Source: Escherichia phage ELT1. From it: a stretch of 64,000 nt of DNA. The notes under the pieces are model-generated. The model worked only from the letters and a program-made list of their open reading frames with translations. It was not told the DNA's origin and ran no database searches. The stretch is taken from the sequence record MZ892903.1; one strand, written 5' to 3'. Positions 1 to 64,000 of the stretch are shown piece after piece (positions within the stretch are counted from its first letter, which is position 1; each line of letters starts with the position of its first letter). The translations under genes were made by a program, and so were the position numbers.

Positions 1-143
1 TTAGCTCTAGACCCATAAGCATCATAATAAGCTTTTTCTTCGTGTTCACGCACTACAATATGGGGTTCATAATCAGTCGGAAACATATTAAGGGCAGAAA
101 CTGCCCCTACACGCTGATAACTTGGAATTACGAATTGAATCAT
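1..143 (-). CDS. N-terminal fragment of a glycosyltransferase-like gene running off the window edge; N-terminus MIQFVIPSYQRVGAV is unlike T4 beta-gt, possibly a T2/T6-type beta-alpha glucosyltransferase
   Basis: ATG at 143-141 on minus strand, open to position 1; ATGA overlap with stop of the seg-like ORF; absent from ORF track because <60 aa in window. Confidence 0.35.
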   Translation of the reverse strand, partial: MIQFVIPSYQRVGAVSALNMFPTDYEPHIVVREHEEKAYYDAYGSRA

Positions 144-781
144 TTAAGTGCCTTACATTTGTCAAAATGGTATCTTGTCATATTTGGCCCACGTCCTTTT
201 AGTCCGCAATGCGGACATATTTTTTCTATCAAATTATGAGGTTTTCCTTTACGATTTTTAGACATCGTTTCTTTAATTATTTTAGCTTTTTCTACGCCAA
301 AAATTTCTTCATAAGTTTTACCAGAATTTTCCTTGGCTCGATTTATAATTCCATATGCCTGCTCATTTTTACCATACATTGGATTACCTTCGCCTTTCAT
401 TCTTTTAGAATGATCAGGACGCTTGATTCCACGAAAGGCATTTCCGCACTTATATCTTTCTTCTGGAGATAGTTTTTTACCGTACATTCCATTTAATTTG
501 CCTGGAAAACTTCCTCCCCATGCTTCATTCTTTAAATTATATGAATCCGGACAATTAGCAGCATCTAAACAAGTTAAAATAATTTCTTCAACCTGTCTAA
601 ACATTGGTCCTTCATATAATATTTCTTTATTAAAGGATTTTATTCCATATTTCTTTTTAGCATGTTGCCAAACTACACCCGAACCATCATAATTCGGGTT
701 GTGACCATCATGACTTCCTATATACCACTTTTTAGTTTTAGGATGTTTATACTTATAAACATGTGGCACATTTACTTCCAT
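140..781 (-). CDS. seg-like GIY-YIG homing endonuclease with NUMOD3-type repeats
   Basis: 213 aa; VYKYKH...KWYIGS GIY-YIG-like N-terminus; repeated G.MYGKK/NPMYGK motifs; free-standing between gene 42 and the glycosyltransferase. Confidence 0.6.
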   Translation of the reverse strand: MEVNVPHVYKYKHPKTKKWYIGSHDGHNPNYDGSGVVWQHAKKKYGIKSFNKEILYEGPMFRQVEEIILTCLDAANCPDSYNLKNEAWGGSFPGKLNGMYGKKLSPEERYKCGNAFRGIKRPDHSKRMKGEGNPMYGKNEQAYGIINRAKENSGKTYEEIFGVEKAKIIKETMSKNRKGKPHNLIEKICPHCGLKGRGPNMTRYHFDKCKALK

Positions 782-1512
782 TTTCCAGTATAATCCTTTT
801 TAGCAATATGAGTCTCACCGGTGTTCCACCAATGGTCAACTAAATAAAACTGATTTTCGTACACATGAAGACTTCCAACGTTCCATATAATAGAACCTGC
901 TTTATATTGCCGCGATGGGTCGCCTGCATTCAAATCAGATACTAATTTATCTAGTACGTATTTTTGCCAAGCATAATCATTACGATAGCCTGCCCAGCAA
1001 TCATTGCTTCTCATGCTAACAACCGCATTGACTTTCTTATCACGAATCAGGTACTGTACTGTATTAGTACACATGAAATCTGACATACCATCTTTATTGT
1101 AGTCAAATTGCATGGATGGACGAGTATAAATCATGATACCACGTCGAGAATCAGGATTTTGACCAAGTTCAGCTAAACACATATCATACTGGGCATAGTT
1201 ATCTTCTGACCAGATAGCCCAACCATAATTCGAGTTAATTTCACCTTTAGAAGATGCTACCTGCTGCCAAATCTTCGGTGTTTCACCTGGAATATCTTTA
1301 ACAAACAGACTTTGAGACTTATACCATTCAAGTTCACGCTGAATGTATTCATCATTAAGAGCGCCAAAAATAAACGGTTCATCTGCTACAAATGATGCGC
1401 CAATAATTTCAATAGTTTTAACGCCAGTTTTATCAACTACGAAATCTTTTTCCTTTAATGCAAGCCCCAAATGAAGACGGATTTCTTCAACTGTCATAGA
1501 GTCACTAATCAT
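772..1512 (-). CDS. 42: dCMP hydroxymethylase
   Basis: 246 aa, same length and recognisable sequence as T4 gp42; synteny with imm and 43. Confidence 0.9.
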   Translation of the reverse strand: MISDSMTVEEIRLHLGLALKEKDFVVDKTGVKTIEIIGASFVADEPFIFGALNDEYIQRELEWYKSQSLFVKDIPGETPKIWQQVASSKGEINSNYGWAIWSEDNYAQYDMCLAELGQNPDSRRGIMIYTRPSMQFDYNKDGMSDFMCTNTVQYLIRDKKVNAVVSMRSNDCWAGYRNDYAWQKYVLDKLVSDLNAGDPSRQYKAGSIIWNVGSLHVYENQFYLVDHWWNTGETHIAKKDYTGKWK

Positions 1513-1665
1513 TTAAACCTCAATTGATACATTCATATTTAACTTGTAACAGTAATAAACCCCAACCTAAAATAATAGTTGGAATCATAAGAGGAACCGT
1601 TACACTATAGTATATACTTATTATAACCATCAAGATTAAAAGCAATGCTGTTATAATTTTGCTTT

Positions 1666-1917
1666 TCATTCCTTCTCTCTGATGATAATTACCTGATTTG
1701 GCTGCGCAGACTTTTTAGTTTCACCCGCAATTGACCAAATAAATGTAATAAACCAACCAATAATTGACCAGTTAAACAGTAAAGATGTGAAAAAGATTCC
1801 TACTGTCGATTTTGACCCACGCATCAAGGCGATAAACCACGGAAGCATGTATATAATAATAGCCAACACGCCTGAAACTAAAACCATAAAAATTGAACCT
1901 GCTACTAAAGTTTCCAT
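1666..1917 (-). CDS. imm: immunity to superinfection membrane protein
   Basis: 83 aa hydrophobic protein with two predicted TM helices in the T4 imm position. Confidence 0.75.
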   Translation of the reverse strand: METLVAGSIFMVLVSGVLAIIIYMLPWFIALMRGSKSTVGIFFTSLLFNWSIIGWFITFIWSIAGETKKSAQPNQVIIIREKE

Positions 1918-1924
1918 GTTTTCC

Positions 1925-2305
1925 TCACTTAGTCAAATTTTTTACACATGAATTATAAGAATTCACTACATACTCCATCGGAGCATTTTTACCTGTACGC
2001 CATTGGTAATTATTAGCCCAATTTGCCCAAAGTTCTGCACAGTAGTTTTCAATTTTTTCTTCGCGTGTAATTACATCCGAATTACGATATGCTTGAGCAG
2101 ATTCATCTGGACGAATAGCTTCGTCAAAATTCGCCTGCATTTGTTCTACTGTCTGTTTTGGAGCTTCTTTATAACACTTGACATTAGGATTATAAAATTT
2201 GCTTGAACAGTTTACAATTTTTCCTACATCAGACTGATTTACTACCGGTCCTTGAGCTACACAACCAGTAAGACCTAATGCAATAACCAAAATAGCGATT
2301 TTCAT
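1925..2305 (-). CDS. predicted lipoprotein, function unknown
   Basis: 126 aa; signal peptide with lipobox LTGC; several Cys. Confidence 0.5.
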   Translation of the reverse strand: MKIAILVIALGLTGCVAQGPVVNQSDVGKIVNCSSKFYNPNVKCYKEAPKQTVEQMQANFDEAIRPDESAQAYRNSDVITREEKIENYCAELWANWANNYQWRTGKNAPMEYVVNSYNSCVKNLTK

Positions 2306-2315
2306 AATAATTTCC

Positions 2316-2573
2316 TCAAATACAAGTAGTAATTACTCCAGTAGTGCTTACACAGATATTACCTAATTGAACACCCAGCGTTCCATTAGTATTCATATGA
2401 AGATTATCATCAATTTTTGTTGATACTTTACCATTCATGTGAATAACAGTATTAGATTCAATCACATTCTGAGTGTCATTTTCAATATCAATAAATGGAA
2501 CAGCTGCTAATGCAACTAGAACAACTGCTAATGCAACTAAACACGCTGCTAAACAACCATAAACAATTTTCAT
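2316..2573 (-). CDS. small predicted lipoprotein; ORF-track N-terminal extension is read-through of the upstream promoter
   Basis: Start moved to internal ATG 2573-2571 (MKIVYGCLAAC) with GGAG SD; upstream part encodes the promoter artefact HGTIQLS. Confidence 0.45.
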   Translation of the reverse strand: MKIVYGCLAACLVALAVVLVALAAVPFIDIENDTQNVIESNTVIHMNGKVSTKIDDNLHMNTNGTLGVQLGNICVSTTGVITTCI

Positions 2574-2607
2574 TTTATTCTCCAAATCCGTATCAGTTGA
2601 TAGTTGT

Positions 2608-2636
2608 ATAGTACCATGGAAGAACAGGGATGTAAA
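2608..2636 (-). promoter_or_regulatory. T4-type early promoter (TTTACA-N17-TACTAT) with A/T-rich upstream element
   Basis: -35 complement at 2631-2636, -10 complement at 2608-2613, 17-nt spacer. Confidence 0.55.
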
Positions 2637-2725
2637 CGGTTTTGTGAAAAAATTTTTAATGAATTCCAGAGGTCCAGAATCATCTATTTTTCCTAAGTAT
2701 AGATTTATATTACTTGTATGAAAAA

Positions 2726-2741
2726 GGGACCCGGAGGTCCC
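2726..2741 (-). terminator. GC hairpin (GGGACC UCCG GGUCCC) plus U-run just after gene 43 stop
   Basis: Perfect 6-bp stem, 4-nt loop, followed by UUUUU on minus-strand transcript. Confidence 0.5.
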
Positions 2742-2754
2742 TAGATTTATTCTA

Positions 2755-5451
2755 TCAGCCAAACAGGAAGTCTAACGAAGCTTTTTCTTCATAGTCCATG
2801 CCAGCCGATTCACACATACCTGCAAGCGGTTTAACAAACGATTTTTGGAACAAAGTTGAATGGTCAATCCAAGATAGTACATCAGAACGAATTTCTTTTG
2901 GAAGTTCTGTACCCGATGGCCAAGCAATGCACTTGTCACCAAATGGATTTCCTTCACGTAATGGAAGAACCATTACTTTATTTCCATCCAAAATTGGAGC
3001 TACACCTAGACCACTAACAGCTCGACGATAAGTTAGCACACCGCGAATATGGAATGGGCATTTAAACCCTGGCCAACCTTTATCATCATATTTCGCTATA
3101 TCGTTCGCGGTTTTTACTTCAGCAATAACTTTATAGTCAAGTTGACGATATTCTTTCTCGAAGTTCTTGTAGTATTCTTGGACGGACTCTTCACCTTCCT
3201 GAAGAATACGACGAATACTTTCTTCGAGAGCTTCTTGTACTGCTTTTGGTGTTGAACTCTGCTGAGTTTCCATACCCATGATTTTTAAATGCGGTTCAGC
3301 AAATCGCTTATCTTCCATATCATAAACGTTCAGAGCATAACGCTTTTTCGCTTTCCAAAATCCACCAACACCCTTTGAACCAAGTGGAGGGCAAGAAATA
3401 GCTTCACGGTCCATATGCATCAGATGCTCGCGGTTATTCATATAATCACATAACTCACGATATGCAACATCAATCATAGGTTCCATCTTTTTCTTACCGA
3501 ACTGATTCATAAATTCAACCAAATCGTTCTGCTCTTTGAATCGGTCAAGACCAACTTTTTCAATAACTTTATCTACACAAACATATACCGAATCAGTATC
3601 ACCTGCTGCAATGAAATCTTCGCCATTAGTTCCGCATACTTTATTCAGATATTCATTAATTTTACGAGCAATCCACTGAATACCAACTTGGCCGAAAATT
3701 GTGATAGCAGTAGCATTTCGCAAATCATAGTAACGGAAATGAATATTACCAAGAGCACCGTAAAGACTGTTAATGAGAATTTTACGGTTCAGCTGATTTG
3801 TGTTAGCAAGTGTAGCAGCTTTTTCACATTCCTCAATCAGACTATTGAGAACAGATTCGGTGTAATTCGATAGTTCATTTAAGAAATCATCACTGAACTT
3901 AACATATCGTTCAACTTCTGGTTTAGTTGAACAAGACCCTGCGCCTTTCATAATAATCTTTTTAATAGCTTCGGCATTCATTTCTTCAGCGAACATTTTC
4001 TTTTTCCAATCTTTACGCTGGAAAAATACTTTAGCGATTTCCTTTGGAATGATACCTTCTTGATGCTTATCATACATCCATCCATTCGGAGAACAAGAAT
4101 ATTCATCACTCGGTTTAGGAGCTGTTCCTGCAATATATTCATGAATTGGATGAACTTTAAACTGCCCACGAATAGTCTCAGGACTAATGTTAACCTGACG
4201 AATAATGCTAGGATACAGAGACGTCAAGTCAAAACTCATAATATATCGACGAGCAATTGGTTTAGGTTCAAACACAAATGCACCCGGAAAACTTTGTTTA
4301 ACGTGCGAACCCTGTTGAGGAATAACCTTATGTTCACCTTTCAATGAGTTAAAAATAATAGCATCCCAAGTTTTAATAGGACTCATTACACCAGAAAAAG
4401 GCATTTTAGCGTAATAAGACATACTTAAAACTAGATCGATAAACCCGCGAATTTTATCAATTGCTTGAACTGATTCTACGTCAATGATGTTATAACTAAT
4501 GTATCGTTGATGATTAGTCTCACGAAGTTTATTAATAGGACCGTCGTATGGTAATTTACCTTTTTTGGTTTCATGTTGAGCAACTGATTCCAAAGAGAAT
4601 GACGGCAAATTAGTAAAAGCAAATTTCTTGTACAAATCTAAATAATCAAGAATAGATACACCATCAATAGAATAAATTTCTTTGCTGCCGTACATATTTT
4701 GAATTAGTTTAGATTTTACTCGACCGATTGGAGAGAAGCGTTTCATACTACGTTCACCGAGAACCATTTTAACGCGATTCATGATATACGGAACGTCAAA
4801 TCCCTCAATATTCCAACCAGTAAAAATAGCAGGTCGTTTCTGTTCCCAGAGATTGATATATTCCATGAGCATATCACGCTCATTATCGAATGGCATATAA
4901 ATTACTCGGTCAAGAATTTCTTGAGGAACTTCATCACCACCTTCACAGTCAAGCTTAGCAGCTAACTTTGCATCCCATTTTGATACTGAACCATACATTG
5001 AATTCAAAAGGTCGAAAACATAAAAACGATCGTCAATTGAATCATAATGAGTGATAGCATCAATTTCATATTCTGCTTTCATTGGGTCAGGAAATTTATC
5101 GCCAGTAACCTCAATGTCACAGTTAGCTACACGAACAAATTTTCGGTCATAAACAATTTCTGAACCATACGTATCACTGATATAAGCGAGTTTAAAATCG
5201 TTCATACCAAGAGCTTCGAGACCGATGTCTTCCATTCGCTTCATCCAATCTCGTGCATCTTTCATTGATGGAAATTTTTGAGGAGCGCAATTTTTACCAT
5301 AGATGTCTTTATATTTTGACTCTTCCTTACAATGCCTAAACATAGTCGGAAGATATTCTACTTCACGAGTACGTTCCTTTCCGTTTTCATCAATATAACG
5401 CTCAACAATGTTATTTCCGACTGTTTCAATAGAGATATAAAATTCTTTCAT
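2755..5451 (-). CDS. 43: DNA polymerase (family B) with 3'-5' exonuclease
   Basis: 898 aa, same length as T4 gp43; motifs DIE (exo), SLYPS, YGDTDS present. Confidence 0.97.
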   Translation of the reverse strand: MKEFYISIETVGNNIVERYIDENGKERTREVEYLPTMFRHCKEESKYKDIYGKNCAPQKFPSMKDARDWMKRMEDIGLEALGMNDFKLAYISDTYGSEIVYDRKFVRVANCDIEVTGDKFPDPMKAEYEIDAITHYDSIDDRFYVFDLLNSMYGSVSKWDAKLAAKLDCEGGDEVPQEILDRVIYMPFDNERDMLMEYINLWEQKRPAIFTGWNIEGFDVPYIMNRVKMVLGERSMKRFSPIGRVKSKLIQNMYGSKEIYSIDGVSILDYLDLYKKFAFTNLPSFSLESVAQHETKKGKLPYDGPINKLRETNHQRYISYNIIDVESVQAIDKIRGFIDLVLSMSYYAKMPFSGVMSPIKTWDAIIFNSLKGEHKVIPQQGSHVKQSFPGAFVFEPKPIARRYIMSFDLTSLYPSIIRQVNISPETIRGQFKVHPIHEYIAGTAPKPSDEYSCSPNGWMYDKHQEGIIPKEIAKVFFQRKDWKKKMFAEEMNAEAIKKIIMKGAGSCSTKPEVERYVKFSDDFLNELSNYTESVLNSLIEECEKAATLANTNQLNRKILINSLYGALGNIHFRYYDLRNATAITIFGQVGIQWIARKINEYLNKVCGTNGEDFIAAGDTDSVYVCVDKVIEKVGLDRFKEQNDLVEFMNQFGKKKMEPMIDVAYRELCDYMNNREHLMHMDREAISCPPLGSKGVGGFWKAKKRYALNVYDMEDKRFAEPHLKIMGMETQQSSTPKAVQEALEESIRRILQEGEESVQEYYKNFEKEYRQLDYKVIAEVKTANDIAKYDDKGWPGFKCPFHIRGVLTYRRAVSGLGVAPILDGNKVMVLPLREGNPFGDKCIAWPSGTELPKEIRSDVLSWIDHSTLFQKSFVKPLAGMCESAGMDYEEKASLDFLFG

Positions 5452-5490
5452 AGATATTCCTTAGTTTATAGCCCGAGTTATTAGGCTCTT
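5452..5490 (-). promoter_or_regulatory. gene 43 translational operator: hairpin GAGCC-UAAUAACU-CGGGC plus Shine-Dalgarno region
   Basis: Minus-strand sequence GAGCCUAAUAACUCGGGCUAUAAACUAAGGAAUAUCUAUG immediately 5' of gene 43 ATG, matching the recalled T4 gp43 autogenous operator. Confidence 0.55.
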
Positions 5491-5510
5491 GATATATTAT
5501 ACTCCAATTA

Positions 5511-5526
5511 AGGGGCCGAAGCCCCT
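5511..5526 (-). terminator. UUCG-tetraloop hairpin (AGGGGC UUCG GCCCCU) after regA
   Basis: Perfect stem with UUCG loop on minus-strand RNA; no long U-run, so may be a stability or partial-termination element. Confidence 0.4.
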
Positions 5527-5529
5527 TGC

Positions 5530-5898
5530 TTAATTACCAATCGTATATTTAGGAACGAGTTTCCATTCATGTTTTTGTTTAAAAGAAATAACTCGGAAGT
5601 TATTAGTTAAATCTTTCATAAAAGTTCTTTGACCAGGGACGATTTCAATCAGTCCCCAATCTTCTAACAGCCATGCAATCGAATCACGACGAACTTCATC
5701 TTCTTCTGTCATTTCAACTTGGCGACCATCCATACGAAGCATTTCTTTAAAATGAACGATATAGTATAGTCCTTTTTTCTGAAGAATATGACAGGACTGA
5801 TACAGAACTTTATCTTTATTATTAGCAATTCCCATACGAGTCAAAGTTTCTTTTACTTTCAGAAAATCTTCAGGTTTTTTAAGAGTAATTTCAATCAT
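5530..5898 (-). CDS. regA: translational repressor RegA
   Basis: 122 aa, same length as T4 RegA; position between 62 and 43. Confidence 0.9.
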   Translation of the reverse strand: MIEITLKKPEDFLKVKETLTRMGIANNKDKVLYQSCHILQKKGLYYIVHFKEMLRMDGRQVEMTEEDEVRRDSIAWLLEDWGLIEIVPGQRTFMKDLTNNFRVISFKQKHEWKLVPKYTIGN

Positions 5899-5899
5899 T

Positions 5900-6463
5900 T
5901 TACCATTCCAATGCTAGTTTTTTGAGTTGTTTCTGTTCTTTTACGTTCTTAGTCACTTCTTTCAAAAAATCATCCGTGACTAAACCTTTTAGTTCTTTTA
6001 ATACTAAAGGAAGTTTTCCATTTTTAGTAAGAATTGATTTATAGTTAATTGCATCATTTGTATTAACTTGATACCGTTTAGCAAGTAACTTAATAATCAA
6101 TACTTCGGTGGAATCTTCAACCAGTTTTGCCCATTTACCATATCTTTTACCACGAGGAACTGCAGCCATCAGATAATTAAAATGAGCTTCATCACTTAAT
6201 CCAGAACCGATTAAATTCATAGCATATACAGCTGGCATGCACTCTGGAAATTGTGATAATGCATTCTCAACCATGTATTTTGAATAATCTTTTTGAGCAA
6301 TAGAGCATTTAGTTTTATTATTAATAGCTCCAATTATTTCAAAAAATTCATTTTCAGCTTTTTCTTTAAAAGAATCAGCAGCGGATTGGACAGCTGTCCA
6401 ATCTTTTGAATACCAAGCAACTTGATGCTCGTTTAATTGAATATCATCTTCAAATAAGCTCAT
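5900..6463 (-). CDS. 62: clamp loader small subunit
   Basis: Start set at internal ATG giving 187 aa as in T4 gp62, abutting gene 44 stop. Confidence 0.8.
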
Positions 6464-6464
6464 A

Positions 6465-7424
6465 TCACTTCCACTGCATTTCACATGCTAACTGAATGAA
6501 AAGATATGCTAAATGTAATTCAGTATTAGCCGCAATTCCATGATACTGGTTATTTTCACCAACAATTTCATACATACGAATAATACTTTGCGGAGTTACG
6601 CGTGTATAGATTTCTTCGGCAAGTTTACCTACGAACCACGAATAATCAGCTGCATATTTTGGTGCTAAAGCTCTGAGCTGTTTAACATCTTTATTTTTGA
6701 GAGACTCAAGAACATCATCAATAGCACCACGATCGTTAGTAACCAGTGATAAAATACCAGCATCCAAAACACCTTTAGATGAATAACTATCGAGCTCGCC
6801 AATAGTTTTACGAAAATCAGGAAAATTCTTTTTAACCAAAGCTGCTACAACTTTCATATCAGCTATAGCAATTCCTTCACGCTTGCAGATTTCAGTCAAT
6901 CGACGAATCATCTGCTTCATCATTTCAATTTTATCTTCATCGGTCGGTTGACCGAATGTAATAACTCGGCAGCGTGACTGAAGTGGTTTAATAATACCAT
7001 CAATATTGTTAGCAGTAATAATAATACTACAGTTTGAACTATAAGCTTCCATAAAGGAACGAAGATGTCGCTGAGACTCTGCTAACCCTGAACGGTCAAA
7101 TTCATCAATAACGATTACTTTTTGACGACCATCAAATGAAGCTGCACTAGCAAAATTGGTCAAAGGACCGCGAACGAAATCAATTTTACAATCTGACCCA
7201 TTCACAAACATCATATCAGCATTTACATCATGACACAATGCTTTTGCTACAGTTGTTTTACCTGTTCCTGGAGAAGGAGAATGAAGAATAATATGTGGAA
7301 TCTTACCTTTACTTGTAATAGATTTAAAGGTTTCTTTATCAAAGGCGGGAAGAATACATTCATCGATAGTAGATGGACGATATTTCTGTTCAAGAATGTG
7401 TTCTTTTTCATTTACTGTAATCAT
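6465..7424 (-). CDS. 44: clamp loader ATPase subunit
   Basis: Walker A GTGKTT and Walker B VIDEFD; start set at internal ATG for 319 aa as in T4 gp44. Confidence 0.9.
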
Positions 7425-7459
7425 AATTTCCTCATTCAAGTTTTAGTGTAAATTATAAA

Positions 7460-7471
7460 GGGCCGAAGCCC
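7460..7471 (-). terminator. UUCG-tetraloop hairpin (GGGC UUCG GCCC) between genes 45 and 44
   Basis: Stem-loop flanked by A/U runs. Confidence 0.35.
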
Positions 7472-7475
7472 TTTA

Positions 7476-8162
7476 TTAAAAATCGTGGGTAGAATCAGCT
7501 TCAAGAGCTACTACATAATTCGCATGTTCACCTTCAAATTTAGCAGCACCTTGTTTACCTTTTGCCCAGAGCAGAAGTTTATAATTTCCTGGTTGCATTT
7601 TCATATTTGCCATATTGATAATGAAATTAAATGTATTTTCACCATCATAATCACCAAGAGTCAAAGAATATTTAACACGAGTCAAAGCAGAATCTTCTAC
7701 TTTATTAAAACCGTTAATTACGATTTTACCTTCTTTTACCGTGATAGCAATTGTATCAATCTGCAGACCACGAGATACACGCAACAGTTGTTGAAGGTCT
7801 TCAGCTTTAATTTCAGTAACAACAGATGCTACCGGGAATGGAATTGGTTTATTAGGAGCAACTACTGTACTCGGATCGGCTGCTGGCCAAAAAATTGTTG
7901 AACGAGCATCAGCAATTTTAATATTTCCATCTTCTGACTGGGAAATTTCTGCATCATCATTAACTAGAGACAGAATACCGAGAAAACCGTTCAAATCGTA
8001 AATTGCTACATCAAAATCAATAACGTCAGAAATATTTGCTTCCGCATAAGTTGTACCATTAACTGCGCGAGTCATAATAAATTGACCGGATTTAAGCATA
8101 ATACCGGAGTTAATAGTAGCGAAATTTTTCAAAATATTCAGTGTATCTTTAGACAGTTTCAT
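7476..8162 (-). CDS. 45: sliding clamp
   Basis: 228 aa as in T4 gp45; synteny. Confidence 0.9.
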   Translation of the reverse strand: MKLSKDTLNILKNFATINSGIMLKSGQFIMTRAVNGTTYAEANISDVIDFDVAIYDLNGFLGILSLVNDDAEISQSEDGNIKIADARSTIFWPAADPSTVVAPNKPIPFPVASVVTEIKAEDLQQLLRVSRGLQIDTIAITVKEGKIVINGFNKVEDSALTRVKYSLTLGDYDGENTFNFIINMANMKMQPGNYKLLLWAKGKQGAAKFEGEHANYVVALEADSTHDF

Positions 8163-8217
8163 GTAATTTCCTTCAATTCAAATGAGATTTAATTTTATAA
8201 CTAATTTAATAAAGCAA

Positions 8218-8607
8218 TTAACGATTAAAATCAGCCGCAATTGTTTCGGCAACAATTTGAGCAGCAACAATTAGACGTTCATCTGCATTACCGCAATAAT
8301 CATCTTCAAGGCGTTCACCACATGAAGTCATAATAAATTTAGCACCGGCGTTTAGGGATTCTGTAGTATGTTTGCGCATTAGTTCAATCCATTTATTACT
8401 TACTTCACGATCGATAGCTTCATAATACGCATGACGAGCAGGTGCAGATTTAATTTTATTCTGAATAACTTCCATTGCGTTATCAGAAAGAGACAAAACC
8501 CATGCTCGACGAATTTTATTTTGGTTTTGTGGATTTGATTCAGAACGCACGTGTTTTGGCTGAATATCTTTTGCATCAACAGTATAATTCACAGTAATTT
8601 TAGTCAT
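8218..8607 (-). CDS. rpbA: RNA polymerase binding protein RpbA
   Basis: 129 aa ORF in the T4 rpbA position between 45 and 46. Confidence 0.65.
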
Positions 8608-8616
8608 AATACACCT

Positions 8617-8805
8617 TTAGTCATAATAATCAGTAACAGTCCAAGCTTCATTTCTATTGGACATTATTTTTGTATATTCTGATTTAAATGCATTCCTAAG
8701 CATAGATTCAGTAACTATATGCTCTTCATTAGAAAAATTATTTCTCAGAATATATCGTTTTATTTCAGGAATAGTTAATAGATGCTGTCCAGTTGAATAT
8801 TCCAT
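8617..8805 (-). CDS. hypothetical protein (T4 45.2 position)
   Basis: 62 aa ORF, same strand, tight spacing. Confidence 0.4.
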   Translation of the reverse strand: MEYSTGQHLLTIPEIKRYILRNNFSNEEHIVTESMLRNAFKSEYTKIMSNRNEAWTVTDYYD

Positions 8806-8860
8806 GTTTTTCCTCCATAGAGATTATACTCTAATAAATTAAAGCATAATCTCTTATAAA

Positions 8861-10543
8861 TTAAACCATTACAGTAAATCGACCGACTTTCTTCATTTGA
8901 AGATGCTGACCATATTCTTGTGGGTCATGGTCTTTATGCGAAATTATAAAAACATTAGTGTTTTTCATTGAATTTATAATATTAGCTACACCTTTAATAC
9001 CTTCGGCATCAAATGACCCATCAAACACTTCATCAAGAATTAATGTACTAATACTAACACCAGATACGATAGAAGCAATATCACGCCAAGTAAATAAAAG
9101 AGCAATATCAATTCTTGCCTTTTCACCTTCACTAAATGAAGCATAACTAAAATCTTCACGACCACGGGATTTAATTGTCTCATTAAATTCTTCATCTAAT
9201 GTAAACACATAATCCGCTTCCATTATTTTAAGATAATGGTTAATCTGCTTATTAAATAATGGAATGTACTTTTTAATAATAGCACCTTTAATACCAGAAT
9301 CTTTGAGCATATCAGTCAAAATTCCTCGGTGGTATTTTTCCATTACTAAATTAGTTTTTGTCTTAACAATTTTATCAAGTTCTTCTTGAAGCAGTGCTAT
9401 TTCATCAGCATGGTCAATAAACTCAGAAGATGCTTTTTCTATAGCCGCTTTAACCTTTTTAGCTTTATCTACTGCTGCGATCAGAGATTGCTTTTTATTG
9501 CGAATATCATTTGCCAACGACTGTTGGGTTTTAATATTATCTCGGTATTCATCAACAAGAACTTTTAAATTATCACGATGTGTTGAAAGCTGTTCAAACG
9601 AATGCGTACATTCAGAAACTTTATCTTTAATTTTAGAAACAACTTTATCACCGGAACTTAATTGTGACAAACAGGTTGGACATAATCCACCTTCGTGATA
9701 CATATTAATGACTTTATTATACGAGTCAATTTTTGATTTAATTAAAACTGCTTCTTGACCGATTTTATTAAATGCATCAGTCGGGTCTTCATCTAAAACA
9801 ATATTAACTAATCTTTCGTTAGCTTCTTCTATTTCCGATTTTAGCGTTCTAGCTTCTTTTGCCAAATCATCATACATATTTTGAAGACGAGTAAGATTGT
9901 CACCAGACAATTTTTTCTGGCGTTCAACATTATCGTTATATATTTTAATTTGTTGGATAATACTATCTTTTTTAACATCAAGCACTTGGTTTTGTGAGTT
10001 TAATTCACGTATTAGTGCTTTATTAAGCTTATCCATTTCAGCTAATGTTCCTACCTCAAGCAGGTCTTCCACAAGCTTTCTTCGCGCAGGGGTCGACAAA
10101 CCCATGAAAGGGGTATACCCTGCTGTACCAAGGACAACAATCTGCTTGAAACTGACATATGACATTCCGATAAGCTGTTCAAATTCTGCTTGGAAATCTT
10201 TACTGCTGGCAGATTCATTAAGACGTGTACCGTTAACGGTGATTTCAAAAACGTTCGGTTTTTGTCCTCTTTTGATATAGTACTTTTTCTCATCATATTC
10301 CATCCACAGTTCAACTAAAAGTTCTTTCTTATTTGTGCTGTTTATTAATTGACCTTTCTTTACATCGCGAAATGGCTTGCCAAAAAGCCCAAATGTGATG
10401 GCTTCTAACATAGTAGACTTACCACCGCCATTTCGTCCAGTAATAAGAGTTTTTTGAACCTTATCTAATTGAATGTCAACTCCATTTTGACCAACTGACA
10501 TTATATTTTTATATTTTACTCTATTAAGTTTAAAATTCTTCAC
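8861..10543 (-). CDS. 46: recombination endonuclease subunit, SbcC/Rad50-like
   Basis: 560 aa as in T4 gp46; Walker A GRNGGGKST near N-terminus, long coiled coil, C-terminal Walker B/signature region. Confidence 0.9.
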   Translation of the reverse strand: MKNFKLNRVKYKNIMSVGQNGVDIQLDKVQKTLITGRNGGGKSTMLEAITFGLFGKPFRDVKKGQLINSTNKKELLVELWMEYDEKKYYIKRGQKPNVFEITVNGTRLNESASSKDFQAEFEQLIGMSYVSFKQIVVLGTAGYTPFMGLSTPARRKLVEDLLEVGTLAEMDKLNKALIRELNSQNQVLDVKKDSIIQQIKIYNDNVERQKKLSGDNLTRLQNMYDDLAKEARTLKSEIEEANERLVNIVLDEDPTDAFNKIGQEAVLIKSKIDSYNKVINMYHEGGLCPTCLSQLSSGDKVVSKIKDKVSECTHSFEQLSTHRDNLKVLVDEYRDNIKTQQSLANDIRNKKQSLIAAVDKAKKVKAAIEKASSEFIDHADEIALLQEELDKIVKTKTNLVMEKYHRGILTDMLKDSGIKGAIIKKYIPLFNKQINHYLKIMEADYVFTLDEEFNETIKSRGREDFSYASFSEGEKARIDIALLFTWRDIASIVSGVSISTLILDEVFDGSFDAEGIKGVANIINSMKNTNVFIISHKDHDPQEYGQHLQMKKVGRFTVMV

Positions 10544-10803
10544 AAAAGATTCCTTTTAATGTATCTTTTAGACCATTCTATCATATCATCATAATCTAAA
10601 AAGTATTCATCAAATTCAGCCATGCAAACAACACCTTGTGCTGTTTTTGATGTAATATAAATTATTCCAACATATCTAGAATCTTCTTCGATATAATCAA
10701 TATTTGCTATGAATTCATCATTAATGTCAAATGTCGAAAACTTCACAGTATGCATCCTTAATACAAGATACAGCCATATCTTGTAATGATTTAGGTGTGT
10801 CAT
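10540..10803 (-). CDS. hypothetical protein (T4 46.1 position)
   Basis: 87 aa ORF overlapping gene 46 start by 4 nt. Confidence 0.35.
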   Translation of the reverse strand: MTHLNHYKIWLYLVLRMHTVKFSTFDINDEFIANIDYIEEDSRYVGIIYITSKTAQGVVCMAEFDEYFLDYDDMIEWSKRYIKRNLL

Positions 10804-10985
10804 TATCTAAAATGTTGAAGTTAAAAGATACAGCCCAGTCAGTGCAGACTGTGACCTTTTTAATACAATTATCTTCAACCTCTAGTGGTTCAAACCAGTA
10901 TTCAATAATTTCTTTATGCCCATATCATCTTTTACTTCACATTCAAAATGCTGACTCATCATAACATTTTTAAATTCATCAAAAG

Positions 10986-12005
10986 TCATTGTGTTGCCTC
11001 TACATATAGCTGGTTTGCATATTGAATAAGTGCTTCACGGTCAGAATCAGTGATGTCTGGAATTGCATTAATGTATTCTTCCATCAACGTCTGAAGAGAT
11101 TGAACTTCAACTTCTTCACTGTCATCTGACTCGACAGAGTTATCAATCTTTGACACAACTCGTAATGAATGCACAACTTTTTCTAGTTCAGATTCGAACT
11201 TCGTCAGATTTTTGTCTACTTCAGTTACTATAACACGTACTGATAGATTTGTAAAATCTTTATAGTCAATTTTTCCTTTAAATGGATAATGAATTCTACG
11301 ATGCCAAGTAGTATTGTTTGGAATAAATTCCATTCGTTCTGTTTCTGTATCAAACATCCAGAACCCACGAGGGTCATTCTCGTCACCTGCAGTTAGTGTC
11401 CATGGTGTCCCAATATATCTGACGTTAGCAGCCTCAGAGATAGTATGGAAGTGACCAGACCACACTTCTTTATAAGTCTTAAGGAAATCAGGTTCAAGAC
11501 CGTGAGATTTCATTCCTTTATAAAAATAAAATCCATTCAGTTCCCAGTGACCAACACAAAAAGAAGCAGATGAAGTTTTGATGTGCTCAAGAATTTCACC
11601 AGTATTTTCTTCGCACATCCAAGGAATTAAATCAATCAAACATCCGTCAAAATCTACTGTAGTAGGCTTATCATATACTTTAACATTAGGATATTTAGCC
11701 AAAAGCTCAGTAGAGGCATTTGGAGTTAAAGTATTTTTAAAGTGCATATCATGGTTTCCTACAACAGTATGTAGGGTAATACCAGCATCATCAAGCATTT
11801 GAACTATTTCACGAGCGAACTCCATAGTTTTATGCGTGATTGCTTTTCGCACATCAAAAATATCGCCATATTGAATCCAGGTAGTAATTCCATTTTTCTT
11901 AGAATATTCTATTGCTTGTTTAATTCCATCCAACTGAATGGATTGAACCCACTCATCATCGGCTTTAACGCCTAAATGCCAATCACCTAAATTTAAAATT
12001 TTCAT
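10986..12005 (-). CDS. 47: recombination endonuclease subunit, SbcD/Mre11-like phosphoesterase
   Basis: 339 aa as in T4 gp47; metallophosphoesterase motifs (DWHLG, GNHD). Confidence 0.9.
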   Translation of the reverse strand: MKILNLGDWHLGVKADDEWVQSIQLDGIKQAIEYSKKNGITTWIQYGDIFDVRKAITHKTMEFAREIVQMLDDAGITLHTVVGNHDMHFKNTLTPNASTELLAKYPNVKVYDKPTTVDFDGCLIDLIPWMCEENTGEILEHIKTSSASFCVGHWELNGFYFYKGMKSHGLEPDFLKTYKEVWSGHFHTISEAANVRYIGTPWTLTAGDENDPRGFWMFDTETERMEFIPNNTTWHRRIHYPFKGKIDYKDFTNLSVRVIVTEVDKNLTKFESELEKVVHSLRVVSKIDNSVESDDSEEVEVQSLQTLMEEYINAIPDITDSDREALIQYANQLYVEATQ

Positions 12006-12165
12006 ATATCAAGAACCGTCATTGAAATGCAAAATAAAATTATTGAAATAAACCCATCTGGTGTGCTAAAGAATCCAATCCAACACGCTCTAGTGAAAAG
12101 ATAAAACGCGAGAAAAAGTATCACATATCCAAGAAATATCATTATATCAAACTCCGCATAAAGCT

Positions 12166-12183
12166 AAAGGGCCGAAGCCCTTT
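12166..12183 (-). terminator. UUCG-tetraloop hairpin directly after a-gt stop codon
   Basis: AAAGGGC UUCG GCCCUUU on minus-strand RNA. Confidence 0.4.
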
Positions 12184-13384
12184 ATTTTGTAATAATGTCA
12201 AACTGTTCTTTAAAGCAGAAGCTTGAATCTTGATGCTGATACAAAAATTCATAAGCTTTTTCACGTTCGCGGTCATAAAGAGTTCGGTCAGATGACAGTT
12301 CTTTAATACGTTCAAATGTTGATTCCATGTCATTTTCATCAAACCAAATGATACCGCTATCATGCGAGGTCAAAGGAGTATTATCAACACGGAATTTTAA
12401 ATTATCACCCGTTGATTTCCAAAATACCGGAATTGTACCGCAAGCACCTAATTCAAGATGAGTATATTCGAGTGAGCGTTGTAAGTATTTCTGGTTAAGT
12501 TTACTCAACTGATATCCAAAGCCAGATTTACTCATTCGTTCAAGCATTTCACTATTAATATAACAATCTAGGATTTGTGCCGGTTGATTCGGCGTGAGAT
12601 TCATTTTATCAATCTCACGATTACCATAATATTCATACGGAATACCTTTTTCCTTAATTGCAATAAAAGCAGGGGAACGTTCAAGACCTTCCATTACAGT
12701 GGATTTACCAGCAGGTTTTAAGAATTTTTCGTGAAAATCAAACATCTGATAAAAACCTTTCCATGTAGTCGTACGACCAATCCAACGGTTGATGTTCATG
12801 TTAATTTCAGAAACATCTTTCCAATAAGTTGACCGAACCTTCGCAATATCCATAGGAGGCTGAAAATTATATACTGTTGGTGCTTCTTCAATATCATCAA
12901 ACAGAGAAACAGTTTCTGGATACCATTCTTTCATCAGAACTTTATTAAAATCACCATTATCAGAATGGCTAAAAATAACATCAGCTCGACGAACAGTTTC
13001 TTCTAATCCCAAATTTCGACGCAAAGAAAGCACAGAATGATCATGCTGATAAACTACAACACGAATAGAAGGTTTAATATTATCTAAAAGTTTTTTATAG
13101 TTATTAATCGTAGCTTCTTGAACGGAAGTAGCAGGAACAGAATTAATAATTAGAATATCACAATCATTTACCAGCTTAAGTGCTTTATCGTATTCTTTAG
13201 CTAAAATAACTGGAATTGAAAATGATTTGTGGTCATGAGAACTTGTACGAGTAAATGATTTATCTTTAGCATAAACCAAAGTTACTTCATGACCATTTTT
13301 AATAAACCAATCACGCTGCTCAAGAGAAAATTTAGTTACACCGCAACCTTCAAGGCCCCGAGCCAGAAAAATGCATACTTTCAT
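12182..13384 (-). CDS. a-gt: DNA alpha-glucosyltransferase
   Basis: 400 aa as in T4 a-gt; synteny after gene 47. Confidence 0.8.
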   Translation of the reverse strand: MKVCIFLARGLEGCGVTKFSLEQRDWFIKNGHEVTLVYAKDKSFTRTSSHDHKSFSIPVILAKEYDKALKLVNDCDILIINSVPATSVQEATINNYKKLLDNIKPSIRVVVYQHDHSVLSLRRNLGLEETVRRADVIFSHSDNGDFNKVLMKEWYPETVSLFDDIEEAPTVYNFQPPMDIAKVRSTYWKDVSEINMNINRWIGRTTTWKGFYQMFDFHEKFLKPAGKSTVMEGLERSPAFIAIKEKGIPYEYYGNREIDKMNLTPNQPAQILDCYINSEMLERMSKSGFGYQLSKLNQKYLQRSLEYTHLELGACGTIPVFWKSTGDNLKFRVDNTPLTSHDSGIIWFDENDMESTFERIKELSSDRTLYDREREKAYEFLYQHQDSSFCFKEQFDIITK

Positions 13385-13435
13385 TTAATATCCTCTTTGT
13401 TTTGGTTTATTTTATCAAAAAAATTATAAAGCAAT

Positions 13436-13455
13436 ATAGGAGCCGAAGCTCCTAT
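13436..13455 (-). terminator. UUCG-tetraloop hairpin (GGAGC UUCG GCUCC) upstream of a-gt
   Basis: Stem-loop; a TATAAT-like box lies between it and the a-gt start. Confidence 0.3.
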
Positions 13456-13628
13456 CCGCATAATACGCCATACAAAGGCTCGTTAGAGCTTCTAAATTTT
13501 TATGCGCTTATATGTTATAGTTCCTTCTGCTTTAGCTTTATCGTAAGACTCTTTAAAGCGTCTCATCATTTCTACTTTAGAGGAACGAATTTTATTATAA
13601 TCTATTTCAGAAGTCTGGTGTTCATCTT

Positions 13629-13835
13629 TCATAACTGCCACCATTTTTTGACTTGATAAGAATCAACCCACACTTTCATATTAGGGTCTGCTCTTACAAT
13701 AGGAGGATTAACTTCTTTAATTGAACTATCATGGTATTCTTTTTCAGAAATTTTCACGCAAAGATGACCGTTCAAAGATTCAGTAAATCCTGCATTAATT
13801 TTAAGACGCTTGAATTTTACGTGTGTAAGCATCAA
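13629..13835 (-). CDS. hypothetical protein
   Basis: 68 aa ORF in the a-gt to 55 interval. Confidence 0.35.
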   Translation of the reverse strand: MMLTHVKFKRLKINAGFTESLNGHLCVKISEKEYHDSSIKEVNPPIVRADPNMKVWVDSYQVKKWWQL

Positions 13836-14118
13836 TCATATCCTCAATCTGCGATCTAGTAGTCTTCCAAAGAATACTGATGAGTTCATCGTTATATGGC
13901 TGTTTTAGAATATCCCGACTTTTCTTGATAGCATATTCGTATTGAGCAAAATTATTATTTTCAGCTGCGATCTGAGCGTGCTTATAAAGACGATTCAGTT
14001 CGCGTTTGTTTTTAGACAATAACTTATTTGCTTTTCTTTCTGCTTCAAGACGGTTCTTTTCTTCAATAGAAGAAATAAGCTTTTCCACTTCATCATTAAT
14101 TTCGGGTTTATCAGTCAT
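13801..14118 (-). CDS. hypothetical coiled-coil protein
   Basis: 105 aa ORF. Confidence 0.4.
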   Translation of the reverse strand: MTDKPEINDEVEKLISSIEEKNRLEAERKANKLLSKNKRELNRLYKHAQIAAENNNFAQYEYAIKKSRDILKQPYNDELISILWKTTRSQIEDMIDAYTRKIQAS

Positions 14119-14119
14119 A

Positions 14120-14338
14120 TTATTTCTCTAATATAAAATAAAAATCATCATCTGTTAAATGATACCGATAGTTTAATTCTACACCATTAGATTTAAAAGC
14201 GGTATCATACGGATTTTCTGGATCAATATCAATGTCAAGAGCTAAAACTTCCCTGAGATACATTTTAAGTAAATAGGGAATAGCTTCAACTTCAGGTATT
14301 TCTTCCAAGAATCCGGAGAGGTTAATCGTTAGCCTCAT
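14120..14338 (-). CDS. hypothetical protein
   Basis: 72 aa acidic ORF. Confidence 0.4.
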
Positions 14339-14879
14339 ATAAAAAATCCAAACTAGGAGAATCGTCTACAACACTTTTCTTTTCAGCCCCCGGTGTTCTA
14401 TAGGTTGATTCTTCGTAATGCGTCATTTTATCATAGATGTCTTGAATAAAAGTTTCATCTACTAACGCAACCATATCGTCGTCACGGCTGTCATAGACAT
14501 TGTGAACGAAGTAACTATATTTCTTTGCAACTTCCTTACGTTCTTTTTTAATACGTTGGACGAATGCATTAAAACAAGCTTGAGTTATATATGCATGTGG
14601 GTTTTTATATTTCGTTTCATCAAAATTATGAAGCCCCTTAATAGAAGCTTCTATACCATCTGCAATCATTTCTTGTTTCCAGGATTGGGTGTATCCTGAA
14701 AAGTTGAAACGTTTAGATAAGCCTTCTGCAATAAGCATAATGGCTAATCCGATAGTATCATTCTGACGAACTACTTTATTTGGGTCTTTATTATTTGCTA
14801 ATTCTGTTTTCCAATCAATAATAGCTTGTAAAAGCTCTTTATTGTTTACGTAATTATATTTAGGCTTAGTTTCTGACAT
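14322..14879 (-). CDS. 55: late transcription sigma factor
   Basis: Start set at third codon giving 185 aa as in T4 gp55. Confidence 0.9.
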
Positions 14880-14957
14880 TTTCACCTCTTAGCTCAATTC
14901 ATAGATCTATTATATCATAATATTTGAAGATCTATCTTAAAGCATAGAGGATATCAG

Positions 14958-15227
14958 TTATCTAAGTAAGCAGTATGCTTGGAACACTTTTTCCATCATC
15001 TTTTTAAATTCATGAATATCTATATAATGACTAGTTAGATCAGCATGATATAAAAAGTCTAAAAACTTTTCATGTGTACTAACATATTCACTTCCATTTA
15101 ATTCAGAAACATGGCTTTCCCAATATCCAACACCAGTCTTATTTGGGAAAAATGAAATTTTCATGTATTGGTCAACATAGAAAATGCCATAATTTTCAAT
15201 AGTAATAGAAATATTAATAAATTTCAT
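14958..15227 (-). CDS. hypothetical protein (55.x)
   Basis: 89 aa ORF. Confidence 0.4.
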   Translation of the reverse strand: MKFINISITIENYGIFYVDQYMKISFFPNKTGVGYWESHVSELNGSEYVSTHEKFLDFLYHADLTSHYIDIHEFKKMMEKVFQAYCLLR

Positions 15228-15439
15228 ACATTCATCAACTTAGCCGCTTCGAGAGCTGCATCTAGTGAATCAAATTGGTCAACATATTCAATCAATTCGC
15301 CGTAATTGGCATATAACCACCATTGGCTAAATTCATACTCAAGGATGAATCCATTTCCTTCAATTTGAGTTAAACCATTGCCGTTTGTATTTACTTCATA
15401 TCCGGCAAGACGCAAATCGTTAATAAGAGCTTCGTTCAT
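15224..15439 (-). CDS. hypothetical protein (55.x)
   Basis: 71 aa ORF, ATGA-type overlap with neighbour. Confidence 0.4.
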   Translation of the reverse strand: MNEALINDLRLAGYEVNTNGNGLTQIEGNGFILEYEFSQWWLYANYGELIEYVDQFDSLDAALEAAKLMNV

Positions 15440-15441
15440 AA

Positions 15442-15768
15442 TTATACCTTAGTAATTTTCAGGTCTGCAAATTTTTTCTTGCGTTGATTTTTCATACGAC
15501 GAATAGTTTTATCAGAAATTTCATGCTTTTGATAAGCTTTAGATTCTACACCAAAAGCTTTAACATCAAATTCTGACAAGATATATTGAACCAACAATTC
15601 ACGGACAGTATTGCGTCCAATCTTCTGATCATTCTGTTTCATCGTCTGATGAAGCTCTTTTTCCCATTTATCCAAAATTTGAGGAGTTACAATATCGCCT
15701 TTTTCTAGCAAAGAAACTACTTTATCATATGCGTAAGAATTAATGGCGTTTTTAATTTGAATAGTCAT
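15442..15768 (-). CDS. hypothetical protein (55.x)
   Basis: 108 aa ORF. Confidence 0.4.
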   Translation of the reverse strand: MTIQIKNAINSYAYDKVVSLLEKGDIVTPQILDKWEKELHQTMKQNDQKIGRNTVRELLVQYILSEFDVKAFGVESKAYQKHEISDKTIRRMKNQRKKKFADLKITKV

Positions 15769-15806
15769 ACATTATCCTCAATTACATTAAAATTTTATTA
15801 TCCAAA

Positions 15807-15822
15807 AAGGGCCGAAGCCCTT
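15807..15822 (-). terminator. UUCG-tetraloop hairpin
   Basis: AAGGGC UUCG GCCCUU between two small ORFs. Confidence 0.35.
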
Positions 15823-16021
15823 AGCTAAACTTTTTGGCACCCTTCCAGCCTTCGTACATCATTGCGACTGACAATGACAAAGCTCCTTCACATGCTGCAT
15901 ACTTATTATTCCAGAACCAATTTAGAAAAACTTCATCCTCAATACCATTGTGTTTCATGTTCTGGAAAAATTTGGCGCGTTCTTCAGCAATTCGCTGCGA
16001 TAATTTAGATTCAGGATTCAT
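15821..16021 (-). CDS. hypothetical protein (55.x)
   Basis: 66 aa ORF. Confidence 0.4.
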   Translation of the reverse strand: MNPESKLSQRIAEERAKFFQNMKHNGIEDEVFLNWFWNNKYAACEGALSLSVAMMYEGWKGAKKFS

Positions 16022-16153
16022 TTAAATTTCCCAATTACCATTTTCATCAATAAATTTAATCCAGTCATTGACTGACCACTTAGTTGTATCGCCTTTTGGA
16101 GTAACATTTAAAGTGTATAACCCTTGCTTAAAAAGCATTCGTTTGATATTCAT
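16022..16153 (-). CDS. small hypothetical protein; start trimmed to an internal ATG to avoid frame overlap
   Basis: ORF-track 16022-16237 overlaps the upstream ORF in another frame; internal Met gives 43 aa. Confidence 0.25.
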   Translation of the reverse strand: MNIKRMLFKQGLYTLNVTPKGDTTKWSVNDWIKFIDENGNWEI

Positions 16154-16160
16154 ATTTTCC

Positions 16161-16454
16161 TCAGCTATAACGATAACACTCGTTTGATTTACGTTTAGCA
16201 ACTCGTTGAGAAGTATTATAATCAAAATCGTCATCAATGTAAACTGATTTTTTCAACTTTCTTACTTCACTGCGCAATTGACGATTTAACTCATCTTTAA
16301 CTTCTGAATCAATGCCTTTCATTCTACGCCATTTATCTGAGCGAAAAATGTTTTCAACCATATCTTTATGACTTACCCCATCAGGAGCTTTACGCTTTCC
16401 GAAATAGTCATAATCACGCACTTTTAAGTCTTTACGACGATACGTTTTACCCAT
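16161..16454 (-). CDS. hypothetical basic protein
   Basis: ORF-track 16161-16499, start trimmed to internal ATG overlapping upstream stop. Confidence 0.35.
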   Translation of the reverse strand: MGKTYRRKDLKVRDYDYFGKRKAPDGVSHKDMVENIFRSDKWRRMKGIDSEVKDELNRQLRSEVRKLKKSVYIDDDFDYNTSQRVAKRKSNECYRYS

Positions 16455-16629
16455 AGAGTTTAATTTCCTTAGCAACTGAACTAAATACAGCACGGTCACA
16501 AATCATGTGTTTATGTAACTTAAGTATAAGATAATAAACATCATAACCATTTACGTAAGTAACGCGAACAGCATTACCATTAATAAGATAATACTGTCCC
16601 TTTTTAATTTCTTTATCAATCATAACCAT
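16447..16629 (-). CDS. hypothetical protein
   Basis: 60 aa ORF just downstream of an early promoter. Confidence 0.4.
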   Translation of the reverse strand: MVMIDKEIKKGQYYLINGNAVRVTYVNGYDVYYLILKLHKHMICDRAVFSSVAKEIKLYG

Positions 16630-16659
16630 ATCAATTCCTCAAAGGCAATTCATGTGTTA

Positions 16660-16688
16660 ATAATACCACGGTTTGAACTTGTTGTAAA
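16660..16688 (-). promoter_or_regulatory. T4-type early promoter (TTTACA-N17-TATTAT)
   Basis: -35 complement 16683-16688, -10 complement 16660-16665. Confidence 0.5.
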
Positions 16689-16768
16689 CAACTTTGTGAA
16701 AATATTTTAGGGAATGATAAGAAAGGAACGATAGCTTAGAATGGTAATATACAGAATGTAAGAAAGAA

Positions 16769-16783
16769 AGGCCCAGAGGGCCT
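16769..16783 (-). terminator. hairpin (AGGCCC UCU GGGCCU) just after nrdH stop
   Basis: 6-bp GC stem immediately 3' of stop codon. Confidence 0.4.
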
Positions 16784-16786
16784 ATC

Positions 16787-17110
16787 TTAGTCTTCTATGA
16801 TATCTCTATCATATCCAAGTGAAATGAGGGTTTCTTTGAAGTGTTTAATGTTCTTTTGTCTGGAATCATTAATGAAAATGACTGGATAACGAATGTTAAG
16901 AGATGTGAATCCGGCGCGTTTAGCAAGAGATACAATCAGTGGACGATCATACTCAATCTTACCATTATTTGTAAGAACTTTATAGAAAGTAAAAGGAGCA
17001 TTGAGCTCCTTTAGAAGTTTTGTAACTGATTGACATCCAGGACAACGACCTACTTCATCTGGAATTCCATAGACTTCAATCTTATTCTTTAAGTTCGAGT
17101 TTTGTTCCAC
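16787..17110 (-). CDS. nrdH: glutaredoxin-like protein NrdH
   Basis: CPGC active site; proposed GTG start at 17110 with AAGGA SD, because the long ORF-track version overlaps the upstream gene. Confidence 0.55.
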   Translation of the reverse strand: MEQNSNLKNKIEVYGIPDEVGRCPGCQSVTKLLKELNAPFTFYKVLTNNGKIEYDRPLIVSLAKRAGFTSLNIRYPVIFINDSRQKNIKHFKETLISLGYDRDIIED

Positions 17111-17393
17111 GAGAAATAATTCCTTGATAAGCCCAGTATGGCGGGTTAACAGAATCCTCACCAGAGTTTTCTTCAGGAAAATAAACCTGGATAACGAAGC
17201 CGGATTCATCAAAGGTAAAATAAACCGTAGGCAGTTCACCTAACAAATCGGCACGAGCGTTGATTTCTTCGAGGTCTTGTTCACGTCCAGCCCAGAAGCT
17301 TGGGTTCAGACTACATTCATAGAAATAATAGTCATTACCGAACATATCAAAACCATTCCAACTCTCTACTACATACCGCTCAAAACTAATCAT
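17082..17393 (-). CDS. hypothetical acidic protein
   Basis: 103 aa ORF. Confidence 0.4.
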   Translation of the reverse strand: MISFERYVVESWNGFDMFGNDYYFYECSLNPSFWAGREQDLEEINARADLLGELPTVYFTFDESGFVIQVYFPEENSGEDSVNPPYWAYQGIISRGTKLELKE

Positions 17394-17395
17394 AA

Positions 17396-17611
17396 TTAAG
17401 CCTTTTTATCAAGAACAGCATTCAGCTTGTTAGTAATTTTATCCAGACGCTCATTGAACTCACTAGAAGATAAACCTTTTTCTGGAGAAATTAAGCTAAT
17501 CACGAAAAATACAACAATAAAAGGAATAAGGAAAATAGCTCCAACTGCCATAAACAGAAAGAATGTTACAGTTGTAAGAAAATCAGCTAAACCTTTACGA
17601 AATTTATACAT
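17396..17611 (-). CDS. small membrane protein
   Basis: 71 aa with central hydrophobic stretch. Confidence 0.4.
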   Translation of the reverse strand: MYKFRKGLADFLTTVTFFLFMAVGAIFLIPFIVVFFVISLISPEKGLSSSEFNERLDKITNKLNAVLDKKA

Positions 17612-17726
17612 ATTTTATCCTTAATTAATTAACCAAGCATTGATAAGTACTAAACTATACTGCGAATAAAATTCTGGACCAAAATGAAAAATCATATCAT
17701 TTATAGTATCAATAATATAATTCAGT

Positions 17727-18197
17727 TTAATCATGTTTCCACACCCCATCGGTATTTGACCAAAGTCGCTGATTATCTGATCCTCGCCACAGCTTTTTGG
17801 TCGGAAGATTTTTCTCATACTTCCCATCAATAATAACATCAACATATTTAAGCATTTCTAGTTGTTTAATATCTTCAAACTTATATCCTGTCCACAACCA
17901 GATATCTTTCTCCGGAAATCTTGCTTTAACCCAAGAAACTAAATTTGAAATCTCTTCTCGGTTCTGTGGATAAAGTGGGTCACCACCGGTTAAGGTAAGG
18001 CCTTGGATATACGATTTGCTTAAATGGGACGCAAGTTCTTTAACGGTATTCATAGTGAATAACTGTCCGTTACGAGCATTCCAAGTACTACGATTATAAC
18101 AACCTTCGCATTTATGCAAACATCCAGTGACGAAGAGAACGACCCTGCATCCAGGACCATTAACAAAGCAGCACGGGTATATTCTATCATAATTCAT
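17727..18197 (-). CDS. nrdG: anaerobic ribonucleotide reductase activating protein (radical SAM)
   Basis: Start at MNYDRIYPCC giving 156 aa; Cys cluster CLHKCEGC. Confidence 0.85.
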   Translation of the reverse strand: MNYDRIYPCCFVNGPGCRVVLFVTGCLHKCEGCYNRSTWNARNGQLFTMNTVKELASHLSKSYIQGLTLTGGDPLYPQNREEISNLVSWVKARFPEKDIWLWTGYKFEDIKQLEMLKYVDVIIDGKYEKNLPTKKLWRGSDNQRLWSNTDGVWKHD

Positions 18198-18819
18198 CTT
18201 TATATTTCCAAGTATATCCCTTATGAATAGATTGAATTCCTTTGCAACATTTATAAACAGCAGAATGAAAAAATCCTGCATTTCTTATTTCAGTTGCTCC
18301 AGTTAGTTCTATTGTATTTCCGTCTGGTGAATAGCCAATAACCGTTTTGGTGTTAAAGCGATTTCTAGAACTATTTTTGATATGCTCTTTATGACTAGTA
18401 GACAAAGTTCTTCCTGTTAGCCCATCAGATATCCTTTTTCCAAAATCATCAGGAAGAGTTACTTTAGACCTAGCTATGCTCATTAGCTTCTTAGTTTTAT
18501 CGCTTCTTTTTGTGCCACGCTGATTTTCAAATTTCTTAGCTTTTGCATACGCGTATTGTGAAGAAGTAACTTTTCTATGCTTACTATTACTCATTATCCA
18601 ATATGCATCATACATCTTTCCACCACATATTTTAGCCAATAAATGGTGAGCAGTATAGTGGGCCTTATAAGTTAAAAATACTAAGTTGTCTAAATCATCT
18701 GAACCACCCATGCTTCTTGGAATTATATGATGAAGTTCATACCCGGCTTTAGTTTGACGGGGCTTAGATGGGTGTTCAGCAGAATTAACTAGATTTGAAT
18801 AGATTCTGTCATAATTCAT
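18187..18819 (-). CDS. HNH homing endonuclease (Mob family, mobC position)
   Basis: 210 aa; HHIIPRSMGG...N...H HNH motif; free-standing between nrdD and nrdG. Confidence 0.75.
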   Translation of the reverse strand: MNYDRIYSNLVNSAEHPSKPRQTKAGYELHHIIPRSMGGSDDLDNLVFLTYKAHYTAHHLLAKICGGKMYDAYWIMSNSKHRKVTSSQYAYAKAKKFENQRGTKRSDKTKKLMSIARSKVTLPDDFGKRISDGLTGRTLSTSHKEHIKNSSRNRFNTKTVIGYSPDGNTIELTGATEIRNAGFFHSAVYKCCKGIQSIHKGYTWKYKDEL

Positions 18820-18831
18820 TGGTGTTTAACC

Positions 18832-20124
18832 CTATGCATGTTTTACTCGTTTTACCATTTCTTTCATTTTACCTAAATTCCATGGGACAACGCTAGGAGT
18901 TCCAAGATATCCGCATGTTCTTCTTATGGTGTTCATCTTTTTAGGATCAGTTTCTCCACAAATAGAACAAACAAATCCGTTTTCAGTAGGAGTCATTTCA
19001 TGGGTACTTCCACATGTAAAACATTTATCTACTGGCATGTTAACACCAAAATAATCTAAATGTTGCGCAGCATAATCCCATACGGCCTCAAGACCTTTTA
19101 AGTTATTTTTCATATCAGGAAGCTCAACATAAGAAATGTGACCACCTGTCGCAATGAAATGATATGGCGCTTCACGAGAAATCTTTTCAAACGGAGTAAT
19201 ATTTTCTTCTACTGAAACATGGAAACTGTTAGTGTACCAGCCTTTATCAGTAACATCTTTTACACTTCCATATTTTTCTGTATCGAGTTTACAGAAGCGA
19301 TAACAAAGGTTTTCAGCAGGAGTCGAATATAAACTAAAAGCAAATCCGGTTCTTTCAGTCCACTGTTTAAGATGGGCATTCATTTTAGTTAAAATTTCTT
19401 GTCCAATATCACGACCGACAAGAATATTCAATTCATGAATACCAATGTATCCTAAAGACACTGAACTTCTACCGTTTTTAAATAACTCAATTATGTCGTC
19501 ATCAGGTTTAAGACGAACCCCGAATGCACCTTCTTGGTAAAGAATAGGAGCAACAGTCGCTTTAACTCCTTTTAAGGAACTAATTCTACACATCAAAGCT
19601 TCAAAACACAAATCCATTCGTTCATTGAATAATTCAACAAATTTCTGTTCATTGAACTGTGTTCCAATATAAGAATCTAATGCGATACGAGGAAGATTCA
19701 GTGTTACAACACCAAGATTATTACGTCCATCAAGAATTTCATTACCAGTCGAATCTTTCCATACACTCAAGAAACTACGGCAACCCATTGGAGAAACAGG
19801 AACAGATGAACCAGTGATAGCTTTATTGTTCTTAGCTGAAATAATATCAGGATACATTCTTTTGCTTGCGCACTCTAGAGCAAGCTGCTTAATATCATAG
19901 TTCGGATCGTCTTTATAAAGATTAACACCTTCTTCAACGAACATAACAAGCTTAGGGAAAATAGGAGTTATCCCATCACGACCAAGACCTTTAATACGAT
20001 TTTTCAGAATTGCTTTCTGAATCATTCGTTCAGTCCAGTCAGTTCCCGTACCAAATGTAATTGTTACAAAAGGCGTTTGTCCATTAGAGCTGAAAAGTGT
20101 ATTTACTTCATCATTATATTCAGC
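18832..20124 (-). CDS. nrdD: anaerobic ribonucleotide reductase NrdD, exon 2 (5' boundary approximate)
   Basis: Glycyl-radical enzyme C-terminal part with Cys-rich tail CFTCGS...CSICG; ORF continues upstream into the intron. Confidence 0.7.
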   Translation of the reverse strand, partial: AEYNDEVNTLFSSNGQTPFVTITFGTGTDWTERMIQKAILKNRIKGLGRDGITPIFPKLVMFVEEGVNLYKDDPNYDIKQLALECASKRMYPDIISAKNNKAITGSSVPVSPMGCRSFLSVWKDSTGNEILDGRNNLGVVTLNLPRIALDSYIGTQFNEQKFVELFNERMDLCFEALMCRISSLKGVKATVAPILYQEGAFGVRLKPDDDIIELFKNGRSSVSLGYIGIHELNILVGRDIGQEILTKMNAHLKQWTERTGFAFSLYSTPAENLCYRFCKLDTEKYGSVKDVTDKGWYTNSFHVSVEENITPFEKISREAPYHFIATGGHISYVELPDMKNNLKGLEAVWDYAAQHLDYFGVNMPVDKCFTCGSTHEMTPTENGFVCSICGETDPKKMNTIRRTCGYLGTPSVVPWNLGKMKEMVKRVKHA

Positions 20125-21165
20125 ATGAGTCGCAAATTCATGCCCGTTTATATGAAACAACAAAATTTGGATAGTCCATAGATATGCAACGTTCTTTTAT
20201 AGTGCTAGGATGAAAATTTAGCGCTTTAGCTGCTTCTATATAAGACGTATACTTAATACCGTCAACAACCACATATTCAGGAACTTTATGAATAGTAGTC
20301 TTAATACTCAAAACAAGAGGATGAGTTTCGACTTCACTTTCAGTGCAATTTAAATATTCCGCTGCTTTTTTAAAACTTCTAAAAGTTTTATTTTTAAGCT
20401 TTATCGATACTTGTTTTTTACTTTTTCGACTATTGACATTATTTTGCACATGTTCCTTAGATCTTCCGTTTTTAGCATAATATTCAGCTACAGAAGATTT
20501 TATATTGTTTTTATGAGATTCGGATAACACTTTACCCTTATGAGCATCTCTTAATTTTTGAATATGTTCTTCAGTATCCGGATGCTTATAAAACTTTTTA
20601 CCGCCTATGGATTTATTTAAACATTTTTTGCTATAAAAATATTTACGTATGACCTCTTCTTCATGTTTTAATGCATCTTTATAACTATCAAATGTTTTTA
20701 AAATTATCCATTTAGTAGGTGTATCAGTTTTTAAGCGTTCATTTATATACTTAGATGACGTTGTGTAAGTTTTCCAGTTTGTGGGCTTGTTTTTAATTGT
20801 TCTAAATTTTTTATAACCGATATAAATGTCGCCATTAGAAAACTTAACTAAGTATGTAAATGCGTCTTTATCTTTTATTTTAGTACAACGTCTTTTTATC
20901 CATTTCATTGTTTCACCTCGTATTCATAAGATAATCTTATTTATACAAGATGACTGCTGCATGTCGCCATGCAGATTAGACTATATCTTCATCTTTCGAT
21001 GCCGGCCGTTTCGAATAGCATTAGCTTCTATTCTACACCGCTACATTCATCACGGTTAGTCGTTAGGCATTTAGTTCAAAAGAACATTTAGCACGGGATT
21101 GTCTACTAGAGAGGTTCCCCGTTTAGACCGGTTTTACATGAGCCTGAATTAAATTAACTCATACG
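20125..21165 (-). mobile_element. group I self-splicing intron in nrdD with embedded homing endonuclease (boundaries approximate)
   Basis: nrdD reading frame interrupted by about 1 kb containing an endonuclease ORF; about 240 nt of structured non-coding sequence between exon 1 and the endonuclease ORF. Confidence 0.6.
20138..20908 (-). CDS. intron-encoded homing endonuclease, I-TevII-like
   Basis: 256 aa basic ORF inside the nrdD intron; GIY-YIG-like N-terminus (DIYIGYKKF). Confidence 0.75.
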   Translation of the reverse strand: MKWIKRRCTKIKDKDAFTYLVKFSNGDIYIGYKKFRTIKNKPTNWKTYTTSSKYINERLKTDTPTKWIILKTFDSYKDALKHEEEVIRKYFYSKKCLNKSIGGKKFYKHPDTEEHIQKLRDAHKGKVLSESHKNNIKSSVAEYYAKNGRSKEHVQNNVNSRKSKKQVSIKLKNKTFRSFKKAAEYLNCTESEVETHPLVLSIKTTIHKVPEYVVVDGIKYTSYIEAAKALNFHPSTIKERCISMDYPNFVVSYKRA

Positions 21166-21694
21166 CCTGGAATGCATCGTATACGTCTTTTTCTGTTTTA
21201 GATTGGGCATAATTCAACGCATCAGCGATTTGCCATTTTTCTGCATCCTCAATATGTTTTGCATAGGTGCGTTTAACATAAGGAGAAAGTACTTTATCTA
21301 CATTCGCAAAAGTCGTTCCGCCATATTGATGGGAAGCAACCTGCGCAGTAATTTGTGCCATAATTGCAGTAGCAACACCGATTGATTTAGGAGTTTCAAT
21401 CTGTGCATTACCAAGCTTAAATCCGTTCTCAAGCATTCCTTTTAAATCTACTAAACAGCAATTAGTAAATGGAAGAGCAGGGGAATAATCAATATCGTGC
21501 ACGTGAATAATTCCGCTTTCATGCGCTTTCATAATAAAAGACGGGACCATATTTTTGGCAATGTGTTTAGACACAATACCGGCCATAAGGTCCCGTTGAG
21601 TTGGAAAAACACGAGAATCTTTATTAGCATTCTCGTTTAAAAGGTCTTTATTAGTTTTATGAATCAATCCTTCAATTTCTTTTTCAATTGTCAT
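21166..21694 (-). CDS. nrdD: anaerobic ribonucleotide reductase NrdD, exon 1 (3' boundary approximate)
   Basis: N-terminal part of class III RNR; ORF terminates inside the intron. Confidence 0.7.
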
Positions 21695-22164
21695 TTTAAA
21701 CTCTTTCTAAGCTGCTTCTTAAATGAAGCTATTAATTGTGTTTTGGTGTCAGATTCATTATATTCAAATCCTCTTTGAAGCATCTCAGCCATCATTTCCT
21801 CTTTTCCTAAACGAGAAAATTCCTTTGATTTATCTCCAACGAAGTTAGGGTGAATATTATTTTGGGTGTAATCGGATTTTAAATAAGTAAGTAAATTTTC
21901 TAACCATTCAAGATAATCAACACCTTGTCCCTTTAAGCCAGAACGATTAAATTTGTGCTTCATTTGACCTTCTGCAGCATTGCAGAGATTACAAAGCAAT
22001 CCACGTATCTTTCCTGCTTTTGGTCCATTTAATTCATGGTCATGGTCGAGGTGATTAGCTTGAACATCAGGATTTAGTTCTCGTTGGCAAATTAAGCATT
22101 TACCGTTTTGTGCATTATAAAATTTTTGTTTTTCTTCTTTGTATAATTTGCCAGTCAATAACAT
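21691..22164 (-). CDS. 49: endonuclease VII (Holliday junction resolvase)
   Basis: 157 aa as in T4 gp49; Zn-binding cysteines and HNH-like core. Confidence 0.9.
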   Translation of the reverse strand: MLLTGKLYKEEKQKFYNAQNGKCLICQRELNPDVQANHLDHDHELNGPKAGKIRGLLCNLCNAAEGQMKHKFNRSGLKGQGVDYLEWLENLLTYLKSDYTQNNIHPNFVGDKSKEFSRLGKEEMMAEMLQRGFEYNESDTKTQLIASFKKQLRKSLK

Positions 22165-22213
22165 AATAAAACCCTTACCTTAAATAGATAAGGGTATTTA
22201 TTATTTTCAAGTA

Positions 22214-22678
22214 TTAAAACGCTCGGTCAGAAAAAGAAATTTGAGTTTCAAGCCATTCAATATATTCTGCCGCGGCTTGCATCAAATTTCCTTCATAACC
22301 ATCGTTATTTTCTTGTGCAGCTAATTTAGCTAATGCATATGAAATGCGTTCACCTTGAAAAGCGGCTTTAGGTTTATGAATAGCTTGATCAACTCGTTCT
22401 ACGACTTCTTCAATTTCGCCATTTTCTACTGATTCAGTATTCCACAAGCACCAATACGTAATTGGCTTATCGTAGATGTTAATAATCTTTCCATCAGAAA
22501 GTTCAATTTCAATAATTCCAGTATCAGGTTCTATATCATCTTCACATTCTTTTGCAAGTTCACGAACTTTAAAGACAGTACCTGCACTAAGTTCCGGCCA
22601 GTAATTACACAGCCCTATATCAGCACGATTAATTCTAAACCACTTATCTACTGTAATCATGTCCCATCTCCATATCAA
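22214..22678 (-). CDS. hypothetical acidic protein (possibly pin)
   Basis: 154 aa ORF in the pin/49.x position; identity not verified. Confidence 0.35.
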   Translation of the reverse strand: MIWRWDMITVDKWFRINRADIGLCNYWPELSAGTVFKVRELAKECEDDIEPDTGIIEIELSDGKIINIYDKPITYWCLWNTESVENGEIEEVVERVDQAIHKPKAAFQGERISYALAKLAAQENNDGYEGNLMQAAAEYIEWLETQISFSDRAF

Positions 22679-22783
22679 TTAAGTCATTTATCGTAGGTTC
22701 ATTATATACTGTTTCTTCATCAGTGTAAACCGGTTCTTCCGGCTCTGGCTCTACAGTTTCCCATCTAGCCGCCCACCAGGGTT

Positions 22784-23104
22784 TTATAGCGTAATCCATT
22801 CTCGTATTGTCTGGGTTACTACACGTTCACGGGGCTCGACTAATTCAACAGTCGGAACTGCATAATACCAGTCAGAATGGTAAGAACCTGAACGGCATTC
22901 ATTTACGGAAACATGTACATTATGTTTTGGGCTAAAATAAACACACTGCCGATATTGGCATTTGCCATCTTGTACCCAGTCTTCTATTTCGATAGGTTTA
23001 AGATAATCCGAAAAATCGAAATCATAATTTTCTGAAAATGCATCATGGTCTTCGATGATTTCACTCAGAACTGCATCAACATCTAATTTATTTTCAATAT
23101 TCAT
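22784..23104 (-). CDS. hypothetical protein
   Basis: 106 aa Cys-containing ORF. Confidence 0.4.
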   Translation of the reverse strand: MNIENKLDVDAVLSEIIEDHDAFSENYDFDFSDYLKPIEIEDWVQDGKCQYRQCVYFSPKHNVHVSVNECRSGSYHSDWYYAVPTVELVEPRERVVTQTIREWITL

Positions 23105-23114
23105 TTTTCACCAA

Positions 23115-23324
23115 TTAATTTCGCAATTTATTAAGTTCTTCATAATCAATCCAGGATTCTAATCCTGATGGCAAATCAGATTCAATTTCCCAAAGAAGTT
23201 CTTCAATTTTATGAAGACGATCTAATTCTTCAGCTGGAATAGTAACCATTGATGGAGTTCTTGATACACTAATATCGTAAATCATATTTACCCCAGTTTG
23301 ACCATGCAATCGCCGTATTTCCAC
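23115..23324 (-). CDS. hypothetical protein
   Basis: 69 aa ORF. Confidence 0.35.
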   Translation of the reverse strand: MEIRRLHGQTGVNMIYDISVSRTPSMVTIPAEELDRLHKIEELLWEIESDLPSGLESWIDYEELNKLRN

Positions 23325-23503
23325 TTAGAAATAGACTTTTCGCCATTAGAATAATAAACTTCGAGTTTAGCACGGTTATTTTTAATTTGAATAATCTTTG
23401 CTGTCATCAAAGTTCCATATCCATAGTAAACTGCAACTTCATCACCTACATATACCGCGCTTCCACGATAATCATGGATATAATCAGTTCCTTCGAGCAT
23501 CAT
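23288..23503 (-). CDS. hypothetical protein
   Basis: 71 aa ORF. Confidence 0.35.
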   Translation of the reverse strand: MMLEGTDYIHDYRGSAVYVGDEVAVYYGYGTLMTAKIIQIKNNRAKLEVYYSNGEKSISKWKYGDCMVKLG

Positions 23504-23763
23504 TTAAAGTATTCCCGCAATTGGTCAAATCCACCAATATGACTTCCATCAGGAGCAAATACCTGAGGCATTGTCAAGCCGATTTGAGTATCACGACCTA
23601 GTTTAGTCAGAAGCTCAGCAATTTTCTCATCATCAAAAACACCTTTTTCCGGCATAATGTTGATAAATTCAAACGGCTGTTTCTTCACAGTCAAGAGACG
23701 TTTTGCATTATCGCAATACACGCATTTGTGGATGTTGCTATCATAACCATATACTTTAAACAT
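23500..23763 (-). CDS. nrdC: thioredoxin/glutaredoxin NrdC
   Basis: 87 aa as in T4 NrdC; CVYC active site. Confidence 0.85.
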   Translation of the reverse strand: MFKVYGYDSNIHKCVYCDNAKRLLTVKKQPFEFINIMPEKGVFDDEKIAELLTKLGRDTQIGLTMPQVFAPDGSHIGGFDQLREYFK

Positions 23764-23764
23764 A

Positions 23765-24007
23765 TTATTCCTTAATTCCTAGTACTTGTTTAAAAGTCTC
23801 GTCGTAATCAAGACTTTGGCCCGTTTGTTCTTTATGTTTGTATATAATATCACTTACTTCTGATAGCATATTTTTATATGAACGAGTTAAAGCAGATTTA
23901 AACACGCTGTATCTATCAGGAAATTTACCATGTTCATTATAATACGCTATTGCTAATTCACGGACTGCCTTTTCAGCAGTCTCCATATATTCTTTACGCT
24001 TGGCCAT
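23765..24007 (-). CDS. hypothetical protein (nrdC.x), start trimmed
   Basis: Internal ATG chosen; N-terminal part of the track ORF overlaps the upstream gene in another frame. Confidence 0.3.
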
Positions 24008-24308
24008 TTTCTTCTCGGTCAAATCGGTGTTTACAATGACGACATTTATAACGAAGATTACTAGTCTGCCAATGGACCAATTGCACCTGTTCAGTTCCAC
24101 ATTCAGGGCAATTAGGAACGTTTTTAGAAGCCCTTTCACGACGTTCAACCATAACCATTACAGAATCCCAATTAACAGGAGGGCTATAATCATCACAACC
24201 ATGAATCTTTCCACGCATTTCCAGATCGTCTTCTTCACCAGCCATAATAATTTTAATTAGACTAGAATTACTTGAAGCTGCAATGTCTTCTAATAGACGC
24301 TTTTTCAT
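23994..24308 (-). CDS. zinc-ribbon protein
   Basis: 104 aa; CPECG...CRHCKH four-Cys motif. Confidence 0.4.
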
Positions 24309-24655
24309 TTCAATACCTCAATAGCATTGCGTAAACCATTTGCTTTTGCATTAAGAGCTTTTAACAATTTGGTGTGTTCTGCAATTTGGGCTTCAACTTC
24401 AATCAAACGAGCATTGAGATATTCGCGTTCTTCACTCAGATTATCAGCCTTTTCTGCTTTAGGTTCTTTTACAACTTGCTTATATGTATTAGGGTTCTTC
24501 AGTTTAATTAGAATGCGTGAACTGTACAGCATTGAACCATTATCTTCGGTTTCGTCATACATTTCCACTACGTCCATCATCTCCACCATCGTGCAGAGTT
24601 TATAAGACAACGAACGAATAATTTTGTTGTGCTTATTAATTTCTCTAGCTGTCAT
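24305..24655 (-). CDS. hypothetical coiled-coil protein
   Basis: 116 aa ORF. Confidence 0.4.
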   Translation of the reverse strand: MTAREINKHNKIIRSLSYKLCTMVEMMDVVEMYDETEDNGSMLYSSRILIKLKNPNTYKQVVKEPKAEKADNLSEEREYLNARLIEVEAQIAEHTKLLKALNAKANGLRNAIEVLK

Positions 24656-24695
24656 GGTGCCGAGATTACGTGAGTAATAATAAGGAACCTGGATA

Positions 24696-25235
24696 TTAAT
24701 TAATTAATACTGATGAACCACCTGGCTTGTGTGTTACTTCATCAGCAATAACCCAATCCTTAACATGAACTGTATTTGTACGGTCATCGCCCGCGGTAAA
24801 TAGTTTACGAGCATGCTTAAAAAGCATATTCACTTGGTCATTGAATTGACAAGCGAATTTATCAGCAAATTTAGTTTCGGGAATGGTAGATAACCAATCA
24901 GCCAAATGGGTCTTTTTAACATCGTTAACAATAGTAAATTCAACCAAATCGGTTATAGATGTCGCAGTTTTAATGAATCTCGGCTTCATAAAGTTTTTAA
25001 TGTTATCGCGAGCTACAGTAGAAGATAACATACGAGAACGTTTAAACCATTCAAGTAAATTGCCTAACGAATGAGAATAAGCGTTCTGAGTATCTTTACA
25101 GATATGATTTTCCTGGCCAACATACTGAAGGAAATCACGAAGAATATTATTGATTACTGCTCTGTGTCCTATCTGATAATCACGATGTTTAGTAATAAGA
25201 CTGTCAAAATAATCAATATAATGTTTACGAGTCAT
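24696..25235 (-). CDS. hypothetical protein
   Basis: Start trimmed to internal ATG downstream of the promoter at 25264-25292. Confidence 0.4.
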   Translation of the reverse strand: MTRKHYIDYFDSLITKHRDYQIGHRAVINNILRDFLQYVGQENHICKDTQNAYSHSLGNLLEWFKRSRMLSSTVARDNIKNFMKPRFIKTATSITDLVEFTIVNDVKKTHLADWLSTIPETKFADKFACQFNDQVNMLFKHARKLFTAGDDRTNTVHVKDWVIADEVTHKPGGSSVLIN

Positions 25236-25263
25236 ATTAATCTCCTCAGTAGAAAGTAAGAAC

Positions 25264-25292
25264 ATTATACCACATCCTTGTGGCGAAGTAAA
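25264..25292 (-). promoter_or_regulatory. T4-type early promoter (TTTACT-N17-TATAAT)
   Basis: Consensus -35 and -10 with 17-nt spacer. Confidence 0.5.
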
Positions 25293-26312
25293 CTAGTTTA
25301 GTGCATTGTTTAGTTTAGAACGTTGCTTCGTGAGATTTTTGACTTTTTCTTGAGCTTTTTCTAGCATCTTTTCAGCTTCTAACACTTCATTAGTTGCTTT
25401 AACGAGTTCATCATCTACTGCCTTGATAGACTTCTCAATCGCATCCGCGTGCCATTTTTCAACAGGTTTAAGACTCGGATTTTCAACAGGAAGAAAACTC
25501 ACTTTATTAAGTTTACATGCATCTATATTGCTTGAGCTATACATCCAAAATTTAGGATCGTTTGATAAGTAATTGGATAAATTTAAATTTAAGGTATCTT
25601 GCACTTCTTGCTTTTTCTCTTGCGGGACTTCGTCCTTTCTCAAAAAATCGTATTTAAATGAAACGATCATATCAAGTTCATATGTTGTTGTGTCTAATTT
25701 AAATCGCTCAAAACGAGGTAAAATCTTAGATTGAACAGCAGAAACAACATCCATATACTTAAATGCTTCTGTCAACTGCGATTTAAGGCATTCGCAAATT
25801 GAAAGAGAATTTTTTGTATTAGGTTTAAAGCTAATTCGTGCAGTTCTATTATTTTCTTTTAATGGTCTTACTTCCATCTGAAGAGTATAACCATCAAATT
25901 TCAGGTTCTTTAAGTTAATGTCAGAACCTTTTAATCGACTAGCCGTCGACAAAATTTGCTTTAATTGTTTACGGAATAGAGCAATAAATCTCCATTCAAT
26001 ACGATAATGATTTGGATTGAAAAATCCAGATGATAAATCGACCTTACTCTGACCAACGCCTTGAGCAAATAGAGGATTTTTATAATCAATGGTTTTACAG
26101 AAATCGGTGAGCTGCTCACGAGCCGTCATTTGTGTAATATACCCCGCTTTACTAAAATGACGTAACCATTCACTGCTATTTAGATATTTAAAGTGATGAA
26201 TAGCACGATTAACTTTATCAGGGTCTAAATTATTTTCACACAAAAATGTCATAACATTACGAGTATCGCTGGCAGTACGAACCATATCTTCAATTTGAGA
26301 ACGAGTTTTCAT
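25293..26312 (-). CDS. hypothetical protein with C-terminal coiled coil
   Basis: 339 aa ORF. Confidence 0.5.
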   Translation of the reverse strand: MKTRSQIEDMVRTASDTRNVMTFLCENNLDPDKVNRAIHHFKYLNSSEWLRHFSKAGYITQMTAREQLTDFCKTIDYKNPLFAQGVGQSKVDLSSGFFNPNHYRIEWRFIALFRKQLKQILSTASRLKGSDINLKNLKFDGYTLQMEVRPLKENNRTARISFKPNTKNSLSICECLKSQLTEAFKYMDVVSAVQSKILPRFERFKLDTTTYELDMIVSFKYDFLRKDEVPQEKKQEVQDTLNLNLSNYLSNDPKFWMYSSSNIDACKLNKVSFLPVENPSLKPVEKWHADAIEKSIKAVDDELVKATNEVLEAEKMLEKAQEKVKNLTKQRSKLNNALN

Positions 26313-26320
26313 GGTATTCC

Positions 26321-27244
26321 TTAAGATTTAAGTAAATCGACAATTTTAATTAACTTTTCACGCTCAGATTTAGCTTTACTACTCAGTCCAGATAGTCTGA
26401 AAATTTCATCATCATATTGTTGAATAGAAATATTCAGCTCTTCAATCTGTTTATTAAAATAATCAATTTGTTCAGAATGTTTTTCGTTACTACGAACTGG
26501 TACAGGTTTCGTAGGCAATGTAGTTGAACTGGATTCATCCGGGCGATAAATTAAAATACAACTTGAACCAATAGAGCATTTTGCACCAGATGAATATTCT
26601 AATGTTCCAACTTCTTTTAAAACTTCAAAAGCTAAACAGAGATGATGCCCCATATTGACATAATCTGTAGAGCGAGCTCTGATGTAATAATCATCTCCAC
26701 GAATACTAAATTTAAAGAATTTAAGGTCTTCTGTATTATTGGTCTTAAAAATCATTTGTTTATCTAGACCTTTAGCTAATCGAGCACCTAATGCTAATAA
26801 TCGTCGTTGATTTTCCCACAAATCCGCAATCATTTGGTCGAATGATAATTTTGGCATTAGTCGACCATAAAGGTCATATCCTTTATTATAATTGCGAAGA
26901 ATTTCACTCGCGTTAATGCGAGACAACGCTCCAATTTTATTAAGGACTTTCATGATGCGATTAGATAAAAGCATTCCAGACTCGTTTGTTCGTTGTAAAT
27001 GTTTTTCTAATCCAAATCCAATATCAACTTTAAATTTATCTAAAATTTCAGCATGAACATCTTTATCAATAACATTTAAATTTAGTACTGGGTTAAATTT
27101 ATGAAAAAATTTATCTGACTCGTCGCGTTGAAGTACAGTCCATTCATTTGATTTTTTATTAACTAAAGATTTAATTACTGCATTGACATTATTAATTGCT
27201 ACTGACATATTTTCCTCACTCAATTTCAATTTTACTAAATACAC
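26321..27244 (-). CDS. hypothetical protein with C-terminal coiled coil
   Basis: 307 aa ORF. Confidence 0.5.
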   Translation of the reverse strand: MYLVKLKLSEENMSVAINNVNAVIKSLVNKKSNEWTVLQRDESDKFFHKFNPVLNLNVIDKDVHAEILDKFKVDIGFGLEKHLQRTNESGMLLSNRIMKVLNKIGALSRINASEILRNYNKGYDLYGRLMPKLSFDQMIADLWENQRRLLALGARLAKGLDKQMIFKTNNTEDLKFFKFSIRGDDYYIRARSTDYVNMGHHLCLAFEVLKEVGTLEYSSGAKCSIGSSCILIYRPDESSSTTLPTKPVPVRSNEKHSEQIDYFNKQIEELNISIQQYDDEIFRLSGLSSKAKSEREKLIKIVDLLKS

Positions 27245-27623
27245 AGAATATGATGGAACAGACTATATAAGCACCACACACAGATTGAACTAATACCATT
27301 CCAAAGAACCAAACAATATTATCAAACAATGTCTGTTTTACGTCAAAAGGACGTAAACTTACAGTAATATTATCGCCTTTTTCTATTGAAGAATACATCT
27401 CTGGGGAAATATATTCACTAAATCTATAACCGTCTTTGAGTTCATATATAGCAATAAACGATAAACTAGACCCCTTTCCTTGTGTTCCTGTAATAGTATT
27501 AACTACAGTAACATCATAATCTTTATAATGCATATAATCATTAATTGCGTAATAACCATATGCAATTGCTATACATAAACAACATATCAATAAATTCAAT
27601 CTTTTAATTATCAACTGTTTCAT
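27216..27623 (-). CDS. membrane protein
   Basis: 135 aa; N- and C-terminal hydrophobic helices. Confidence 0.45.
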   Translation of the reverse strand: MKQLIIKRLNLLICCLCIAIAYGYYAINDYMHYKDYDVTVVNTITGTQGKGSSLSFIAIYELKDGYRFSEYISPEMYSSIEKGDNITVSLRPFDVKQTLFDNIVWFFGMVLVQSVCGAYIVCSIIFCVFSKIEIE

Positions 27624-27653
27624 AATAATCTCAATTAAAAGGGCTTAGAACCA

Positions 27654-27677
27654 TTATACCATCCTTGGTATAAAGCA
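27654..27677 (-). promoter_or_regulatory. candidate MotA-dependent middle promoter (TGCTTTA-N12-TATAAT)
   Basis: MotA-box-like TGCTTTA 12 nt upstream of TATAAT on minus strand. Confidence 0.35.
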
Positions 27678-27678
27678 G

Positions 27679-28206
27679 TTATGCGAGTACCGTCTTTAAC
27701 CGTTCTTCAAACTTCCGAAGAGTATTTTGGCGTTCAGCTCTTTGCTTTTTGTAAGTTTCAATACGCTCTGAAATGAGAGTGTATCGTTCATTTACTGATT
27801 CTTTCATAAAATCAGGAATTTCACGAGAAGCTTTAATCTCGTCAAATTTATCAATAACAGCTTGCTCTTCAGCAATTAAGTTATCATACATCAAAATATC
27901 TTTCTTGATGAACTCAATATCTTCTTGAGTTACACGAGATAATTTAGATGCTTTATCCTTTTTGTACTGTTCGTTAGTATCACGAGACCAGTGTAATGTA
28001 CGATTTTTATTCGTATTCTTGTAAATTTCTACAATACCAATCTCATCAATAATAACGATCCAATTCCAACGGGATTTGTAAATTTGTCCTCCATCAACCG
28101 TGATTTCACCTCCGATTGAGATGTCATTAAAGAACTTGCTTTGTGCTTCAGATTTAAATTTACCATCGTTGTAATTTACCAGGTTGAAAATATCTTTAGC
28201 GTTCAT
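27679..28206 (-). CDS. hypothetical protein
   Basis: 175 aa ORF downstream of an early promoter. Confidence 0.45.
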   Translation of the reverse strand: MNAKDIFNLVNYNDGKFKSEAQSKFFNDISIGGEITVDGGQIYKSRWNWIVIIDEIGIVEIYKNTNKNRTLHWSRDTNEQYKKDKASKLSRVTQEDIEFIKKDILMYDNLIAEEQAVIDKFDEIKASREIPDFMKESVNERYTLISERIETYKKQRAERQNTLRKFEERLKTVLA

Positions 28207-28234
28207 TTTGTGTTCCTCCGTAGTTGATAGTTGT

Positions 28235-28263
28235 ATAGTACCACAGAGGAACAGTCTTGTAAA
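28235..28263 (-). promoter_or_regulatory. T4-type early promoter (TTTACA-N17-TACTAT)
   Basis: Consensus with 17-nt spacer. Confidence 0.55.
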
Positions 28264-28266
28264 CCA

Positions 28267-28581
28267 CTAAAAGAAACTTCTTTCACAATTTTTTCCACTG
28301 AACCATGCGCTCACTGCTTTCTTAGTCTCAGGAGCAGTGTTATCCATAAACCATTCAAAGGCAGCCTTTTTATGATTCTGGAGGGCTTCTCGGGCTTTAA
28401 TCTGCTCACGGTCTATTAACACTAACATATGAGCCTTTCTTGTCACCAGGGGCTTCTTATGATTTTTTGAATACTCCCAATCATTTGTCCATCGCATCGT
28501 TGTTGCGAATTGAAGTACAGCTTCTTTAATCTTAGTTTCGTAAATTTCACGAGCCTTTGAGTATAACATCATTACCTCCAT
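28267..28581 (-). CDS. hypothetical basic protein
   Basis: 104 aa ORF. Confidence 0.4.
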   Translation of the reverse strand: MEVMMLYSKAREIYETKIKEAVLQFATTMRWTNDWEYSKNHKKPLVTRKAHMLVLIDREQIKAREALQNHKKAAFEWFMDNTAPETKKAVSAWFSGKNCERSFF

Positions 28582-28671
28582 TTACCAGTTTAATTCTAGT
28601 CATCTTTTTAACGGCAGTCCATATAATCTATTTCTGAACTGCCTTTTTGTCTTAGAAGTCCTCTTATGAAT

Positions 28672-29652
28672 TTATTTCAGAAGAGTAACCTCAGCAATTT
28701 CTTGCCAACCGTTTTTGTCGGTCATAATAAAGTCAGCAAGATAAAGTGCAGTACGCAGTGAAACATTACGTAAACGGTTAACATTGACTTTCATCCATGA
28801 TAATGCTTTATAAGTTTCTTCATCAGAAAGACCACGCTTTTGCATCATGTCGGTTGAAAGAATAACATCTTCAACCCTGACCATAATTTCTTCATTAGTG
28901 TGAACACCCAAATCTAAATAAACTGAGCGGGACACTAATGCTTGTAAATGTGGAGCAAGTTTAGTACCACGGTCTAATTCGCGGTCAATGTCAACGTTTG
29001 TGATAAAAACAATCGTTCCTTTAAATTCAAACTCACGCTCAATGCCTTTTTCTTCTAAGTAAGAAGATGCGGTGCTCCAGCAGACTTTACGGGTCTCTCC
29101 GGTGTCCAGAGCAGCTTTCAGAAGATTAAGAATGTCCATATCAGAGAAAACATCCACATCATCAATCAAAAGGACAGAATTCTCTTCACGATTATTCCAG
29201 AGCTGTTCATAAAGACCGATACCAGAGATTTTACCGTTAATGCTTTTATATTCAATGTATCCATTATCATTTGCTTTATTTAAAGCTTTATCTAAAGAAT
29301 ACGTTTTACCAATACCCGCCGCACCAGAGATAATTAATGAACGAATGTTTCCGTTAATAATACCATTCGTCATCATTCCCATAACATTAAATCTTTTATT
29401 AATGCGGGTTTTCATATCTTCATATGATTCTTTAACTTCTTCAACTTTTACACCATCATATGAAATGTCTGATTTGTAAACCCAAACACCGCGACGCTTA
29501 CCGTCAATTTCAACAAAAACTTTACCATCTCCTTGTGCATCTACCGGAGCATTATCTGGGAACCATTCGCCTAAGAGCTCAAAAGTTCCAGAGATTTCTT
29601 TACCGAAGTAGATACCCTTATTGATAGTTACAGTTTTCATTTTATTCTCCAA
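28672..29652 (-). CDS. P-loop (AAA-type) ATPase, function unknown
   Basis: 326 aa; Walker A ISGAAGIGKTYS and Walker B VLLIDDVD. Confidence 0.55.
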   Translation of the reverse strand: MENKMKTVTINKGIYFGKEISGTFELLGEWFPDNAPVDAQGDGKVFVEIDGKRRGVWVYKSDISYDGVKVEEVKESYEDMKTRINKRFNVMGMMTNGIINGNIRSLIISGAAGIGKTYSLDKALNKANDNGYIEYKSINGKISGIGLYEQLWNNREENSVLLIDDVDVFSDMDILNLLKAALDTGETRKVCWSTASSYLEEKGIEREFEFKGTIVFITNVDIDRELDRGTKLAPHLQALVSRSVYLDLGVHTNEEIMVRVEDVILSTDMMQKRGLSDEETYKALSWMKVNVNRLRNVSLRTALYLADFIMTDKNGWQEIAEVTLLK

Positions 29653-29676
29653 TTTTACATTTGTTTTGATAGGGTA

Positions 29677-29705
29677 ATAGTATCACACTACTACCCTACT
29701 GTAAA
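29677..29705 (-). promoter_or_regulatory. T4-type early promoter (TTTACA-N17-TACTAT)
   Basis: Consensus with 17-nt spacer. Confidence 0.55.
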
Positions 29706-29709
29706 CAAT

Positions 29710-29973
29710 TTATTTTAATGTTTGCCAAATTTTTACTGCTTCGCGACGAGATACTTCTACAGCTCCAAGTTCTACAGCTTTTTGGCGTCGCCGAGCGTGT
29801 AAGTCATAATGTTTAATGCGTTTATCTTGAAACCAAGAACGTTTCATTCCTATTGCTTCTGCCATTTTATGAAGCTCTTCAATATCTCCATCAGTGAACA
29901 TATGACAATTTTTAGTTGGATGACCGCGAAGTTTCCATCCATGATTCATTAAAACATCTACGTAAACTGTCAT
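29710..29973 (-). CDS. small conserved protein, DUF4031-like (tentative)
   Basis: 87 aa; MTVYVD...HMF N-terminal pattern. Confidence 0.4.
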   Translation of the reverse strand: MTVYVDVLMNHGWKLRGHPTKNCHMFTDGDIEELHKMAEAIGMKRSWFQDKRIKHYDLHARRRQKAVELGAVEVSRREAVKIWQTLK

Positions 29974-30119
29974 TGATTCTTCTCCAAATAAGTTTCGATA
30001 ATTTTCTGAGCGAGATAAACTGCATTATCTTCAGTTGCATCTTCTAAGAAACTTTCAAAACACTCTGAAATTTCTTCTGTGTCAATCAACTTTTTTACTT
30101 CAATTGGTGTAATTTTCAT
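29970..30119 (-). CDS. small acidic protein; start trimmed past promoter read-through
   Basis: Internal ATG gives 49 aa; ORF-track extension encodes GTIQLS promoter artefact. Confidence 0.35.
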   Translation of the reverse strand: MKITPIEVKKLIDTEEISECFESFLEDATEDNAVYLAQKIIETYLEKNQ

Positions 30120-30156
30120 TTTGTTTTTCCGTTTAAGTGTTTGTTTTGATAGTTGT

Positions 30157-30185
30157 ATAGTACCATAAAGCTTTATGCTTGTAAA
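30157..30185 (-). promoter_or_regulatory. T4-type early promoter (TTTACA-N17-TACTAT)
   Basis: Consensus with upstream AAAAATTTTTCACAAA A/T element. Confidence 0.55.
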
Positions 30186-30216
30186 CAACTTTGTGAAAAA
30201 TTTTTGAAATAAAAAA

Positions 30217-30234
30217 GGGAGCCCGAAGGCTCCC
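30217..30234 (-). terminator. intrinsic terminator: GGGAGCC UUCG GGCUCCC followed by U6
   Basis: 7-bp GC stem, UUCG loop, UUUUUU tract, directly after the nucleotidyltransferase ORF stop. Confidence 0.6.
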
Positions 30235-30236
30235 TA

Positions 30237-31247
30237 TCATTTATAATAACTTCGGTGGTTTTCAAGATAGACCTTCTCAAGGAAGTCATCCCAGAAACTC
30301 ATGTCTACTGTTTTAGGCATACCGTTCTTAGAAGCTTCAGTAGATGCTGCTTCTACTTGATCGACCACATCTTCCAAAAACTCTTGAACTGTTTTAAATG
30401 GATGTTTACCCAACTTCACGTCGAGAATAAATGGAGCGTCTTGGAGTGGATAAACCAAGTCACCAGTTTTGTAAATTTCCAATAGTTGAAGTCCACCGCG
30501 ACAAGCATGGCTCAGAGCTTTCCAGTCAATACCTTCATTGGCTTCGGCCTTACGAGCACGTTCACCGTATTCAGCATCTAATTTGTTCAGTGACTGCTTA
30601 AGCTCAATAAGAGAAAGAGTTGTCTGATATTTACGACCCAACACTGTGTAAAACGTCTGTGGGCCTGTTTTCTCATGATTATGGAACACCCATTCACAGA
30701 ATTCGTTTTCTGGAAGACGATGCTTAATATCTTCAACTTTAGTGCGGCGAAGTCTATCAGGGATTCCTTCTTGATAGTCGACCCACTGGTCAGGGATTTG
30801 ATTAACTACTTTCAATACATCGCGTAATGCAGCCAAACGAGAACCCTTGACGCCGTATTTAGAAGCTTGCTTGCGGACATATCCTAAATATGATTTCATG
30901 TTAGTCGTATAAAAACGAGAACGGTTGTCTTGAATAAACTTCCACACATCAGGCAAATCAGATTTAACCACTAGTTCAGGTGGAGTGTGAAGCATATCCA
31001 ATGCTACGGTTTCACCATCTGCTGCTAATTTAAAGAAATATTTAAGACTGTATAGTTCATGGTCAATATCATCTTTGGTGTTTTTAGATGATGTGTTGTT
31101 AGTGTTTTTACTCATATGCTCTTTAACATTTCCGATAAGAATATCACGAGCAGGAGGAACAAAGATTTCTTTAAAATCTACATCAGATTCTGGAGTAGAA
31201 GTTCCATAAAGATGACTACCAAAATAAGACTTAACTACAGTTTTCAT
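30237..31247 (-). CDS. polymerase-beta-superfamily nucleotidyltransferase, function unknown
   Basis: 336 aa; N-terminal GSHLYGTSTPESDVDF (GS...DxD NTase motif) followed by helical domain. Confidence 0.55.
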   Translation of the reverse strand: MKTVVKSYFGSHLYGTSTPESDVDFKEIFVPPARDILIGNVKEHMSKNTNNTSSKNTKDDIDHELYSLKYFFKLAADGETVALDMLHTPPELVVKSDLPDVWKFIQDNRSRFYTTNMKSYLGYVRKQASKYGVKGSRLAALRDVLKVVNQIPDQWVDYQEGIPDRLRRTKVEDIKHRLPENEFCEWVFHNHEKTGPQTFYTVLGRKYQTTLSLIELKQSLNKLDAEYGERARKAEANEGIDWKALSHACRGGLQLLEIYKTGDLVYPLQDAPFILDVKLGKHPFKTVQEFLEDVVDQVEAASTEASKNGMPKTVDMSFWDDFLEKVYLENHRSYYK

Positions 31248-31431
31248 TATTCCACCTAATCATTTCAAGATATTGAACTAACTTAGCTTTAGATTTATCC
31301 AAATCCTTTTTAGCTGCTTCTATACCGTCGTATGAATATCCTTCACAATGCTCAACTGCCAATTGGTATGAATCTATTTCAACATCACGTGCTAATTTAA
31401 TGATTTTTTCAAACTGTTCACGTGTTAACAT
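31231..31431 (-). CDS. small acidic helical protein (paralog family)
   Basis: 66 aa. Confidence 0.4.
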   Translation of the reverse strand: MLTREQFEKIIKLARDVEIDSYQLAVEHCEGYSYDGIEAAKKDLDKSKAKLVQYLEMIRWNNENCS

Positions 31432-31433
31432 AC

Positions 31434-31652
31434 TTAAACTCTCGTATTATGATCAATAATTTCATCAAGAAACATATCTAACGCTTCTACAGCATTATCA
31501 ACTTTAGCTTCAAATTCTTCAATACCTGATAAGGCAAAGTTAATGCGTTCCTCATCTGCTTTACGAATTAAAGCTACCAATTCTTTAATCTTATCCGCTT
31601 GTTCGATACTAATCATTATTCCACCACATATGAAAGAGAGAATATTGCACAC
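31434..31652 (-). CDS. small acidic helical protein (paralog family)
   Basis: 72 aa. Confidence 0.4.
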
Positions 31653-31804
31653 GCCATATGAGTTGCAGCTTCATCACACATATCATAACGTTTCTTAAGA
31701 AGTTCTACAAGTTCTTCACTAGTGACTTCATCCATGTCGACGAAAAAATCACCATTAATGATGACGTAGATATTTCCTTCTTGATTAAGTGCTTCAATTT
31801 TCAT
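31616..31804 (-). CDS. small acidic protein; start trimmed past promoter read-through
   Basis: Internal ATG gives 62 aa. Confidence 0.35.
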
Positions 31805-31832
31805 GATGTTCTCCTCTTTATCCGATAGTTGT

Positions 31833-31861
31833 ATAGTACCACAGCTCAAACGGAAAGTAAA
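31833..31861 (-). promoter_or_regulatory. T4-type early promoter (TTTACT-N17-TACTAT)
   Basis: Consensus with 17-nt spacer. Confidence 0.5.
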
Positions 31862-31877
31862 CCGGTAAAATGAAAAA

Positions 31878-31895
31878 AGTCTCCCGAAGGAGACT
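31878..31895 (-). terminator. intrinsic terminator: AGUCUCC UUCG GGAGACU followed by U-run
   Basis: Hairpin with UUCG loop and UUUUU. Confidence 0.55.
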
Positions 31896-31899
31896 AATG

Positions 31900-32286
31900 T
31901 TATTCGAGGGAAAGAAGATACTTACTCTGGTAAAACATTCCAGTAATATCATCTATCGTGCTTTGGATGGCTGGAGGCATTTCTTTATAAATGCTGTTAG
32001 ATTGGTCTAGTATGCGATCAATCATTTTAATTGTGTCGGTAGGAAGTTTACTAGCATCTGGAATTGAAGGCGTGTATTTTCTACCAGAATACCCCAAATA
32101 TTGCTCACCAAATTTATCAATCAAATCTGGCAACTCGGAGAAAATAAAATCGTATGCTTTGTGTCTAGCATAATTTTTAGTTTCAAAATGTGCAGAATGA
32201 AAATAAGCTTGTGCAGCCATTAATAAACCTAAGTATTCATCTGCCTTTGAAGGTTTTCCACTTTGTGAAAAGTCGCTGAATTTCAT
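31900..32286 (-). CDS. hypothetical protein
   Basis: 128 aa ORF adjacent to rI. Confidence 0.45.
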
Positions 32287-32576
32287 TCAGTCTCCAATTT
32301 AATGTTCATAATTCTAGCGTATGATTGTGCCATCTCCGCGCCTCGTTCTATACATTCAAAATCAGAAGAGCACGGGTCATTTTTATAGGTCGTTCTCATA
32401 AAACTATAGAATTGTTCAGACGATTCTACGCTTTTATTTTCAAAAAGCATATAAACGTGCCTAATACCAGATTCCATAAATTTATCAAAATGAGGATCGA
32501 CATTCGCTTCAATCGATGGAGATAAAACAAATGACAATCCTAGCATGGCAAAAAGTGCCGTTGCTTTTAAGGCCAT
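32283..32576 (-). CDS. rI: lysis inhibition regulator rI (membrane/periplasmic)
   Basis: 97 aa as in T4 RI; N-terminal signal-anchor; position next to tk. Confidence 0.75.
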   Translation of the reverse strand: MALKATALFAMLGLSFVLSPSIEANVDPHFDKFMESGIRHVYMLFENKSVESSEQFYSFMRTTYKNDPCSSDFECIERGAEMAQSYARIMNIKLETE

Positions 32577-32588
32577 AAAGGCCTCCTA

Positions 32589-32801
32589 TCATTTTTGTCC
32601 TGTATTTACTTTATGCCGATGCACGGCCTTAACTTTATCAAGGTATTTTTCAAAATTTCGCAATCTAGTATAGTCTGCCGGAGATTGGTTGAGTGATACT
32701 TCTCGACGCAAAGCTGAAATAACATTTCCAACTTCCCTACGAATTTCATCTAATTGAAGAACAGTAAGATTGCGAAGTTGCTTTTCAGTTAATTGTAGCA
32801 T
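32589..32801 (-). CDS. hypothetical protein
   Basis: 70 aa ORF. Confidence 0.4.
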
Positions 32802-32843
32802 ATATACCCCTTTAGTTAGATAAACCTATTTATAACTTTTGCA

Positions 32844-33425
32844 CTAACCGAGCTTTTTAGTTAATTCATTCCAATGTTTTCTGCACAAAGAAACATAAAT
32901 TTCATCACCAATACAGATTTGATTACCTTCTTTAACTGGTGTTCCATCTTCCATTAATCGAGCTGTCATAATCGCTTTTTTACCGCAATGACAAACTGCC
33001 TTTAGTTCAATAAGTTTATCTGCAATCGCCAAAAGTTCTTTAGAACCTTCAAATAATTTTCCAGCGAAATCAGTCCTTAGACCATAAGCCATAACAGGAA
33101 CATTATATGTATCGACAATTCGGCTTAATTGATGTACCTGTTCAGTTTTTAAAAACTGAGCTTCATCTACAAATACACAATGAATATCTTTTTGTGCTTC
33201 AGCCCATTTATAGAACTCAAAAATATCCATATCATCCGTAATAATATTCGCTTCCTGTTTAATTCCAATGCGAGAAACGACTTCACAGACAGAATCGCGA
33301 GTATCAATAGCAGGCTTAAGAACTAATACACTCATTCCGCGTTCTTTATAATTATGTGCAGCAGTCAAAAGAGAAGCAGATTTTCCAGCATTCATTGCTG
33401 CATAAGTAAAAATTAAACTCGCCAT
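32844..33425 (-). CDS. tk: thymidine kinase
   Basis: 193 aa; P-loop GKS and TK Zn-ribbon cysteines. Confidence 0.9.
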   Translation of the reverse strand: MASLIFTYAAMNAGKSASLLTAAHNYKERGMSVLVLKPAIDTRDSVCEVVSRIGIKQEANIITDDMDIFEFYKWAEAQKDIHCVFVDEAQFLKTEQVHQLSRIVDTYNVPVMAYGLRTDFAGKLFEGSKELLAIADKLIELKAVCHCGKKAIMTARLMEDGTPVKEGNQICIGDEIYVSLCRKHWNELTKKLG

Positions 33426-33426
33426 T

Positions 33427-33615
33427 TTAGTCCTTAGTTAAATTTTCTAAATATGTTTCTAAATCATTTTCAGCTTTATCGATAGATTTTACTAATTCGT
33501 AGTATGTTTCGGCATCTCCATATTCAGAAGATATTTCAAAAGACAAATCCTTTTCTAAACTAATAATTTCACCAACTAAAAATAATATTTCGTTCTTTTG
33601 TTCGCGAGTAATCAT
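33427..33615 (-). CDS. small acidic helical protein (paralog family)
   Basis: 62 aa. Confidence 0.4.
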   Translation of the reverse strand: MITREQKNEILFLVGEIISLEKDLSFEISSEYGDAETYYELVKSIDKAENDLETYLENLTKD

Positions 33616-33797
33616 AAGGAATTTATATAATCAATGAGTTCTTGTTCTTTATTATCAAATTCTTTGGAAAGTTCTTCATATTCATTTGCGCTAAAAGGAC
33701 CGCATTCATCACAAACTTTTTCCAATTCACTGTTTTTATCCATAACTTCGTGGATAAGAGAAAAGAGTTTGTCTTTTTGTTCTTTGCTTAGGCTCAT
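33612..33797 (-). CDS. small acidic helical protein (paralog family)
   Basis: 61 aa. Confidence 0.4.
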   Translation of the reverse strand: MSLSKEQKDKLFSLIHEVMDKNSELEKVCDECGPFSANEYEELSKEFDNKEQELIDYINSL

Positions 33798-33963
33798 ATA
33801 TTAATTTCCAGAAGTTTTAAAATAATTCGCTTTTGCTTAAATATTTCCATAGTTAAATGATCAGTATCTTTTTGACCAATTCCAATGGCAAAACCTTTAT
33901 TAGCAGCGAGTTCAATTAAATTATCAAGTTCACGTGACACTTCATATTGTAACTCAGAACTAT

Positions 33964-34191
33964 TCATTTCGGTTTACCTTCTTTAACGAAATCTGGATAA
34001 GGATAAAATCCCGAATAAAATCCTTCACATTTATGATTGATGCATCCTTTATTAGAACAATAGCACCAATAATCGAAATCACAAGCCATTTCATCGTTAC
34101 ATAAAGCAAAAACAACCGGCCATTTACACTTTTCACAATGGGCATTTTTAAGAATACTAGTTTGGCTCATAACCATGTAACCTTTAAGCAA
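33964..34191 (-). CDS. small cysteine-rich protein (probable zinc binder)
   Basis: About 11 Cys/His in 75 aa (CEKCKW...CNDEMAC...CYC...CINHKCEG). Confidence 0.4.
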   Translation of the reverse strand: MLKGYMVMSQTSILKNAHCEKCKWPVVFALCNDEMACDFDYWCYCSNKGCINHKCEGFYSGFYPYPDFVKEGKPK

Positions 34192-34394
34192 TATTCTTCT
34201 ACGTGCTGTTTACGACCTTTCTTATCAATAAAGGTATATTCAACGAATGTTCCAATATAATCTTTATCTACATCATGTGGACTATTAATTGGACATTTAG
34301 TACGGCAAATGCGTTCCCATTGACGAATAATTACTGCCTTATTCTTTGGGTCATACGGATGTGGATAATGTATATTCATAATAACGGTTCCCAA
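34167..34394 (-). CDS. hypothetical protein
   Basis: 75 aa ORF. Confidence 0.35.
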   Translation of the reverse strand: MGTVIMNIHYPHPYDPKNKAVIIRQWERICRTKCPINSPHDVDKDYIGTFVEYTFIDKKGRKQHVEEYCLKVTWL

Positions 34395-34843
34395 TCAACA
34401 ATCACAATTTCTAATTTAGAGGAATATGTATCTAAAATCCCCTCAATAATATCCCAGTTCCCTTTACCTATGCCTGCACCAATCCTAGGCATATAGATTG
34501 TAGGTTTAATCAGTTTATTTTCACCAAACTCATTTAATTCTAACATACAATTCATTAAAGCGGAATACTCAAAATTTGGCCCTGGTTGAAATTGAGTATA
34601 AAGGTTGAAGCAATACGCTTTATGAGTCCTAAAGTATTTTTCATAGACTGAGTAAGAACCAAGTTTAGTTACATCACCCCATTCAGTCTGTAGTTTATCA
34701 GCTTCCAGAATTTTAGGGAAAGCTTTGGTTAATTGACCTGCGACTCCAGCTTTCATCGTATGAAAACAATTGCATCCATGCGCAATATTTTTACCTTCAG
34801 CGAAAAGGGCGACAATATCGCCCTTGATATATTTTACAATCAT
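34376..34843 (-). CDS. macro-domain-like protein (predicted ADP-ribose binding or processing)
   Basis: 155 aa; GDIV...NIAHGCNC...KAGVAGQL and PRIGAGIGKG resemble macro-domain binding loops. Confidence 0.5.
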   Translation of the reverse strand: MIVKYIKGDIVALFAEGKNIAHGCNCFHTMKAGVAGQLTKAFPKILEADKLQTEWGDVTKLGSYSVYEKYFRTHKAYCFNLYTQFQPGPNFEYSALMNCMLELNEFGENKLIKPTIYMPRIGAGIGKGNWDIIEGILDTYSSKLEIVIVDWEPLL

Positions 34844-35187
34844 CTAGTACTCAATCCTCGATTATAAGAATCTACCAAACGGTCAACCATTGAATGACAA
34901 GCGGCTTTATCTTTCTCCTCCGCAACTGAACATTCTAAGGTATTCCACTTTTTAGCATATCGTTTTAATAATGTATCGTTTTTGTATCTGCTTGATTTAT
35001 CTCTTTCTCCGTCTTTATATGCATATATTAATTTCTGTGCAAATTCAGCTTGGCATGCTTTATTTTTCCCACAATAATCTGCCGCAGTGCGGTTTACATA
35101 TTCTCTAATTTCAGTATATGATGTATCTGCTGACGCAGAAGCAGAAAATGAAATTAATCCTATACATAAAACCAAAATTTTAGTCAT
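34840..35187 (-). CDS. secreted small protein (T4 vs position; identity uncertain)
   Basis: 115 aa with N-terminal signal peptide. Confidence 0.4.
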   Translation of the reverse strand: MTKILVLCIGLISFSASASADTSYTEIREYVNRTAADYCGKNKACQAEFAQKLIYAYKDGERDKSSRYKNDTLLKRYAKKWNTLECSVAEEKDKAACHSMVDRLVDSYNRGLSTR

Positions 35188-35725
35188 TTACTATTTCCAA
35201 AAGTTTATTATTTTTAAGGTAATTAGCCTTTTCTAGGACTTCAGAAGCATATTTAGAACCAGCTTTAACATTCCATCCCGAATTATAAGAGGATATTGCT
35301 TTTCTTATATCTCCCTTGTGTATATTTAACCAATAAGAAAGTTCAATGTACGCCCAGGAAGCTGAATTGGACCGTTTATTCAACATTCTTTTTATTTCAG
35401 CATCGGTCATATTATAACCAAGTTCCTTAACTCTTGCTCGCATAGTAGGCAAATAATTTTGGAACATTCCGTAGGCGTGATGCTTTGGTTTAGATTTTAA
35501 ATTAACTCCGCCAGAGCTTTCTTGCCATAAAATAGCAGCCATTATATGACCTAATCCGCTCTTGTGGATATTTTTATGTGTTTTATATTTTCCATCCTTA
35601 GAAAATTGTTCCCCGAATTGATACGCGTAACGCATGTTATCGAGTTGGACATTACTGAAAGTATGCTCGGAGCTATGTGCCATCATAGAAATGGCCAATA
35701 GACCAGCGAGTAGTGCTTTTCTCAT
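35180..35725 (-). CDS. periplasmic lytic-transglycosylase-like protein
   Basis: 181 aa; signal peptide; SLT-like motifs (WQESS, YGMFQ, YNSG). Confidence 0.5.
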   Translation of the reverse strand: MRKALLAGLLAISMMAHSSEHTFSNVQLDNMRYAYQFGEQFSKDGKYKTHKNIHKSGLGHIMAAILWQESSGGVNLKSKPKHHAYGMFQNYLPTMRARVKELGYNMTDAEIKRMLNKRSNSASWAYIELSYWLNIHKGDIRKAISSYNSGWNVKAGSKYASEVLEKANYLKNNKLLEIVND

Positions 35726-35732
35726 GCTTACC

Positions 35733-36194
35733 TCATTGAGTTTTAATTACTGCTTTAGAAGCCTTTCCTGGTAAACGACGACTGTTAATAATTGCCATCC
35801 TGCATTGAAGCGACGGGTCTTTGAACTTCGCATTAGGTTTACAAACTGTAAATCCAAGCCAAAGATTTCCATCTGTGATTTCTAGACGTCCAGGACGATA
35901 TTCAACCCCATCAATAAAATCCTCGTCAATGTCAGGACGCGGAGGCATACTCAGGAATTCATTAACTTCTAAAACATGGTCTTTTATTTTATGGAATAAT
36001 TCAAAAACATATGTCTCATCAATCTCCCGTTGAATTGCGCGATCAAGAAGATGTTGAGAATATTTTAGATGAAACGATGAGACCCCTGCTGCTTTTGATG
36101 CCTCACGAATCTCATTGTTAATTTGACGAAACTCCGACTCAAAGTGACGACGGAGCTTATTTCGACGAATAAAAACTTCTGTGTTGATAGTCAT
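35733..36194 (-). CDS. regB: endoribonuclease RegB
   Basis: 153 aa as in T4 RegB; early promoter just upstream. Confidence 0.8.
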   Translation of the reverse strand: MTINTEVFIRRNKLRRHFESEFRQINNEIREASKAAGVSSFHLKYSQHLLDRAIQREIDETYVFELFHKIKDHVLEVNEFLSMPPRPDIDEDFIDGVEYRPGRLEITDGNLWLGFTVCKPNAKFKDPSLQCRMAIINSRRLPGKASKAVIKTQ

Positions 36195-36221
36195 GTTATT
36201 CTCCTCTTAACTGATAGAAAA

Positions 36222-36250
36222 ATTATACCACAGTCAAGAGGAAAAGTAAA
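36222..36250 (-). promoter_or_regulatory. T4-type early promoter (TTTACT-N17-TATAAT)
   Basis: Consensus upstream of regB. Confidence 0.55.
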
Positions 36251-36253
36251 CAA

Positions 36254-36574
36254 TTATTCTTTAAATCTAATCAATTTATTCATAGACTTTGAAACTTCTG
36301 CACGAACCTCATGTAGATTTTTGAGCTGTTCAAGACGCTGCTCATAGTAAGCAATTTCATCTTCTTCGAGACAGTCCTGTGAATCTTCTTTAAGATAACG
36401 TGCATAGTCCTGGAAAGCGTTACGAACTACTTCCTGGAAGTCATCAAGACTTTGAATTTTCTTAGGAGCAACAGATATACGACGAGGGGCAGTATAATAC
36501 TCATAACCAAACCCTGCGCTTAATTGAGCCATTAGTATTTTTCCTCTGGTTGGAACACAGCACGGCAAGCCCAC
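36254..36574 (-). CDS. hypothetical protein (vs.x)
   Basis: 106 aa ORF; true start may be an internal ATG. Confidence 0.4.
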
Positions 36575-36798
36575 ATACTGGCTTCTTTGAGTTTCGTTTT
36601 AGCAATAGTTAACTGATCGAGGCTTTCAGCATAATTCTTCGCGAATTCACAGTCTTCACAATTATCTAGTGCTTCCCAGAATTCATCGTATAAAGCATCA
36701 AAGATAAGTCCTAAACGAACTTCAGCGTCTTTAATAGCATTCACTTTACCGATTTTCTCTTCAGTATGTGGCTTATAACCCTTAATATCTTCAATCAT
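36532..36798 (-). CDS. hypothetical small acidic protein (vs.x)
   Basis: 88 aa ORF. Confidence 0.4.
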
Positions 36799-37012
36799 AT
36801 TTTACTTCCTCACCAGTACCTAAATCATATTCAACTAAACGAATAGGCTCATGAATTCCATATCCTTGAACAGAAATTTCTGTCGTGGGATAAATTCCAT
36901 CAATATCACCCATGTTCCATGCTTCGTTAAATTGCTGTTCGCCTGAATTACTAAACCATTCGGCGAAAGCATTTAGCACATCTTCAGAACCTTCAATAAT
37001 TATCTTTGCCAT
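36791..37012 (-). CDS. hypothetical small acidic protein (vs.x)
   Basis: 73 aa ORF. Confidence 0.4.
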   Translation of the reverse strand: MAKIIIEGSEDVLNAFAEWFSNSGEQQFNEAWNMGDIDGIYPTTEISVQGYGIHEPIRLVEYDLGTGEEVKYD

Positions 37013-37374
37013 TACAAACTCTCGGTAAAGGTACGAGCGATAACGTCGCGCTGCTGTTCCGGAGTCAGAGAGTTAAAGCGAACTGCATAACCGGATACAC
37101 GGATGGTCAGCTGCGGATATTTTTCCGGATGCTTAACTGCATCTTCCAGAGTTTCACGACGCAGAACGTTAACGTTCAGGTGTTGACCACCTTCAATTTT
37201 AACTGTAGGCTGTTGCTCAATTTCAATTTCACGGGCATGCAAACCATAGAAAATTTCTGGGTCTACAAAAGAGTCCTCTTTAAAGGTTTTAGAGACAATA
37301 ATTCGTGCTTGAATACCATCTTCAAAATAAATAGTACCTTTATGTGTGCCTTCAAGAATTTGATATGCTTTCAT
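37012..37374 (-). CDS. autonomous glycyl-radical cofactor, GrcA/YfiD-like
   Basis: 120 aa; C-terminal RVSGYAVRF glycyl-radical signature. Confidence 0.8.
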
Positions 37375-37381
37375 ATAAACC

Positions 37382-37762
37382 TCAATTAGAAAATAAATTT
37401 ATCCAAGATTGTTCTTTAATTAAAAATGGCTCAGAATCATATGCCATTAAACTTTGGGTGATTAGTCCTTTAAAAGGCCCATCAATAAATTCCATGGTAA
37501 AATATGGAATTTTATTCATTAGCCGTGCATTAGGAGCAGTACACAAAACTCTGCATCCTTTGAATACGCCTTTTTGTAATTTGTATTGCTTAGGATAAAA
37601 TTCGCTCAAGACGTTGTTATTTGCCAAAATTTCAAAATGATTCACTAATTTATTTTTAATAGTTTTTGGCGAAAAATAAAGATATTCGAAAAGTTGCGTG
37701 TCTGTCATCATTGCATTCCGATTATGAAAAACTGTGGACGAGTAATACCACCAATGCAGCAT
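37382..37762 (-). CDS. hypothetical protein
   Basis: 126 aa ORF; overlaps the upstream ORF, start uncertain. Confidence 0.35.
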
Positions 37763-38295
37763 TTACTATTGCAACAGTGGTGCACAGTTTCAATATGAAT
37801 ATCGTAAATTTTATCCATATCAGGAGATTTGACAGGCTCATCAATTATATACAAAATCCGCGAAAGCGATAAACCTCTGAACTTGCTTCCTTTATTACCG
37901 ATAAAACTGCGCACAGAATCAGTAAATAAACGAAAACGTATATCATCATTAGAATAACGCGAAAATTCCTTTTTGATGCTATTTGCAGAAATTTTAGCGT
38001 AAGCTGAAGTATTAGAAAGAACAATAACTGTTCCACCGTCATACAACCAATTAGCGGCAAAATTAGTTACTGCAGTTGATTTACCGGATTGACGTCCACC
38101 ATCTAGTCGAAGTGTGCAATACTGCTTAAGTAAGTCTTCAAATGGCGGGATATAATCGTTTTTACAAATTTCTTCTACTCTAGCATCAGAATGGTGTGTA
38201 AAAGCATTCATCAGGGATAGATAAGGACCAGTTAAAAATGTTCTCATTTTGTTCTCTCTAGGTTTGGGCCATTCCATGGCGCATGAATTGTCCAT
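37708..38295 (-). CDS. small P-loop NTPase, function unknown
   Basis: 195 aa; Walker A GGRQSGKST and Walker B ILYIIDE. Confidence 0.5.
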   Translation of the reverse strand: MDNSCAMEWPKPRENKMRTFLTGPYLSLMNAFTHHSDARVEEICKNDYIPPFEDLLKQYCTLRLDGGRQSGKSTAVTNFAANWLYDGGTVIVLSNTSAYAKISANSIKKEFSRYSNDDIRFRLFTDSVRSFIGNKGSKFRGLSLSRILYIIDEPVKSPDMDKIYDIHIETVHHCCNSKCCIGGITRPQFFIIGMQ

Positions 38296-38388
38296 TTCTG
38301 TATTTACCCATTACCGCACTTGGGCTCGACCTTATTACAGGTTGGCGGGAATCCCTCACAGAATCATGAGGTCCAGGTTGTTCCCATA

Positions 38389-38862
38389 TTATTTGAACGA
38401 TTTAACGTACTGAATAGAACCTTTACTATTCACGAAAGCGATTTTACCATTTTTATTATACATGGTAGCAGTACGCTGATAGCCATAAGTTTGCTTACCA
38501 GATTGATAACCAACTAATGCAAAATTATCTTCACCCATTTTATTCTGTTTAGCGCGAATGCGTTCATGACCATGTGCCATAAGAACCTTAGCATCACCAG
38601 TTGCAATGGATCGACGAGTTTTTTCATCTTCAACTGTATTAACAAAGTCGTCAAATGAATCAAATTTAGCATGAGATTTATTATACAGTTTTCCATCTAC
38701 TGCATAATTATATCCCTGTACATCCATCTCAACTTCTGTACCATCATCCAATACAGCAGTGATTTTCTGTCCTTTTTTAAATTTCAAAAGATCAGTAAAA
38801 GATTCAGCAATAATTTGAGAATTAATAGCTGCTTCAGTAATAAATTCTTGATATGTTTTCAT
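38389..38862 (-). CDS. internal (capsid-injected) protein, variant ip gene
   Basis: 157 aa; N-terminal capsid-targeting sequence MKTYQEFITEA with prohead-protease site ITE/A; adjacent to lysozyme e. Confidence 0.6.
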   Translation of the reverse strand: MKTYQEFITEAAINSQIIAESFTDLLKFKKGQKITAVLDDGTEVEMDVQGYNYAVDGKLYNKSHAKFDSFDDFVNTVEDEKTRRSIATGDAKVLMAHGHERIRAKQNKMGEDNFALVGYQSGKQTYGYQRTATMYNKNGKIAFVNSKGSIQYVKSFK

Positions 38863-38921
38863 GTGTTTCCTTTAAATGTAAATATTTTAATTGGTAATTG
38901 TCTATTCAAGTAACTGTGAAT

Positions 38922-38950
38922 ATACTATCACAATTCTAAGAGAAAGTAAA
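38922..38950 (-). promoter_or_regulatory. T4-type early promoter (TTTACT-N17-TAGTAT)
   Basis: Consensus upstream of the ip gene. Confidence 0.5.
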
Positions 38951-38955
38951 CAGCT

Positions 38956-39450
<495 letters not shown>

Positions 39451-39467
39451 TCATAATACCTCCTAAG

Positions 39468-39488
39468 TATTTATAGAAGGTATTTATA
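39468..39488 (-). promoter_or_regulatory. two tandem late promoter boxes (TATAAATA) upstream of e
   Basis: Minus-strand TATAAATA at 39475-39468 and 39488-39481. Confidence 0.55.
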
Positions 39489-39490
39489 AA

Positions 39491-39946
39491 TTAAAAGAGG
39501 TTGTTCATTATTCGGTAAAGTGAAGGACCCATCACATATTGCCACTGAGTACGAGGAATAAGAGCAAAAGCGTCCATCTCTGGAATCATAACACCATCTT
39601 TATTTTCAAAATAAGACTCACAATGGCAATTTCTAAACATCTCATGCTCTACTGGAATCGTATAATAAAATAACTGTAAGTCTTTATTACTAGAATATTT
39701 AAATACACCTAGGTCTTCTAGAAGGTCTGGATTATAATTGCTAAAACCGGTCTCTTCTAAGCATTCTCTTTTTGCAGCTTCCAGTGCATTCAAATCAGAA
39801 CTTTCTACACGTCCCTTTGGAATATCCCAGCGATGTGCCATCATTCCAGGCTTACGAGAACCAGTAACCCGACCCATAAATAAATCTTTATCTTCTGTCA
39901 TGAAGATAATACCAGCTGATAATGTTTTCATTTTAATTTCCTGCAT
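39491..39946 (-). CDS. nudE: Nudix hydrolase
   Basis: 151 aa; Nudix box region (RECLEETGF). Confidence 0.8.
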   Translation of the reverse strand: MQEIKMKTLSAGIIFMTEDKDLFMGRVTGSRKPGMMAHRWDIPKGRVESSDLNALEAAKRECLEETGFSNYNPDLLEDLGVFKYSSNKDLQLFYYTIPVEHEMFRNCHCESYFENKDGVMIPEMDAFALIPRTQWQYVMGPSLYRIMNNLF

Positions 39947-40119
39947 TCAGTGATAAAGTTATTTAAATTTTGAGCATATTTCTTTTCATCAAAAATCTTT
40001 TGCTGTCTGCGTAAACGCCATGGCATTTCAATGAACATACGCCATATTCCTGATAATACTGCTGCTGTAAAAATATTAACAAGTATAGTTAAAAGAACCC
40101 AATCTCCTATTCTGTCCAT
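39928..40119 (-). CDS. small membrane protein
   Basis: 63 aa, hydrophobic helix. Confidence 0.4.
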   Translation of the reverse strand: MDRIGDWVLLTILVNIFTAAVLSGIWRMFIEMPWRLRRQQKIFDEKKYAQNLNNFITECRKLK

Positions 40120-40415
40120 TGGATTTTTATAAAAAAGTAAAATACGAACGATGATATAGGAAGACTAATGATATACCACAGAATAACCTTCTTATCTGTG
40201 AACCAATCGGCATTCGTTAACTTAGCGCGACCATTTTGAATACACACGAATTTATCATCTGTTACAGTAAATGGTTTAGCTGCTTGATATCCCATTCTAA
40301 ACTCCCTAATTAATCGTTTCTTTGTATCTTCGGAACAACCATTCCAATCAACTCTATCAACTGAAATGCCATCATCCCCATCATCTAAATCATACCAGCG
40401 AGTTTTTAAAATCAT
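40107..40415 (-). CDS. membrane-anchored hypothetical protein
   Basis: 102 aa, C-terminal TM helix. Confidence 0.4.
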   Translation of the reverse strand: MILKTRWYDLDDGDDGISVDRVDWNGCSEDTKKRLIREFRMGYQAAKPFTVTDDKFVCIQNGRAKLTNADWFTDKKVILWYIISLPISSFVFYFFIKIQWTE

Positions 40416-40774
40416 TTAATTTTCCTGCAATCGCTCACAAACTCTTTCATTGATTCATTTTCAATATAAGACATGTAGCTATTATATTCTTTTAATTGTA
40501 TTTTGTAATCCTTTTTTCTTTGCCAATTTATTTTAAAATTATCATAATGAAAATATAACATAGTACCAAAGAATGAAAACAATGAAATAATTTTAGTATA
40601 ACAAAGCTCACTCCAAACTTCTGTTATATTTACTGTGTCGTCGATGTTTAAAATAAGACAGTCAATTAACAATCCAAAAATACTACCTGCAAGAGCTGCA
40701 GCCAACGCCACAGCAAAAATTAAAAATGACTCAGGACGCGAATATTTGACTTTATTTAGTTTTGGCTTTTGCAT
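40412..40774 (-). CDS. membrane protein
   Basis: 120 aa, two TM helices. Confidence 0.4.
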   Translation of the reverse strand: MQKPKLNKVKYSRPESFLIFAVALAAALAGSIFGLLIDCLILNIDDTVNITEVWSELCYTKIISLFSFFGTMLYFHYDNFKINWQRKKDYKIQLKEYNSYMSYIENESMKEFVSDCRKIK

Positions 40775-41169
40775 CGTGATTCCTTAACAAATTTCATAAT
40801 TTCATCAAATTCATACGCAGCAAGTTTAAGCTGGTGTTCCTTTTTAATCTTTTTACACTGTGCTTTCCAATCACGTACACGTTTACGATAGTGTCTTCCT
40901 TGATACCAGTATCCTATCCAATTTATAGGTACTAATAAAAGCGGAACTACAAATGGAAGAATTAATACTAACAAAAATATTACGCCAGATTCAATATCAG
41001 TCATAAAGTCTATAACCATTCCAACATTCAATAGAATTACAAATGATATAGCTGTCACAGGACCTGCTAATACGTCAGTAGGAATTAACTGGCGCTTTAG
41101 TTCATACTTTAAAGGTTTACTTGGAAGGTATAGTGATGGCTTTGACATATTCTCTACATTCCTTAACAA
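40756..41169 (-). CDS. membrane protein
   Basis: 137 aa, two or three TM helices. Confidence 0.4.
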   Translation of the reverse strand: MLRNVENMSKPSLYLPSKPLKYELKRQLIPTDVLAGPVTAISFVILLNVGMVIDFMTDIESGVIFLLVLILPFVVPLLLVPINWIGYWYQGRHYRKRVRDWKAQCKKIKKEHQLKLAAYEFDEIMKFVKESRCKSQN

Positions 41170-41731
41170 ATTTTTCTAATAATAAATCGCTTTCAAAATT
41201 GGGATTTTCCACGAATTTATCAAAAAGATCATCAACAATAGTCAAGATATTCTTTTTACTAAGAATACGCTTATTTTCATATTTTGTTTCAGAGTCAACT
41301 ATAAGAGTAAAGAAATATTTCTTTCCCTGAAATTTTACTGTAGTATCAATATAGAATAAATTTGACTTCTGTAAGTTACGTTTAAACCATGCGTCACTTA
41401 AACTATAAATGCCGAGATAATCATAATCGTCGTTTAAATAACATACTGTCCATTCAGGAGAAATGAAATCAGTAAATTCAACATCAAAATCACACGTCAA
41501 TAAATGAATTGATTCAATACTGTTAATAAGTATTCCAGGACGTATTAAAGACTTTTTACCTCTGGAAAATCTTCCAGAAAGACTTTCATTAGTTTCATAT
41601 GAAGAACCCCAATAGTAATTACGTCCTTCTGCCATGCGTTTAAGAGCATTTAGTAATTGGTCTGGAACATCAACCTGTCTTTGGAACTCTTCAAACATTG
41701 AATTGAAATCACTTTGCATTTTCATTTTCAT
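41117..41731 (-). CDS. hypothetical protein
   Basis: 204 aa ORF. Confidence 0.45.
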   Translation of the reverse strand: MKMKMQSDFNSMFEEFQRQVDVPDQLLNALKRMAEGRNYYWGSSYETNESLSGRFSRGKKSLIRPGILINSIESIHLLTCDFDVEFTDFISPEWTVCYLNDDYDYLGIYSLSDAWFKRNLQKSNLFYIDTTVKFQGKKYFFTLIVDSETKYENKRILSKKNILTIVDDLFDKFVENPNFESDLLLEKFVKECREYVKAITIPSK

Positions 41732-41751
41732 TCCTATTTACTCCAAGTAAT

Positions 41752-41767
41752 AGGGGCCGAAGCCCCT
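41752..41767 (-). terminator. UUCG-tetraloop hairpin (AGGGGC UUCG GCCCCU)
   Basis: Located just 3' of the PspA-like ORF. Confidence 0.4.
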
Positions 41768-41772
41768 TATCA

Positions 41773-42366
41773 TTATTTCAGAGAATTAATGTATTCCTGA
41801 ACATCGGCAGAGGTAGTTTCAACCCCGGAAATATTACCGTTAAAGGTTTCAACTCGAGCAAGGGTATCTTCAATATCAACCTTAGTCAGTGCTGCAATTT
41901 CAACTACATCATCGGCAGTACTAATTCCAAGGGCATTCGCTGCACGAGTTTCACGGATATATTCCAATTTAACCGCAAGTTCTTGGCGTGCATCATCCAA
42001 TTCAACTACTTTCTTAGCGATTTCAATTCGCATTTCAGCATAACCATCAGCTTTAGTAGTCAACTGCTCAGCTGTTCGACGATATAGTAAACCGAGTTTA
42101 GCGTGCATTGTTACATCTTGACCTTCAGAAAGAAGCTTGCGAATTTCACGCTCTTTTGATTCGGCCTGTCGATTCTTTTCGACAATAAGTTCACGAATAC
42201 GCTTTTCTTCATTAATAGATTTAACAGAAGCAGTTTTTAGATCTTTAATTTTATCAAGCAATTTTGCTGCTGCAGCAGTATACTGTTCTTCGACAGATAG
42301 ATTTTTAGCCATAGCAGAACCAAGTTTAGTGCGAATAAACTCAACAATTTTCTTCAGTGTGTTCAT
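41773..42366 (-). CDS. coiled-coil protein, PspA/IM30-like (tentative)
   Basis: 197 aa, almost entirely helical coiled coil with PspA-like organisation. Confidence 0.4.
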
Positions 42367-42409
42367 AGTATTTCCTTAGGTTGATTAGAAATTAAAATCT
42401 GCAGAAGAA

Positions 42410-42943
42410 TTATATCATGCTACTTAAGAGATGTAAACTATTTTTAATTTTACAAATTCGTTCAGCTTCTTCAACAGCGGCAGTGATAATGCTTTTAGCT
42501 ATAGGAGTACTAATACTAGTAGCTTTTACACTTAACACGATTTCTTTATCTTTACCAGGCCAACCCCACGATTTTTCACCATGAGTGCCTTTAATTACAG
42601 CAGACACCTCAAGTGAGCATCCATTATCACATGTTTTTACATTAACAACCCAAGTGTCACTTTTCTCAACCGGTTTATCCCAGTAAATATTAAGAATACG
42701 TGGGACATCAAATTTAGCAGGGCAAATCTTAACCGTAAGACCTTCGCTTTCTAGCCAATTAATAAGAGGGCGTTCATACATGCGGCGATGTGGGCTTTGA
42801 ACTCGACAAGCTTTGTACCCATTGCTCGCGGCTTCACTAAGCTCTTCTAATACCTGCTTTTGCATTATTGATAAGATACCATCAAAAGATTTTTCGGAAG
42901 TTTCATTCAGTTCGGTATAAAGAGACATAACAGTTTTCCTCAA
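42410..42943 (-). CDS. hypothetical protein
   Basis: 177 aa ORF. Confidence 0.45.
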   Translation of the reverse strand: MRKTVMSLYTELNETSEKSFDGILSIMQKQVLEELSEAASNGYKACRVQSPHRRMYERPLINWLESEGLTVKICPAKFDVPRILNIYWDKPVEKSDTWVVNVKTCDNGCSLEVSAVIKGTHGEKSWGWPGKDKEIVLSVKATSISTPIAKSIITAAVEEAERICKIKNSLHLLSSMI

Positions 42944-42984
42944 ATTATAGGCTCATAATATCTCAATCATGAGCCTATGTAAAC

Positions 42985-43248
42985 TTATTTCATATTATTG
43001 AAATATTCTTCTGCGATTTCATCGTTATCATGGTAAACTTTAGAAGACAGTTTAACATAACCTTCAGCAGTGAACATATTAATCACAACCTTTACAGTAT
43101 ACCACTGACCATCTTCATTACCCATTACTGCGTAAGTTTCAAACATCGGATGATCAGGACCGATAACTTTAATATCATTCACTGTACGACCAAAATCTTC
43201 TGAAACACATTTCATAAAGAAGTTGAACAGTTCGCCGTAATTATCCAT
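42985..43248 (-). CDS. hypothetical acidic protein; start trimmed past promoter read-through
   Basis: Internal ATG gives 87 aa. Confidence 0.4.
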   Translation of the reverse strand: MDNYGELFNFFMKCVSEDFGRTVNDIKVIGPDHPMFETYAVMGNEDGQWYTVKVVINMFTAEGYVKLSSKVYHDNDEIAEEYFNNMK

Positions 43249-43291
43249 TTCATTCTCCAAGTTGTTTTCTGTATCAGTAGTTGATAGTTGT

Positions 43292-43320
43292 ATAGTACCA
43301 TGGAAGGGCAAGGATGTAAA
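43292..43320 (-). promoter_or_regulatory. T4-type early promoter (TTTACA-N17-TACTAT)
   Basis: Consensus with 17-nt spacer. Confidence 0.55.
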
Positions 43321-43458
43321 CCGTTTTGTGAAAAAATTTTAAAAAGTTTTGGGGAATTCTAGGGCAGGGAGGGGAAATCAAAGGATAGGATAATATATTA
43401 TAAAGGGTAGAAACTAAATGATGCCTAGAGAGGTCCAGAAAGGCCTAGATACCAAAAA

Positions 43459-43480
43459 GCCCCAACCTTTCGGTCGGGGC
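43459..43480 (-). terminator. intrinsic terminator: GCCCCGACC GAAA GGUUGGGGC followed by UUUUU
   Basis: 9-bp stem, GAAA loop, U-run, at the 3' end of the tRNA/stable-RNA transcription unit. Confidence 0.55.
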
Positions 43481-43485
43481 TAAGC

Positions 43486-43780
43486 CTTGCGGCAACCTTG
43501 TCGGGGTTCCACCTGCTAAGGCAAGTGTTTGTACGAAACGCCGGGATTCGAACCCGGTTATTAAGTAGTTGACGCTACTCAATATTTTTAAAAGGCCATA
43601 TCTCGACCATATCCGAACGTTCCGTCAAAAACGCTACTCGGCTTACGGCAAAGATATTTCCTCGAATCGATAATTCGGTGCGCCGTTTCTGCTGTGATAG
43701 TAAAGAATCAGAACACAGTAAAACTGTGGGAGAAACTATACTCCAGGGAACATCAGTCCGACGACTTACCGGTAGCGACC
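43486..43780 (-). ncRNA. candidate small stable RNAs (T4 species 1/2-like, tRNA-like T-arm present)
   Basis: No ORF on either strand; GGGTTCGAATCCCGG T-arm-like element; lies between a CDS and a terminator in the position of T4 rnaC/rnaD. Confidence 0.3.
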
Positions 43781-43787
43781 CGGTTTC

Positions 43788-44138
43788 TTAATATTCTTTT
43801 AAAGCATCAACCTGTTCACGACGTTTACGCCATAAATCAATTGCTTCATACGCGGATTCAGCATTTCGAATTAGCCGGCATTTATGTAAAGACTTATGAT
43901 TTTGATATTGTGTAGATAACGGAATTGTATCTAAAAGGTCTTTACGATCAAAATATTCGTAACCATCTAAACCAAATGAACGATTTTTGAGAAATTGCCA
44001 ATGACCATATTCGTTTTCGACATAAACATAATCTGCATGCTGATAAAGCAAATTAATTACACGTTCAGAAATAACAGTATCATTATGATTAAAATAGAAT
44101 GTTAAATCATGAACTACTAAATAAACATTACCTTTCAT
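43788..44138 (-). CDS. hypothetical protein (tRNA.1 position)
   Basis: Start at internal ATG 44138 with GAGGA SD, avoiding overlap with tRNA-Arg. Confidence 0.45.
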   Translation of the reverse strand: MKGNVYLVVHDLTFYFNHNDTVISERVINLLYQHADYVYVENEYGHWQFLKNRSFGLDGYEYFDRKDLLDTIPLSTQYQNHKSLHKCRLIRNAESAYEAIDLWRKRREQVDALKEY

Positions 44139-44156
44139 ATTTTCCTCACTTAAAGT

Positions 44157-44232
44157 TGGTGCCTCTAGAAAGATTTGAACTCTCACCATTAACCTTAGAA
44201 CGATTATATGCTATCCATTACACTATAGAGGC
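44157..44232 (-). tRNA. tRNA-Arg (anticodon UCU), CCA encoded
   Basis: Manual fold: acceptor GCCTCTA/TAGAGGC, anticodon loop GTTCTAA, T-loop GTTCAAATC. Confidence 0.75.
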
Positions 44233-44889
44233 AATTAAATTATTTACAATATCTTCTTTATAAACTTCAGCATAATGAAGTTCATATATTTCCCATCCTA
44301 ATGATTTTATAATATCATGGCGTTCTTTATAATAAGGGGCCAAAATCTTTTTCTTAGGATTGGAGTAATGTTGGTTTCCATTAACTTCAATAATAATCTT
44401 TTTATCTATTAAAGCAATATCCGCGCAATACGCTCGGTTTTTAACCGGTTGGTATTCTTCAATAAATGAAATTCCGTTTTCTATTAATTTAGATTTCAAA
44501 AATTCACAAGGCACAGATTTAAATTTTGTATTTTTCTTCCAAGGATGTTTATCGGGGTTTTCATTCAACCATTTTTTCCGAGCATTAGATATTTTTATTC
44601 TAGATTCCTCAGAGTGTTCTCTACCTAATGAAGCGGCTGACCATTTTTGTCTAGTCTCTTCCGAAATTACTACAGGAACACCAGTCTTTTTAGATACAAC
44701 ATACTGGTTTAAATTACCTGAAGCTATACGTGCTTTATTCATTGCTGCAATGGCTGATTTAGAACTTTCTTTATACAATTCCAATTTAGGGTTGGATTTA
44801 CACCATCTAGTGTGGTTAGCCATCCATCCTTTAGGTTTATTAGAAATATCAAATTCCATATTACAATGTTTACAAATTCTCATTACCAA
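44218..44889 (-). CDS. homing-endonuclease-like protein with Zn finger, NUMOD3 motif and C-terminal DUF559/Vsr-like nuclease domain (segB position)
   Basis: 223 aa; CKHC...HTRWC; SEETRQKWSAASLGREHSEESRIKIS; C-terminal YCADIALID...IIEVNG...GWEIYELHY. Confidence 0.55.
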   Translation of the reverse strand: MVMRICKHCNMEFDISNKPKGWMANHTRWCKSNPKLELYKESSKSAIAAMNKARIASGNLNQYVVSKKTGVPVVISEETRQKWSAASLGREHSEESRIKISNARKKWLNENPDKHPWKKNTKFKSVPCEFLKSKLIENGISFIEEYQPVKNRAYCADIALIDKKIIIEVNGNQHYSNPKKKILAPYYKERHDIIKSLGWEIYELHYAEVYKEDIVNNLIASIV

Positions 44890-44957
44890 TTATCTCCTAT
44901 AAAATATAGGAGTATTTATTATTTGGATAGAGCACTTAATTTACTTCGTTTAAATTA

Positions 44958-45029
44958 CTGGCGCACTTGGACTCGAACCAAGATAAAGGAGTTAACAGCT
45001 CCCCGTAATAACCTTTATACGATGCACCA
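44958..45029 (-). tRNA. tRNA-like gene, anticodon GUU (Asn) by manual fold
   Basis: T-arm CTTGG-TTCGAGT-CCAAG, anticodon loop CTGTTAA, acceptor TGGTGCA/TGCGCCA; no encoded CCA. Confidence 0.5.
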
Positions 45030-45035
45030 TTTGTT

Positions 45036-45110
45036 TGGTGACCCTGGCTGGTTTCGATCCAGCTACCTATCAGTTATGAGCTGACAGCTCTCCCATTGAG
45101 CTACAGGGCC
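45036..45110 (-). tRNA. tRNA-Ile/Met (anticodon CAU), CCA encoded
   Basis: Acceptor GGCCCTG/CAGGGTC, D-arm TAGCTCAATGGGAGAGC, anticodon loop CTCATAA. Confidence 0.75.
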
Positions 45111-45116
45111 TTGATA

Positions 45117-45189
45117 TGCTGATTGACGGAATCGAACCGCCGACGTCCTCATTACAAGTGAGGTGCTCTACCTACTGAGCTAAATCAGC
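45117..45189 (-). tRNA. tRNA-Thr (anticodon UGU)
   Basis: Acceptor GCTGATT/AATCAGC, anticodon loop CTTGTAA, T-loop GGTTCGATTCC. Confidence 0.75.
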
Positions 45190-45196
45190 GAAATTA

Positions 45197-45283
45197 CGGA
45201 GGCGATAGGATTTGAACCTATGAGTCGCCGGAGCGACTGCCGGTTTTCAAGACCGGTGCATTAAACCACTCTGCCACGCCTCC
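45197..45283 (-). tRNA. tRNA-Ser (anticodon UGA), long variable arm
   Basis: Acceptor GGAGGCG/CGCCTCC, anticodon loop CTTGAAA, extra arm, T-loop GGTTCAAATCC. Confidence 0.75.
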
Positions 45284-45285
45284 AG

Positions 45286-45359
45286 TCTCCGTGGCAGGAT
45301 TTGAACCTACGACATTCTGCTCCCAAAGCAGACGCTCTACCAAACTGAGCTACACGGAG
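45286..45359 (-). tRNA. tRNA-Pro (anticodon UGG)
   Basis: Acceptor CTCCGTG/CACGGAG, anticodon loop TTTGGGA. Confidence 0.75.
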
Positions 45360-45369
45360 TAAATTAAAT

Positions 45370-45443
<74 letters not shown>

Positions 45444-45448
45444 AAATT

Positions 45449-45535
45449 TGGTGCGAGAAGTGGGACTCGAACCCACAAGGAAATCATTCCGCAGCATTTT
45501 AAGTGCTGTGCCTTTACCAATTTGACCATTCTCGC
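45449..45535 (-). tRNA. tRNA-Leu (anticodon UAA), long variable arm, CCA encoded
   Basis: Acceptor GCGAGAA/TTCTCGC, anticodon loop CTTAAAA, T-loop GGTTCGAGTCC. Confidence 0.75.
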
Positions 45536-45536
45536 G

Positions 45537-45609
45537 CTGGGAATAAAGGACTCGAACCTTTGCATCTAGCAGTCAAAGTGCTATGCCTTACCAACTTGGC
45601 TAATTCCCA
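45537..45609 (-). tRNA. tRNA-Gln (anticodon UUG)
   Basis: Acceptor TGGGAAT/ATTCCCA, anticodon loop CTTTGAC, T-loop GGTTCGAGTCC. Confidence 0.7.
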
Positions 45610-45695
45610 ATTATTAACAAAGGCTCTCAAGCAAGAACCCTTGATGATAGAGGGTATTAATCAGTGCGGTATGAGTTAATAATAACAAATAATTC

Positions 45696-46220
45696 TTAAA
45701 GCAAATTAAACATTTTAACAGTCGGCAAAACAATTTCTTTTTCTATATAAGAGTATTTAACACTCTCAACTACACGCAGAAAATCATAATCATAATATTC
45801 AGAAGCACTGCCTAAAATATTAATAAGTCCTTCAAGCACTTTATTACCGTTCGTAAAGAATAAGTCAAATACACGTTCTTCGTCTTCTTCGGATTTATTA
45901 CCAAGGTCAACTTCTATATCAAAGACCTTTTTAATGAATTCTGAACAAAGCTGGTCTGAGAATAGTCCTTCAACCAAGTATTCATAAATAAAAAGTGATT
46001 GCTCGCTGAACAAGCCATTACCACAATAACGTTCAGCTTTAGTACTAGAATGTCTGCTTTTAAACTTCTTTAAAAGATATTGGAATTGTAAGATTTCATA
46101 CTCTTCTACGCCAAACAATGTTTTGGTTTTATAGTTGTCACCATCATTTTCCCATGTAGTTACATCAATTACGTAACCCTGCGGAATTGTAGTACCTAAA
46201 CAAATATTCATTTTCACCAC
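45696..46220 (-). CDS. hypothetical acidic protein
   Basis: 174 aa ORF. Confidence 0.45.
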   Translation of the reverse strand: MVKMNICLGTTIPQGYVIDVTTWENDGDNYKTKTLFGVEEYEILQFQYLLKKFKSRHSSTKAERYCGNGLFSEQSLFIYEYLVEGLFSDQLCSEFIKKVFDIEVDLGNKSEEDEERVFDLFFTNGNKVLEGLINILGSASEYYDYDFLRVVESVKYSYIEKEIVLPTVKMFNLL

Positions 46221-46504
46221 GCTGCATTAATATACGTTTTCTGAATACATTCAAGACCCAAAGGATTCTTGAAAATATCATATTCAAGAGGACCTTTTTC
46301 TGTTTCAATAAAGAAATCAAAATTTACTGTATTAAATTTACGGTCTTCCTTTACTAATTTAACTTGAGAAGATGAACGGTCAATGTAAACCTTTTCAACT
46401 TCAAAACATGTTAAAACGCCATAATCATCAATCAAGGCTTTAGCCGCGTCTTGATCATATTTATATCCATTTTCAATGGATGATACTTTAGCATAAAGAA
46501 TCAT
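46214..46504 (-). CDS. hypothetical protein
   Basis: 96 aa ORF. Confidence 0.4.
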   Translation of the reverse strand: MILYAKVSSIENGYKYDQDAAKALIDDYGVLTCFEVEKVYIDRSSSQVKLVKEDRKFNTVNFDFFIETEKGPLEYDIFKNPLGLECIQKTYINAAW

Positions 46505-46507
46505 TAT

Positions 46508-46927
46508 TTACCCTTCATCAACAATAGTATGAGTGTGGGCATTTACAATTTGCCACCAATCAAAGCGATTAGAACCATACATTGGTTTGTTCTCATTTTC
46601 TTTGATAATGTCACGGAGTTCATCTTCGGTAGCGGCTTTCGCGATTAAATCAGCATATCCACCGCGAGGATAATAATTATCACCTGCAAAAAGTAAAAAA
46701 TTTGGTTTAATATTATTGAACTCTTCAAGAGTAATAACTGTTCCACCAGGTTGAACAATATCTACATAACTATATCCTAATTTTTGAGCAGCATCTACTG
46801 CTTCAAGCAGGGTATCATGAGCCCATCCAATTTGGCAATCTGGCTTTTCAGATGGATTAGCCTGATAATCCGCGTACACTTTATACATTCTATTCACCTT
46901 TAGAAATTTTATCCATAACGATAGCAA
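46508..46927 (-). CDS. hypothetical protein
   Basis: 139 aa ORF; real start may be an internal ATG. Confidence 0.4.
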   Translation of the reverse strand: MLSLWIKFLKVNRMYKVYADYQANPSEKPDCQIGWAHDTLLEAVDAAQKLGYSYVDIVQPGGTVITLEEFNNIKPNFLLFAGDNYYPRGGYADLIAKAATEDELRDIIKENENKPMYGSNRFDWWQIVNAHTHTIVDEG

Positions 46928-47075
46928 TTAAACCAATTAAAAATGCTACTACAAGTGAAAAAACATTTTCTGCTGTAGTCAATAATCCGCATATAAATCC
47001 AACAAACATTGAAAAACTAAAAGCGGAAGCAGAAATTGCAATAGCAACATTTCGAATTAATTCACAGCGTTTCAT
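46890..47075 (-). CDS. small membrane protein
   Basis: 61 aa, two hydrophobic helices. Confidence 0.4.
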   Translation of the reverse strand: MKRCELIRNVAIAISASAFSFSMFVGFICGLLTTAENVFSLVVAFLIGLIAIVMDKISKGE

Positions 47076-47113
47076 TTTATTCTCCTCAGTAGTTGATAGG
47101 GTAATAGTATCAC

Positions 47114-47142
47114 AACTAAAACCCTATGTAAACAACTTTGTG
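47114..47142 (-). promoter_or_regulatory. T4-type early promoter (TTTACA-N17-TACTAT)
   Basis: Consensus with 17-nt spacer. Confidence 0.55.
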
Positions 47143-47182
47143 AAAAATTTATTACAAAAGATTTTTAGCAATAATTTTAAGC

Positions 47183-47437
47183 TCAGCTTAAAATATGCTT
47201 GGCTTTAAACAAAGCAGTTTCTTCAGCAGGGGAGATAACGATTGTAGCACCATCTTTCTTAGCGGACCATCCATCACCCAGGTAAACAGTACCTTTGATT
47301 TCTTCGCCATCAACCAGACTAATCATTGGTTTACCTTCTCGTCCTTTATTTGCTTTAATAACTTCAGAAGTAAGAGTAGCCTCGGTAATGGTAGAAACCG
47401 GGGTAGTTGTAGAAGTAAATTCTTTGAAAGTTTTCAT
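47183..47437 (-). CDS. ipI: internal protein I-like (capsid-injected; T4 IPI inhibits a type IV restriction system)
   Basis: 84 aa; capsid-targeting sequence MKTFKEF...ITE/A; position upstream of 57B. Confidence 0.6.
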   Translation of the reverse strand: MKTFKEFTSTTTPVSTITEATLTSEVIKANKGREGKPMISLVDGEEIKGTVYLGDGWSAKKDGATIVISPAEETALFKAKHILS

Positions 47438-47467
47438 TTTATTTTCCTAATTAATTTTGATGAGATA

Positions 47468-47496
47468 ATAGTATCACTACCTCATCAACGTGTAAA
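47468..47496 (-). promoter_or_regulatory. T4-type early promoter (TTTACA-N17-TACTAT)
   Basis: Consensus upstream of ipI. Confidence 0.55.
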
Positions 47497-47509
47497 CAAC
47501 TTTGTGAAA

Positions 47510-48194
<685 letters not shown>

Positions 48195-48195
<1 letters not shown>

Positions 48196-48920
48196 TATAG
48201 TACCTTTAGTGTATTTTTAATTTTAGAAAAAAGTTCTTCAAGAGAACCATCGTTTGTAATTACTAAATCGCCATCACGAATTGGCAATCCAGCTTCTGTA
48301 ATATGTGTATCATTGGATTTTTGACCAGGACGAACTACATGAATTACTGTAGCACCCATCGCCCTAGCCGCATCCATTTCATGATCTTGACGGGTATCAG
48401 GAACGATATAATAATCATAACCTGAGTTAAATTTATCAAGATAATCTAAAGCAAATAATTTTACCCAGTACATGCGGTCGAAGTTATTAACAATCAAATC
48501 CGTACCTAGGGCTTGCATCAGACGACGGACTGACCATTGATCTTCAATATTATTTATAACGTCAGCAATCTTGTTAAATGCTACGGAATCAACTGATTCT
48601 TGTCCTTCGTCCTCAAAAACACACACACCTTTAATTGGGCTTTTACTATTAAGATAGCAAAATGCTTGTTCCATAATCGTGATTACTTCTGATTTAGTCA
48701 GATTTAAATTAGTCTCACGATCATAGTCAATTCCTTCAAACTCTTTACGAGTTAAGCAAGGATAGTCAGTGTTTTCTGCAAATACACCCCATGCATAAGC
48801 CAATGCATCTTTAATAGGACCAGCAAGTTGATATTTAACCGCAGAATAATTGCTCATGATAAAATCAGCAGTAGTATCTTTTCCACTACGCTTTACACCA
48901 CTTAAAAAGATTAGTTTCAT
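48195..48920 (-). CDS. 1: deoxynucleoside monophosphate kinase
   Basis: 241 aa as in T4 gp1; P-loop GVKRSGKDT. Confidence 0.9.
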
Positions 48921-48969
48921 ATGTTTCTCCTCAAATTTAGTTAAGATTATAACACATGAAACTGAAGCA

Positions 48970-49500
48970 TTAAACTTCTGCTATAATTTTGCCATCTTTT
49001 TCTACTTGAAAATACGTATAAGGAATCGTTGCTGTACATACTAAAGCTGGGTCTGAATCTTCCGTGTAGCTAAATTCTACTTCAGACAAGTCAGAAACCC
49101 AAGGCTTATAAAAATTTATTGACATCACGATTTCAGTTTTACTATTATCTAAAATGTAAAGCGTGATGTATTCAGGACCTGTTTTTTGGGCAGTATTTTC
49201 ACCTGTAAGATAGTTGCTAGTTCCTAGCATCCATTCATACATTCCTATCCACGACTTAAGCTCTTCATCAACTATAAATCTCACAATGAGTGGGTCGTAC
49301 TCAAATGTAACACCTGGACGTTGTGCTCGGCCCAGTCCAAACGGCCCAGTCACGGTATCAGTAACAGGTATTCTAATTCCTGGAATAGGAACTGACTGAG
49401 CATTTAAAGTAAAAGCAGATGTAGTATTACTATGCGGTATTGATACTACAAAGTTAGTTGTATTTGCTTGGTTAAAAATTTGTTGTAGTGCTTGCGACAT
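48970..49500 (-). CDS. 3: tail completion and sheath stabiliser
   Basis: Start at internal ATG gives 176 aa as in T4 gp3. Confidence 0.8.
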   Translation of the reverse strand: MSQALQQIFNQANTTNFVVSIPHSNTTSAFTLNAQSVPIPGIRIPVTDTVTGPFGLGRAQRPGVTFEYDPLIVRFIVDEELKSWIGMYEWMLGTSNYLTGENTAQKTGPEYITLYILDNSKTEIVMSINFYKPWVSDLSEVEFSYTEDSDPALVCTATIPYTYFQVEKDGKIIAEV

Positions 49501-49606
49501 ATATTCCTCATAATGCTTTATAAATGTTGGTGGTATAATGGGTCTAAGTCCCTTCCATTCAATTCCAATTAGAACAAACAATAGAAAAGAATGGAAGATA
49601 ATAGAA

Positions 49607-50266
49607 TTAATTTATTAGACTTCTTAAACGAGCAGAAGTCATAAATGGAAATTTTTCTAAAGTTGGCTTTCGCCAATATCTTGGATGACAAGTTGATTTA
49701 AAATCAAGAACAATTTTCTTTGCTTCATCAATAGTGTTAACTCCAAAGTTATCTAACATTATTTTCTTTTCTTTTTCCCACCGTTTATTAGCTAAAGCAG
49801 ATTGAAGCTTTTTGTTTTTAAATGTGTCATTTTTTCTAGAATGAGTTGTTCCTTGTGTCGGACTCCATCCTCTTCCTAAAATAAATCCCTCAGGAATTAT
49901 ATCTCCATCATGTAATTTTATACATCTTTTACCATTATTATAATATTTTCGTCCAGTTTGTGTATTTGAAATATTATTTGCATGTTTTCTTTTTAACCAA
50001 CCATAAACTTTATTATTTCTCCTAACATATTTAGTTGAAACCGTCATTTTTATGGCTGCATAAGATAATTTTAAAGAATTTGGGTGTATTTTTACTAATA
50101 GCTGATGTGCAACATAATGCTCTTCTGGAGTTAAATCAACCAAGTTAGAAGCATCATTACTACCGCCTAAACATTTCGGAATAATATGATGTCTTTCTTT
50201 ATATCCAGTAAGGGCTCTATTGCGAGCCCTATCAATTAGTGAATTATAAATTTTTTCATAATTCAT
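49607..50266 (-). CDS. HNH homing endonuclease (Mob family) inserted between genes 2 and 3
   Basis: 219 aa from MNYEKIY; [10 protein letters not shown]...N...H motif; paralog of the ORF at 18187-18819; ATGA overlap with gene 2 stop. Confidence 0.7.
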
Positions 50267-51090
50267 CGTACATTGCTCCAAACTTTGTTTGCAGAGAAAC
50301 GTTTTCCTTTGGAGTAGAAGCTTTGGAGTGGCATTAACACAACGTTCGCCCAGTCTTTCGGGGCGATTTCAACAAGGCTACCCATAATATTACCAGGTAT
50401 ATATGCCTTAATCATTTGGTCTGCACCTCTAAATCCTTTCACTTGACTCCAATCAATTTTTAATTTCGTTTTATTAGTAATAGTAGGTGTATTTGCATAT
50501 TGCTTTAAAAGCTCTTCTAGAAATTGCTGACGAGCTTTAGGTGGAATATAGTGCAAGTTCAATCCGTACATTAAATTGTGTTTACCTAAACCGAGGTAAA
50601 TTATCAAAGGAAATTTATCCCAATAAGGAAGAGTTTCTTTGTGTTTAGCATCATAAGCAAAAGCATATATTCGTCCCGGCTGCGGGCGAACAACTTTATG
50701 TCCTTTTACCTGCTTAATAGTTTCAGCAAACCACTTTCTGGTTTTATTATTAATTGCTGCACCTTCATTACGAATTTTATCACGCAACGTTTGCCTGAAT
50801 GAATTTATCATAAGCAGTTGTCTTTCTTGCTTATTGAGTTTATTCATTGGTTTTGATTCAAGCTTTTGAATCTTTTCAGCCGTTTTAATTCCTGAAGCAT
50901 ATTTTGACATTGCCGAAGTAAACGTAGAGTATTTGATTCCTCTTTCTTCAGCAAATTGCTTTCCTGTCATTCCTTTTGCTTTGGCCTTTTTGTATTCAAG
51001 ACCTATCTGAATCCATTTCTTTTCGTTTAATGATTGCTTAACCTTTGGAACTTGGGGAGTGCTTTCATTAATTATTTGAAAAATAGCCAT
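50263..51090 (-). CDS. 2: DNA end protector protein
   Basis: 275 aa, basic; synteny between genes 4 and 3. Confidence 0.8.
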
Positions 51091-51542
51091 TATGCCCCCT
51101 TAAAGCCAAGAGCTCGTAATCCATCTTCTGTTAAAATTCTAAATTTTATTCCACGCTTTTCAGCTAAAGCTTGAGCTGCTTTCCATTTGTCAGTATTAAC
51201 TGAATATGTATAAATTTCATTCATAAATCTTTTCTTCGCTGCAGTTGTTAGATGTGCTGGTTTAACTGGTGGTTGTGTTTCTTTTTTAGGCTTTATTTCA
51301 ATAAAAAATTCTTGTCCAGAAGAATCTTTCATCCAAATATCCATGAAGTATCTACGTTTTTTCCCTTCTGCATTACAAAAATAAGGAATTACTGCTGTTT
51401 CACTACCCCATGCAATAATTTCTGGATTTTTATCTAACCATTCAAAAAAGAATTTTTCCCAATTTGATCTATACGTAATTTTTTTAGGGTCACCTCTATA
51501 CTTTGATATATTTTTAGGAACCCATTTTCCAGAATATGCCAT
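51090..51542 (-). CDS. 4: head completion protein
   Basis: 150 aa as in T4 gp4; divergent from gene 53. Confidence 0.85.
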
Positions 51543-51553
51543 TGGATTCTCCT

Positions 51554-51561
51554 TATAAATA
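51554..51561 (+). promoter_or_regulatory. late promoter box TATAAATA upstream of gene 53
   Basis: Exact TATAAATA about 30 nt upstream of the gene 53 ATG, followed by GGAGGG SD. Confidence 0.55.
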
Positions 51562-51589
51562 GATAATATATTTATAAACAGGAGGGCCC

Positions 51590-52180
51590 ATGCTCTTTAC
51601 ATTTTTTGATCCGATTGAATATGCGGCCAAAACGGTGAATAAAAACGCGCCGACTATTCCTATGACAGATATTTTTAGAAACTATAAAGACTATTTCAAA
51701 CGCGCTCTTGCGGGATACCGCTTACGTACTTATTATATTAAAGGTTCACCACGCCCGGAAGAATTAGCAAATGCTATATATGGAAATCCACAGTTGTATT
51801 GGGTTTTATTGATGTGTAATGATAATTATGATCCGTATTATGGATGGATTACTTCACAGGAAGCTGCTTATCAAGCATCTATACAAAAATACAAAAATGT
51901 AGGTGGAGACCAAATAGTATATCATGTGAATGAGAATGGTGAAAAATTTTATAATTTAATATCATACGATGATAATCCATATGTTTGGTATGATAAAGGC
52001 GATAAAGCTAGAAAATATCCTCAATATGAAGGAGCACTTGCTGCGGTCGATACGTATGAAGCTGCTGTTCTTGAAAATGAAAAACTTCGTCAAATAAAAA
52101 TAATAGCAAAATCAGACATCAATTCATTTATGAACGACCTTATACGTATAATGGAGAAATCTTATGGAAATGATAAGTAA
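51590..52180 (+). CDS. 53: baseplate wedge protein
   Basis: 196 aa as in T4 gp53. Confidence 0.85.
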   Translation: MLFTFFDPIEYAAKTVNKNAPTIPMTDIFRNYKDYFKRALAGYRLRTYYIKGSPRPEELANAIYGNPQLYWVLLMCNDNYDPYYGWITSQEAAYQASIQKYKNVGGDQIVYHVNENGEKFYNLISYDDNPYVWYDKGDKARKYPQYEGALAAVDTYEAAVLENEKLRQIKIIAKSDINSFMNDLIRIMEKSYGNDK

Positions 52181-53891
52181 TAACCTCAACTGGTTTGTTG
52201 GCGTTGTTGAAGATAGAATGGACCCATTAAAATTAGGTCGTGTTCGTGTTCGTGTGGTTGGTCTGCATCCGCCTCAAAGAGCACAAGGCGATGTAATGGG
52301 TATTCCAACCGATAAATTGCCATGGATGTCAGTTATTCAACCGATAACTTCTGCAGCAATGTCTGGAATTGGAGGTTCTGTTACAGGGCCAGTAGAAGGA
52401 ACTAGAGTATATGGTCATTTTTTAGACAAATGGAAAACTAACGGAATTGTCCTTGGCACTTATGGCGGAATAGTTCGCGAAAAACCTAATAGACTTGAAG
52501 GATTTTCTGACCCAACTGGACAGTATCCTAGACGTCTAGGAAATGATACTAACGTATTAAACCAAGGCGGAGAAGTAGGATATGATTCGTCTTCTAATAT
52601 TATCCAAGATAGCAATCTAGACACTGCAATAAATCCCGATGATAGACCGCTATCAGAAATTCCAACTGATGATAATCCAAATATGTCAATGGCTGAAATG
52701 CTTCGCCGTGATGAAGGATTAAGACTAAAAGTTTATTGGGATACAGAAGGATATCCGACAATTGGTATTGGTCATCTTATCATGAAGCAGCCAGTTCGTG
52801 ATATGGCCCAAATTAATAAAGTTTTATCAAAACAAGTTGGTCGTGAAATTACCGGAAATCCAGGTTCTATTACAATGGAAGAAGCGGTAACTTTATTTGA
52901 ACGTGATTTAGCTGATATGCAACGTGACATTAAATCACATTCTAAAGTTGGCCCAGTTTGGAAAGCAGTTAATCGTTCTCGTCAAATGGCATTAGAAAAT
53001 ATGGCATTTCAGATGGGTGTTGGTGGTGTAGCTAAATTTAACACAATGTTAACTGCTATGTTAGCCGGAGATTGGGAAAAAGCATATAAAGCCGGTCGTG
53101 ATTCATTGTGGTATCAACAAACAAAAGGCCGTGCATCCCGTGTTACCATGATTATTCTTACAGGGAATTTGGAATCATACGGTATTGAAGTTAAAACACC
53201 AGCTAGGTCTTTGTCAGCAATGGCTGCTACCGTAGCAAAGTCTTCTGATCCAGCTGACCCTCCTATTCCGAATGATTCGAGAATTTTATTCAAAGAACCT
53301 GTTTCTTCATATAAAGGTGAATATCCGTATGTTCACACAATGGAAACTGAAAGCGGTCATATTCAGGAATTTGATGATACCCCTGGACAAGAACGATACA
53401 GATTAGTTCATCCGACTGGAACGTATGAGGAAGTATCACCGTCAGGAAGAAGAACAAGAAAAACTGTTGATAATTTGTATGATATAACAAATGCTGATGG
53501 TAATTTTTTGGTAGCCGGTGATAAAAAGACTAACGTCGGTGGATCAGAAATTTATTACAACATGGATAATCGTCTTCACCAAATAGATGGAAGCAACACA
53601 ATATTTGTCCGTGGCGATGAAACTAAGACAGTTGAAGGTAATGGAACTATCCTAGTTAAAGGTAATGTTACTATTGTAGTTGAAGGTAATGCTGACATTA
53701 CAGTTAAAGGGGATGCTACCACTTTGGTTGAAGGAAATCAGACTAATACAGTAAATGGAAATCTTTCTTGGAAAGTTGCTGGGACAGTTGATTGGGACGT
53801 TGGTGGTGATTGGACAGAAAAAATGGCATCTATGAGTTCTATTTCATCTGGTCAATACACAATTGATGGATCGAGGATTGACATTGGCTAA
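52164..53891 (+). CDS. 5: baseplate hub and tail lysozyme (cell-puncturing device)
   Basis: 575 aa as in T4 gp5; central lysozyme domain; C-terminal VxGxxxV beta-helix repeats. Confidence 0.95.
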   Translation: MEMISNNLNWFVGVVEDRMDPLKLGRVRVRVVGLHPPQRAQGDVMGIPTDKLPWMSVIQPITSAAMSGIGGSVTGPVEGTRVYGHFLDKWKTNGIVLGTYGGIVREKPNRLEGFSDPTGQYPRRLGNDTNVLNQGGEVGYDSSSNIIQDSNLDTAINPDDRPLSEIPTDDNPNMSMAEMLRRDEGLRLKVYWDTEGYPTIGIGHLIMKQPVRDMAQINKVLSKQVGREITGNPGSITMEEAVTLFERDLADMQRDIKSHSKVGPVWKAVNRSRQMALENMAFQMGVGGVAKFNTMLTAMLAGDWEKAYKAGRDSLWYQQTKGRASRVTMIILTGNLESYGIEVKTPARSLSAMAATVAKSSDPADPPIPNDSRILFKEPVSSYKGEYPYVHTMETESGHIQEFDDTPGQERYRLVHPTGTYEEVSPSGRRTRKTVDNLYDITNADGNFLVAGDKKTNVGGSEIYYNMDNRLHQIDGSNTIFVRGDETKTVEGNGTILVKGNVTIVVEGNADITVKGDATTLVEGNQTNTVNGNLSWKVAGTVDWDVGGDWTEKMASMSSISSGQYTIDGSRIDIG

Positions 53892-54420
53892 TATACTTCC
53901 AATGAGCGCTGATTTAGGAGAATCCATGGAAGGTTCTTCTATCGACGTCACCTTTACCGCTCAATTAGAAACAGGTGAAACGTTAGTATCTATAAATATA
54001 ACTAGTTACGAAGAAACTCCTGGGGTTTTAGTAGAAGAAAATCGTTTATATGGAACGTATGAATCTGTGTTTGGATTTGGAAATGACGCACTAAAATATC
54101 GTTTAGATAATGAATTTAAAACTGCTGCTTCATGGGAAGACCTTCCAACTGATTCTAATACTCAGTTATATCTATGGAAAGCTCCTCAAAACCTCCAGAA
54201 GACATTCACTTACGAAGTAACATTAATATATGACTATCAAGAACAAAGTGAATCTGGAGGTTCTGGTAGTAATTCTAGGTCATCTTCTGATACTACTGAA
54301 CCAACGGATCCTCCTGCTCCAATAAGAAAAACTCTTGTTAAAAATTACACAAAAACTATAGTTGGAAATTGGAGTCGTTGGGCTAATAAATTAAGAAGCT
54401 ATGTATATGAGAGGCAATAA
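53863..54420 (+). CDS. hypothetical protein (T4 5.1 position)
   Basis: 185 aa ORF between 5 and 5.4. Confidence 0.6.
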
Positions 54421-54713
54421 TGTCAGGATTAAGTTATGATAAGTGTGTTACTGCTGGTCATGAAGCGTGGCCTCCAACAGTTGTGAATGCTACACAAAGT
54501 AAAGTATTCACTGGAGGAATTGCTGTTCTCGTGGCAGGTGATCCAATTACAGAACATACAGAAATTAAAAAGCCATATGAAACACATGGCGGAGTGACAC
54601 AACCTAGAACTTCTAAGGTATATGTCACTGGAAAGAAAGCTGTTCAAATGGCTGATCCAATATCATGCGGTGATACTGTGGCTCAGGCATCATCTAAAGT
54701 ATTCATTAAATAG
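54420..54713 (+). CDS. 5.4: PAAR-repeat spike tip protein
   Basis: 97 aa as in T4 gp5.4; immediately upstream of gene 6. Confidence 0.75.
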
Positions 54714-54721
54714 GATTTAAA

Positions 54722-56704
54722 ATGGCAAATACCCCTGTAAATTATCAATTAACAAGAACAGCAAATGCTATTCCCGAGATATTCGTCGGGGGTACATTTG
54801 CTGAAATAAAACAAAACCTCATTGAATGGCTCAATGGTCAAAATGAATTTTTGGATTATGATTTTGAAGGCTCAAGATTAAACGTTCTGTGCGACCTTTT
54901 GGCTTATAATACATTGTACATTCAACAGTTTGGTAATGCTGCCGTGTATGAAAGCTTTATGCGTACTGCTAATTTGCGTAGTTCAGTAGTTCAAGCTGCA
55001 CAAGATAATGGATATTTACCTACTTCAAAATCAGCTGCTCAAACTGAAATTATGCTAACTTGTACAGACGCATTGAATAGAAATTACATTACTATTCCTC
55101 GTGGTACTCGCTTTTTAGCATATGCAAAAGATACTTCCGTTAATCCTTACAACTTTGTATCTACCGAAGATGTTATTGCTATTCGCGATAAAAATAACCA
55201 ATATTTTCCACGTTTAAAATTAGCCCAGGGGCGTATAGTAAGAACTGAAATCATTTATGATAAATTAACACCTATTATCATTTATGACAAAAATATAGAT
55301 AGAAACCAAGTTAAACTATACGTTGATGGAGCAGAATGGATTAACTGGACAAGAAAGTCAATGGTTCATGCTGGTTCTACATCGACAATTTACTACATGC
55401 GTGAAACTATTGATGGAAATACTGAGTTTTATTTTGGTGAAGGCGAGATTTCTGTTAATGCGGCAGAAGGAGCATTGACCGCTAATTACATTGGAGGTCT
55501 TAAACCTACCCAGAACTCTACGATTGTTATTGAGTACATCAGTACTAACGGCGCAGATGCGAATGGCGCAGTCGGATTTTCATATGCAGATACATTGACA
55601 AATATAACTGTCATCAACATTAATGAAAATCCAAACGATGACCCAGATTTTGTTGGGGCAGATGGCGGCGGCGATCCAGAAGATATTGAACGTATTCGCG
55701 AATTGGGTACTATTAAACGCGAAACCCAGCAACGCTGCGTAACTGCGACTGACTATGATACATTCGTTTCAGAGAGATTTGGTTCTATTATTCAAGCAGT
55801 TCAGACGTTCACTGATTCTACTAAACCTGGTTATGCATTTATTGCTGCTAAACCTAAATCAGGGCTATATTTAACTACTGTACAGCGCGAAGATATTAAA
55901 AATTATCTCAAAGACTATAATTTAGCTCCTATTACGCCATCAATTATTTCTCCTAATTATCTTTTTATTAAGACTAATTTAAAAGTCACATATGCTTTAA
56001 ATAAGCTACAAGAATCCGAACAGTGGCTCGAAGGTCAAATAATTGATAAAATTGATCGTTATTATACCGAAGACGTAGAAATTTTTAACTCATCTTTCGC
56101 TAAATCTAAGATGTTGACATATGTAGATGATGCAGATCACTCTATCATTGGCTCATCAGCGACAATTCAAATTGTTCGTGAAGTACAAAACTTCTATAAA
56201 ACGCCTGAAGCAGGTATTAAATACAATAATCAAATAAAAGATCGTTCTATGGAATCTAATACGTTTTCATTTAATTCCGGACGAAAGGTTGTAAATCCTG
56301 ATACTGGCTTAGAAGAAGATGTATTATATGACGTTCGTATAGTATCAACAGACCGAGATTCTAAAGGAATTGGTAAAGTTATTATTGGTCCATTTGCTTC
56401 GGGTGATGTTACAGAAAATGAAAACATTCAGCCATATACAGGTAATGATTTTAATAAATTAGCAAGTTCCGATGGACGCGACAAATACTACGTTATCGGT
56501 GAAATAAATTATCCAGCTGACATGATTTATTGGAATATCGCTAAAATTAATTTAACATCCGATAAATTTGAGGTTCAGACTATTGAGCTATATTCTGATC
56601 CAATAGACGATGTTATTTTCACACGCGATGGTTCACTGATCGTATTTGAAAATGATTTACGTCCACAATACTTAACTATCGATTTGGAGCCTATATCACA
56701 ATGA
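54722..56704 (+). CDS. 6: baseplate wedge protein
   Basis: 660 aa as in T4 gp6. Confidence 0.9.
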   Translation: MANTPVNYQLTRTANAIPEIFVGGTFAEIKQNLIEWLNGQNEFLDYDFEGSRLNVLCDLLAYNTLYIQQFGNAAVYESFMRTANLRSSVVQAAQDNGYLPTSKSAAQTEIMLTCTDALNRNYITIPRGTRFLAYAKDTSVNPYNFVSTEDVIAIRDKNNQYFPRLKLAQGRIVRTEIIYDKLTPIIIYDKNIDRNQVKLYVDGAEWINWTRKSMVHAGSTSTIYYMRETIDGNTEFYFGEGEISVNAAEGALTANYIGGLKPTQNSTIVIEYISTNGADANGAVGFSYADTLTNITVININENPNDDPDFVGADGGGDPEDIERIRELGTIKRETQQRCVTATDYDTFVSERFGSIIQAVQTFTDSTKPGYAFIAAKPKSGLYLTTVQREDIKNYLKDYNLAPITPSIISPNYLFIKTNLKVTYALNKLQESEQWLEGQIIDKIDRYYTEDVEIFNSSFAKSKMLTYVDDADHSIIGSSATIQIVREVQNFYKTPEAGIKYNNQIKDRSMESNTFSFNSGRKVVNPDTGLEEDVLYDVRIVSTDRDSKGIGKVIIGPFASGDVTENENIQPYTGNDFNKLASSDGRDKYYVIGEINYPADMIYWNIAKINLTSDKFEVQTIELYSDPIDDVIFTRDGSLIVFENDLRPQYLTIDLEPISQ

Positions 56705-59700
56705 CAGTAAAAGCACCTTCAGTCACTAGTCTCAGAATTTCCAAGTTATCCGCAAATCAGGTGCAAGTACGCTGGGATGACGTTGGTGCTAATTTCTACT
56801 ATTTTGTAGAAATCGCTGAGACAAAAACAGACTCGGGGGAAAATCTCCCGAGTAATCAATACAGATGGGTTAACTTAGGATATACTGCAAATAACAGCTT
56901 CTTTTTTGATAATGCTAATCCATTGACATCGTACATTATTAGAGTAGCTACCGCTGCGCAGGATTTTGAGCAGTCTGATTGGATTTATACTGAAGAGTTT
57001 GAAACTTTTGCTACAAATGCTTATACATTTCAAAACATGATTGAAATGCAATTAGCTAATAAATTCATTCAGGAAAAATTTACTCTTAATAATTCTGACT
57101 ATGTCAATTTTAACAATGACACTATAATGGCTGCATTGATGAATGAATCGTTTCAATTCAGCCCATCATATGCTGATGTTTCATCAATAAGTAATTTTAT
57201 TATTGGTGAAAATGAGTATCATGAAATACAAGGTTCTATTCAGCAAGTATGTAAGGATATTAACAGAGTTTATTTGATGGAATCAGAAGGGATTCTATAT
57301 CTTTTTGAGCGTTATCAACCTGTAGTTAAAGTATCTAATGATAAAGGACAAACCTGGAAAGCTGTAAAGCTCTTCAATGACCGCGTAGGATATCCTTTAT
57401 CTAAGACAGTATATTACCAATCTGCGAACACAGCATACGTTCTAGGATACGACAAGATTTTCTATGGCCGCAAATCGACTGATGTTAGATGGTCAGCTGA
57501 TGATGTCAGATTTAGTTCGCAGGATATAACATTCGCTAAACTCGGTGACCAATTACATCTAGGATTTGATGTAGAAATTTTTGCCACTTACGCGACTTTA
57601 CCAGCTAATGTATATCGCATTGCAGAAGCTATTACTTGCACCGATGATTACATTTACGTTGTCGCCAGAGACAAAGTTAGATACATAAAAACGAGTAATG
57701 CACCTATAGATTCTGATCCATTATCTCCAACGTATTCGGAAAGGCTATTTGAACCTGATACAATGACTATAACCGGAAATCCTAAAGCAGTATGTTATAA
57801 AATGGATTCTATTGGTGATAAAGTCTTTGCTCTTATTATTGGTGAAGTTGAAACATTAAATGCTAATCCTAGAACATCAAAAATAATTGATTCTGCCGAT
57901 AAAGGAATATATGTTTTAAATCATGCCACGAAAACATGGAAAAGAGTTTTTGGCAACACTGAAGAAGAAAGAAGACGTATTCAACCCGGATATGCGAATA
58001 TGTCAACTGACGGTAAATTAGTTTCTCTATCTTCGAGTAATTTTAAATTTTTAAGTGATAATGTTGTTAATGACCCTGAAACTGCAGCGAAATATCAGTT
58101 AATCGGTGCTGTTAAATATGAATTTCCTCGTGAATGGTTAGCTGATAAGCATTATCATATGATGGCATTTATAGCGGATGAAAAATCTGATTGGGAGACT
58201 TTTACTCCTCAACCAATGAAATACTACGCAGAACCGTTCTTTAACTGGTCTAAAAAATCTAACACACGTTGTTGGATAAACAACTCTGATAGAGCTGTAG
58301 TAGTTTATGCTGATTTAAAATATACTAAAGTTATTGAAAATTTTCCAGAAACATCTCCAGATAGATTAGTTCATGAATACTGGGATGATGGTGATTGTAC
58401 GATAGTAATGCCAAATGTTAAATTCACGGGATTTAAAAAATACGCGTCTGGGATGCTTTTTTATAAATCTTCTGGTGAAATAATTTCTTACTATGATTTT
58501 AACTATCGTGTGAGAGATACAGTAGAAATTATTTGGAAGCCAACTGAAGTATTTTTAAAAGCATTTTTACAAAACCAAGAACATGAAACCCCTTGGTCGC
58601 CTGAAGAAGAGCGTGGATTAGCTGACCCTGATTTAAGACCATTGATTGGCACAATGATGCCTGATTCTTATTTGTTGCAGGATTCGAATTTTGAGGCATT
58701 TTGCGAAGCATACATTCAATATCTTTCTGATGGATATGGAACTCAGTATAACAATTTACGAAATTTAATTCGTAACAAATATCCACGAGAAGAGCATGCA
58801 TGGGAATATTTGTGGTCAGAGATATATAAAAGAAACATTTATTTAAATGCTGATAAACGCGATGCTGTTGCGAGATTCTTTGAATCACGTAGCTACGATT
58901 TTTATTCTACTAAAGGAATTGAAGCATCATACAAGTTTCTTTTTAAAGTTCTTTATAATGAAGAAGTTGAAATTGAAATTGAATCTGGGGCTGGTACTGA
59001 ATATGATATAATCGTTCAATCTGATTCTTTGACTGAAGATTTAGTAGGACAAACGATTTATACGGCAACAGGAAGATGTAATGTTACTTATATAGAAAGA
59101 AGCTATTCTAATGGTAAATTGCAATGGACCGTAACTATTCATAATCTTTTGGGAAGATTGATTGCCGGTCAAGAAGTTAAAGCAGAAAGACTTCCTAGTT
59201 TTGAAGGCGAAATTATTCGTGGAGTTAAAGGGAAGGATTTGCTTCAAAATAATATAGACTATATTAATAGAAGTCGGTCATATTATGTAATGAAAATTAA
59301 ATCCAATTTGCCTTCTTCCCGCTGGAAATCTGACGTTATTCGTTTTGTTCATCCAGTAGGATTTGGATTTATAGCAATTACCCTTTTAACAATGTTTATT
59401 AATGTTGGTTTAACTCTTAAACACACAGAGACTATAATTAATAAATACAAAAACTATAAATGGGATTCTGGATTGCCTACTGAATATGCTGATAGAGTAG
59501 CTAAATTAACTCCAACCGGTGAAATTGAGCATGATTCAGTAACAGGCGAAGCAATTTATGAGCCTGGCCCAATGGCTGGCGTAGAATATCCTCTTCCTGA
59601 TGACTATAATGCTGAAAATAATAATTCAATATTTCAAGGTCAATTGCCATCTGAACGACGTAAATTAATGAGTCCTCTATTTGACGCTTCTGGAACAACA

Positions 59701-59799
59701 TTTGCACAATTTAGAGATTTAGTTAATAAACGTCTAAAAGATAATATAGGAAATCCAAGAGACCCTGAAAATCCAACACAGGTTAAAATAGATGAATGA
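56701..59799 (+). CDS. 7: baseplate wedge protein
   Basis: 1032 aa as in T4 gp7. Confidence 0.9.
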   Translation: MTVKAPSVTSLRISKLSANQVQVRWDDVGANFYYFVEIAETKTDSGENLPSNQYRWVNLGYTANNSFFFDNANPLTSYIIRVATAAQDFEQSDWIYTEEFETFATNAYTFQNMIEMQLANKFIQEKFTLNNSDYVNFNNDTIMAALMNESFQFSPSYADVSSISNFIIGENEYHEIQGSIQQVCKDINRVYLMESEGILYLFERYQPVVKVSNDKGQTWKAVKLFNDRVGYPLSKTVYYQSANTAYVLGYDKIFYGRKSTDVRWSADDVRFSSQDITFAKLGDQLHLGFDVEIFATYATLPANVYRIAEAITCTDDYIYVVARDKVRYIKTSNAPIDSDPLSPTYSERLFEPDTMTITGNPKAVCYKMDSIGDKVFALIIGEVETLNANPRTSKIIDSADKGIYVLNHATKTWKRVFGNTEEERRRIQPGYANMSTDGKLVSLSSSNFKFLSDNVVNDPETAAKYQLIGAVKYEFPREWLADKHYHMMAFIADEKSDWETFTPQPMKYYAEPFFNWSKKSNTRCWINNSDRAVVVYADLKYTKVIENFPETSPDRLVHEYWDDGDCTIVMPNVKFTGFKKYASGMLFYKSSGEIISYYDFNYRVRDTVEIIWKPTEVFLKAFLQNQEHETPWSPEEERGLADPDLRPLIGTMMPDSYLLQDSNFEAFCEAYIQYLSDGYGTQYNNLRNLIRNKYPREEHAWEYLWSEIYKRNIYLNADKRDAVARFFESRSYDFYSTKGIEASYKFLFKVLYNEEVEIEIESGAGTEYDIIVQSDSLTEDLVGQTIYTATGRCNVTYIERSYSNGKLQWTVTIHNLLGRLIAGQEVKAERLPSFEGEIIRGVKGKDLLQNNIDYINRSRSYYVMKIKSNLPSSRWKSDVIRFVHPVGFGFIAITLLTMFINVGLTLKHTETIINKYKNYKWDSGLPTEYADRVAKLTPTGEIEHDSVTGEAIYEPGPMAGVEYPLPDDYNAENNNSIFQGQLPSERRKLMSPLFDASGTTFAQFRDLVNKRLKDNIGNPRDPENPTQVKIDE

Positions 59800-60796
59800 T
59801 TCAAGTGTTATCTATCGTGCGATAGTTACTTCAAAATTTAGAACAGAAAAAATGTTGAATTTTTATAATTCAATTGGAAGTGGTCCGGATAAAAACACTA
59901 TCTTTATCACATTTGGAAGATCAGAACCGTGGTCATCAAATGAAAATGAGGTGGGTTTTGCCCCACCTTATCCAACCGATTCTGTATTAGGCGTAACTGA
60001 CATGTGGACGCATATGATGGGAACAGTAAAAGTTCTTCCATCAATGCTTGATGCTGTTATTCCTCGTCGAGATTGGGGAGATACTAGATATCCGGATCCG
60101 TATACATTTAGAATTAACGATATTGTAGTGTGTAACTCAGCTCCTTACAACGCTACTGAATCAGGCGCAGGCTGGTTAGTATATCGTTGTTTAGATGTTC
60201 CTGATACTGGAATGTGTTCAATCGCATCTTTAACTGATAAGGATGAATGCCTTAAGCTAGGTGGAAAATGGACTCCTTCTGTTAGGTCAATGACTCCTCC
60301 TGAAGGTCGAGGAGATGCTGAAGGAACAATTGAACCTGGGGACGGGTATGTATGGGAATATCTTTTTGAGATTCCGCCTGATGTATCTATAAATAGATGC
60401 ACAAATGAATATATCGTGGTTCCTTGGCCTGAGGAATTAAAAGAAGACCCGACTAGATGGGGATATGAAGATAATCTCACTTGGCAACAAGATGATTTTG
60501 GATTAATTTACCGTGTTAAGGCAAATACTATCCGTTTTAAAGCATATTTAGATTCAGTTTATTTTCCTGAAGCTGCATTGCCAGGAAATAAAGGATTTAG
60601 ACAAATATCGATAATCACGAATCCTCTTGAAGCTAAAGTTCATCCAAATGACCCAAACGTTAAAGCTGAAAAGGATTATTATGACCCAGAAGATTTAATG
60701 AGGCATTCGGGCGAAATGATTTATATGGAAAATAGGCCACCTATTATTATGGCAATGGATCAAACAGAAGAAATCAATATTCTGTTTACATTTTAA
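59792..60796 (+). CDS. 8: baseplate wedge protein
   Basis: 334 aa as in T4 gp8. Confidence 0.9.
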   Translation: MNDSSVIYRAIVTSKFRTEKMLNFYNSIGSGPDKNTIFITFGRSEPWSSNENEVGFAPPYPTDSVLGVTDMWTHMMGTVKVLPSMLDAVIPRRDWGDTRYPDPYTFRINDIVVCNSAPYNATESGAGWLVYRCLDVPDTGMCSIASLTDKDECLKLGGKWTPSVRSMTPPEGRGDAEGTIEPGDGYVWEYLFEIPPDVSINRCTNEYIVVPWPEELKEDPTRWGYEDNLTWQQDDFGLIYRVKANTIRFKAYLDSVYFPEAALPGNKGFRQISIITNPLEAKVHPNDPNVKAEKDYYDPEDLMRHSGEMIYMENRPPIIMAMDQTEEINILFTF

Positions 60797-60800
60797 ATTA

Positions 60801-60825
60801 AGGGAGCCCATGGGCTCCCTTTTTC
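60801..60825 (+). terminator. intrinsic terminator after gene 8 (GGGAGCCCAUGGGCUCCC followed by UUUUU)
   Basis: Perfect palindromic GC stem and T-run on plus strand immediately after gene 8 stop. Confidence 0.6.
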
Positions 60826-60827
60826 TT

Positions 60828-60835
60828 TATAAATA
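60828..60835 (+). promoter_or_regulatory. late promoter box TATAAATA upstream of gene 9
   Basis: Exact TATAAATA about 25 nt upstream of gene 9 ATG. Confidence 0.55.
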
Positions 60836-60859
60836 CTATAAACTCATAAGGAAACCGCT

Positions 60860-61726
60860 ATGTTCATTCAAGAACCAAAGAAATTGATTGATACCGGCGA
60901 AATTGGTAACGCTTCTACTGGTGATATCTTATTCGACGGTGGTAATAAAATTAATAGTGATTTTAACGCAATTTATAATGCGTTTGGCGATCAGCGCAAA
61001 ATGGCAGTAGCAAATGGCACTGGAGCAAATGGCCAAATTATCCATGCTACTGGATATTATCAAAAGCACTCTATCACAGAGTACGCAACTCCAGTAAAAG
61101 TTGGCACTAGACATGATATTGATACCTCTACTGTAGGTGTTAAAGTTATCATTGAAAGAGGCGAACTTGGTGATTGCGTTGAATTTATTAACTCAAATGG
61201 ATCTATATCAGTTACTAATCCTTTAACGATTCAGGCTATTGATTCAATTAAAGGTGTTTCAGGTAATTTGGTAGTAACTAGTCCATATAGTAAAGTTACT
61301 TTACGTTGTATTTCATCTGATAATTCTACGTCAGTTTGGAATTATTCTATTGAAAGTATGTTTGGCCAAAAGGAATCACCGGCCGAAGGTACGTGGAATA
61401 TTTCTACATCTGGATCAGTTGACATTCCATTATTTCATCGTACTGAATACAATATGGCTAAATTGTTAGTTACATGCCAATCAGTAGATGGAAGAAAAAT
61501 TAAAACGGCAGAAATAAATATTCTTGTAGATACTGTTAATTCAGAGGTCATTTCTTCTGAATATGCTGTCATGCGAGTTGGGAATGAAACCGAAGAAGAC
61601 GAAATCGCTAATATTGCATTTAGTATTAAAGAAAATTACGTAACGGCGACTATAAGTTCTTCAACTGTCGGTATGAGAGCAGCAGTTAAAGTTATCGCTA
61701 CGCAGAAAATCGGGGTGGCTCAATAA
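60860..61726 (+). CDS. 9: baseplate wedge protein, long tail fibre attachment
   Basis: 288 aa as in T4 gp9. Confidence 0.9.
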   Translation: MFIQEPKKLIDTGEIGNASTGDILFDGGNKINSDFNAIYNAFGDQRKMAVANGTGANGQIIHATGYYQKHSITEYATPVKVGTRHDIDTSTVGVKVIIERGELGDCVEFINSNGSISVTNPLTIQAIDSIKGVSGNLVVTSPYSKVTLRCISSDNSTSVWNYSIESMFGQKESPAEGTWNISTSGSVDIPLFHRTEYNMAKLLVTCQSVDGRKIKTAEINILVDTVNSEVISSEYAVMRVGNETEEDEIANIAFSIKENYVTATISSSTVGMRAAVKVIATQKIGVAQ

Positions 61727-63531
61727 TGAAACAAAATATTAATATCGGTAATGTTGTTGATGATGGTACCGGTGACTACCTGCGTAAAGGTGGTATAAAA
61801 ATAAATGAAAACTTTGATGAACTTTATTATGAACTTGGTGATGGAGATGTTCCATATTCAGCCGGTGCCTGGAAAACTTATAATGCTTCATCTGGACAAA
61901 CACTAACGGCAGAATGGGGAAAATCATATGCCATTAACACTTCATCTGGAAGAGTAACTCTACAACTTCCTAAAGGAACTGTTAATGATTATAATAAAGT
62001 AATTAAAGCTAGGGATGTATTTGCAACATGGAATGTTAATCCAGTTACTCTAGTAGCCGCTTCTGGTGATACTATTAAAGGATCATCATCGTCAGTTGAA
62101 ATTAATATTCAATTTAGTGATTTAGAGCTCGTTTATTGCGCTCCAGGACGCTGGGAGTATGTCAAAAATAAGCAAATCGATAAAATTATCAGTTCAGACA
62201 TTAGTAATGTAGCTCGTAAAGAATTTTTAGTCGAAGTTCAAGGGCAAACAGACTTTTTAGATGTTTTCCGTGGAACTAGTTATAATGTCAATAACATCAG
62301 AGTAAAACATCGTGGTAACGAATTGTATTACGGTGATGTATTTAGTGAAAACAGTGACTTTGGCTCTCCGGGGGAAAATGAAGGAGAATTAATTCCTCTT
62401 GATGGATTTAATATTAGGTTAAGACAGCCTTGTAATATTGGCGACACTGTTCAAATTGAAACGTTTATGGATGGTGTATCACAATGGAGAAGTTCATATA
62501 CTAGACGCCAAATAAAAGTACTAGATTCAAAACTAACATCAAAGACTTCTTTAGAAGGAAGCATTTATGTTACTGATTTATCGGCGATGAAATCAATTCC
62601 ATTTTCAGCTTTTGGATTAATTCCTGGCGAACCCATTAATCCTAATTCTCTTGAGGTTCGTTTTAATGGAATTTTACAGCAACAGGCTGGAACAGCTGGA
62701 TATCCTCTGTTTTTGTGTGAAGGCGCTAATTCAGATACGCAAGCAGGATGTATATCTCTTGGTGGTGAATGGAAAGAATCGAACACAGATTATTCTATAG
62801 AATACGAAGATGGAAAACCTGTCAGTCTTTTATTTGATAGAAAATTTGAATCAGGAGATATAATCGTTATAACATGGTTCAATAATGATTTAGGAACTCT
62901 TTTAGAAAAAGATGACATCATTGAATTAACTGATGACCGTTATGTTAGTAAAGGATCATCTACTGAAGTTACTGGTGATGTAGCCTTAACAGATTTTGAT
63001 AAAATCGGTTGGCCAAATGTTGAAAAAGTTGATTCTTATACTAGAACGTATAATTCAATATCATCTATTTTCGACAGCATTTATCCTGTTGGTTCAATTT
63101 ATGAAAATGCTATAAACCCAAATAATCCGGTGACTTATATGGGATTTGGTTCATGGAAATTATTTGGTAAAGGACAAGTTTTAGTAGGATGGAATGATGA
63201 TGTTACAGATCCAAACTTTGCATTAAACAATAATGATTTAGATTCTAGCGGAAATCCTTCACATACCGCCGGTGGAACAGTTGGAACAACAACAGTGACA
63301 CTTGAAAACGCAAATCTTCCTGCGACTAAAACCGACGAAAGAGTTTTAATTGAAGACGAAAATGGATCGGTTATTATTGGAGGTTGCCAATATGACCCAG
63401 ATGAAACTGGTCCTATATATACAAAATATCGTGAAGACTACGCAACAACAAACTCTTCACATACTCCTCCTGCTAATATTAGTAATATTCAACCGTCTAT
63501 TACTGTATACCGTTGGATAAGGATTGCATAA
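61726..63531 (+). CDS. 10: baseplate wedge protein, short tail fibre attachment
   Basis: 601 aa, close to T4 gp10 length. Confidence 0.9.
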
Positions 63532-64000
63532 TGAGTTTACTTAATAATAAAGCGGGAGTTATTTCCCGCTTAGCAGATTTTCTTGGTTTTAGAACTAAGA
63601 AAAATGATATTTCGGTTATGAATAATCAGCCAGTAGGTGCTGTAACAATTTCACAAATAGCAAAAGGTTTTTATGACCCAAATGTAGAATCTGCTATCAA
63701 TGATGTTAGAAATATGGCAGAGCAACAGGTTGGAGCTGTATTAGTTAATATAAGTGGCGTATCTCCTACTGGCGTGCAGCAAACAGACTATTGGTCATTT
63801 GAAGGAACTGTTACTGATACTTCAGCCAAACCAGGTGACCCAGTTATTGTTAATATGTTTGGCATTCCTGTTAAAGCTACTAATGGAATGACTTCAATCG
63901 AATTTACCAGTGCCGTTAGAACAGCTCTGCAGGAAATGGTTGCAAAATTTATTGCAATTGATTCATTTGAAGACCATCCTACCATAGGAAATAAAATACA
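63531..64000 (+). CDS. 11: baseplate wedge protein, N-terminal part (runs off window)
   Basis: ATG at 63531 overlapping gene 10 stop (ATAATGA); open to window end. Confidence 0.7.

Follow-up and report, generated by a model that had tools for sequence, protein, structure and literature searches.

A Seg-type endonuclease gene beside a mosaic gene 42 in Escherichia phage ELT1: a probable case of intronless homing

Introduction

The free-standing endonucleases of bacteriophage T4 cut hundreds to thousands of base pairs away from their own genes, inside a conserved neighbour, and such cuts give co-conversion and marker exclusion (PMC2988022). Two of them, SegF (target gene 56) and SegG (target gene 32), are the closest described parallels to the gene reported here. 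Each is encoded by a GIY-YIG gene wedged between conserved T-even genes, is patchy among relatives, and accompanies a divergent allele of the essential gene beside it (PMC2988022). A relative, SegA, targets uvsX (PMC2988022).

The gene reported here adjoins ggt (ba-gt), which encodes a beta-glucosyl-HMC-alpha-glucosyltransferase of the kind found in T2 and T6. The substrate extended by this enzyme is alpha-glucosyl-hmC, the product of alpha-glucosyltransferase (alpha-gt). Gentiobiosyl-hmC is found in phage DNA at levels of 5% in T2 and 72% in T6 (PMC6024577).

Here we describe the start of a 64,000-nucleotide stretch of Escherichia phage ELT1 (MZ892903.1), referred to as the window, where a Seg-type gene lies between gene 42 and ggt. 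Our literature searches found no paper on this particular endonuclease.

Results

Gene 42, an open reading frame of 213 codons (hereafter seg) and a truncated ggt follow one another in that order, the whole array being on the minus strand of the window. Gene 42 (772..1512) encodes a dCMP hydroxymethylase of 246 aa, with a Pfam Thymidylat_synt match of 54 bits and 93-95% aa identity to gp42 of T4, T2 and T6. The seg reading frame (140..781) begins with an ATG inside gene 42, the two genes overlapping by 10 nt, and it closes with a TGA that shares bases with the ATG of ggt (ATGA). The ggt frame (1..143) starts at position 143, begins MIQFVIPSYQRVGAV, and leaves the window edge after 47 codons. 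Relative to T2 and T6, the locus carries an insertion of 632 bp (144..775), as judged by comparing its junctions with those of T2, PD112 and Jiaodavirus. The edges of the insertion read ...TGGAA/GTAAATG... and ...CACTTAA/ATGATTCAA..., and both its length and its insertion point, TGGAA/ATGA, are identical in Tequatrovirus and Jiaodavirus. Neither a T4 late promoter (TATAAATA) nor a MotA box was found upstream of seg, and sigma-70-like sites in a promoter scan were no commoner than in shuffled controls (14 vs 13.1).

The seg product is a Seg-type free-standing GIY-YIG endonuclease, an ordinary one of a known kind. It matches PHROG 314 'homing endonuclease' (E 2e-31). BLASTP aligns its GIY-YIG domain and first NUMOD3 region with T4 SegA (32% identity, E 4e-9), and its N-terminal 62% with T4 SegC (35% identity). 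Domain models gave weaker results on the protein itself: Pfam PF01541 (GIY-YIG) had no match at E <= 0.1, NUMOD3 (PF07460) scored 18.0 bits with a gathering cutoff of 20.4, and the NCBIfam model TIGR01453 matched below threshold. The missing PF01541 match is due to the limited sensitivity of that model and is not a defining biological feature. T4 SegA itself passes Pfam GIY-YIG (37.4 bits) and NUMOD3, and the orthologue in Yersinia phage MHG19 reaches 21.7 bits with PF07460. Precomputed NUMOD3, SegE_GIY-YIG and GIY-YIG domains are present on many of 70 homologue clusters (PF07460 in 30, PF19835 in 7, PF01541 in 2).

An AlphaFold model built from an alignment of 49 sequences (pLDDT 87.8; a single-sequence model was unusable, with a pLDDT of 40) confidently predicts the GIY-YIG alpha/beta fold. 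Foldseek places two structures of the I-TevI catalytic domain, 1MK0 and 1LN0, at the top (probability 1.00, target TM 0.63-0.67 with 0.67 for 1MK0, E 2.7e-3), and 1MK0 superposes on the predicted N-terminal domain with an rmsd of 2.8 A over 100 columns. A PDB sequence search with a three-sequence endonuclease profile gave no relevant match, its one hit being a chance match at E 0.35. In the model, strands 7-12 and 19-24 carry the GIY and YIG motifs, V8-Y9-K10-Y11 ... W19-Y20-I21-G22. Among the 49 homologues, Y20, G22 and N82 are invariant, Y9 is at least 90% conserved, and an E65/E66 pair is the majority consensus. No arginine could be assigned to the position of I-TevI R27, where a conserved Y31-x-G33-S34-G35 is found, as it is in T4 SegA. 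The predicted layout continues from the GIY-YIG domain (about residues 7-95) through NUMOD3-like helices (about 100-150) to a C2HC beta-beta-alpha zinc-finger-like module (C189, C192, H205, C209), whose C2HC cluster is conserved over the 49 homologues. The protein thus resembles I-TevI of the td intron in its catalytic-domain fold and in its modular arrangement of nuclease, linker and DNA-binding parts. It differs in that its gene is not intron-encoded, its sequence identity to I-TevI is 19-20%, and its DNA-binding end is of another kind. Its zinc-finger-like C-terminus also sets it apart from the T4 Seg proteins, to which its sequence similarity is low. The protein is probably a nuclease, and the initial annotation of a GIY-YIG/NUMOD3 protein of 213 aa downstream of gene 42 holds up by profile, BLASTP, homologue domains and predicted structure.

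The glucosylation genes of ELT1 appear to be of the T2/T6 type rather than the T4 type. Over the 47 residues that the window covers, the ggt product is 100% identical to the HY03 protein and matches the T2 protein at 45 of 47 positions; since the window holds these 47 codons only, full-length comparisons were made with the protein of HY03, a 99.4%-identical phage. That protein is 95.7% identical to the beta-glucosyl-HMC-alpha-glucosyltransferase of T2 and 95.0% identical to that of T6, matches PHROG 842 (E 3e-87), and scores above the cutoff for Pfam TAGT. It has no similarity to T4 beta-glucosyltransferase (BLASTP E = 4.2), and tblastn with the T4 protein as query found no T4-type b-gt within the 64-kb window. 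A PDB sequence search with ggt gave no match. The alpha-gt gene, whose product supplies the ggt substrate, is present at 12185..13384 on the minus strand (400 aa; Pfam PF11440 AGT, 855 bits), and gentiobiosyl-hmC would be the expected ggt product in ELT1. The initial annotation had noted an N-terminus unlike that of T4 beta-glucosyltransferase and raised a T2/T6-type chemistry; the full-length HY03 alignments, with 95-96% identity to the T2 and T6 enzymes and no similarity to the T4 enzyme, confirm the former and agree with the latter.

In public phage records, ggt (at least 90% identity) occurs in 474 and T4-type b-gt (at least 90%) in 29. Roughly 400 of the ggt-bearing records, T2 and T6 included, have no endonuclease gene between gene 42 and ggt, which abut directly. 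Judged from these records, a T2/T6-type ggt after gene 42 is the usual state in Tequatrovirus. The ELT1 ggt holds the same place after gene 42 as the ggt of T2 and T6, and differs in that the endonuclease gene comes in between.

At 95% aa identity or more, seg is present in 77 public phage records, in 71 of them at 99% or more, and it lies between gene 42 and ggt in every record among the matches listed. Together with the ~400 ggt-bearing records that lack it, this amounts to a presence/absence polymorphism among relatives. The gene stands alone between conserved genes and lies in neither an intron nor an intein. Remnants of 30 aa in Jiaodavirus GF and 35 aa in L073-75 were found, as were split matches in REP2 and Shinka. 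The distribution looks patchy and recent.

More distant homologues (44-53% identity) lie in three unrelated neighbourhoods, each directly 3′ of a PF00303 gene. The gene downstream of the homologues is ggt in Jiaodavirus, a T4-like b-gt in MHG19, and unrelated elsewhere. In all contexts examined, gene order thus ties the endonuclease clade to gene 42 or another thymidylate-synthase-family gene, and not to the transferase. Seg types and transferases also combine freely, as PD112 has ggt with a segA-like gene and MHG19 has this seg clade with b-gt. T4 segA, a member of the same family in the same neighbourhood (the 42-uvsX interval), is found beyond the transferase gene, between b-gt and uvsX.

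Gene 42 of ELT1 is ordinary Tequatrovirus sequence over its 5′ 500 nt (25 differences from T2) and a mosaic over its 3′ 240 nt. In patch 1 (985..1012, minus strand), the conserved catalytic-loop motif reads (M)RSND-CWAGY instead of RSND-VVFGF, and 18 of 28 nt differ from T2, T6 and T4. The 62 nt that follow have just 1-2 differences from these phages (one from T2). Patch 1b (913..922, minus strand) encodes GD-PS-R instead of GD-ST-R or GD-PT-R, with 3-5 of 10 nt changed. Patch 2 (844..859, minus strand) encodes HVY-ENQ instead of HVY-SRH, with 7-8 of 16 nt changed (8 relative to T2), and the last 72 nt have a further 16 differences from T2.

The mosaic is linked to seg. Direct inspection covered the window, six other seg+ genomes and six seg-less genomes with CWAGY. 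Patch 1 was found in the window and in all six seg+ genomes compared, never apart from patch 2, and in a haplotype map patches 1, 1b and 2 always co-occur, while to the left of nt ~497 seg+ and seg- phages share variants freely. For Tequatrovirus as a whole, the record-level link is one of matching counts: 86 records have at least 90% identity over a 259-nt tract, vs 77 seg+ records plus 8 that lack seg. Identity over this tract is bimodal, with 82 records at 95% or more and 420 at 80-90%. The seg-less exceptions are seven phages (8 records) that have the patches and then T2-type sequence from differing breakpoints before the insertion point. On the ggt side there is no seg-linked haplotype. 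Conversion is asymmetric: it spans ~270 nt towards gene 42 and <20 nt towards ggt.

Patches 1 and 2 also covary across the enzyme family, WA occurring with Q and V/I-F/Y with H. In a scan of 88 loci, all seg homologues and remnants follow a WAG[YF]-type gp42 and none follows the VVFG type. The link to WAGY has exceptions, as the gene ahead of each of the three distant homologues is of the 'VF..H' type. The idea that WAGY marks immunity throughout the clade was ruled out by these three homologues and also by Jiaodavirus, all of which have CWAGY whether seg+ or seg-. CWAGY/ENQ is native to whole lineages, namely all Jiaodavirus and many seg-less environmental phages, so the patches may be imported donor sequence and not evolved immunity. 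Jiaodavirus and MHG19 were rejected as the direct donor, as their nucleotide identity over the tract is just ~45-80%, although one Jiaodavirus does share the 17-mer AATGATTGCTGGGCAGG.

Discussion

We propose that ELT1 carries a standard T2/T6-type glucosylation locus into which a Seg-type gene was inserted, at the junction of gene 42 and ggt, by intronless homing. We give this reading a probability of about 0.72. The seg-linked mosaic at the 3′ end of gene 42, with CWAGY/ENQ in place of VVFGF/SRH, is consistent with co-conversion during intronless homing. When a seg+ phage and a related phage lacking seg infect together, the enzyme would cut the latter's gene 42, which is of the VVFGF type, within its last ~250 bp. 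The seg+ genome would serve as the repair template for the break, and seg would be copied in along with the neighbouring 3′ part of gene 42. The seg+ genome would itself be protected by the divergent CWAGY/ENQ allele of its own gene 42. The varied breakpoints in the patch-bearing phages that lack seg would result from conversion that begins within gene 42 and sometimes stops short of seg. By analogy with SegF and SegG, one would expect the enzyme to cut the gene next door in a phage lacking seg, and co-conversion to follow. The gene next door is a different one here, gene 42.

The location of the cleavage site and the immunity conferred by the patches are what we infer from this pattern. The leading candidate for both the endonuclease target and the immunity polymorphism is patch 1. 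A more specific and less probable version is that the enzyme targets the DNA of the RSND-VVFGF catalytic loop and that immunity needs the CWAGY swap, which the hydroxymethylase would tolerate only with a structurally coupled SRH-to-ENQ change 130 nt downstream. Linkage over 250 bp could also be hitch-hiking. In an unlikely alternative, the endonuclease recognises the junction of gene 42 and ggt, in the manner of intron-encoded homing endonucleases, the insertion gives immunity by disrupting that site, and the patches hitch-hike, kept paired by enzyme function. Conservation of the junction TGGAAATGATTCA extends from Tequatrovirus to Jiaodavirus, which share the insertion point; the family-wide covariation of WA with Q means that epistasis alone could hold the patches together; and some Jiaodavirus phages have gained seg although their seg- relatives already have CWAGY. 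A conserved junction cannot, however, be the common target of the clade, as homologues in other lineages are inserted into a spacer that follows gene 42, and the genes beyond them are unrelated. The asymmetry of conversion also argues against a target at the junction, as does the precedent of the characterised free-standing T4 endonucleases, which cut far from their own genes (PMC2988022).

We consider it far less probable that the endonuclease swapped the locus, as the initial annotation had suggested. On that view, a break near gene 42 was repaired across the whole transferase cassette, and a T4-type b-gt gave way to the T2/T6-type ggt. Such a swap is mechanistically possible: if gene 42 of T4 were cut with a seg+ donor present, repair would need downstream homology in uvsX, so that seg and ggt would be carried in and replace b-gt and segA. 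The seg clade does adjoin both transferase types, and the interval from gene 42 to uvsX has been described as highly plastic (PMC6024577). The records speak against it, since ggt right after gene 42 is the majority state and is found without seg in ~400 of them, T2 and T6 included. The insertion is also clean, falling into a pre-existing junction. Nor do seg+ phages have a distinct ggt allele: the HY03 ggt is 98.9% identical to the ggt of seg-less phages, and that of JK23 is T2-like at its 5′ end. The endonuclease clade follows gene 42 whatever lies downstream, and what it brought along was the 3′ end of gene 42 and not the transferase. About equally improbable is that the reading frame is no longer mobile or never was, being either a decaying passenger or a nuclease with another role, such as excluding competitors or attacking host or foreign DNA. 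The absent Pfam GIY-YIG match and the lack of a clear catalytic arginine position lend themselves to such a view, and recent work credits Seg enzymes with benefits other than homing, e.g. SegB and the amplification of anti-defence loci (PMC13096335). Against it, the reading frame is unbroken and is shared at 99-100% identity by dozens of phages despite the shuffling of their flanking sequence, Y9, Y20, G22, N82 and the C2HC cluster are all conserved over the 49 homologues, and the GIY-YIG fold is modelled with confidence. The pattern of presence, absence and remnants is the classic life cycle of a homing endonuclease.

That most Tequatrovirus phages have a T2/T6-like second glucosyltransferase confirms textbook T-even biology and is not new. 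Knowing the type of this enzyme is useful for predicting sensitivity to host defences directed at hmC or glucosyl-hmC. The locus serves as an example of homing endonucleases determining the boundaries of recombination in T-even genomes, and it adds a Seg-type enzyme whose clade consistently accompanies genes of the thymidylate-synthase family, even in phages that differ greatly.

If the coupled two-patch model is true, a selfish nuclease is spreading through the Tequatrovirus population an epistatically coupled replacement at two places in the active-site region of an enzyme that the phages cannot do without, and the seven patch-bearing phages that lack seg would be converted 'survivors'. Natural isolates already offer three kinds of gene 42 allele: seg+, seg-less 'converted' and seg-less 'naive'. 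They would make a ready-made system in which to map a new homing site and to ask whether homing can force coupled amino acid replacements in an essential enzyme.

Results

On its minus strand the window carries gene 43 (DNA polymerase; 2755..5451), small membrane-protein ORFs including imm, gene 42 (dCMP hydroxymethylase; 772..1512), a 213-aa homing endonuclease ORF, here called seg (140..781), and a truncated ggt (143..1). The 246-aa gp42 matches Pfam Thymidylat_synt and shares 93-95% identity with its T4, T2 and T6 counterparts. The seg ATG overlaps the final 10 nt of gene 42, the seg TGA overlaps the ggt start codon (ATGA), and ggt, which starts MIQFVIPSYQRVGAV, runs for 47 codons before the window edge ends the ORF. 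The initial annotation, a 213-aa ORF followed by a gene with that start, was accurate. Just 3′ of the gene 43 stop, a perfect GC-rich hairpin followed by a T-run (2725..2742, AGGGACC(TCCG)GGTCCCT) is likely a transcription terminator after the DNA polymerase gene.

Megablast of positions 1..1600 matched 502 phage records, all T4-like, with Escherichia phage HY03 as the top match (99.4%). In HY03 and others the full ORF encodes a 280-aa protein annotated as beta-glucosyl-HMC-alpha-glucosyltransferase (ggt, or ba-gt). All 47 residues encoded within the window agree with HY03, and 45 of them agree with T2. Full-length HY03 ggt shares 95.7% identity with the T2 protein and 95.0% with that of T6, and matches PHROG 842 (E 3e-87) and, above cutoff, Pfam PF20691 TAGT. 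It has no BLASTP similarity to T4 beta-gt (E 4.2), so the suggestion of T2/T6-type glucosylation survives that comparison, and the 64-kb window holds no T4-type beta-gt. An alpha-gt is present at 12185..13384 on the minus strand (Pfam AGT, 855 bits). T2 and T6 make gentiobiosyl-hmC with alpha-gt plus ba-gt (PMC6024577), and orthology supports T2/T6-type chemistry in ELT1. At 90% identity or more, ggt occurs in 474 records and T4-type beta-gt in only 29; the T2/T6-type ggt is the common condition, and T4 the exception.

The 5′ part of ggt has two further features. The T6 record MH550421 has an in-frame TAG at ggt codon 10 (SY*RVG; L004:2528-2530, equal to window 114..116), and its annotators place the start at Met20; in the window, T2 and HY03 this position is a sense codon. 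The TAG could have arisen in the laboratory strain or through faulty sequencing, or it could be a sign that the N-terminus is dispensable. A hairpin flagged as terminator-like, TAGGGGCAGTTTCTGCCCTTA (89..109, minus strand), lies within ggt codons 12-18. Its stem, GGGGCAG/CTGCCC, is kept in T2 and Jiaodavirus ggt, and it may be an RNA structure acting on ggt expression.

Pfam by itself is unconvincing for the 213-aa protein, giving no GIY-YIG match and a NUMOD3 score of 18.0 against a cutoff of 20.4, and other evidence settles the family. The protein matches PHROG 314 'homing endonuclease' (E 2e-31) and is 32% identical across 167 residues to T4 SegA (E 4e-9), which passes both Pfam GIY-YIG and NUMOD3; many of its 70 homologue clusters carry NUMOD3, SegE_GIY-YIG or GIY-YIG domains. 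The best PDB match of an AlphaFold model built from 49 homologues (pLDDT 87.8) is the I-TevI catalytic domain 1MK0 (probability 1.00, target TM 0.67). Residues Y9, Y20, G22 and N82 are conserved among homologues, as is a C-terminal cluster, C189/C192/H205/C209, which the model places on a beta-hairpin and helix, a predicted C2HC zinc-finger-like DNA-binding end. These results make the ORF a free-standing GIY-YIG endonuclease of the Seg type, a new and uncharacterised member of a well-known class. GenBank labels it variously 'hypothetical protein', 'homing endonuclease' and 'site-specific intron-like DNA endonuclease', and our literature search found no publication on seg in particular.

Of the 77 records that have the seg protein at 95% identity or more, 71 have it at 99% or more; among the matches listed it always lies between gene 42 and ggt. 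About 400 ggt-bearing records, T2 and T6 included, are without seg, and in these the gene 42 stop and ggt start overlap as ATGA. Relative to T2, 632 bp are cleanly inserted at 144..775 of the window (left junction TGGAA/GTAAATG, right junction CACTTAA/ATGATTCAA). Klebsiella Jiaodavirus phages have a 70%-identical orthologue at exactly the same insertion point, Yersinia phage MHG19 has a 65% orthologue after gene 42 and then a T4-like beta-gt, and environmental T4-like contigs have 58-62% orthologues after gene 42 with quite different genes downstream. Three distant homologues, at 44-53% identity and with unrelated neighbourhoods, lie directly 3′ of a gene of the PF00303 thymidylate-synthase family. 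Remnants of seg persist in Jiaodavirus GF (30 aa) and in three other loci (35 aa; L073-75). The seg clade goes with gene 42 rather than with a transferase, and its gain, decay and loss are typical of homing endonucleases. The neighbourhoods of the distant homologues (L099, L100, L101, L102) include nucleotide-sugar enzymes, a helicase and an NTP-transferase, and differ from the 43-imm-42-ggt-uvsX order of the window. In Klebsiella phage vB_KpnM_GF (L008:1864-2600), a deletion starts at nt ~632 of gene 42 and extends into the endonuclease gene, so that gp42 is shortened to 214 aa and lacks the HVY motif, and of the endonuclease the 30-aa remnant is left. As the deposited sequence is labelled 'partial genome', misassembly may account for the deletion.

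Over its first 500 nt gene 42 is unremarkable for a Tequatrovirus (13-25 differences from T6, T4 and T2), and comparison by segment with T2/T6/T4 reveals a mosaic 3′ end. On the minus strand, 18 of 28 nt differ in patch 1 (985..1012), where RSND-VVFGF becomes RSND-CWAGY and R, S and D are encoded by different synonymous codons. The next 62 nt (923..984) have 1-2 differences and no coding change. They are followed by patch 1b (913..922; 3-5 of 10 nt differ, GD-ST/PT-R to GD-PS-R), patch 2 (844..859; 7-8 of 16 nt differ, HVY-SRH to HVY-ENQ) and the last 72 nt of the gene (772..843; 16-18 differences). Identity to the 259-nt tract is bimodal, with 82 records at 95% or more, 4 at 90-95% and 420 at 80-90%.

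When haplotypes are tabulated for 19 phages, sites to the left of nt ~497 prove freely shuffled between genomes with and without seg, and patches 1, 1b and 2 are never apart. Seven phages (8 records: PD112, CE1, CJY920, T4_ev151, BYEP01, EO1, ERS-1) have all patches without seg and return to T2-type sequence at various breakpoints within the last ~50 nt before the insertion point. Together with the 77 seg-bearing records, these 8 roughly equal the 86 with the tract, which is consistent with complete linkage of seg and the CWAGY allele and does not prove it. The ggt side has no seg-linked haplotype; in JK23, which has seg, the sequence is of T2 type from nt 21 on. Among gp42 homologues (L001-L102) there are two covarying states, RSND-xWAG[YF] with HxY-xxQ and RSND-x[VI][FYL]G[FY] with HxY-xxH. 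This covariation suggests that, within the enzyme, the two catalytic-loop segments (985..1012 and 844..859) contact each other.

Discussion

The initial annotation proposed that the endonuclease may have swapped the locus. Nothing indicates that it put ggt in place of beta-gt in the present lineage, and a causal role is unsupported: gene 42 followed directly by ggt is the majority, pre-existing state, the insertion is precise, and the ggt allele of phages with seg is not distinct. One may speculate that a cross with a T4-type phage could co-convert the entire transferase cassette, which is conceivable in mechanistic terms.

The 42-uvsX interval is clearly modular, the order being 42-b-gt-segA-uvsX in T4, 42-ggt-segA-like-uvsX in PD112 and 42-seg-b-gt-uvsX in MHG19. 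PD112 (L089:3611-4276) joins a T2-type ggt, a T4 SegA-like gene and CWAGY/ENQ gene 42 patches without the endonuclease, a combination that shows free reassortment of modules. Moon/CC31-like phages (L014-L018, about 3235-5140) have homologues of ggt (63-65%) and beta-gt (49-50%) in tandem directly after gene 42, and therefore both transferase types coexist in some genera. In HY03, the closest relative of the window, uvsX is annotated in two pieces with a 723-nt homing-endonuclease gene between them (L002:5378-7600, past the left edge of the window), a further mobile element at a distance of just ~1 kb from seg.

Free-standing T4 endonucleases cut hundreds to thousands of bp away from the gene that encodes them, within a conserved neighbouring gene of an endonuclease-less phage, and repair of the cut co-converts flanking markers (PMC2988022). 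Four features of the seg locus fit this pattern: the clade is anchored to a conserved neighbour, gene 42; the conversion tract is asymmetric, on the gene 42 side; dense substitutions fall in a strongly conserved coding motif; and natural genomes exist with the tract and without the endonuclease gene. From this fit we infer that the seg enzyme would cut VVFGF-type gene 42 in its final ~250 bp, patch 1 being the leading candidate site, and that the CWAGY/ENQ allele would be refractory. The 42/ggt junction itself has some probability of being the target, and is disfavoured because other members of the clade have different junctions.

Two observations limit the proposal of a cut within gene 42 and an immune allele. 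CWAGY/xxQ is native to whole lineages, namely all Jiaodavirus with or without seg and many seg-less environmental phages, so the patches are probably imported donor sequence. Since the enzyme family covaries between two states, WA..Q and V[FY]..H, epistasis alone could hold patches 1 and 2 together. The genes that precede the three distant homologues are of the VF..H type, and target specificity must therefore have shifted within the endonuclease family. Of modest interest in seg is the natural footprint, from probable co-conversion, that lies where dCMP hydroxymethylase has its catalytic loop.

Follow-up and report, generated by a model that had tools for sequence, protein, structure and literature searches.

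Phage nuclease genes have been described, in general terms, at the boundaries of exchanged genome segments (PMC10448857), and the described systems closest to the locus reported here are those of phage T4 and its relatives. MobE nicks the 5' region of the downstream gene nrdB and drives co-conversion of the flanks (PMC2790892). In T4, one-sided homing results in illegitimate double-strand-break repair whose junctions lie at microhomology (Edgell et al. 2010, PMC2988022). According to the account of Sandegren et al. 2005 given in PMC2988022, segH, a free-standing GIY-YIG endonuclease gene, replaces mobC in some T4 relatives. The existence and location of mobC, like its replacement by segH, are already established. 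A 2010 review gave MobC cleavage as not determined and the MobC target as unknown (Edgell et al. 2010, PMC2988022), so homing by MobC is something that we infer; no later report on MobC cleavage or on its target was found in the literature.

We analysed a stretch of 64,000 nucleotides from Escherichia phage ELT1 (sequence record MZ892903.1; this whole stretch is referred to as the window). An earlier sequence-only reading had claimed that an HNH endonuclease gene and the downstream nrdG start with the same seven codons, 18 of 21 nt being identical. This was confirmed: both genes begin with codons for MNYDRIY, and the two copies are termed R1 (HNH gene) and R2 (nrdG) herein (Table 1).

The nrdD-mobC-nrdG locus

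The window represents a T4-like Tequatrovirus, and the 1.8 kb at the locus show 98.7% identity to phage 215Ecol030PP and 96% identity to T4. Read along the minus strand, nrdD exon 1 is followed by an inserted GIY-YIG ORF and the remainder of nrdD, which ends at 18832; next come the HNH ORF and nrdG. The interior of the HNH ORF is 99.3 to 99.5% identical in nucleotides to the gene annotated as mobC in T4 records, and it is T4 mobC, an already known gene at a known location. The Pfam HNH domain (PF01844) was detected at MobC residues 28 to 50 (HHIIPRSMGGSDD...N) with 26.6 bits (cut-off, 21.4). The gene identities proposed from the letters alone were thus correct, given the Pfam HNH hit and the T4 mobC match, and the downstream gene is nrdG. 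MobC ends with KDEL-TGA, the stop codon (18189-18187) lying inside nrdG codons 3 and 4, and the overlap of the HNH 3' end with the nrdG start that had been reported is real (11 nt; Table 1).

mobC is placed between the host genes nrdD and nrdG and not in an intron or intein. The HNH protein is the sole ORF of the 622-nt unit, and neither the ORF list nor Pfam showed a transposase domain in it. Full-length mobC was found in 31 of 50,697 phage records, in all of them with at least 98.6% identity, and the nrdD-nrdG region in about 836 records; the distribution of mobC among close relatives is sporadic. The HNH motif, the orthology to T4 mobC, the intergenic and sporadic position, and mosaics of the type left by flank co-conversion place MobC in the Mob family. 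A promoter and terminator scan returned six sigma-70-like sites where 6.2 were expected (T4 middle and late promoters are outside the scope of the tool), and Rfam at the gathering threshold gave no match between 17000 and 22500, nrdD intron included.

Table 1. Features at the nrdD-nrdG junction of the window and one comparator gene
Feature	Position	Strand	Basis or remark
nrdG, anaerobic ribonucleotide reductase activase, 156 aa	17727..18197	-	Pfam Fer4_12 (2e-50), Radical_SAM, T4 annotation
First ~55 nt of nrdG, segH-linked allele, then T4-type	18140..18197	-	30-nt bins, junction strings
R2, first seven codons of nrdG, ATGAATTATGATAGAATATAC (MNYDRIY), right copy	18177..18197	-	Imperfect direct repeat
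mobC/nrdG overlap, 11 nt	18187..18197	-	Last three mobC codons and TGA, in the other frame
mobC, free-standing HNH homing endonuclease gene, 210 aa	18187..18819	-	ORF, Pfam HNH, T4 annotation
mobC-specific segment between the repeat copies, 601 nt	18198..18798	-	Missing from JK1, ESh17, and seven IMG/VR contigs
R1, first seven codons of mobC, ATGAATTATGACAGAATCTAT (MNYDRIY), left copy	18799..18819	-	Imperfect direct repeat
Spacer GGTTAAACACCA, 12 nt, from the nrdD stop to the mobC ATG	18820..18831	-	Identical sequence before the nrdG ATG in mob-less relatives
nrdD 3' end, segH-linked allele (as in ECO4 and fPS-2) differing from that of T4	18832..18915	-	Left part of the segH-type patch
Second Mob-type HNH gene, comparator outside the element	49607..50266	-	Between genes 2 and 3

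At 50266, the second HNH paralogue begins with ATGAATTATGAAAAAATTTAT (MNYEKIY), as had been noted from the sequence. It forms a 659-nt insertion relative to phage ime09 and is missing from T4; the comparison of this insertion with ime09 showed no duplicated host gene start. MobC MNYDRIYSNLVNSA aligns in register with this paralogue from residue 1. Together with mobC and nrdG, it makes up the only three MNY-starting ORFs of at least 50 aa in the 64-kb window.

Insertion boundaries and the shared start

Nine mob-less Tequatrovirus loci (JK1, ESh17, and seven IMG/VR contigs) were compared with the mobC-carrying genomes. All nine contain a single repeat copy, ...CATAGGGTTAA(A/G)CACCA-ATGAATTATGATAGA(T/A)TTTAT-CC..., which is followed by nrdG; the sequence on its left is the one that precedes mobC in T4 and in the window, and on its right lies nrdG. 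Formally, the layout is U-R-nrdG in mob-less genomes and U-R1-M(601 nt)-R2-nrdG in mobC-carrying ones, and the repeat copies coincide exactly with the two ends of the mobC insertion. A comparison of nrdD-nrdG regions with and without a mob gene had been proposed together with the sequence-only reading, and the boundaries that it defines are the 21-nt repeat.

The nrdD stop codon overlaps the mobC ATG (ATGA) in T4-type genomes, as it does the nrdG ATG in mob-less phages, and in the window the 12-nt spacer after the nrdD stop is found in place of this overlap. Since mobC is preceded by the sequence that lies upstream of nrdG in mob-less phages, it takes over the upstream context of nrdG, which in turn is initiated from sequence within the 3' end of mobC. 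A scan of IMG/VR for the mobC/nrdG right junction returned no matches. The empty site of the window's flank alleles was searched for with an in silico R1×R2 deletion product as the query; the best matches were all mobC-carrying and aligned in two pieces, and thus provide no direct evidence of precise excision via the repeat.

Among 120 homologues, the standard N terminus of NrdG is MNYDR(I/Y/F)Y, present in Chromobacterium, Chitinibacter, Deefgea, other bacteria, and many phages, mob-less ones included. Because it is this widespread, the nrdG start is ancestral and independent of mobC. For the Mob family, an exhaustive HMMER search with MobC gave 12,690 matches at E ≤ 0.001, from which the 150 best representatives were used for start statistics. 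(A separate homologue search with MobC yielded 7 distant matches, and the family statistics were therefore taken from the exhaustive representative search; a search for related loci with MobC gave one weak, partial match only.) Of these 150 best representatives, 79 start with MNY, 50 fit ^MNY..IY, and 92 fit ^M[ND]Y..[IVLHM]Y. In the 50 MNY..IY proteins among the 150 best, position 5 is arginine in 25 and lysine in 18 (43/50 in sum), and position 4 is aspartate in a single one. The only other MNYDRIY start among the 150 best is that of P0180, whose Mob-like gene is flanked by baseplate genes 5 and 6, and MNY-starting Mob genes adjoin genes for DNA polymerase B, RNase H, a ClpB-like AAA protein, Phage_stabilise, and baseplate proteins, as well as genes 2 and 3. 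Six of the seven residues at the MobC start are accordingly those of the Mob consensus, and only Asp-4 is unusual.

These statistics suggest that the start shared by mobC and nrdG is mainly a matter of two unrelated families beginning alike independently (MNYx(R/K)IY in Mob proteins and MNYDR(I/F/Y)Y in NrdG). The caveat of the sequence-only reading that the match may be a family feature applies to the NrdG and the Mob family alike, and more strongly than had been claimed. As an outcome that would speak against its proposal, that reading had named Mob proteins sharing MNYxxIY whatever their neighbourhood, combined with mob-less relatives whose nrdG start differs; the former was found, but the nrdG starts of mob-less phages do not differ.

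At the nucleotide level, R1 and R2 lie 622 nt apart and encode the same 7/7 residues, each of their three differences being a synonymous third position; in every genome examined, the mismatches amount to 2 to 3 of 21 positions and are synonymous. R1 is identical in all seven mobC-carrying Tequatrovirus genomes compared; R2 tracks the local nrdG allele and shows no co-variation with R1 between genomes. The two copies are thus not homogenised in cis, a possibility ruled out by an R1 that is constant while R2 varies with the nrdG allele. The sequence ATGAACTACGATCGTATTTAC is an example of a synonymous version of R1. Judged by the DNA alone, a pair of this kind is uncommon. In the window, 15 direct pairs of 21-mers with at least 18 matches were counted within 1 kb of each other, compared to ∼1.4 expected from first-order Markov simulations. 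From the codon usage of the window, 3.4 identical codons would be expected among the 6 degenerate ones, and the observed numbers are 3 in the window and 4 in T4. Given identical peptides, the nucleotide identity of R1 and R2 is no higher than codon bias predicts. Near-identical DNA is consequently not evidence of a recent duplication, and as the argument for a recombination junction put forward in the sequence-only reading it fails. A transposon-type target-site duplication was considered and rejected: R1 and R2 are not identical, R1 fits the Mob consensus start, and no transposase domain was detected.

Recombination junctions around mobC

In the window, a segH-type patch surrounds mobC; it comprises ∼90 nt at the 3' end of nrdD and ∼55 nt at the 5' end of nrdG. 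The reference alleles are those of ECO4 and fPS-2, in which the nrdD/nrdG gap holds a GIY-YIG gene at the position of the segH of Sandegren et al. 2005. Per 40 columns, the nrdD 3' end matches ECO4 and fPS-2 in 39 to 40 positions, versus 24 to 26 for T4, HP3, and JK1; in successive 30-nt bins, the window nrdG has 29, 29, 26, and 22 matches to ECO4 and 24, 26, 30, and 30 to T4. The segH-type alleles flanking mobC place the right-hand switch, from the mobC cassette to segH-type nrdG, most probably inside R2 (between nt 1 and 17), a call that is based on the alleles of the flanks and on a single diagnostic base (nt 12, T versus C). The left switch is located at the shared sequence CATGCATAGG. The T4-type nrdG is itself a mosaic: its nt 121 to 300 share 87 to 100% of positions per 30-nt bin with the Jiaodavirus allele (which encodes the same protein sequence there) but only ∼40 to 80% with the alleles of mob-less and segH-carrying Tequatroviruses, and nt 301 to 471 are of the Tequatrovirus type. 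mobC therewith lies at the edge of an exchanged tract.

Three of the 31 mobC records are Klebsiella phages (Boboto, Wolf_ER13, and Shark_ER15); the Boboto record is classified as a Jiaodavirus, and Wolf_ER13 and Shark_ER15 have flanks like those of Boboto. What lies upstream of nrdG in mob-less Jiaodaviruses is a small ORF and not the nrdD 3' end, and their nrdG starts with ATGAATTTCGACAGAATCTAC (MNFDRIY). In the three mobC-carrying Klebsiella phages, the upstream flank is the resident one and is unrelated to the Tequatrovirus flank, and mobC starts with ATGAATTTCGACAGAATCTAT, in which the resident nrdG start runs into mobC codon 8, the remainder being T4 mobC. Compared to T4, R1 has the resident nrdG version, ATGAATTTC, in place of its first 9 nt, and MobC of these phages has the hybrid start MNFDRIY. 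This combination of a resident upstream flank and a resident-type mobC start places the left crossover inside the repeat, and the left junction lies within the 11 nt GACAGAATCTA that are common to T4 R1 and the resident nrdG start.

On the right, nt 8 to 110 of the Boboto nrdG are T4-type at 22 of 23 informative sites, and the gene is of the resident type from nt 124 on, as would be produced by ordinary homologous recombination ∼110 to 124 nt into nrdG. Long homology confined to the nrdG flank, together with a left junction at microhomology, is the pattern of one-sided homing. Boboto and Wolf_ER13 are identical in this region; Shark_ER15 has four further differences in mobC and another allele of the nrdG 5' part. 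Boboto and Wolf_ER13 thus represent a single event, with Shark_ER15 sharing the left junction, and the evidence for a crossover in R1 may rest on one event; acquisition of mobC by Klebsiella phages happened at least once and possibly twice. The recombination junction suspected in the sequence-only reading is thus upheld on grounds other than its own, namely, repeat copies at the insertion edges and crossovers in natural transfers that fall inside the repeat.

A more divergent lineage carries a related arrangement. The closest MobC homologue, with 46% identity, is encoded directly upstream of an nrdG, and its C terminus, GYTWRFK, abuts the nrdG ATG. The two starts at this locus, MNYHKIYN and MNYIRIYN, agree in 15 of 21 nt. 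Since even this homologue lies upstream of nrdG, the association of mob with nrdG is old, and the middle codons of the two starts do not have to match. A relative of this locus has lost the mob gene and kept its last ∼65 nt; the endpoints of the deletion share GAAAGG, which suggests that mob loss in the divergent lineage proceeded via this other microhomology and not via the MNY repeat.

Readings of the repeat and comparison with known systems

We consider it probable that the locus consists of a free-standing HNH homing endonuclease gene at the nrdD/nrdG junction and that the repeat arose from the chance agreement of two family motifs and has been used as microhomology. Two family motifs and a mobC located directly upstream of nrdG would suffice to generate a 21-nt imperfect repeat that brackets the 601-nt segment. 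MobC might cut or nick the 5' part of nrdG in mob-less genomes, as the analogy to MobE and the converted tract suggest, and the break would be repaired from a co-infecting mobC-carrying genome, with the cassette being copied. Where upstream homology is lacking, R1 could serve as a short left homology arm in one-sided repair, and Asp-4 of MobC possibly dates from an earlier conversion to the nrdG sequence. In Tequatroviruses, mobC transfer does not need the repeat, since upstream homology is available there.

A more far-reaching version is that the mobC start is a built-in, portable left homology arm into any conserved nrdG 5' end, those of other genera included, that the MobC N terminus is rewritten with each jump, and that the motif match is a selected feature which explains why this Mob lineage stays with nrdG. 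We put this forward tentatively and regard it as rather unlikely.

Improbable, in our view, is pure coincidence, by which there would be family motifs only, mobC would merely happen to lie before the nrdG ATG, and the repeat would never have been used in recombination. Much of the evidence is what such a coincidence would produce, since both motifs are family-wide, the DNA identity equals the expectation from codon bias, R1 and R2 show no co-variation, and the unrelated P0180 also starts with MNYDRIY. It is, however, contradicted by the Klebsiella-phage mobC, in which the resident ATGAATTTC without homology further upstream requires a junction inside the repeat, and the right-hand switch that the window lineage appears to have inside R2 also speaks against it.

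Quite improbable as well is a true duplication, in which a 5'-truncated HNH gene would have inserted into nrdG after codon 7 and captured its start, with a second copy regenerated at the 3' side, so that the first seven residues of MobC would be non-native. The formal layouts U-R1-M-R2-nrdG and U-R-nrdG are those expected from such an event, Asp-4 is rare in the Mob family (1/50 among the 150 best), and Boboto shows that nrdG sequence can take the place of N-terminal MobC codons. Nevertheless, six of the seven residues belong to the Mob consensus and align in register with paralogues, beginning at residue 1; 2 to 3 synonymous differences separate R1 from R2 in every genome, although mobC is at least 98.6% conserved; the closest orthologue keeps a distinct start beside another nrdG (MNYHKIY versus MNYIRIY); and the Mob insertion between genes 2 and 3 came without such a duplication. 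To our knowledge, HNH homing endonucleases do not make target-site duplications, which we also count against this explanation.

It is very unlikely that the shared start has been selected as a translation initiation region for matched, coupled translation of the two genes. The ATGA overlap of the T4-type mobC with the nrdD stop, the overlap of nrdG with the mobC stop, and the C terminus GYTW(K/R)(Y/F)K, which abuts the nrdG ATG and is kept in the 46%-identical orthologue, would all suit such coupling. The 101 nt around each start, on the other hand, folded no better than shuffled sequences (z-scores, +1.1 and +0.9), the nrdD stop and the mobC ATG of the window are separated by the 12-nt spacer, and the motif is found in Mob genes of many other contexts. 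Mimicry of the target site, with R1 copying the MobC recognition sequence as a decoy or self mark, is scarcely credible, as only the similarity itself suggests it, and an intact R2-nrdG junction persists in mobC-carrying genomes, so that sites extending into nrdG are not removed.

On the preferred reading, use of two coinciding family motifs as microhomology, the locus offers a sequence-level picture of how a homing endonuclease gene may be fitted between two essential genes without harm: mobC would take the start context of one gene and give that gene a new one. A nuclease gene could enter another phage genus with only ∼11 nt of homology on one side, and this route bears on the nuclease genes at boundaries of exchanged phage segments (PMC10448857). 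We found no account of the shared start as microhomology in the accessible literature, and Sandegren et al. 2005 may already describe the boundaries. The added detail would be a transfer of mobC from a Tequatrovirus to a Jiaodavirus with the shared start as microhomology; it is not a new kind of system.

Compared to known systems, the locus is closest to T4 mobC (ORF 55.10), with which it shares the gene, its position, the 11-nt overlap with nrdG, and the R1 sequence; the window differs in its segH-type flanks and in that 12 nt separate the nrdD stop from the mobC ATG, where T4 has an overlap. T4 mobE, between nrdA and nrdB, is likewise a Mob-family HNH gene in a promoter-less cassette between two ribonucleotide reductase genes, and a mobE-like target in the 5' part of nrdG would fit the Jiaodavirus mosaics. 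MobE activity has been shown experimentally, whereas that of MobC is inferred, and PMC2988022 and PMC2790892 describe no duplicated start of the downstream gene for mobE. segH occupies the same nrdD/nrdG gap as mobC in ECO4 and fPS-2, and its first codons, ATGCATAGG (in the annotation of ECO4 but not in that of fPS-2), are also resident sequence of mob-less phages. In contrast to mobC, segH belongs to a different nuclease family, its insertion (after CATAGG) replaces the 11 nt GTTAAACACCA, and there is no copy of the nrdG start at its 5' end. One-sided homing, as PMC2988022 summarises it from Parker, Belisle and Belfort 1999, combines homology on one side with a junction at a short sequence, as does the mobC of the Klebsiella phages (11 nt). 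The cases of Parker, Belisle and Belfort 1999 are, in that summary, engineered td-intron crosses, whereas the transfer described here would be a natural one, of a free-standing gene across genera, with the microhomology being supplied by the start of the endonuclease gene.

Allele patches around mobC and in nrdG

The middle of nrdG in the mobC-carrying Tequatroviruses matches the Jiaodavirus allele at 26 to 30 of 30 nt per bin and encodes an identical protein, and over the same nrdG nt 121-300 the alleles of mob-less and segH-carrying Tequatroviruses show only ∼40 to 80% identity to it. From nt 301 onward, nrdG of the mobC-carrying phages is again of the Tequatrovirus type, a pattern consistent with the arrival of mobC together with ∼300 nt of foreign nrdG sequence. 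Two short patches beside mobC, one at the 3' end of nrdD and one at the 5' end of nrdG, have the alleles linked to segH in ECO4 and fPS-2, and the region outside these patches is T4-type. Because segH-linked patches flank mobC within a T4-type region, the alleles suggest that one endonuclease gene (mobC or segH) was successively replaced by the other at the nrdD/nrdG site. Owing to the nrdD 3' patch, the nrdD C-terminus differs from that of T4 (...KRVKHA in the window, ...HRVKHQ in T4), and the nrdD stop codon no longer overlaps the mobC ATG.

Features in and near the endonuclease gene sites
Feature	Position (nt)	Strand	Remarks
Jiaodavirus-like nrdG tract	17897-18077		nrdG nt 121-300; compared with T4 (L001) and Jiaodavirus loci (L007-L009)
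segH-linked nrdG 5' allele patch	18140-18197		Beside mobC
Terminator-like hairpin GCAGGATTTTTTCATTCTGC	18260-18279	minus	Inside mobC 3' end
segH-linked nrdD 3' allele patch	18832-18915		Beside mobC
nrdD	21694-18832	minus	Interrupted gene
GIY-YIG/NUMOD1 ORF	20138-20908	minus	Within nrdD; 256 aa; Pfam SegE_GIY-YIG, NUMOD1
Second Mob-type HNH gene	49607-50266	minus	Between genes 2 and 3; 219 aa counted from MNYEKIY start

Loss of a mobC-like gene

A divergent T4-like lineage carries a mobC-like gene upstream of nrdG. Comparison of two of its loci (L036, about 5100-5250; L032, 500-1283) revealed that this gene is gone from L036, where its last ∼65 nt remain, fused to an upstream small ORF. Since GAAAGG is common to both deletion endpoints, the endonuclease gene was probably lost from the L036 relative through a deletion at microhomology.

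Direct repeats and possible signals in the mobC 3' end

The repeat shared by the mobC and nrdG starts is one of 15 direct 21-mer pairs (≥18 matches, ≤1 kb apart) in the whole window, compared with ∼1.4 in Markov simulations. Within the mobC 3' end, the terminator-like hairpin is followed by TGTTTATAAATG, which resembles the T4 late-promoter core, TATAAATA.

Other endonuclease gene insertions

The second Mob-type HNH gene, which has the DNA end protector gene (gene 2) on one side and the tail completion gene (gene 3) on the other, is covered by only ∼36 of 503 related records and is absent from T4. Relative to phage ime09, the insertion spans 659 nt and duplicates no host start; the ATG of the HNH gene overlaps with the stop codon of gene 2. 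Another insert, of ∼1 kb, splits nrdD and contains the GIY-YIG/NUMOD1 ORF. No group I intron matched in an Rfam search of window positions 17000-22500 at the gathering threshold. The T4 nrdD intron encodes I-TevII (table in PMC2988022), and the insert in nrdD of the window lies at the position matching that intron.

Follow-up and report, generated by a model that had tools for sequence, protein, structure and literature searches.

We analyzed a 64,000-nucleotide stretch of the genome of Escherichia phage ELT1 (MZ892903.1; hereinafter, the window), in which a minus-strand ORF (30237..31247) encodes a 336-aa protein with the N-terminal sequence MKTVVKSYFGSHLYGTSTPESDVDF. This gene is the ortholog of nrdC.11 of phage T4: the window protein aligns with T4 NrdC.11 (NP_049709) over 336 of 336 residues at 96% identity and is 100% identical to YP_009284092 from phage HY03, and T-even phages match the nrdC.11 region at 94-97% DNA identity. 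The flanking genes are likewise orthologs of T4 genes, namely nrdC.10, mobD.3, mobD.4, mobD.5, rI.-1, rI, rI.1 and tk. In T4 and the other T-even phages, the protein has the same length, and its gene likewise lies with nrdC.10 on one side and the mobD/rI genes on the other. The original prediction, made from the sequence alone, had correctly recognized a 336-aa ORF with a GS...DxD signature (G10-S11 and D22-x-D24) in the nrdC-rI stretch. The novelty implied by its mention of many unannotated ORFs did not hold up: T4 nrdC.11 was assigned to COG3541 nucleotidyltransferases already in 2006 (PMC1524935), the product name in RefSeq is 'nucleotidyltransferase' for both T4 and HY03, and a preprint of December 2025 named T4 NrdC.11 as an RlaP and placed it in cluster 5 of the sequence similarity network (SSN) of PF10127 (PMC12776372). 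Thus, prior publications already cover this gene with its annotation and family, as well as the hypothesis of a role in RNA repair, and no discovery is added here. A deletion spanning nrdC.11-mobD.3 is tolerated by T4 on laboratory hosts (PMC9825161). On the plus strand across nrdC.11, no second feature was found, the ORFs there being at most 76 aa long and no Rfam family being detected.

In the direction of transcription, nrdC.11 is preceded on the minus strand by three small genes identified as ORFs and by comparison with T4, namely a mobD.5-like gene (62 aa; 31616..31804), a mobD.4-like gene (60 aa; 31434..31616) and a mobD.3-like gene (66 aa; 31231..31431), of which the latter two also show a domain match to DUF7438. 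The last 17 nt of the mobD.3-like gene overlap the start of nrdC.11, the Shine-Dalgarno sequence of which (AGGTGG) lies inside the mobD.3-like gene. A motif scan detected a T4 early-promoter-like site, GTTTACT-N17-TGGTACTAT (31833..31862, minus), that would drive mobD.5-mobD.4-mobD.3-nrdC.11, and upstream of this site, after rI.-1, a terminator scan predicted a terminator (AGUCUCC-UUCG-GGAGACU-U5; 31878..31895, minus) that shields the four-gene unit from upstream transcription. Similar sites occur elsewhere: the motif GTTTAC-N16-19-TAYTAT, which agrees with the T4 early-promoter consensus, is found 10 times in the window, 10 of 10 on the minus strand, with 0.14 occurrences expected (starts at 2608, 16660, 28235, 29677, 30157, 31833, 42955, 43292, 47104 and 47468). 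One of these sites (30157..30186, minus) lies just downstream of the nrdC.11 terminator and begins a separate unit that consists of a 49-aa ORF followed by a DUF4031 gene, and another one (29677-29706, minus) precedes nrdC.10. The early-promoter-like sites split this accessory region into short transcription units. Transcription of nrdC.11 is predicted to be early, the gene being the last of four in a unit located between two UUCG terminators.

The terminator 3' of nrdC.11 (30209..30235, minus) starts 2 nt past the TGA stop codon and reads AGGGAGCC-TTCG-GGCTCCCT followed by TTTTTATTTC (30235-30216), with a stem of 8 bp, 6 of them GC, that is capped by a UUCG loop and followed by a U-tract. The predicted folding energy is -17.7 kcal/mol (z = -4.3), a value not reached by any of 200 shuffled sequences. 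At the orthologous loci L006, L007 and L009, a UUCG hairpin is also present 3' of the gene, with stems that differ from that in the window and yet pair, the complementary variants 3' of the orthologs being AAGGAACC/GGTTCCTT, AAAAGGCC/GGCCTTTT and AAGGACCC/GGGTCCTT. Because the hairpins recur in the orthologs with different but complementary stems, this is a conserved, real terminator, one that the T4-like relatives and the window have in common. With its GC-rich hairpin, the immediate U-tract, the location 3' of a stop codon and the conservation, the sequence has the features of a Rho-independent terminator, and the GGGAGCC-UUCG-GGCUCCC-U6 element originally proposed directly 3' of the ORF is therefore confirmed. 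Its assignment as nrdC.11's own terminator is another matter: given that the promoter-like site and the mobD.5-, mobD.4- and mobD.3-like genes precede nrdC.11, and that the next promoter-like site follows at 30186-30157, the hairpin closes a four-gene early unit, and a single-gene unit is not borne out.

The surroundings of the gene differ from those in T4 in two respects. Between nrdC.10 and nrdC.11, the window contains an extra 493-bp stretch (29653-30145) that is absent from T4 and encompasses the gene for an 87-aa DUF4031 protein (29710-29973, minus; PF13223, E = 1.6e-21) and the 49-aa ORF (29970-30119, minus); in related phages (L004, L012, L014, L020-L022 and L029), the DUF4031 gene is found at varying places in the nrdC.11 region. 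Upstream, the window lacks the mobD homing-endonuclease cassette of T4 (mobD, mobD.1, mobD.2 and mobD.2a; T4 56456-58155), with the junction at 31238-31257. mobD.3 and T4 mobD share the same 3' end (...NNENCS), so that a repeat of about 20 bp marks the insertion junction. Given these two indels, there is an indel hot-spot on either side of nrdC.11. The G+C content over the 3' two-thirds of nrdC.11 (30200-31000) is 0.41-0.435, compared to 0.31-0.37 in the genes around it, which may be either a compositional signature of foreign origin or simply an effect of coding constraint. Farther away, nine tRNA genes are clustered on the minus strand (44157-45609), including a tRNA-Asn(GTT) gene (44958-45029). 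T4 has eight tRNAs and is not known to encode one for Asn, so the tRNA-Asn(GTT) of the window would be an extra one.

The window protein matches the RlaP family profile (PF10127) with 43.6 bits, well above the gathering score of 23 (E = 3.9e-11), with an alignment that covers no more than residues 7-135 of the protein and positions 24-143 of the 249 in the profile. A similarly partial match (46.7-61.4 bits) was obtained for 5 relatives encoded beside RNA-repair genes, 4 of them bacterial and one from a phage contig. The match to PHROG 388, annotated as 'nucleotidyltransferase', is highly significant (E = 1.8e-136). These matches substantiate the proposed Pol-beta-type nucleotidyltransferase, and among the profiles that had been suggested for comparison, PF10127 is the one to which the protein belongs. 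The MNT profile (PF01909) scored 13.7 bits, under the cut-off of 21, and the window protein, 336 aa long with extra domains and no HEPN partner, does not resemble a minimal nucleotidyltransferase; searches of NCBIfam and PADLOC with the window protein produced no match.

The catalytic motifs of the window protein are G10-S11, D22-V-D24 and D62, and a further motif, D241-W-K243-x3-H247-x2-R250, is present in the C-terminal part. Among 216 relatives, G10 is conserved in 216, D22 in 214 and D24 in 215, position 62 is occupied by D in 212 and by E in 4, and Y131, H247, R250 and P267 have no exception among the 216. In an alignment of 70 sequences, for which relatives at 33-55% identity were used, the invariant residues are G10, S11, G15, S21, D22, D24, N56, D62, Y131, R230, K243, H247, R250 and P267. 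By sequence, then, the protein is a member of the RlaP family that carries the Pol-beta catalytic set, and because the third catalytic acid, the loss of which had been named as the observation to speak against the original prediction, is retained, the enzyme is most likely active. An exhaustive HMMER search detected homologs in 3486 clusters (50% identity) at E ≤ 1e-3 and in 835 at E ≤ 1e-30, the best matches being nearly all full length, and homologs are present in 1505 of 50,697 phage records.

The AlphaFold2 model of the window protein, built with the alignment of 70 sequences (pLDDT 93.7, pTM 0.82), contains a Pol-beta core formed by strands 2-9, 23-30, 44-48 and 61-67, in which D24 is located on strand 23-30, D62 on strand 61-67, and D22 just before strand 23-30. 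The core is followed by helices in the region 99-149 and by a helical C-terminal region (213-335) with a terminal helix (316-330). The helical domain that had been predicted to follow the nucleotidyltransferase core is thus present but is not purely helical: it is interrupted by a beta-rich insert (residues ~154-208; window ~30624-30788) that consists of five strands, modeled mostly with pLDDT of 90-98. The length of this insert varies across the family, and it is left unaligned by the Pfam RlaP model of 249 positions, compared to which NrdC.11 is about 90 residues longer; the insert may be an RNA-binding element. With the Pseudomonas enzymes PfRlaP and PaRlaP, NrdC.11 shares the GS motif with the three Asp residues and, as far as the model shows, the order of an N-terminal nucleotidyltransferase core and a C-terminal helical region, the last helix of which in the PfRlaP crystal structure packs back onto the core domain; it differs in belonging to SSN cluster 5 rather than 1a and in the lack of an rtcB-rtcA operon. 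A search of a copy of the PDB, with the single protein and with the profile of 70 sequences, revealed no relevant solved structure, and the PfRlaP structure was not found in that copy. When the conserved positions in the C-terminal helices were inspected by sequence, no HEPN RNase motif (Rx4-6H) was identified.

Linkage to RNA ligases is part of the Pfam definition of the RlaP family and gave the family its name, and the relatives of NrdC.11, like other PF10127 proteins, are linked to RNA ligase operons in a subset of genomes. Full-length relatives at 33-54% identity are encoded in bacterial and archaeal assemblies, and at 14 of 72 bacterial loci, an RNA-repair gene is located within 3 kb (the remaining 58 lack one). 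These neighbors include the Pnkp ligase domain (PF16542; 6 loci), RtcB (PF01139; 4 loci), Ro60/TROVE (4 loci) and Hen1 (PF12623; 3 loci), along with PseT- or Rnl1-like genes. In three phage contigs (L075, L077 and L078; ~40-46% identity), PseT, Rnl1 and NrdC.11 genes are contiguous on one strand, and in three others (L057, L068 and L065), a gene for Rnl1, PseT or an Rnl2-like protein is found within a few kb; altogether, 6 of 78 viral loci have PseT, Rnl1 or Rnl2-like neighbors and 72 do not. Genes for PseT, Rnl1 and Rnl2 are present at other places of the T4 genome, with rnlA and pseT about 80 kb from nrdC.11, and there is no RNA ligase or kinase beside nrdC.11 either in T4 or in the window, where the neighbors are DUF7438 and DUF4031 proteins and an AAA-type NTPase. 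The T4-type subfamily has the full catalytic set, is very widespread and has relatives that recur beside four RNA-repair systems; the T4 enzyme is therefore a good experimental target.

Two other neighborhood associations were considered and set aside. NrdC.10 (28672-29652 in the window, minus) is a 326-aa P-loop NTPase (GAAGIGKT) whose matches to nSTAND3, AAA_16, AAA_14 and AAA_22 are all below the respective thresholds. Its gene usually follows nrdC.11 in T4-like relatives of at least 60% identity; however, most loci below ~60% identity lack it, and in the window, the two genes are set apart by a terminator and two promoter-like sites along with two inserted genes, which argues against NrdC.10 as an obligate partner. 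In 9-10 loci of the KVP40/Aeromonas type, nrdC.11 lies near the gene for a 492-aa protein, which we read from its sequence as presumably NAMPT-like, and the gene for a 352-aa NUDIX-domain protein that is probably NadR-like. We treat these NAD-salvage neighbors as synteny within that lineage and not as a functional link.

RNA repair was discovered in T4, where Pnk and Rnl1 act against PrrC, and nucleotide excision of the RloC type is expected to defeat this repair. RloC removes the wobble nucleotide, and in vitro, T4 Pnk and Rnl1 mostly give products that lack it (PMC3458546). According to a prediction by Iyer and colleagues, phage RlaPs put back the nucleotides that RloC-type nucleases remove, ahead of ligation (PMC7824862). 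The Pseudomonas RlaPs add 1-2 NMPs to an RNA 3'-OH, with a preference for Mn2+, and label neither DNA nor E. coli proteins in vitro; with a mimic of nicked tRNA, they favor the 3' end created by the break in the anticodon over the acceptor end, and they partly rescue the aminoacylation of tRNA that lacks one nucleotide of the anticodon loop (PMC12776372). Based on the analogy with these enzymes, the most likely role of NrdC.11 would be to replace a nucleotide lost from nuclease-cut tRNA prior to ligation by Pnk and Rnl1. Under this scheme, a host anticodon nuclease of the RloC type would cut the tRNA and also take out a nucleotide, and T4 Pnk (PseT) would convert the cut ends to 3'-OH and 5'-P. 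In the N-terminal core of NrdC.11, G10-S11, D22, D24 and D62 would hold two divalent metal ions, probably Mn2+, and the NTP, whereas for the invariant Y131, R230, K243, H247 and R250 a place in the mechanism can be inferred; the enzyme would add one or two NMPs without a template, returning a nucleotide to the Pnk-made 3'-OH end, and Rnl1 would then seal the break. The 3'-OH left on the RNA after RlaP addition is a stated problem for RtcB (PMC12776372), whereas this product would suit Rnl1, because Rnl1 requires exactly 3'-OH and 5'-P ends.

We put the probability that nrdC.11 encodes an active RlaP Pol-beta nucleotidyltransferase, with an accessory part in phage tRNA repair together with Pnk and Rnl1, at about 0.6. 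The analysis itself establishes which gene this is and to which family it belongs, that the catalytic residues are kept, the fold, the arrangement of the operon and the RNA-repair genes beside relatives; that RNA is the substrate, how many nucleotides are added, a partnership with Pnk and Rnl1 and what the biological target is are what we infer in this proposal. Among the three candidate roles put forward originally, RNA repair is favored by the family linkage, the neighbors of the relatives and the activity of the bacterial RlaPs, and nucleotide signaling and protein nucleotidylation are disfavored. Several considerations speak against the repair role. The assayed RlaPs belong to SSN cluster 1a and T4 NrdC.11 to cluster 5 (PMC12776372); the C-terminal half of NrdC.11, as far as can be judged from the sequence, is diverged and carries the beta-rich insert; addition without a template would yield the right nucleotide in only a fraction of cases and its modification in none; T4 on laboratory hosts tolerates the loss of nrdC.11-mobD.3 (PMC9825161); and in the T-even genomes, as well as near most relatives, an RNA ligase or kinase gene does not adjoin nrdC.11. 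If the proposal is correct, a nucleotide-restoring phage enzyme would be the third component of T4 RNA repair and a case of counter-counter-defence.

The same absence of linkage to ligase genes in T-even phages is compatible with general tailing of RNA 3' ends uncoupled from ligation, for example, in the repair of tRNAs with trimmed CCA ends or in the tagging of host or phage transcripts by one or two nucleotides to alter their stability. In line with such an activity, the assayed RlaPs labeled E. coli RNAs of rRNA, tRNA and fragment size, accepting each of the four NTPs, and acted on single-stranded RNA as well (PMC12776372), and the products of the nine tRNA genes of the window need intact 3' ends. 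We nevertheless consider tailing unlikely given that, on the nicked-tRNA mimic, these enzymes prefer the 3' end at the break to the acceptor end (PMC12776372) and that the genes recurring beside the relatives encode ligases, kinase-phosphatases, Hen1 and Ro60, as opposed to CCA-adding or decay enzymes.

Nucleotidylation of a protein or a small molecule, in the style of MNT antitoxins, which AMPylate HEPN toxins, or of kanamycin and lincosamide nucleotidyltransferases, with a host defense protein or metabolite as the target, has a structural parallel in that ANT(4') and other antibiotic nucleotidyltransferases share the two-domain layout of a Pol-beta core and a helical domain. The likeness is at the level of the fold only (8-12% identity); for ANT(4'), whose acceptors are small molecules, the identity is 8-10%, the TM-scores are about 0.3, and there is no family-level sequence match. 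Moreover, E. coli proteins remained unlabeled by the assayed RlaPs (PMC12776372), a HEPN partner gene is absent next to nrdC.11, and the neighborhoods of the relatives point to RNA repair, making this role very unlikely.

Still less probable is a template-independent synthase that resembles HalB of the Hailong system and makes free or protein-primed oligo(deoxy)nucleotides, which would serve as a signal or decoy, for example, by keeping a DNA-gated channel of the Hailong type closed. HalB (PDB 9dbh, 9dbi and 9dbj) is a 217-aa protein that has the channel protein HalA as a partner and makes long, tyrosine-primed poly-dA; the window protein is 15% identical to it, with no match at the profile level, no match in PADLOC and no HalA-like partner, and the assayed RlaPs halt after 1-2 additions and leave proteins unlabeled (PMC12776372). 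A broader reading, quite unlikely in our estimate, is that the NrdC.11 subfamily, given its beta-rich insert and the invariant Y131, H247 and R250, is no mere filler of RNA ends by 1-2 nt and instead a HalB-like template-independent synthase, with an oligonucleotide product that works as a decoy or signal against a host defense. More modestly, NrdC.11 could be the so far missing answer of phages to anticodon nucleases that excise a nucleotide, such as RloC; if so, the phage reversal of RloC damage, a long-standing question, becomes directly testable in T4. A cGAS/DncV-like CD-NTase that makes or mimics cyclic nucleotide signals shares with NrdC.11 only the Pol-beta signature GS...DxD...D and appears exceedingly improbable, considering that no SMODS, CD-NTase or OAS family was detected in Pfam at E ≤ 1, that PADLOC, as noted above, produced no match, and that cGAS, DncV and CdnE chains are absent among the structure matches listed.

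Tracing nrdC.11 orthologs also brought up several irregularities in database records. In phage ESCO10 (OM386655), an apparent pseT-nrdC.11 junction, suggested by the product name 'polynucleotide kinase', was rejected because a tblastn search with T4 PseT gave no match there. The product names in this record track the T4 order rIII-31-cd-pseT-alc-rnlA, whereas the DNA encodes homologs of NrdC.11 and NrdC.10, so the names look shifted or mis-assigned. In the T4 RefSeq record (NC_000866.4; L002), residue 101 of NrdC.11, a V in the window protein, translates as X, a sign that the reference sequence has an ambiguous base there. Finally, one NrdC.11 ortholog is labeled 'putative HNH homing endonuclease', and many in GenBank and UniRef carry the label 'thioredoxin', which apparently was inherited from the gene name nrdC.

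Follow-up and report, generated by a model that had tools for sequence, protein, structure and literature searches.

The 155-codon ORF that spans positions 34376..34843 on the minus strand of the Escherichia phage ELT1 DNA analysed here (64,000 nucleotides of record MZ892903.1, hereafter the window) runs from ATG to TGA and is, by its sequence, the tk.4 (adfM) ortholog of a T4-like phage (Tequatrovirus). The encoded protein falls among the macrodomains of the TARG1/DarG/ALC1-like class. Probably, Tk.4 works as a free-standing macrodomain and orphan 'antitoxin' against DarTG2, de-ADP-ribosylating DNA by an active site of the SCO6735 type. The gene, its macro domain, annotated for about 20 years, and the anti-DarTG2 role, reported in 2025, are already known. 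Relative to published work the new points are modest, and concern the putative Gln-type site of Tk.4, the two subfamilies that go under the name of AdfM, and the K31-A32 allele.

An earlier note on this DNA had described a 155-aa ORF with macro-like sequence motifs, and had placed it between tk and vs. All the quoted strings are found in the translation, GDIV at residues 8-11, NIAHGCNC at 19-26, KAGVAGQL at 31-38 and PRIGAGIGKG at 119-128. The placement is likewise correct, and the order of genes matches the annotation of T4 and RB32. The relevant features are:

34376..34843, minus strand: coding sequence of tk.4 (adfM), 155 aa and the TGA stop; the product consists of one macrodomain alone
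34840..34843, minus strand: ATGA overlap of the vs stop and the tk.4 start, read from the sequence and the ORF coordinates
34376-34379, minus strand: ATGA overlap of the tk.4 stop and the tk.3 start, read from the sequence
32844-33425, minus strand: tk, from the ORF list, order as in the T4 and RB32 annotation
34840-35187, minus strand: vs, from the ORF list, order as in the T4 and RB32 annotation
35180-35725, minus strand: vs.1

The two ATGA overlaps have the same layout in T4 and RB32, and their occurrence at both ends of tk.4 indicates that the gene is part of a tightly packed, co-oriented array. DNA identity is about 98% over regB-vs.1-vs-tk.4-tk.3...tk, with the gene order of T4. Many Tequatrovirus genomes (JEP6, SG1, RB32, RB33 and T6 among them) match the 2.8-kb stretch around tk.4 at 98% identity, and in these the genes are annotated regB, vs.1, vs, tk.4, tk.3 ... 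tk. The T4 and ELT1 proteins are equal in length and share 153/155 residues (98.7% identity), and a 'macro domain protein' of phage BYEP02 is 100% identical to ELT1 Tk.4. Relatives of Tk.4 were detected by tblastn in 2733 phage records, and reside in Escherichia, Klebsiella, Salmonella, Pseudomonas, Vibrio, Acinetobacter and Aeromonas phages.

Two small ORFs, 33794-33967 (-) and 33964-34176 (-), lie between tk.2 and tk.3. Both are absent from T4 but present in RB32 (RB32ORF110c, 111c), hence the tk-tk.4 interval is variable among close relatives. The product of ORF 33964-34176 is Cys-rich (CEKCKW...CNDEMACDFDYWCYCSNKGCINHKCEG), and resembles a small zinc-binding protein. The vs and vs.1 proteins have signal-peptide-like N-termini (MTKILVLCIGLISFSASASA and MRKALLAGLLAISMMAHS, respectively), which is unexpected for Vs, since its annotation is that of a modifier of valyl-tRNA synthetase, a cytoplasmic enzyme. 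In T4, vs is the gene most strongly depleted in minimal medium (HIDEN-SEQ preprint, bioRxiv 10.1101/2025.11.20.689424). The window also hosts a cluster of 9 tRNA genes at 44157-45609 (-), for Arg, Asn, Met(CAU), Thr, Ser, Pro, Gly, Leu and Gln. T4 carries 8 tRNA genes and is not known to have a tRNA-Asn, and the tRNA-Asn(GUU) of ELT1 would be extra; the CAU tRNA is presumably a tRNA-Ile of the T4 type.

The best sigma-70-like site found by consensus scan lies upstream of regB:

36222..36250, minus strand: TTTACT, 17-nt spacer, TATAAT, with TG

It is a possible promoter of a regB-vs.1-vs-tk.4-... transcript. In the consensus scan of the region, the counts of promoter and terminator sites do not exceed those of shuffled sequence, and the 'early region' label assigned by the earlier note to the locus thus rests on what is known of T4. 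A 9-bp GC-rich hairpin at 34805-34825 (mRNA strand minus; AAGGGCGAU AUU GUCGCCCUU) sits 16 nt past the tk.4 start codon. The hairpin is identical in T4, RB32 and BYEP02, and its folding z-score of -1.6 is not significant. The tk.4 mRNA of T2 is reported to interact with the host sRNA ArcZ (2026 preprint).

The assignment of Tk.4 to the macro domains, made in the earlier note from motif resemblance, is borne out by diverse approaches, and the similarity greatly exceeds what chance would give. The protein matches Pfam PF01661 Macro with 25 bits, above the gathering cut-off of 22 (E 1.9e-5, profile positions 2-113/118). A family profile, built on an alignment of 70 Tk.4 homologs (identity 34-95%), retrieved solved macrodomains, namely BT1257 (E 8.8e-19), TARG1 (1.1e-15), SCO6735 (1e-14), M. 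tuberculosis DarG (5.8e-14) and Poa1p (1.8e-13). Structure prediction, which the earlier note had recommended as a check, gave an AlphaFold2 model with mean pLDDT 95.1 and pTM 0.90, in which Tk.4 adopts the three-layer alpha/beta/alpha macro fold. The Asn residue and the two Gly-rich ADP-ribose/phosphate loops are in place as well, the first Gly of loop 1 being Lys in the ELT1 allele. Both in structure and in sequence the nearest relatives belong to the ALC1/TARG1-like class (TARG1, DarG, SCO6735, Poa1p), not to the MacroD, viral or PARG classes. In sequence, the solved proteins nearest to Tk.4 are not DarGs but a Bacteroides protein that is uncharacterised and the ADP-ribose-1''-phosphate phosphatase of yeast, which counts against the reading of Tk.4 as an anti-DarTG2 enzyme. 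Matches of tk.4 orthologs to A1pp, the older name of macro, were reported already in a 2006 comparative paper (PMC1524935). No second macrodomain was found in the 64-kb window by the family-profile search.

Three segments of the protein make up the putative active site:

34736..34780, minus strand: first ADP-ribose loop, residues 22-36 (HGCNCFHTMKAGVAG), with H22, N25 and the GxG motif, which reads K31-A32-G33
34592..34606, minus strand: end of the central strand, residues 80-84 (NLYTQ), with Q84 where TARG1/DarG have the catalytic Lys
34454..34489, minus strand: second (diphosphate-binding) loop, residues 119-130 (PRIGAGIGKGNW), read from the sequence and aligned to TARG1 PRIGCGLDRLQW

Residues G23, N25, G33, A35, D49, Y82, T83, Q84, P119, I121, G122 and G124 are invariant across the 70 homologs, and H22, C24, C26, M30, G128 and W130 are conserved in at least 90% of them. 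N25 is equivalent to N22 of DarG, N27 of SCO6735 and N23 of PhiKZ gp104; the roles of the equivalent residues of loop 1 have been described (PMC9411070, PMC13309987). In profile alignments with TARG1, DarG and PhiKZ gp104 (hmmsearch, hhalign), Q84 aligns with K84 of TARG1 and K80 of T. aquaticus DarG, T83-Q84 falling on a Thr-Lys pair whose lysine is the catalytic one in TARG1/DarG, and G126 takes the position of the catalytic D125 of TARG1. In a MAFFT alignment of seven sequences (Tk.4, BT1257, TARG1, the two DarGs and PhiKZ gp104 among them) Q84 is two residues off the catalytic Lys. This register was set aside, because four independent HMM/profile alignments agree with each other, and keep the identities of F79/N80/T83 with the FNFPTK motif of DarG. 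Since Tk.4 lacks both the Lys of DarG/TARG1 and the Asp of TARG1, the chemistry of DarG is not simply transferable to it. SCO6735 has Gln85 instead of the lysine, locked in position by Asn27, and is dead when mutated to Q85A (PMC9411070). The matching of H22, N25, Q84 and G126 suggests that Tk.4 is SCO6735-like. The equivalence of Q84 to Q85 of SCO6735 is transitive, drawn via TARG1 and DarG, and through it Q84 and N25 would provide the pairing of a Gln in place of Lys and a positioning Asn. SCO6735 (5e3b) ranks 8th among the matches of the family profile, and did not come up in the search with PhiKZ gp104. K34, which positions DNA in SCO6735, would correspond, by numbering offset, to position 32 of Tk.4, occupied by Ala in ELT1 and by Ser in T4; only in the ELT1-type allele does a lysine, K31, sit beside this position.

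A genetic requirement for the gene against DarTG2 has been shown by others in T4. In the HIDEN-SEQ study (bioRxiv 10.1101/2025.11.20.689424, November 2025) tk.4 was the single significant hit when a T4 transposon library was challenged on E. coli carrying DarTG2. Clean knockout of tk.4 made T4 sensitive to DarTG2, and the study gave the gene its new name, adfM. The challenge of a deletion phage with DarTG, advised in the earlier note, has thus already been published. T4 lacking both adfA and adfN is still resistant to DarTG2 (PMC11825919), which fits the requirement for tk.4 on a DarTG2 host. Phage T5 is sensitive to DarTG2 (PMC11825919; HIDEN-SEQ preprint), and neither tblastn nor the family profile (E values up to 10) detected a homolog of the Tk.4 family in its genome, which provides a small consistency check on the anti-DarTG2 role of Tk.4. 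T5 has two ORFs annotated as Sir2, T5.102 and T5.105, the latter of 168 aa (7588-8094).

The residue that DarT2 ADP-ribosylates is thymidine, within TNTC motifs of single-stranded DNA. The earlier note had proposed that a phage macro domain could reverse host ADP-ribosylation. The genetics of T4 tk.4 on DarTG2 speaks for such a reversal, but the implied substrate is thymidine in DNA, not protein. In the judgement of the HIDEN-SEQ authors it 'seems likely' that ADP-ribose is taken off the DNA enzymatically (bioRxiv 10.1101/2025.11.20.689424). PhiKZ gp104 strips from DNA in vitro the ADP-ribose added by DarT2 (PMC13309987). SCO6735 cleaves thymidine-linked ADP-ribose on DNA, for which a water-mediated mechanism was proposed, and protects against DarT (PMC9411070). 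In the scheme we favour, DarT2 modifies thymidines of single-stranded phage DNA with ADP-ribose and blocks replication. Tk.4 most likely holds the ADP-ribose by its two Gly-rich loops, and most likely cleaves the bond between thymidine and ribose by hydrolysis, so that the DNA can be replicated again. The invariant Q84, fixed by N25, would position the distal ribose for water-mediated cleavage, and stand in for the Lys of DarG/TARG1. That Tk.4 would be a hydrolase, that DNA would be its substrate and that Gln would be central to the mechanism is what we infer by analogy; on the same ground Tk.4 probably works like SCO6735, not like DarG. Dead SCO6735 still blocks DarT by binding, and Tk.4 may thus contribute also in a non-enzymatic manner.

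The last observation can be taken further: Tk.4 might neutralise DarT2 chiefly as an inhibitor that binds the toxin, or by covering the modified DNA, with no need for catalysis. DarT is inhibited in vitro by each of the dead mutants SCO6735 Q85A, DarG K80A and TARG1 K84A, most strongly by that of SCO6735 (PMC9411070). Tk.4, however, lacks the C-terminal domain by which DarG binds DarT, and the strict maintenance of N25, Y82, T83, Q84 and the Gly loops in 70 homologs is what is expected of an active site rather than of a toxin-specific interface. A role confined to binding is hence quite unlikely. It is also unlikely, in our opinion, that Tk.4 is mainly a small-molecule enzyme akin to Poa1p, an ADP-ribose-1''-phosphate phosphatase or O-acetyl-ADP-ribose deacetylase which recycles soluble ADP-ribose derivatives. 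The protein matches PHROG 335 'phosphatase' at E 1.4e-64, and the T4 RefSeq entry for tk.4 reads 'phosphatase; contains A1pp phosphatase motif', but this label goes back to the former name of the domain and does not derive from an assay. Iyer et al. proposed that viral macro domains may favour soluble ADPr derivatives (PMC9503650). Distant homologs adjoin NAD-salvage genes in Acinetobacter phage B09_Aci05 and Vibrio phage Gary, but the T4 tk.4 locus has no such neighbours, and a metabolite phosphatase does not explain sensitivity to DarTG2, the sole recorded phenotype of tk.4. The genes next to the distant homologs encode nicotinamide phosphoribosyltransferase and ribose-phosphate pyrophosphokinase, which hints that some members of the family act in NAD/ADP-ribose metabolism, instead of or besides DNA de-ADP-ribosylation.

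Two further substrates deserve mention. TARG1 and SCO6735 also clear ADP-ribose linked to protein at Glu/Asp (PMC9411070), and T4 encodes three ADP-ribosyltransferases (PMC8120803), so that Tk.4 might reverse protein ADP-ribosylation, acting on the marks left by the phage enzymes Alt, ModA and ModB, or by a host defence transferase. No phenotype ties tk.4 to Alt, ModA or ModB, however. Macrodomains of the TARG1 class are not known to cleave the arginine-ADP-ribose linkage. Arginine is the residue targeted by Alt, ModA and ModB (PMC8120803), and T4 is reported to be still sensitive to CmdTAC, a system based on an mRNA ADP-ribosyltransferase (PMC11618068); a role on protein targets looks very improbable. 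The degradation of ADP-ribose-derived immune signals, such as the gcADPR of Thoeris, was the other function put forward in the earlier note. It found no support in this analysis, nor any genetic or biochemical link in the literature searched, and the closest relatives of Tk.4 are all de-ADP-ribosylating hydrolases or phosphatases, which makes signal degradation barely credible. De-ADP-ribosylation of DNA by Tk.4 is the reading we retain.

ELT1 Tk.4 differs from T4 Tk.4 only by the substitutions G31K and S32A, both of which fall in the GxG motif that belongs to ADP-ribose loop 1. At the DNA level the changes reside in a mosaic patch:

34739..34757, minus strand: 19-nt mosaic patch, gene nt 87-105 (codons 29-35), in which T4 G31-S32 is changed to K31-A32

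The patch accounts for 9/18 nucleotide differences from T4 tk.4, and none of 200000 permutations (0/200000) yielded differences as tightly clustered. The K31-A32 peptide is found unchanged in 42 phage records, T6, RB51, RB68, AR1, wV7, HY03 and PST among them; it must therefore be regarded as a natural allele and not as an artefact of sequencing. At position 31, 60/70 members of the family have Gly, and 3/70 have Lys. No donor of the patch was found among the alleles examined (JK45, ESh26). A S36G polymorphism, a few residues from the patch, distinguishes T4 stocks (PMC8573959). The published DarTG2 experiments in T4 concern the G31-S32 allele (bioRxiv 10.1101/2025.11.20.689424). One may speculate that phages recruited anti-DarT2 macrodomains at least twice, a Gln-type (SCO6735/BT1257-like) in T4-like phages and a Lys-type (DarG-like) in chimalliviruses, and that loop 1 is a hot spot of the arms race. 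We regard this scenario as rather doubtful. If true, the K31-A32 patch and S36G would be alleles that alter the substrate range, or the sensitivity to particular DarT2 variants.

T-even phages stack counter-defences to DNA ADP-ribosylation, AdfA and AdfN being directed against DarTG1, and Tk.4/AdfM against DarTG2. Tk.4 would be a textbook case of an orphan antitoxin-like enzyme in a phage. To specialists it may be of interest that Tk.4 lacks the catalytic lysine of DarG, and is, by analogy, probably SCO6735-like, and that natural alleles differ in the ligand-binding loop itself.

T4 Tk.4, or AdfM (anti-DarT factor macrodomain), shares with ELT1 Tk.4 the length, the position between vs and tk.3 and the ATGA overlaps, and differs in having G31-S32 instead of K31-A32. 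Among solved macrodomains, BT1257 of Bacteroides thetaiotaomicron (2fg1, 2afc) comes from structural genomics and has no known function, and as such carries no functional information for Tk.4. Yeast Poa1p (6lfq) is a metabolite phosphatase. Human TARG1/OARD1 (4j5r) relies on the dyad K84/D125, the counterparts of which are Q84/G126 in Tk.4. SCO6735 of Streptomyces coelicolor (PDB 5e3b) is, like Tk.4, a free-standing ALC1/TARG1-like macrodomain with Gln in place of the catalytic Lys, and the two have in common the Asn that holds the Gln, the preceding His and the Gly of the phosphate loop. In contrast to Tk.4, SCO6735 is a cellular protein; it is distant (profile E 1e-14), and its K34 and K89 are not clearly conserved in Tk.4.

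DarG proteins (T. aquaticus 5m31, M. tuberculosis 5m3i) differ from Tk.4 in several respects. They have a C-terminal DarT-binding domain, absent from Tk.4, the catalytic K80 where Tk.4 has the invariant Q84, and an adjacent darT gene, whereas the neighbours of tk.4 are vs and tk.3. DarG models were the only matches of Tk.4 in the PADLOC and NCBIfam libraries, and solely by their macrodomain part. Tk.4 scored 25.1 bits against a cut-off of 250 with the NCBIfam DarG equivalog NF048014 (profile positions 2-146/338), and matched positions 2-145/329 of the PADLOC model. Identification of Tk.4 as a DarG was therefore rejected, as the score is far under the cut-off, and the second domain, the Lys and a darT neighbour are all missing. 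PhiKZ gp104 (Cell Rep 2026, PMC13309987) is, like Tk.4, a phage protein made of a single macrodomain, active against DarTG2 and called by the identical name of 'AdfM'. Yet the two share about 20% identity, and gp104, which works within the phage nucleus, is of the DarG type, matching M. tuberculosis DarG at E 9e-25 and keeping both the FPTK motif and the catalytic Lys. The name 'AdfM' therefore covers two subfamilies of macrodomains.

Follow-up and report, generated by a model that had tools for sequence, protein, structure and literature searches.

Predicted immune-signal sponges Acb2 (Vs.4) and TadIV-1 (Vs.3), and the conserved acidic protein Vs.5, encoded next to regB in a T4-like Escherichia phage

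Genes at the locus

The window is the whole stretch of DNA that was analysed, 64 kb (64,000 nucleotides) of Escherichia phage ELT1, and all coordinates refer to it. A megablast search of positions 35700-38900 against phage genomes returned 902 records, the top one being Escherichia phage HY03 (98.8% DNA identity), with RB14 and other T4-group phages at ~96.6% in the same search. On these matches the phage is classed as a Tequatrovirus, T4-like and closest to HY03. The open reading frame (ORF) list and the sequence from 34.5 to 39.5 kb give a tight run of genes, all on the minus strand, and we named them by synteny with the annotated T4 and RB14 loci, in which the order is tk.4, vs, vs.1, regB, vs.3, vs.4, vs.5, vs.6, vs.7, vs.8. 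The interval 36254-37012 is filled by three consecutive minus-strand ORFs, at 36791-37012 (73 aa), 36532-36798 (88 aa) and 36254-36574 (106 aa if read from a GTG codon), which by synteny are assigned as vs.5, vs.4 and vs.3, adjoining regB. The features to which the text refers are listed below.

35733-36194, minus strand: regB, endoribonuclease, 153 aa, the downstream neighbour (Pfam REGB_T4, E=1.4e-68; 99% identical to T4 and RB14 RegB)
36222-36250, minus strand: sigma-70/T4 early-type promoter-like site (promoter scan and pattern search; consensus match only)
36254-36532, minus strand: vs.3, assigned as tadIV-1, 92 aa from ATG (T4 Vs.3, 98%; PDB 9WIW match; phrog_2037)
36532-36798, minus strand: vs.4, assigned as acb2, 88 aa (identical to Vs.4 of PDB 7UQ2; Pfam PF24729; synteny with T4 and RB14)
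36791-37012, minus strand: vs.5, conserved acidic protein, 73 aa, pI 4.05 (phrog_1986; synteny)
37012-37374, minus strand: vs.6, GrcA-like autonomous glycyl-radical cofactor, 120 aa, the upstream neighbour (Pfam Gly_radical, E=2.5e-18; T4 annotation vs.6/GrcA)
47513-47968, minus strand: 57B, assigned as acb1, 152 aa (tblastn with T4 57B)

The original prediction described three small acidic ORFs of 73 to 106 aa lying after regB, within an interval that in T4 extends to denV. The ORFs are there and all three are acidic, with pI values of 4.05 for vs.5, 4.66 for vs.4 and 5.23 for vs.3; the upper length, however, belongs to the maximal GTG-initiated ORF (pI 5.90), and the vs.3 gene itself encodes 92 aa. 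"After regB" is right in plus-strand coordinates, but by transcription the order is vs.5, vs.4, vs.3, regB, and the three genes are therefore upstream of regB. The far boundary differs from that of T4, as the interval here runs from regB to Ip4/e and the 64-kb window as a whole yielded no homolog of denV.

All three ORFs are genes and not chance ORFs, because homologs occur in hundreds of phage records (by tblastn, 1235 for Vs.4, 988 for Vs.5 and 720 for Vs.3), a Shine-Dalgarno-like GAGG/GAGAG stands a few bases upstream of each start, and the junctions overlap. A TAATG is shared by vs.6 and vs.5 and another by vs.4 and vs.3, and vs.5 and vs.4 overlap by 8 nt; these overlaps, including the 8-nt one, are compatible with translational coupling and would allow it. 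We consider it very probable that the interval consists of vs.5, vs.4 and vs.3 and that two of these genes encode sponges for host immune second messengers, and no result of the analysis speaks against either sponge assignment. The assignment is based on sequence identity or near-identity, on the retention of residues tested in the literature and on synteny, and the activities are taken from published work on T4.

The sole strong promoter-like site in the area has the T4 early-type form GTTTACT-17-TGgTATAAT and lies at 36250-36222, in the gap that separates vs.3 from regB. This candidate promoter would serve regB and not vs.3 to vs.5. For the vs.8-vs.3 block, simple early, middle or late consensus patterns gave no promoter, and strict patterns for the late (TATAAATA) and MotA-box middle promoters of T4 gave none on the minus strand from 35700 to 39100. 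The RegB target GGAG is absent from the vs.3-vs.8 stretch and occurs only in or just before regB, and there are no Rfam RNA families within 36254-37012. In published work, Vs.3 to Vs.8 were expressed from a 'vs.8 promoter' fragment in the TadIV-1 study (PMC13243611), and a transcriptome atlas places T4 acb1 and acb2 expression mostly in the middle or late period (bioRxiv 10.64898/2026.03.30.715471).

Vs.4 as Acb2

A Vs.4/Acb2-type cyclic-nucleotide sponge had been expected among the three ORFs, an expectation to be dropped if none of the proteins aligned to Acb2 or Vs.4. The alignments bear the expectation out and single out the middle ORF, which is identical to T4 Vs.4 over 88 of 88 residues (PDB 7UQ2, six chains, E=1.9e-57) and passes Pfam PF24729, Acb2_Tad1_hairpin, with 71.4 bits against a gathering score of 27 (E=7e-20). 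Neither Vs.3 nor Vs.5 aligns to Acb2 in the PDB sequence search or in Pfam. This settles which ORF is Acb2, and the adjacent vs.3 is assigned as a second, independently characterised sponge. By sequence, vs.4 is the Acb2 ortholog, a cyclic-dinucleotide sponge whose predicted activity is carried over from the identical T4 protein, with which it also has in common its gene position between vs.5 and vs.3; there is no difference between the two proteins.

Acb2 of phage PaMx33 ('p26', 8IXZ and 8H2J) gives a weak, near-full-length alignment to Vs.4 (8IXZ, E=0.026, residues 4-85), in which Vs.4 Y8 and K23 stand opposite PaMx33 Y11 and K26; Y11A and K26A are among the PaMx33 mutants listed in PMC10312549. 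The PaMx33 protein is ~24% identical to the T4-type protein and differs from it in function: cyclic trinucleotides are not ligands of the T4-type protein (PMC10312549). F82 is present in Vs.4, and the T4 numbering of Y37, A57, L60, D61, T64 and T68 fits its sequence.

Since the window protein is identical to that of T4, the published hexamer, binding spectrum and Panoptes liability should carry over. T4 Vs.4 is described, in the summary of Jenson et al. given by PMC10449767, as a hexamer with three cGAMP molecules, with isothermal titration calorimetry (ITC), interface mutants and in-vitro protection of CapV. Its KD for 3',3'-cGAMP is ~84 nM, and it accepts a broad range of cyclic dinucleotides but neither cA3 nor cAAG (PMC10312549). 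The bound 3',3'-cGAMP is not degraded, and CBASS is inhibited in infected cells, as published for T4 Vs.4 (PMC10449767, PMC10312549, PMC12657218). [quoted passage not shown] We propose that Vs.4 of the window would form the same interlocked homohexamer and bind three cyclic dinucleotides, one per dimer interface. With the signal sequestered in this way, the CapV phospholipase and other CBASS effectors would not reach the threshold for activation. The predicted cost is that the decoy nucleotide of Panoptes would be sequestered as well, which would trigger the Panoptes defence.

A separate observation concerns Salmonella phage STML-198, in which the Acb2 homolog is split over two frames (tblastn pieces 1-23 and 22-88; locus positions 2724-3001) and annotated as two tiny ORFs. 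Either the gene is a pseudogene with a frameshift or the sequence contains an error.

Vs.3 as TadIV-1

Vs.3 was renamed TadIV-1 in T4, where it is necessary and sufficient for escape from type IV Thoeris (PMC13243611, 2026, Nature Communications). The window protein is identical to it at 90 of 92 residues (98%), the only substitutions being V19I and T64E, both of which equal the residue found in the functional TadIV-1 of UPEC07. The structure of the UPEC07 protein, PDB 9WIW, matches Vs.3 with E=8.7e-38. TadIV-1 is a two-helix homodimer whose function depends on a flexible loop at the N-terminus: homologs of only ~70 aa show no activity, and mutation of R17, R18 or K24 impairs the T4 protein (PMC13243611). 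Vs.3 of the window is the 92-aa long form with this loop, its residues 1-24 are as in T4 except for V19I, and R17, R18 and K24 are invariant across the window, T4 and RB14 alignment; K25, E49 and H74 are also conserved. The near-identity, the long form, the retention of R17, R18 and K24 and the agreement of both substitutions with UPEC07 are our reasons for assigning Vs.3 as TadIV-1, with the same predicted activity as the near-identical T4 protein, which has the same position next to regB. UPEC07 TadIV-1 has 101 residues instead of 92, and both the window and T4 forms lack its 9 extra N-terminal-loop residues, including S23 and N24, while its K60 corresponds to S51 in Vs.3.

The length of the protein depends on the choice of start codon. 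The frame is open from a GTG at 36574, with a weak AAGAAG upstream of it, and a 106-aa product of the ORF 36254-36574 could be read from there. We regard this as exceedingly improbable: the 14 extra codons lie within vs.4 in a different frame, the annotations of T4 and RB14 use the ATG start, and the length of T4 TadIV-1 is given as 92 aa (PMC13243611). Moreover, the 9WIW chain begins with MAQ just as the 92-aa form does, aligning at residue 15 of the 106-aa ORF, and the ATG at 36532 has GAGGA ten bases upstream and lies in the TAATG shared with the vs.4 stop. We accordingly describe vs.3 as a 92-aa gene.

T4 TadIV-1 binds N7-cADPR, made by the TIR protein, with a KD of ~216 nM, and releases the intact signal on denaturation or proteolysis (PMC13243611). 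The ligand pose derives from Boltz-2 models and mutagenesis, as neither the loop nor the ligand has electron density (PMC13243611). By analogy, the flexible N-terminal loop of the Vs.3 homodimer, through R17, R18 and K24, would help to form two N7-cADPR pockets. Sequestration of N7-cADPR, the signal from the type IV Thoeris TIR protein, would then keep the caspase-like effector inactive. [quoted passage not shown]

Conservation of the gene order

The window proteins were compared by tblastn with the corresponding loci of phages from five other genera, Jiaodavirus, Gelderlandvirus, Dhakavirus, Marfavirus and Kanagawavirus. The order Vs.8-(Vs.7)-Vs.5-(Vs.6)-Vs.4-(Vs.3)-RegB-Vs.1 is kept in all five, and in four of them Vs.5 is immediately adjacent to Vs.4 or overlaps it, the overlap being 8-11 nt. 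Vs.3 is the most variable member, being missing from four of the five loci and present only in its short form in phage Q7622. This variability fits the published finding that TadIV-1 is less widely distributed (PMC13243611), and it fits the tblastn record counts, in which Vs.3 (720) falls below Vs.5 (988) and Vs.4 (1235).

Vs.5, a conserved acidic protein with a frameshifted T4 reference

The Acb2 and TadIV-1 assignments are not new, as both have been published for T4 proteins that are identical (Vs.4) or 98% identical (Vs.3). The residual novelty at the locus is Vs.5 alone, which is intact, widely conserved and mis-annotated in the T4 reference. Synteny identifies T4 Vs.5 (phrog_1986) as the ortholog, with ~97% DNA identity, yet the reference (NC_000866, 63381-63557) is annotated with 58 aa against 73 aa here. 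One base is missing from the reference after codon 17 (TTTCG-CGAG vs TTTCGCCGAG). The deletion is common only to X04567, AF158101 and NC_000866; the extra base is found in RB55 and RB59 and in all of the independently re-sequenced T4 isolates listed (T4T, KJ477684-6, MT984581, OL964735 and OZ records), and the window, RB14 and the re-sequenced T4 isolates have an intact 73-aa Vs.5. Because only these three records have the deletion and the re-sequenced isolates have the base, we take the frameshift to be, in all likelihood, a mistake of early sequencing, with a true Vs.5 length of 73 aa. If so, a one-base reference error hid the true length of the protein, and constructs based on the annotation may therefore never have expressed it intact.

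Vs.5 is assigned to phrog_1986, a family of unknown function, and the 988 phage records with tblastn matches are mostly from Escherichia, Klebsiella, Shigella, Enterobacter and Salmonella phages. Searches of other kinds gave little. The PDB sequence search yielded nothing informative (best match SurE, E=0.2), Vs.5 has no Pfam family and no NCBIfam match, and literature searches for vs.5 found nothing. A Pfam match to UvsW_N (E=0.056) was rejected as chance, since only 1 of 45 family members has it. A profile search gathered 75 Vs.5-family proteins. Longer homologs of 102-164 aa have Vs.7-like or uncharacterised extensions; when the longer homologs were checked for fusions, the extensions contained no Pfam domain and none was fused to Acb2.

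An exhaustive HMMER search with Vs.5 against 1.84 billion representatives returned only 16 matches, namely a few small phage proteins and repeat proteins. In the latter, long proteins of the FG-GAP/VCBS type, the matches fall in multiple stretches, and the conserved W-F-S-N-S-G-E-Q-x-F of Vs.5 (residues 17-46) resembles the repeat unit 'WFENNGSQSF'. We rejected these proteins as relatives, as only the short motif W-F-x-N-x-G-x-Q-x-F is common to both. The likeness is probably motif-level chance, because AlphaFold2 models the Vs.5 segment as a helix.

Candidate roles of Vs.5

The AlphaFold2 monomer built from a 45-sequence alignment has a mean pLDDT of 85.6 and consists of a long helix (residues 10-33) followed by strands at 44-49 and 58-63. 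With 11 close sequences the pLDDT was 61, and that low-confidence model also has a strand at residues 2-7. Across the 45 homologs the conserved columns are F16, W19, F20, G24, E25, Q26, E30, G50, E61, Y62, D63, T66 and E68. There is no lysine or arginine among the invariant or near-invariant columns, which are aromatic, acidic or glycine, together with Q26 and T66. The protein as a whole has 15 D+E against 3 K+R, for a net charge of ~-12.

The position of vs.5 directly upstream of two sponge genes, its overlap with vs.4 in most of the other genera and its wide occurrence raise the question of whether the locus is a cassette of three sponges, with Vs.5 as the third protein that captures a nucleotide signal. 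Known sponges are short proteins, often <100 aa, that form homo-oligomers with positively charged pockets at their interfaces, the pocket of SPO1 Acb4 being an exception to the last trait (PMC12265669). At 73 aa, Vs.5 falls within the size range. The charge of the pocket was judged by a sequence proxy, the conservation of lysine or arginine, and not on a pocket, and by this proxy Vs.5 does not resemble the sponges. Sponge pockets are positive, and both Acb2 and TadIV-1 depend on Lys or Arg, and for this reason a sponge role is disfavoured for a protein in which acidic residues outnumber basic ones five to one and no K/R is conserved. The Vs.5 model has no fold similarity to Acb2, Tad1, Tad2, Acb4 or other solved structures. 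In a published test in which Vs.3 to Vs.8 were supplied one at a time on plasmids, vs.3 alone impaired type IV Thoeris immunity (PMC13243611), although the vs.5 construct in that test may have followed the faulty 58-aa annotation. Taken together, these points make a third sponge very unlikely.

Instead, we infer that Vs.5 may have an accessory role in which it binds to some other protein. Conserved, very acidic and with a predicted small alpha/beta fold, it would act as a partner-binding protein encoded immediately upstream of vs.4. One tentative form of this role, our preferred guess though held to be less likely than not, is that of a protein-binding inhibitor or nucleic-acid mimic, an acidic decoy that blocks a defence protein or a host protein that binds DNA or RNA. 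Decoys of this kind are known among small, very acidic phage proteins such as Ocr and Arn. The pI of 4.05 and the strong negative charge suit this role, as does the conserved surface motif of aromatic and acidic residues (F16-x2-W19-F20 ... G-E-Q ... E61-Y62-D63). The monomer fold is modelled confidently and has no enzyme-like relatives, and the gene sits in a block of accessory genes that already includes two anti-defence genes. However, Vs.5 has no similarity to known DNA mimics, and the synteny is broadly kept in T4-like phages, so that position alone says little. The more specific proposal that the accessory protein Vs.5 is a mechanistically different anti-defence or host-takeover factor working alongside Acb2 is rather doubtful.

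Other genes in the window

The window also encodes 57B, ~11 kb from the locus and identical to T4 57B at 152 of 152 residues (tblastn, E=4e-103). T4 57B is Acb1, an anti-CBASS enzyme that cleaves cyclic oligonucleotides (PMC10312549; bioRxiv 10.64898/2026.03.30.715471). Given this identity, the window is predicted to carry Acb1, Acb2 and TadIV-1 within ~12 kb. This HY03-like phage would thus match T4 in its genes against CBASS and type IV Thoeris (acb1, acb2 and tadIV-1), and this set helps to predict host range and sensitivity to decoy systems such as Panoptes. As a phage it differs from T4, being closest to HY03 and lacking denV, ipII and ipIII nearby. The stretch from vs.8 to e (38296-38955) has a single gene for an Ip4-type internal protein (38389-38862, minus strand, DUF7412), where T4 has denV, ipII and ipIII.

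Three further observations concern other parts of the window. Vs.8 (37708-38295, minus strand) is a 195-aa ORF, or 189 aa with the RB14 start, with weak matches of P-loop or terminase-large-subunit-like type (AAA_14, AAA_30 and Terminase_6N, E~0.01-0.04; phrog_2, 1.5e-6). The tk.4 ortholog (34376-34843, minus strand, 155 aa) corresponds to a T4 gene annotated with an A1pp phosphatase motif, which is macrodomain-like, and its match to DarG, an antitoxin with ADP-ribosyl glycohydrolase activity, is weak (E=1e-5; 25 bits, where the cut-off is 250); by sequence it could be another ADP-ribose-related counter-defence candidate. Finally, Rfam places nine tRNA genes at 44160-45609 on the minus strand, in the region of the T4 tRNA cluster, for which the T4 reference annotates eight.
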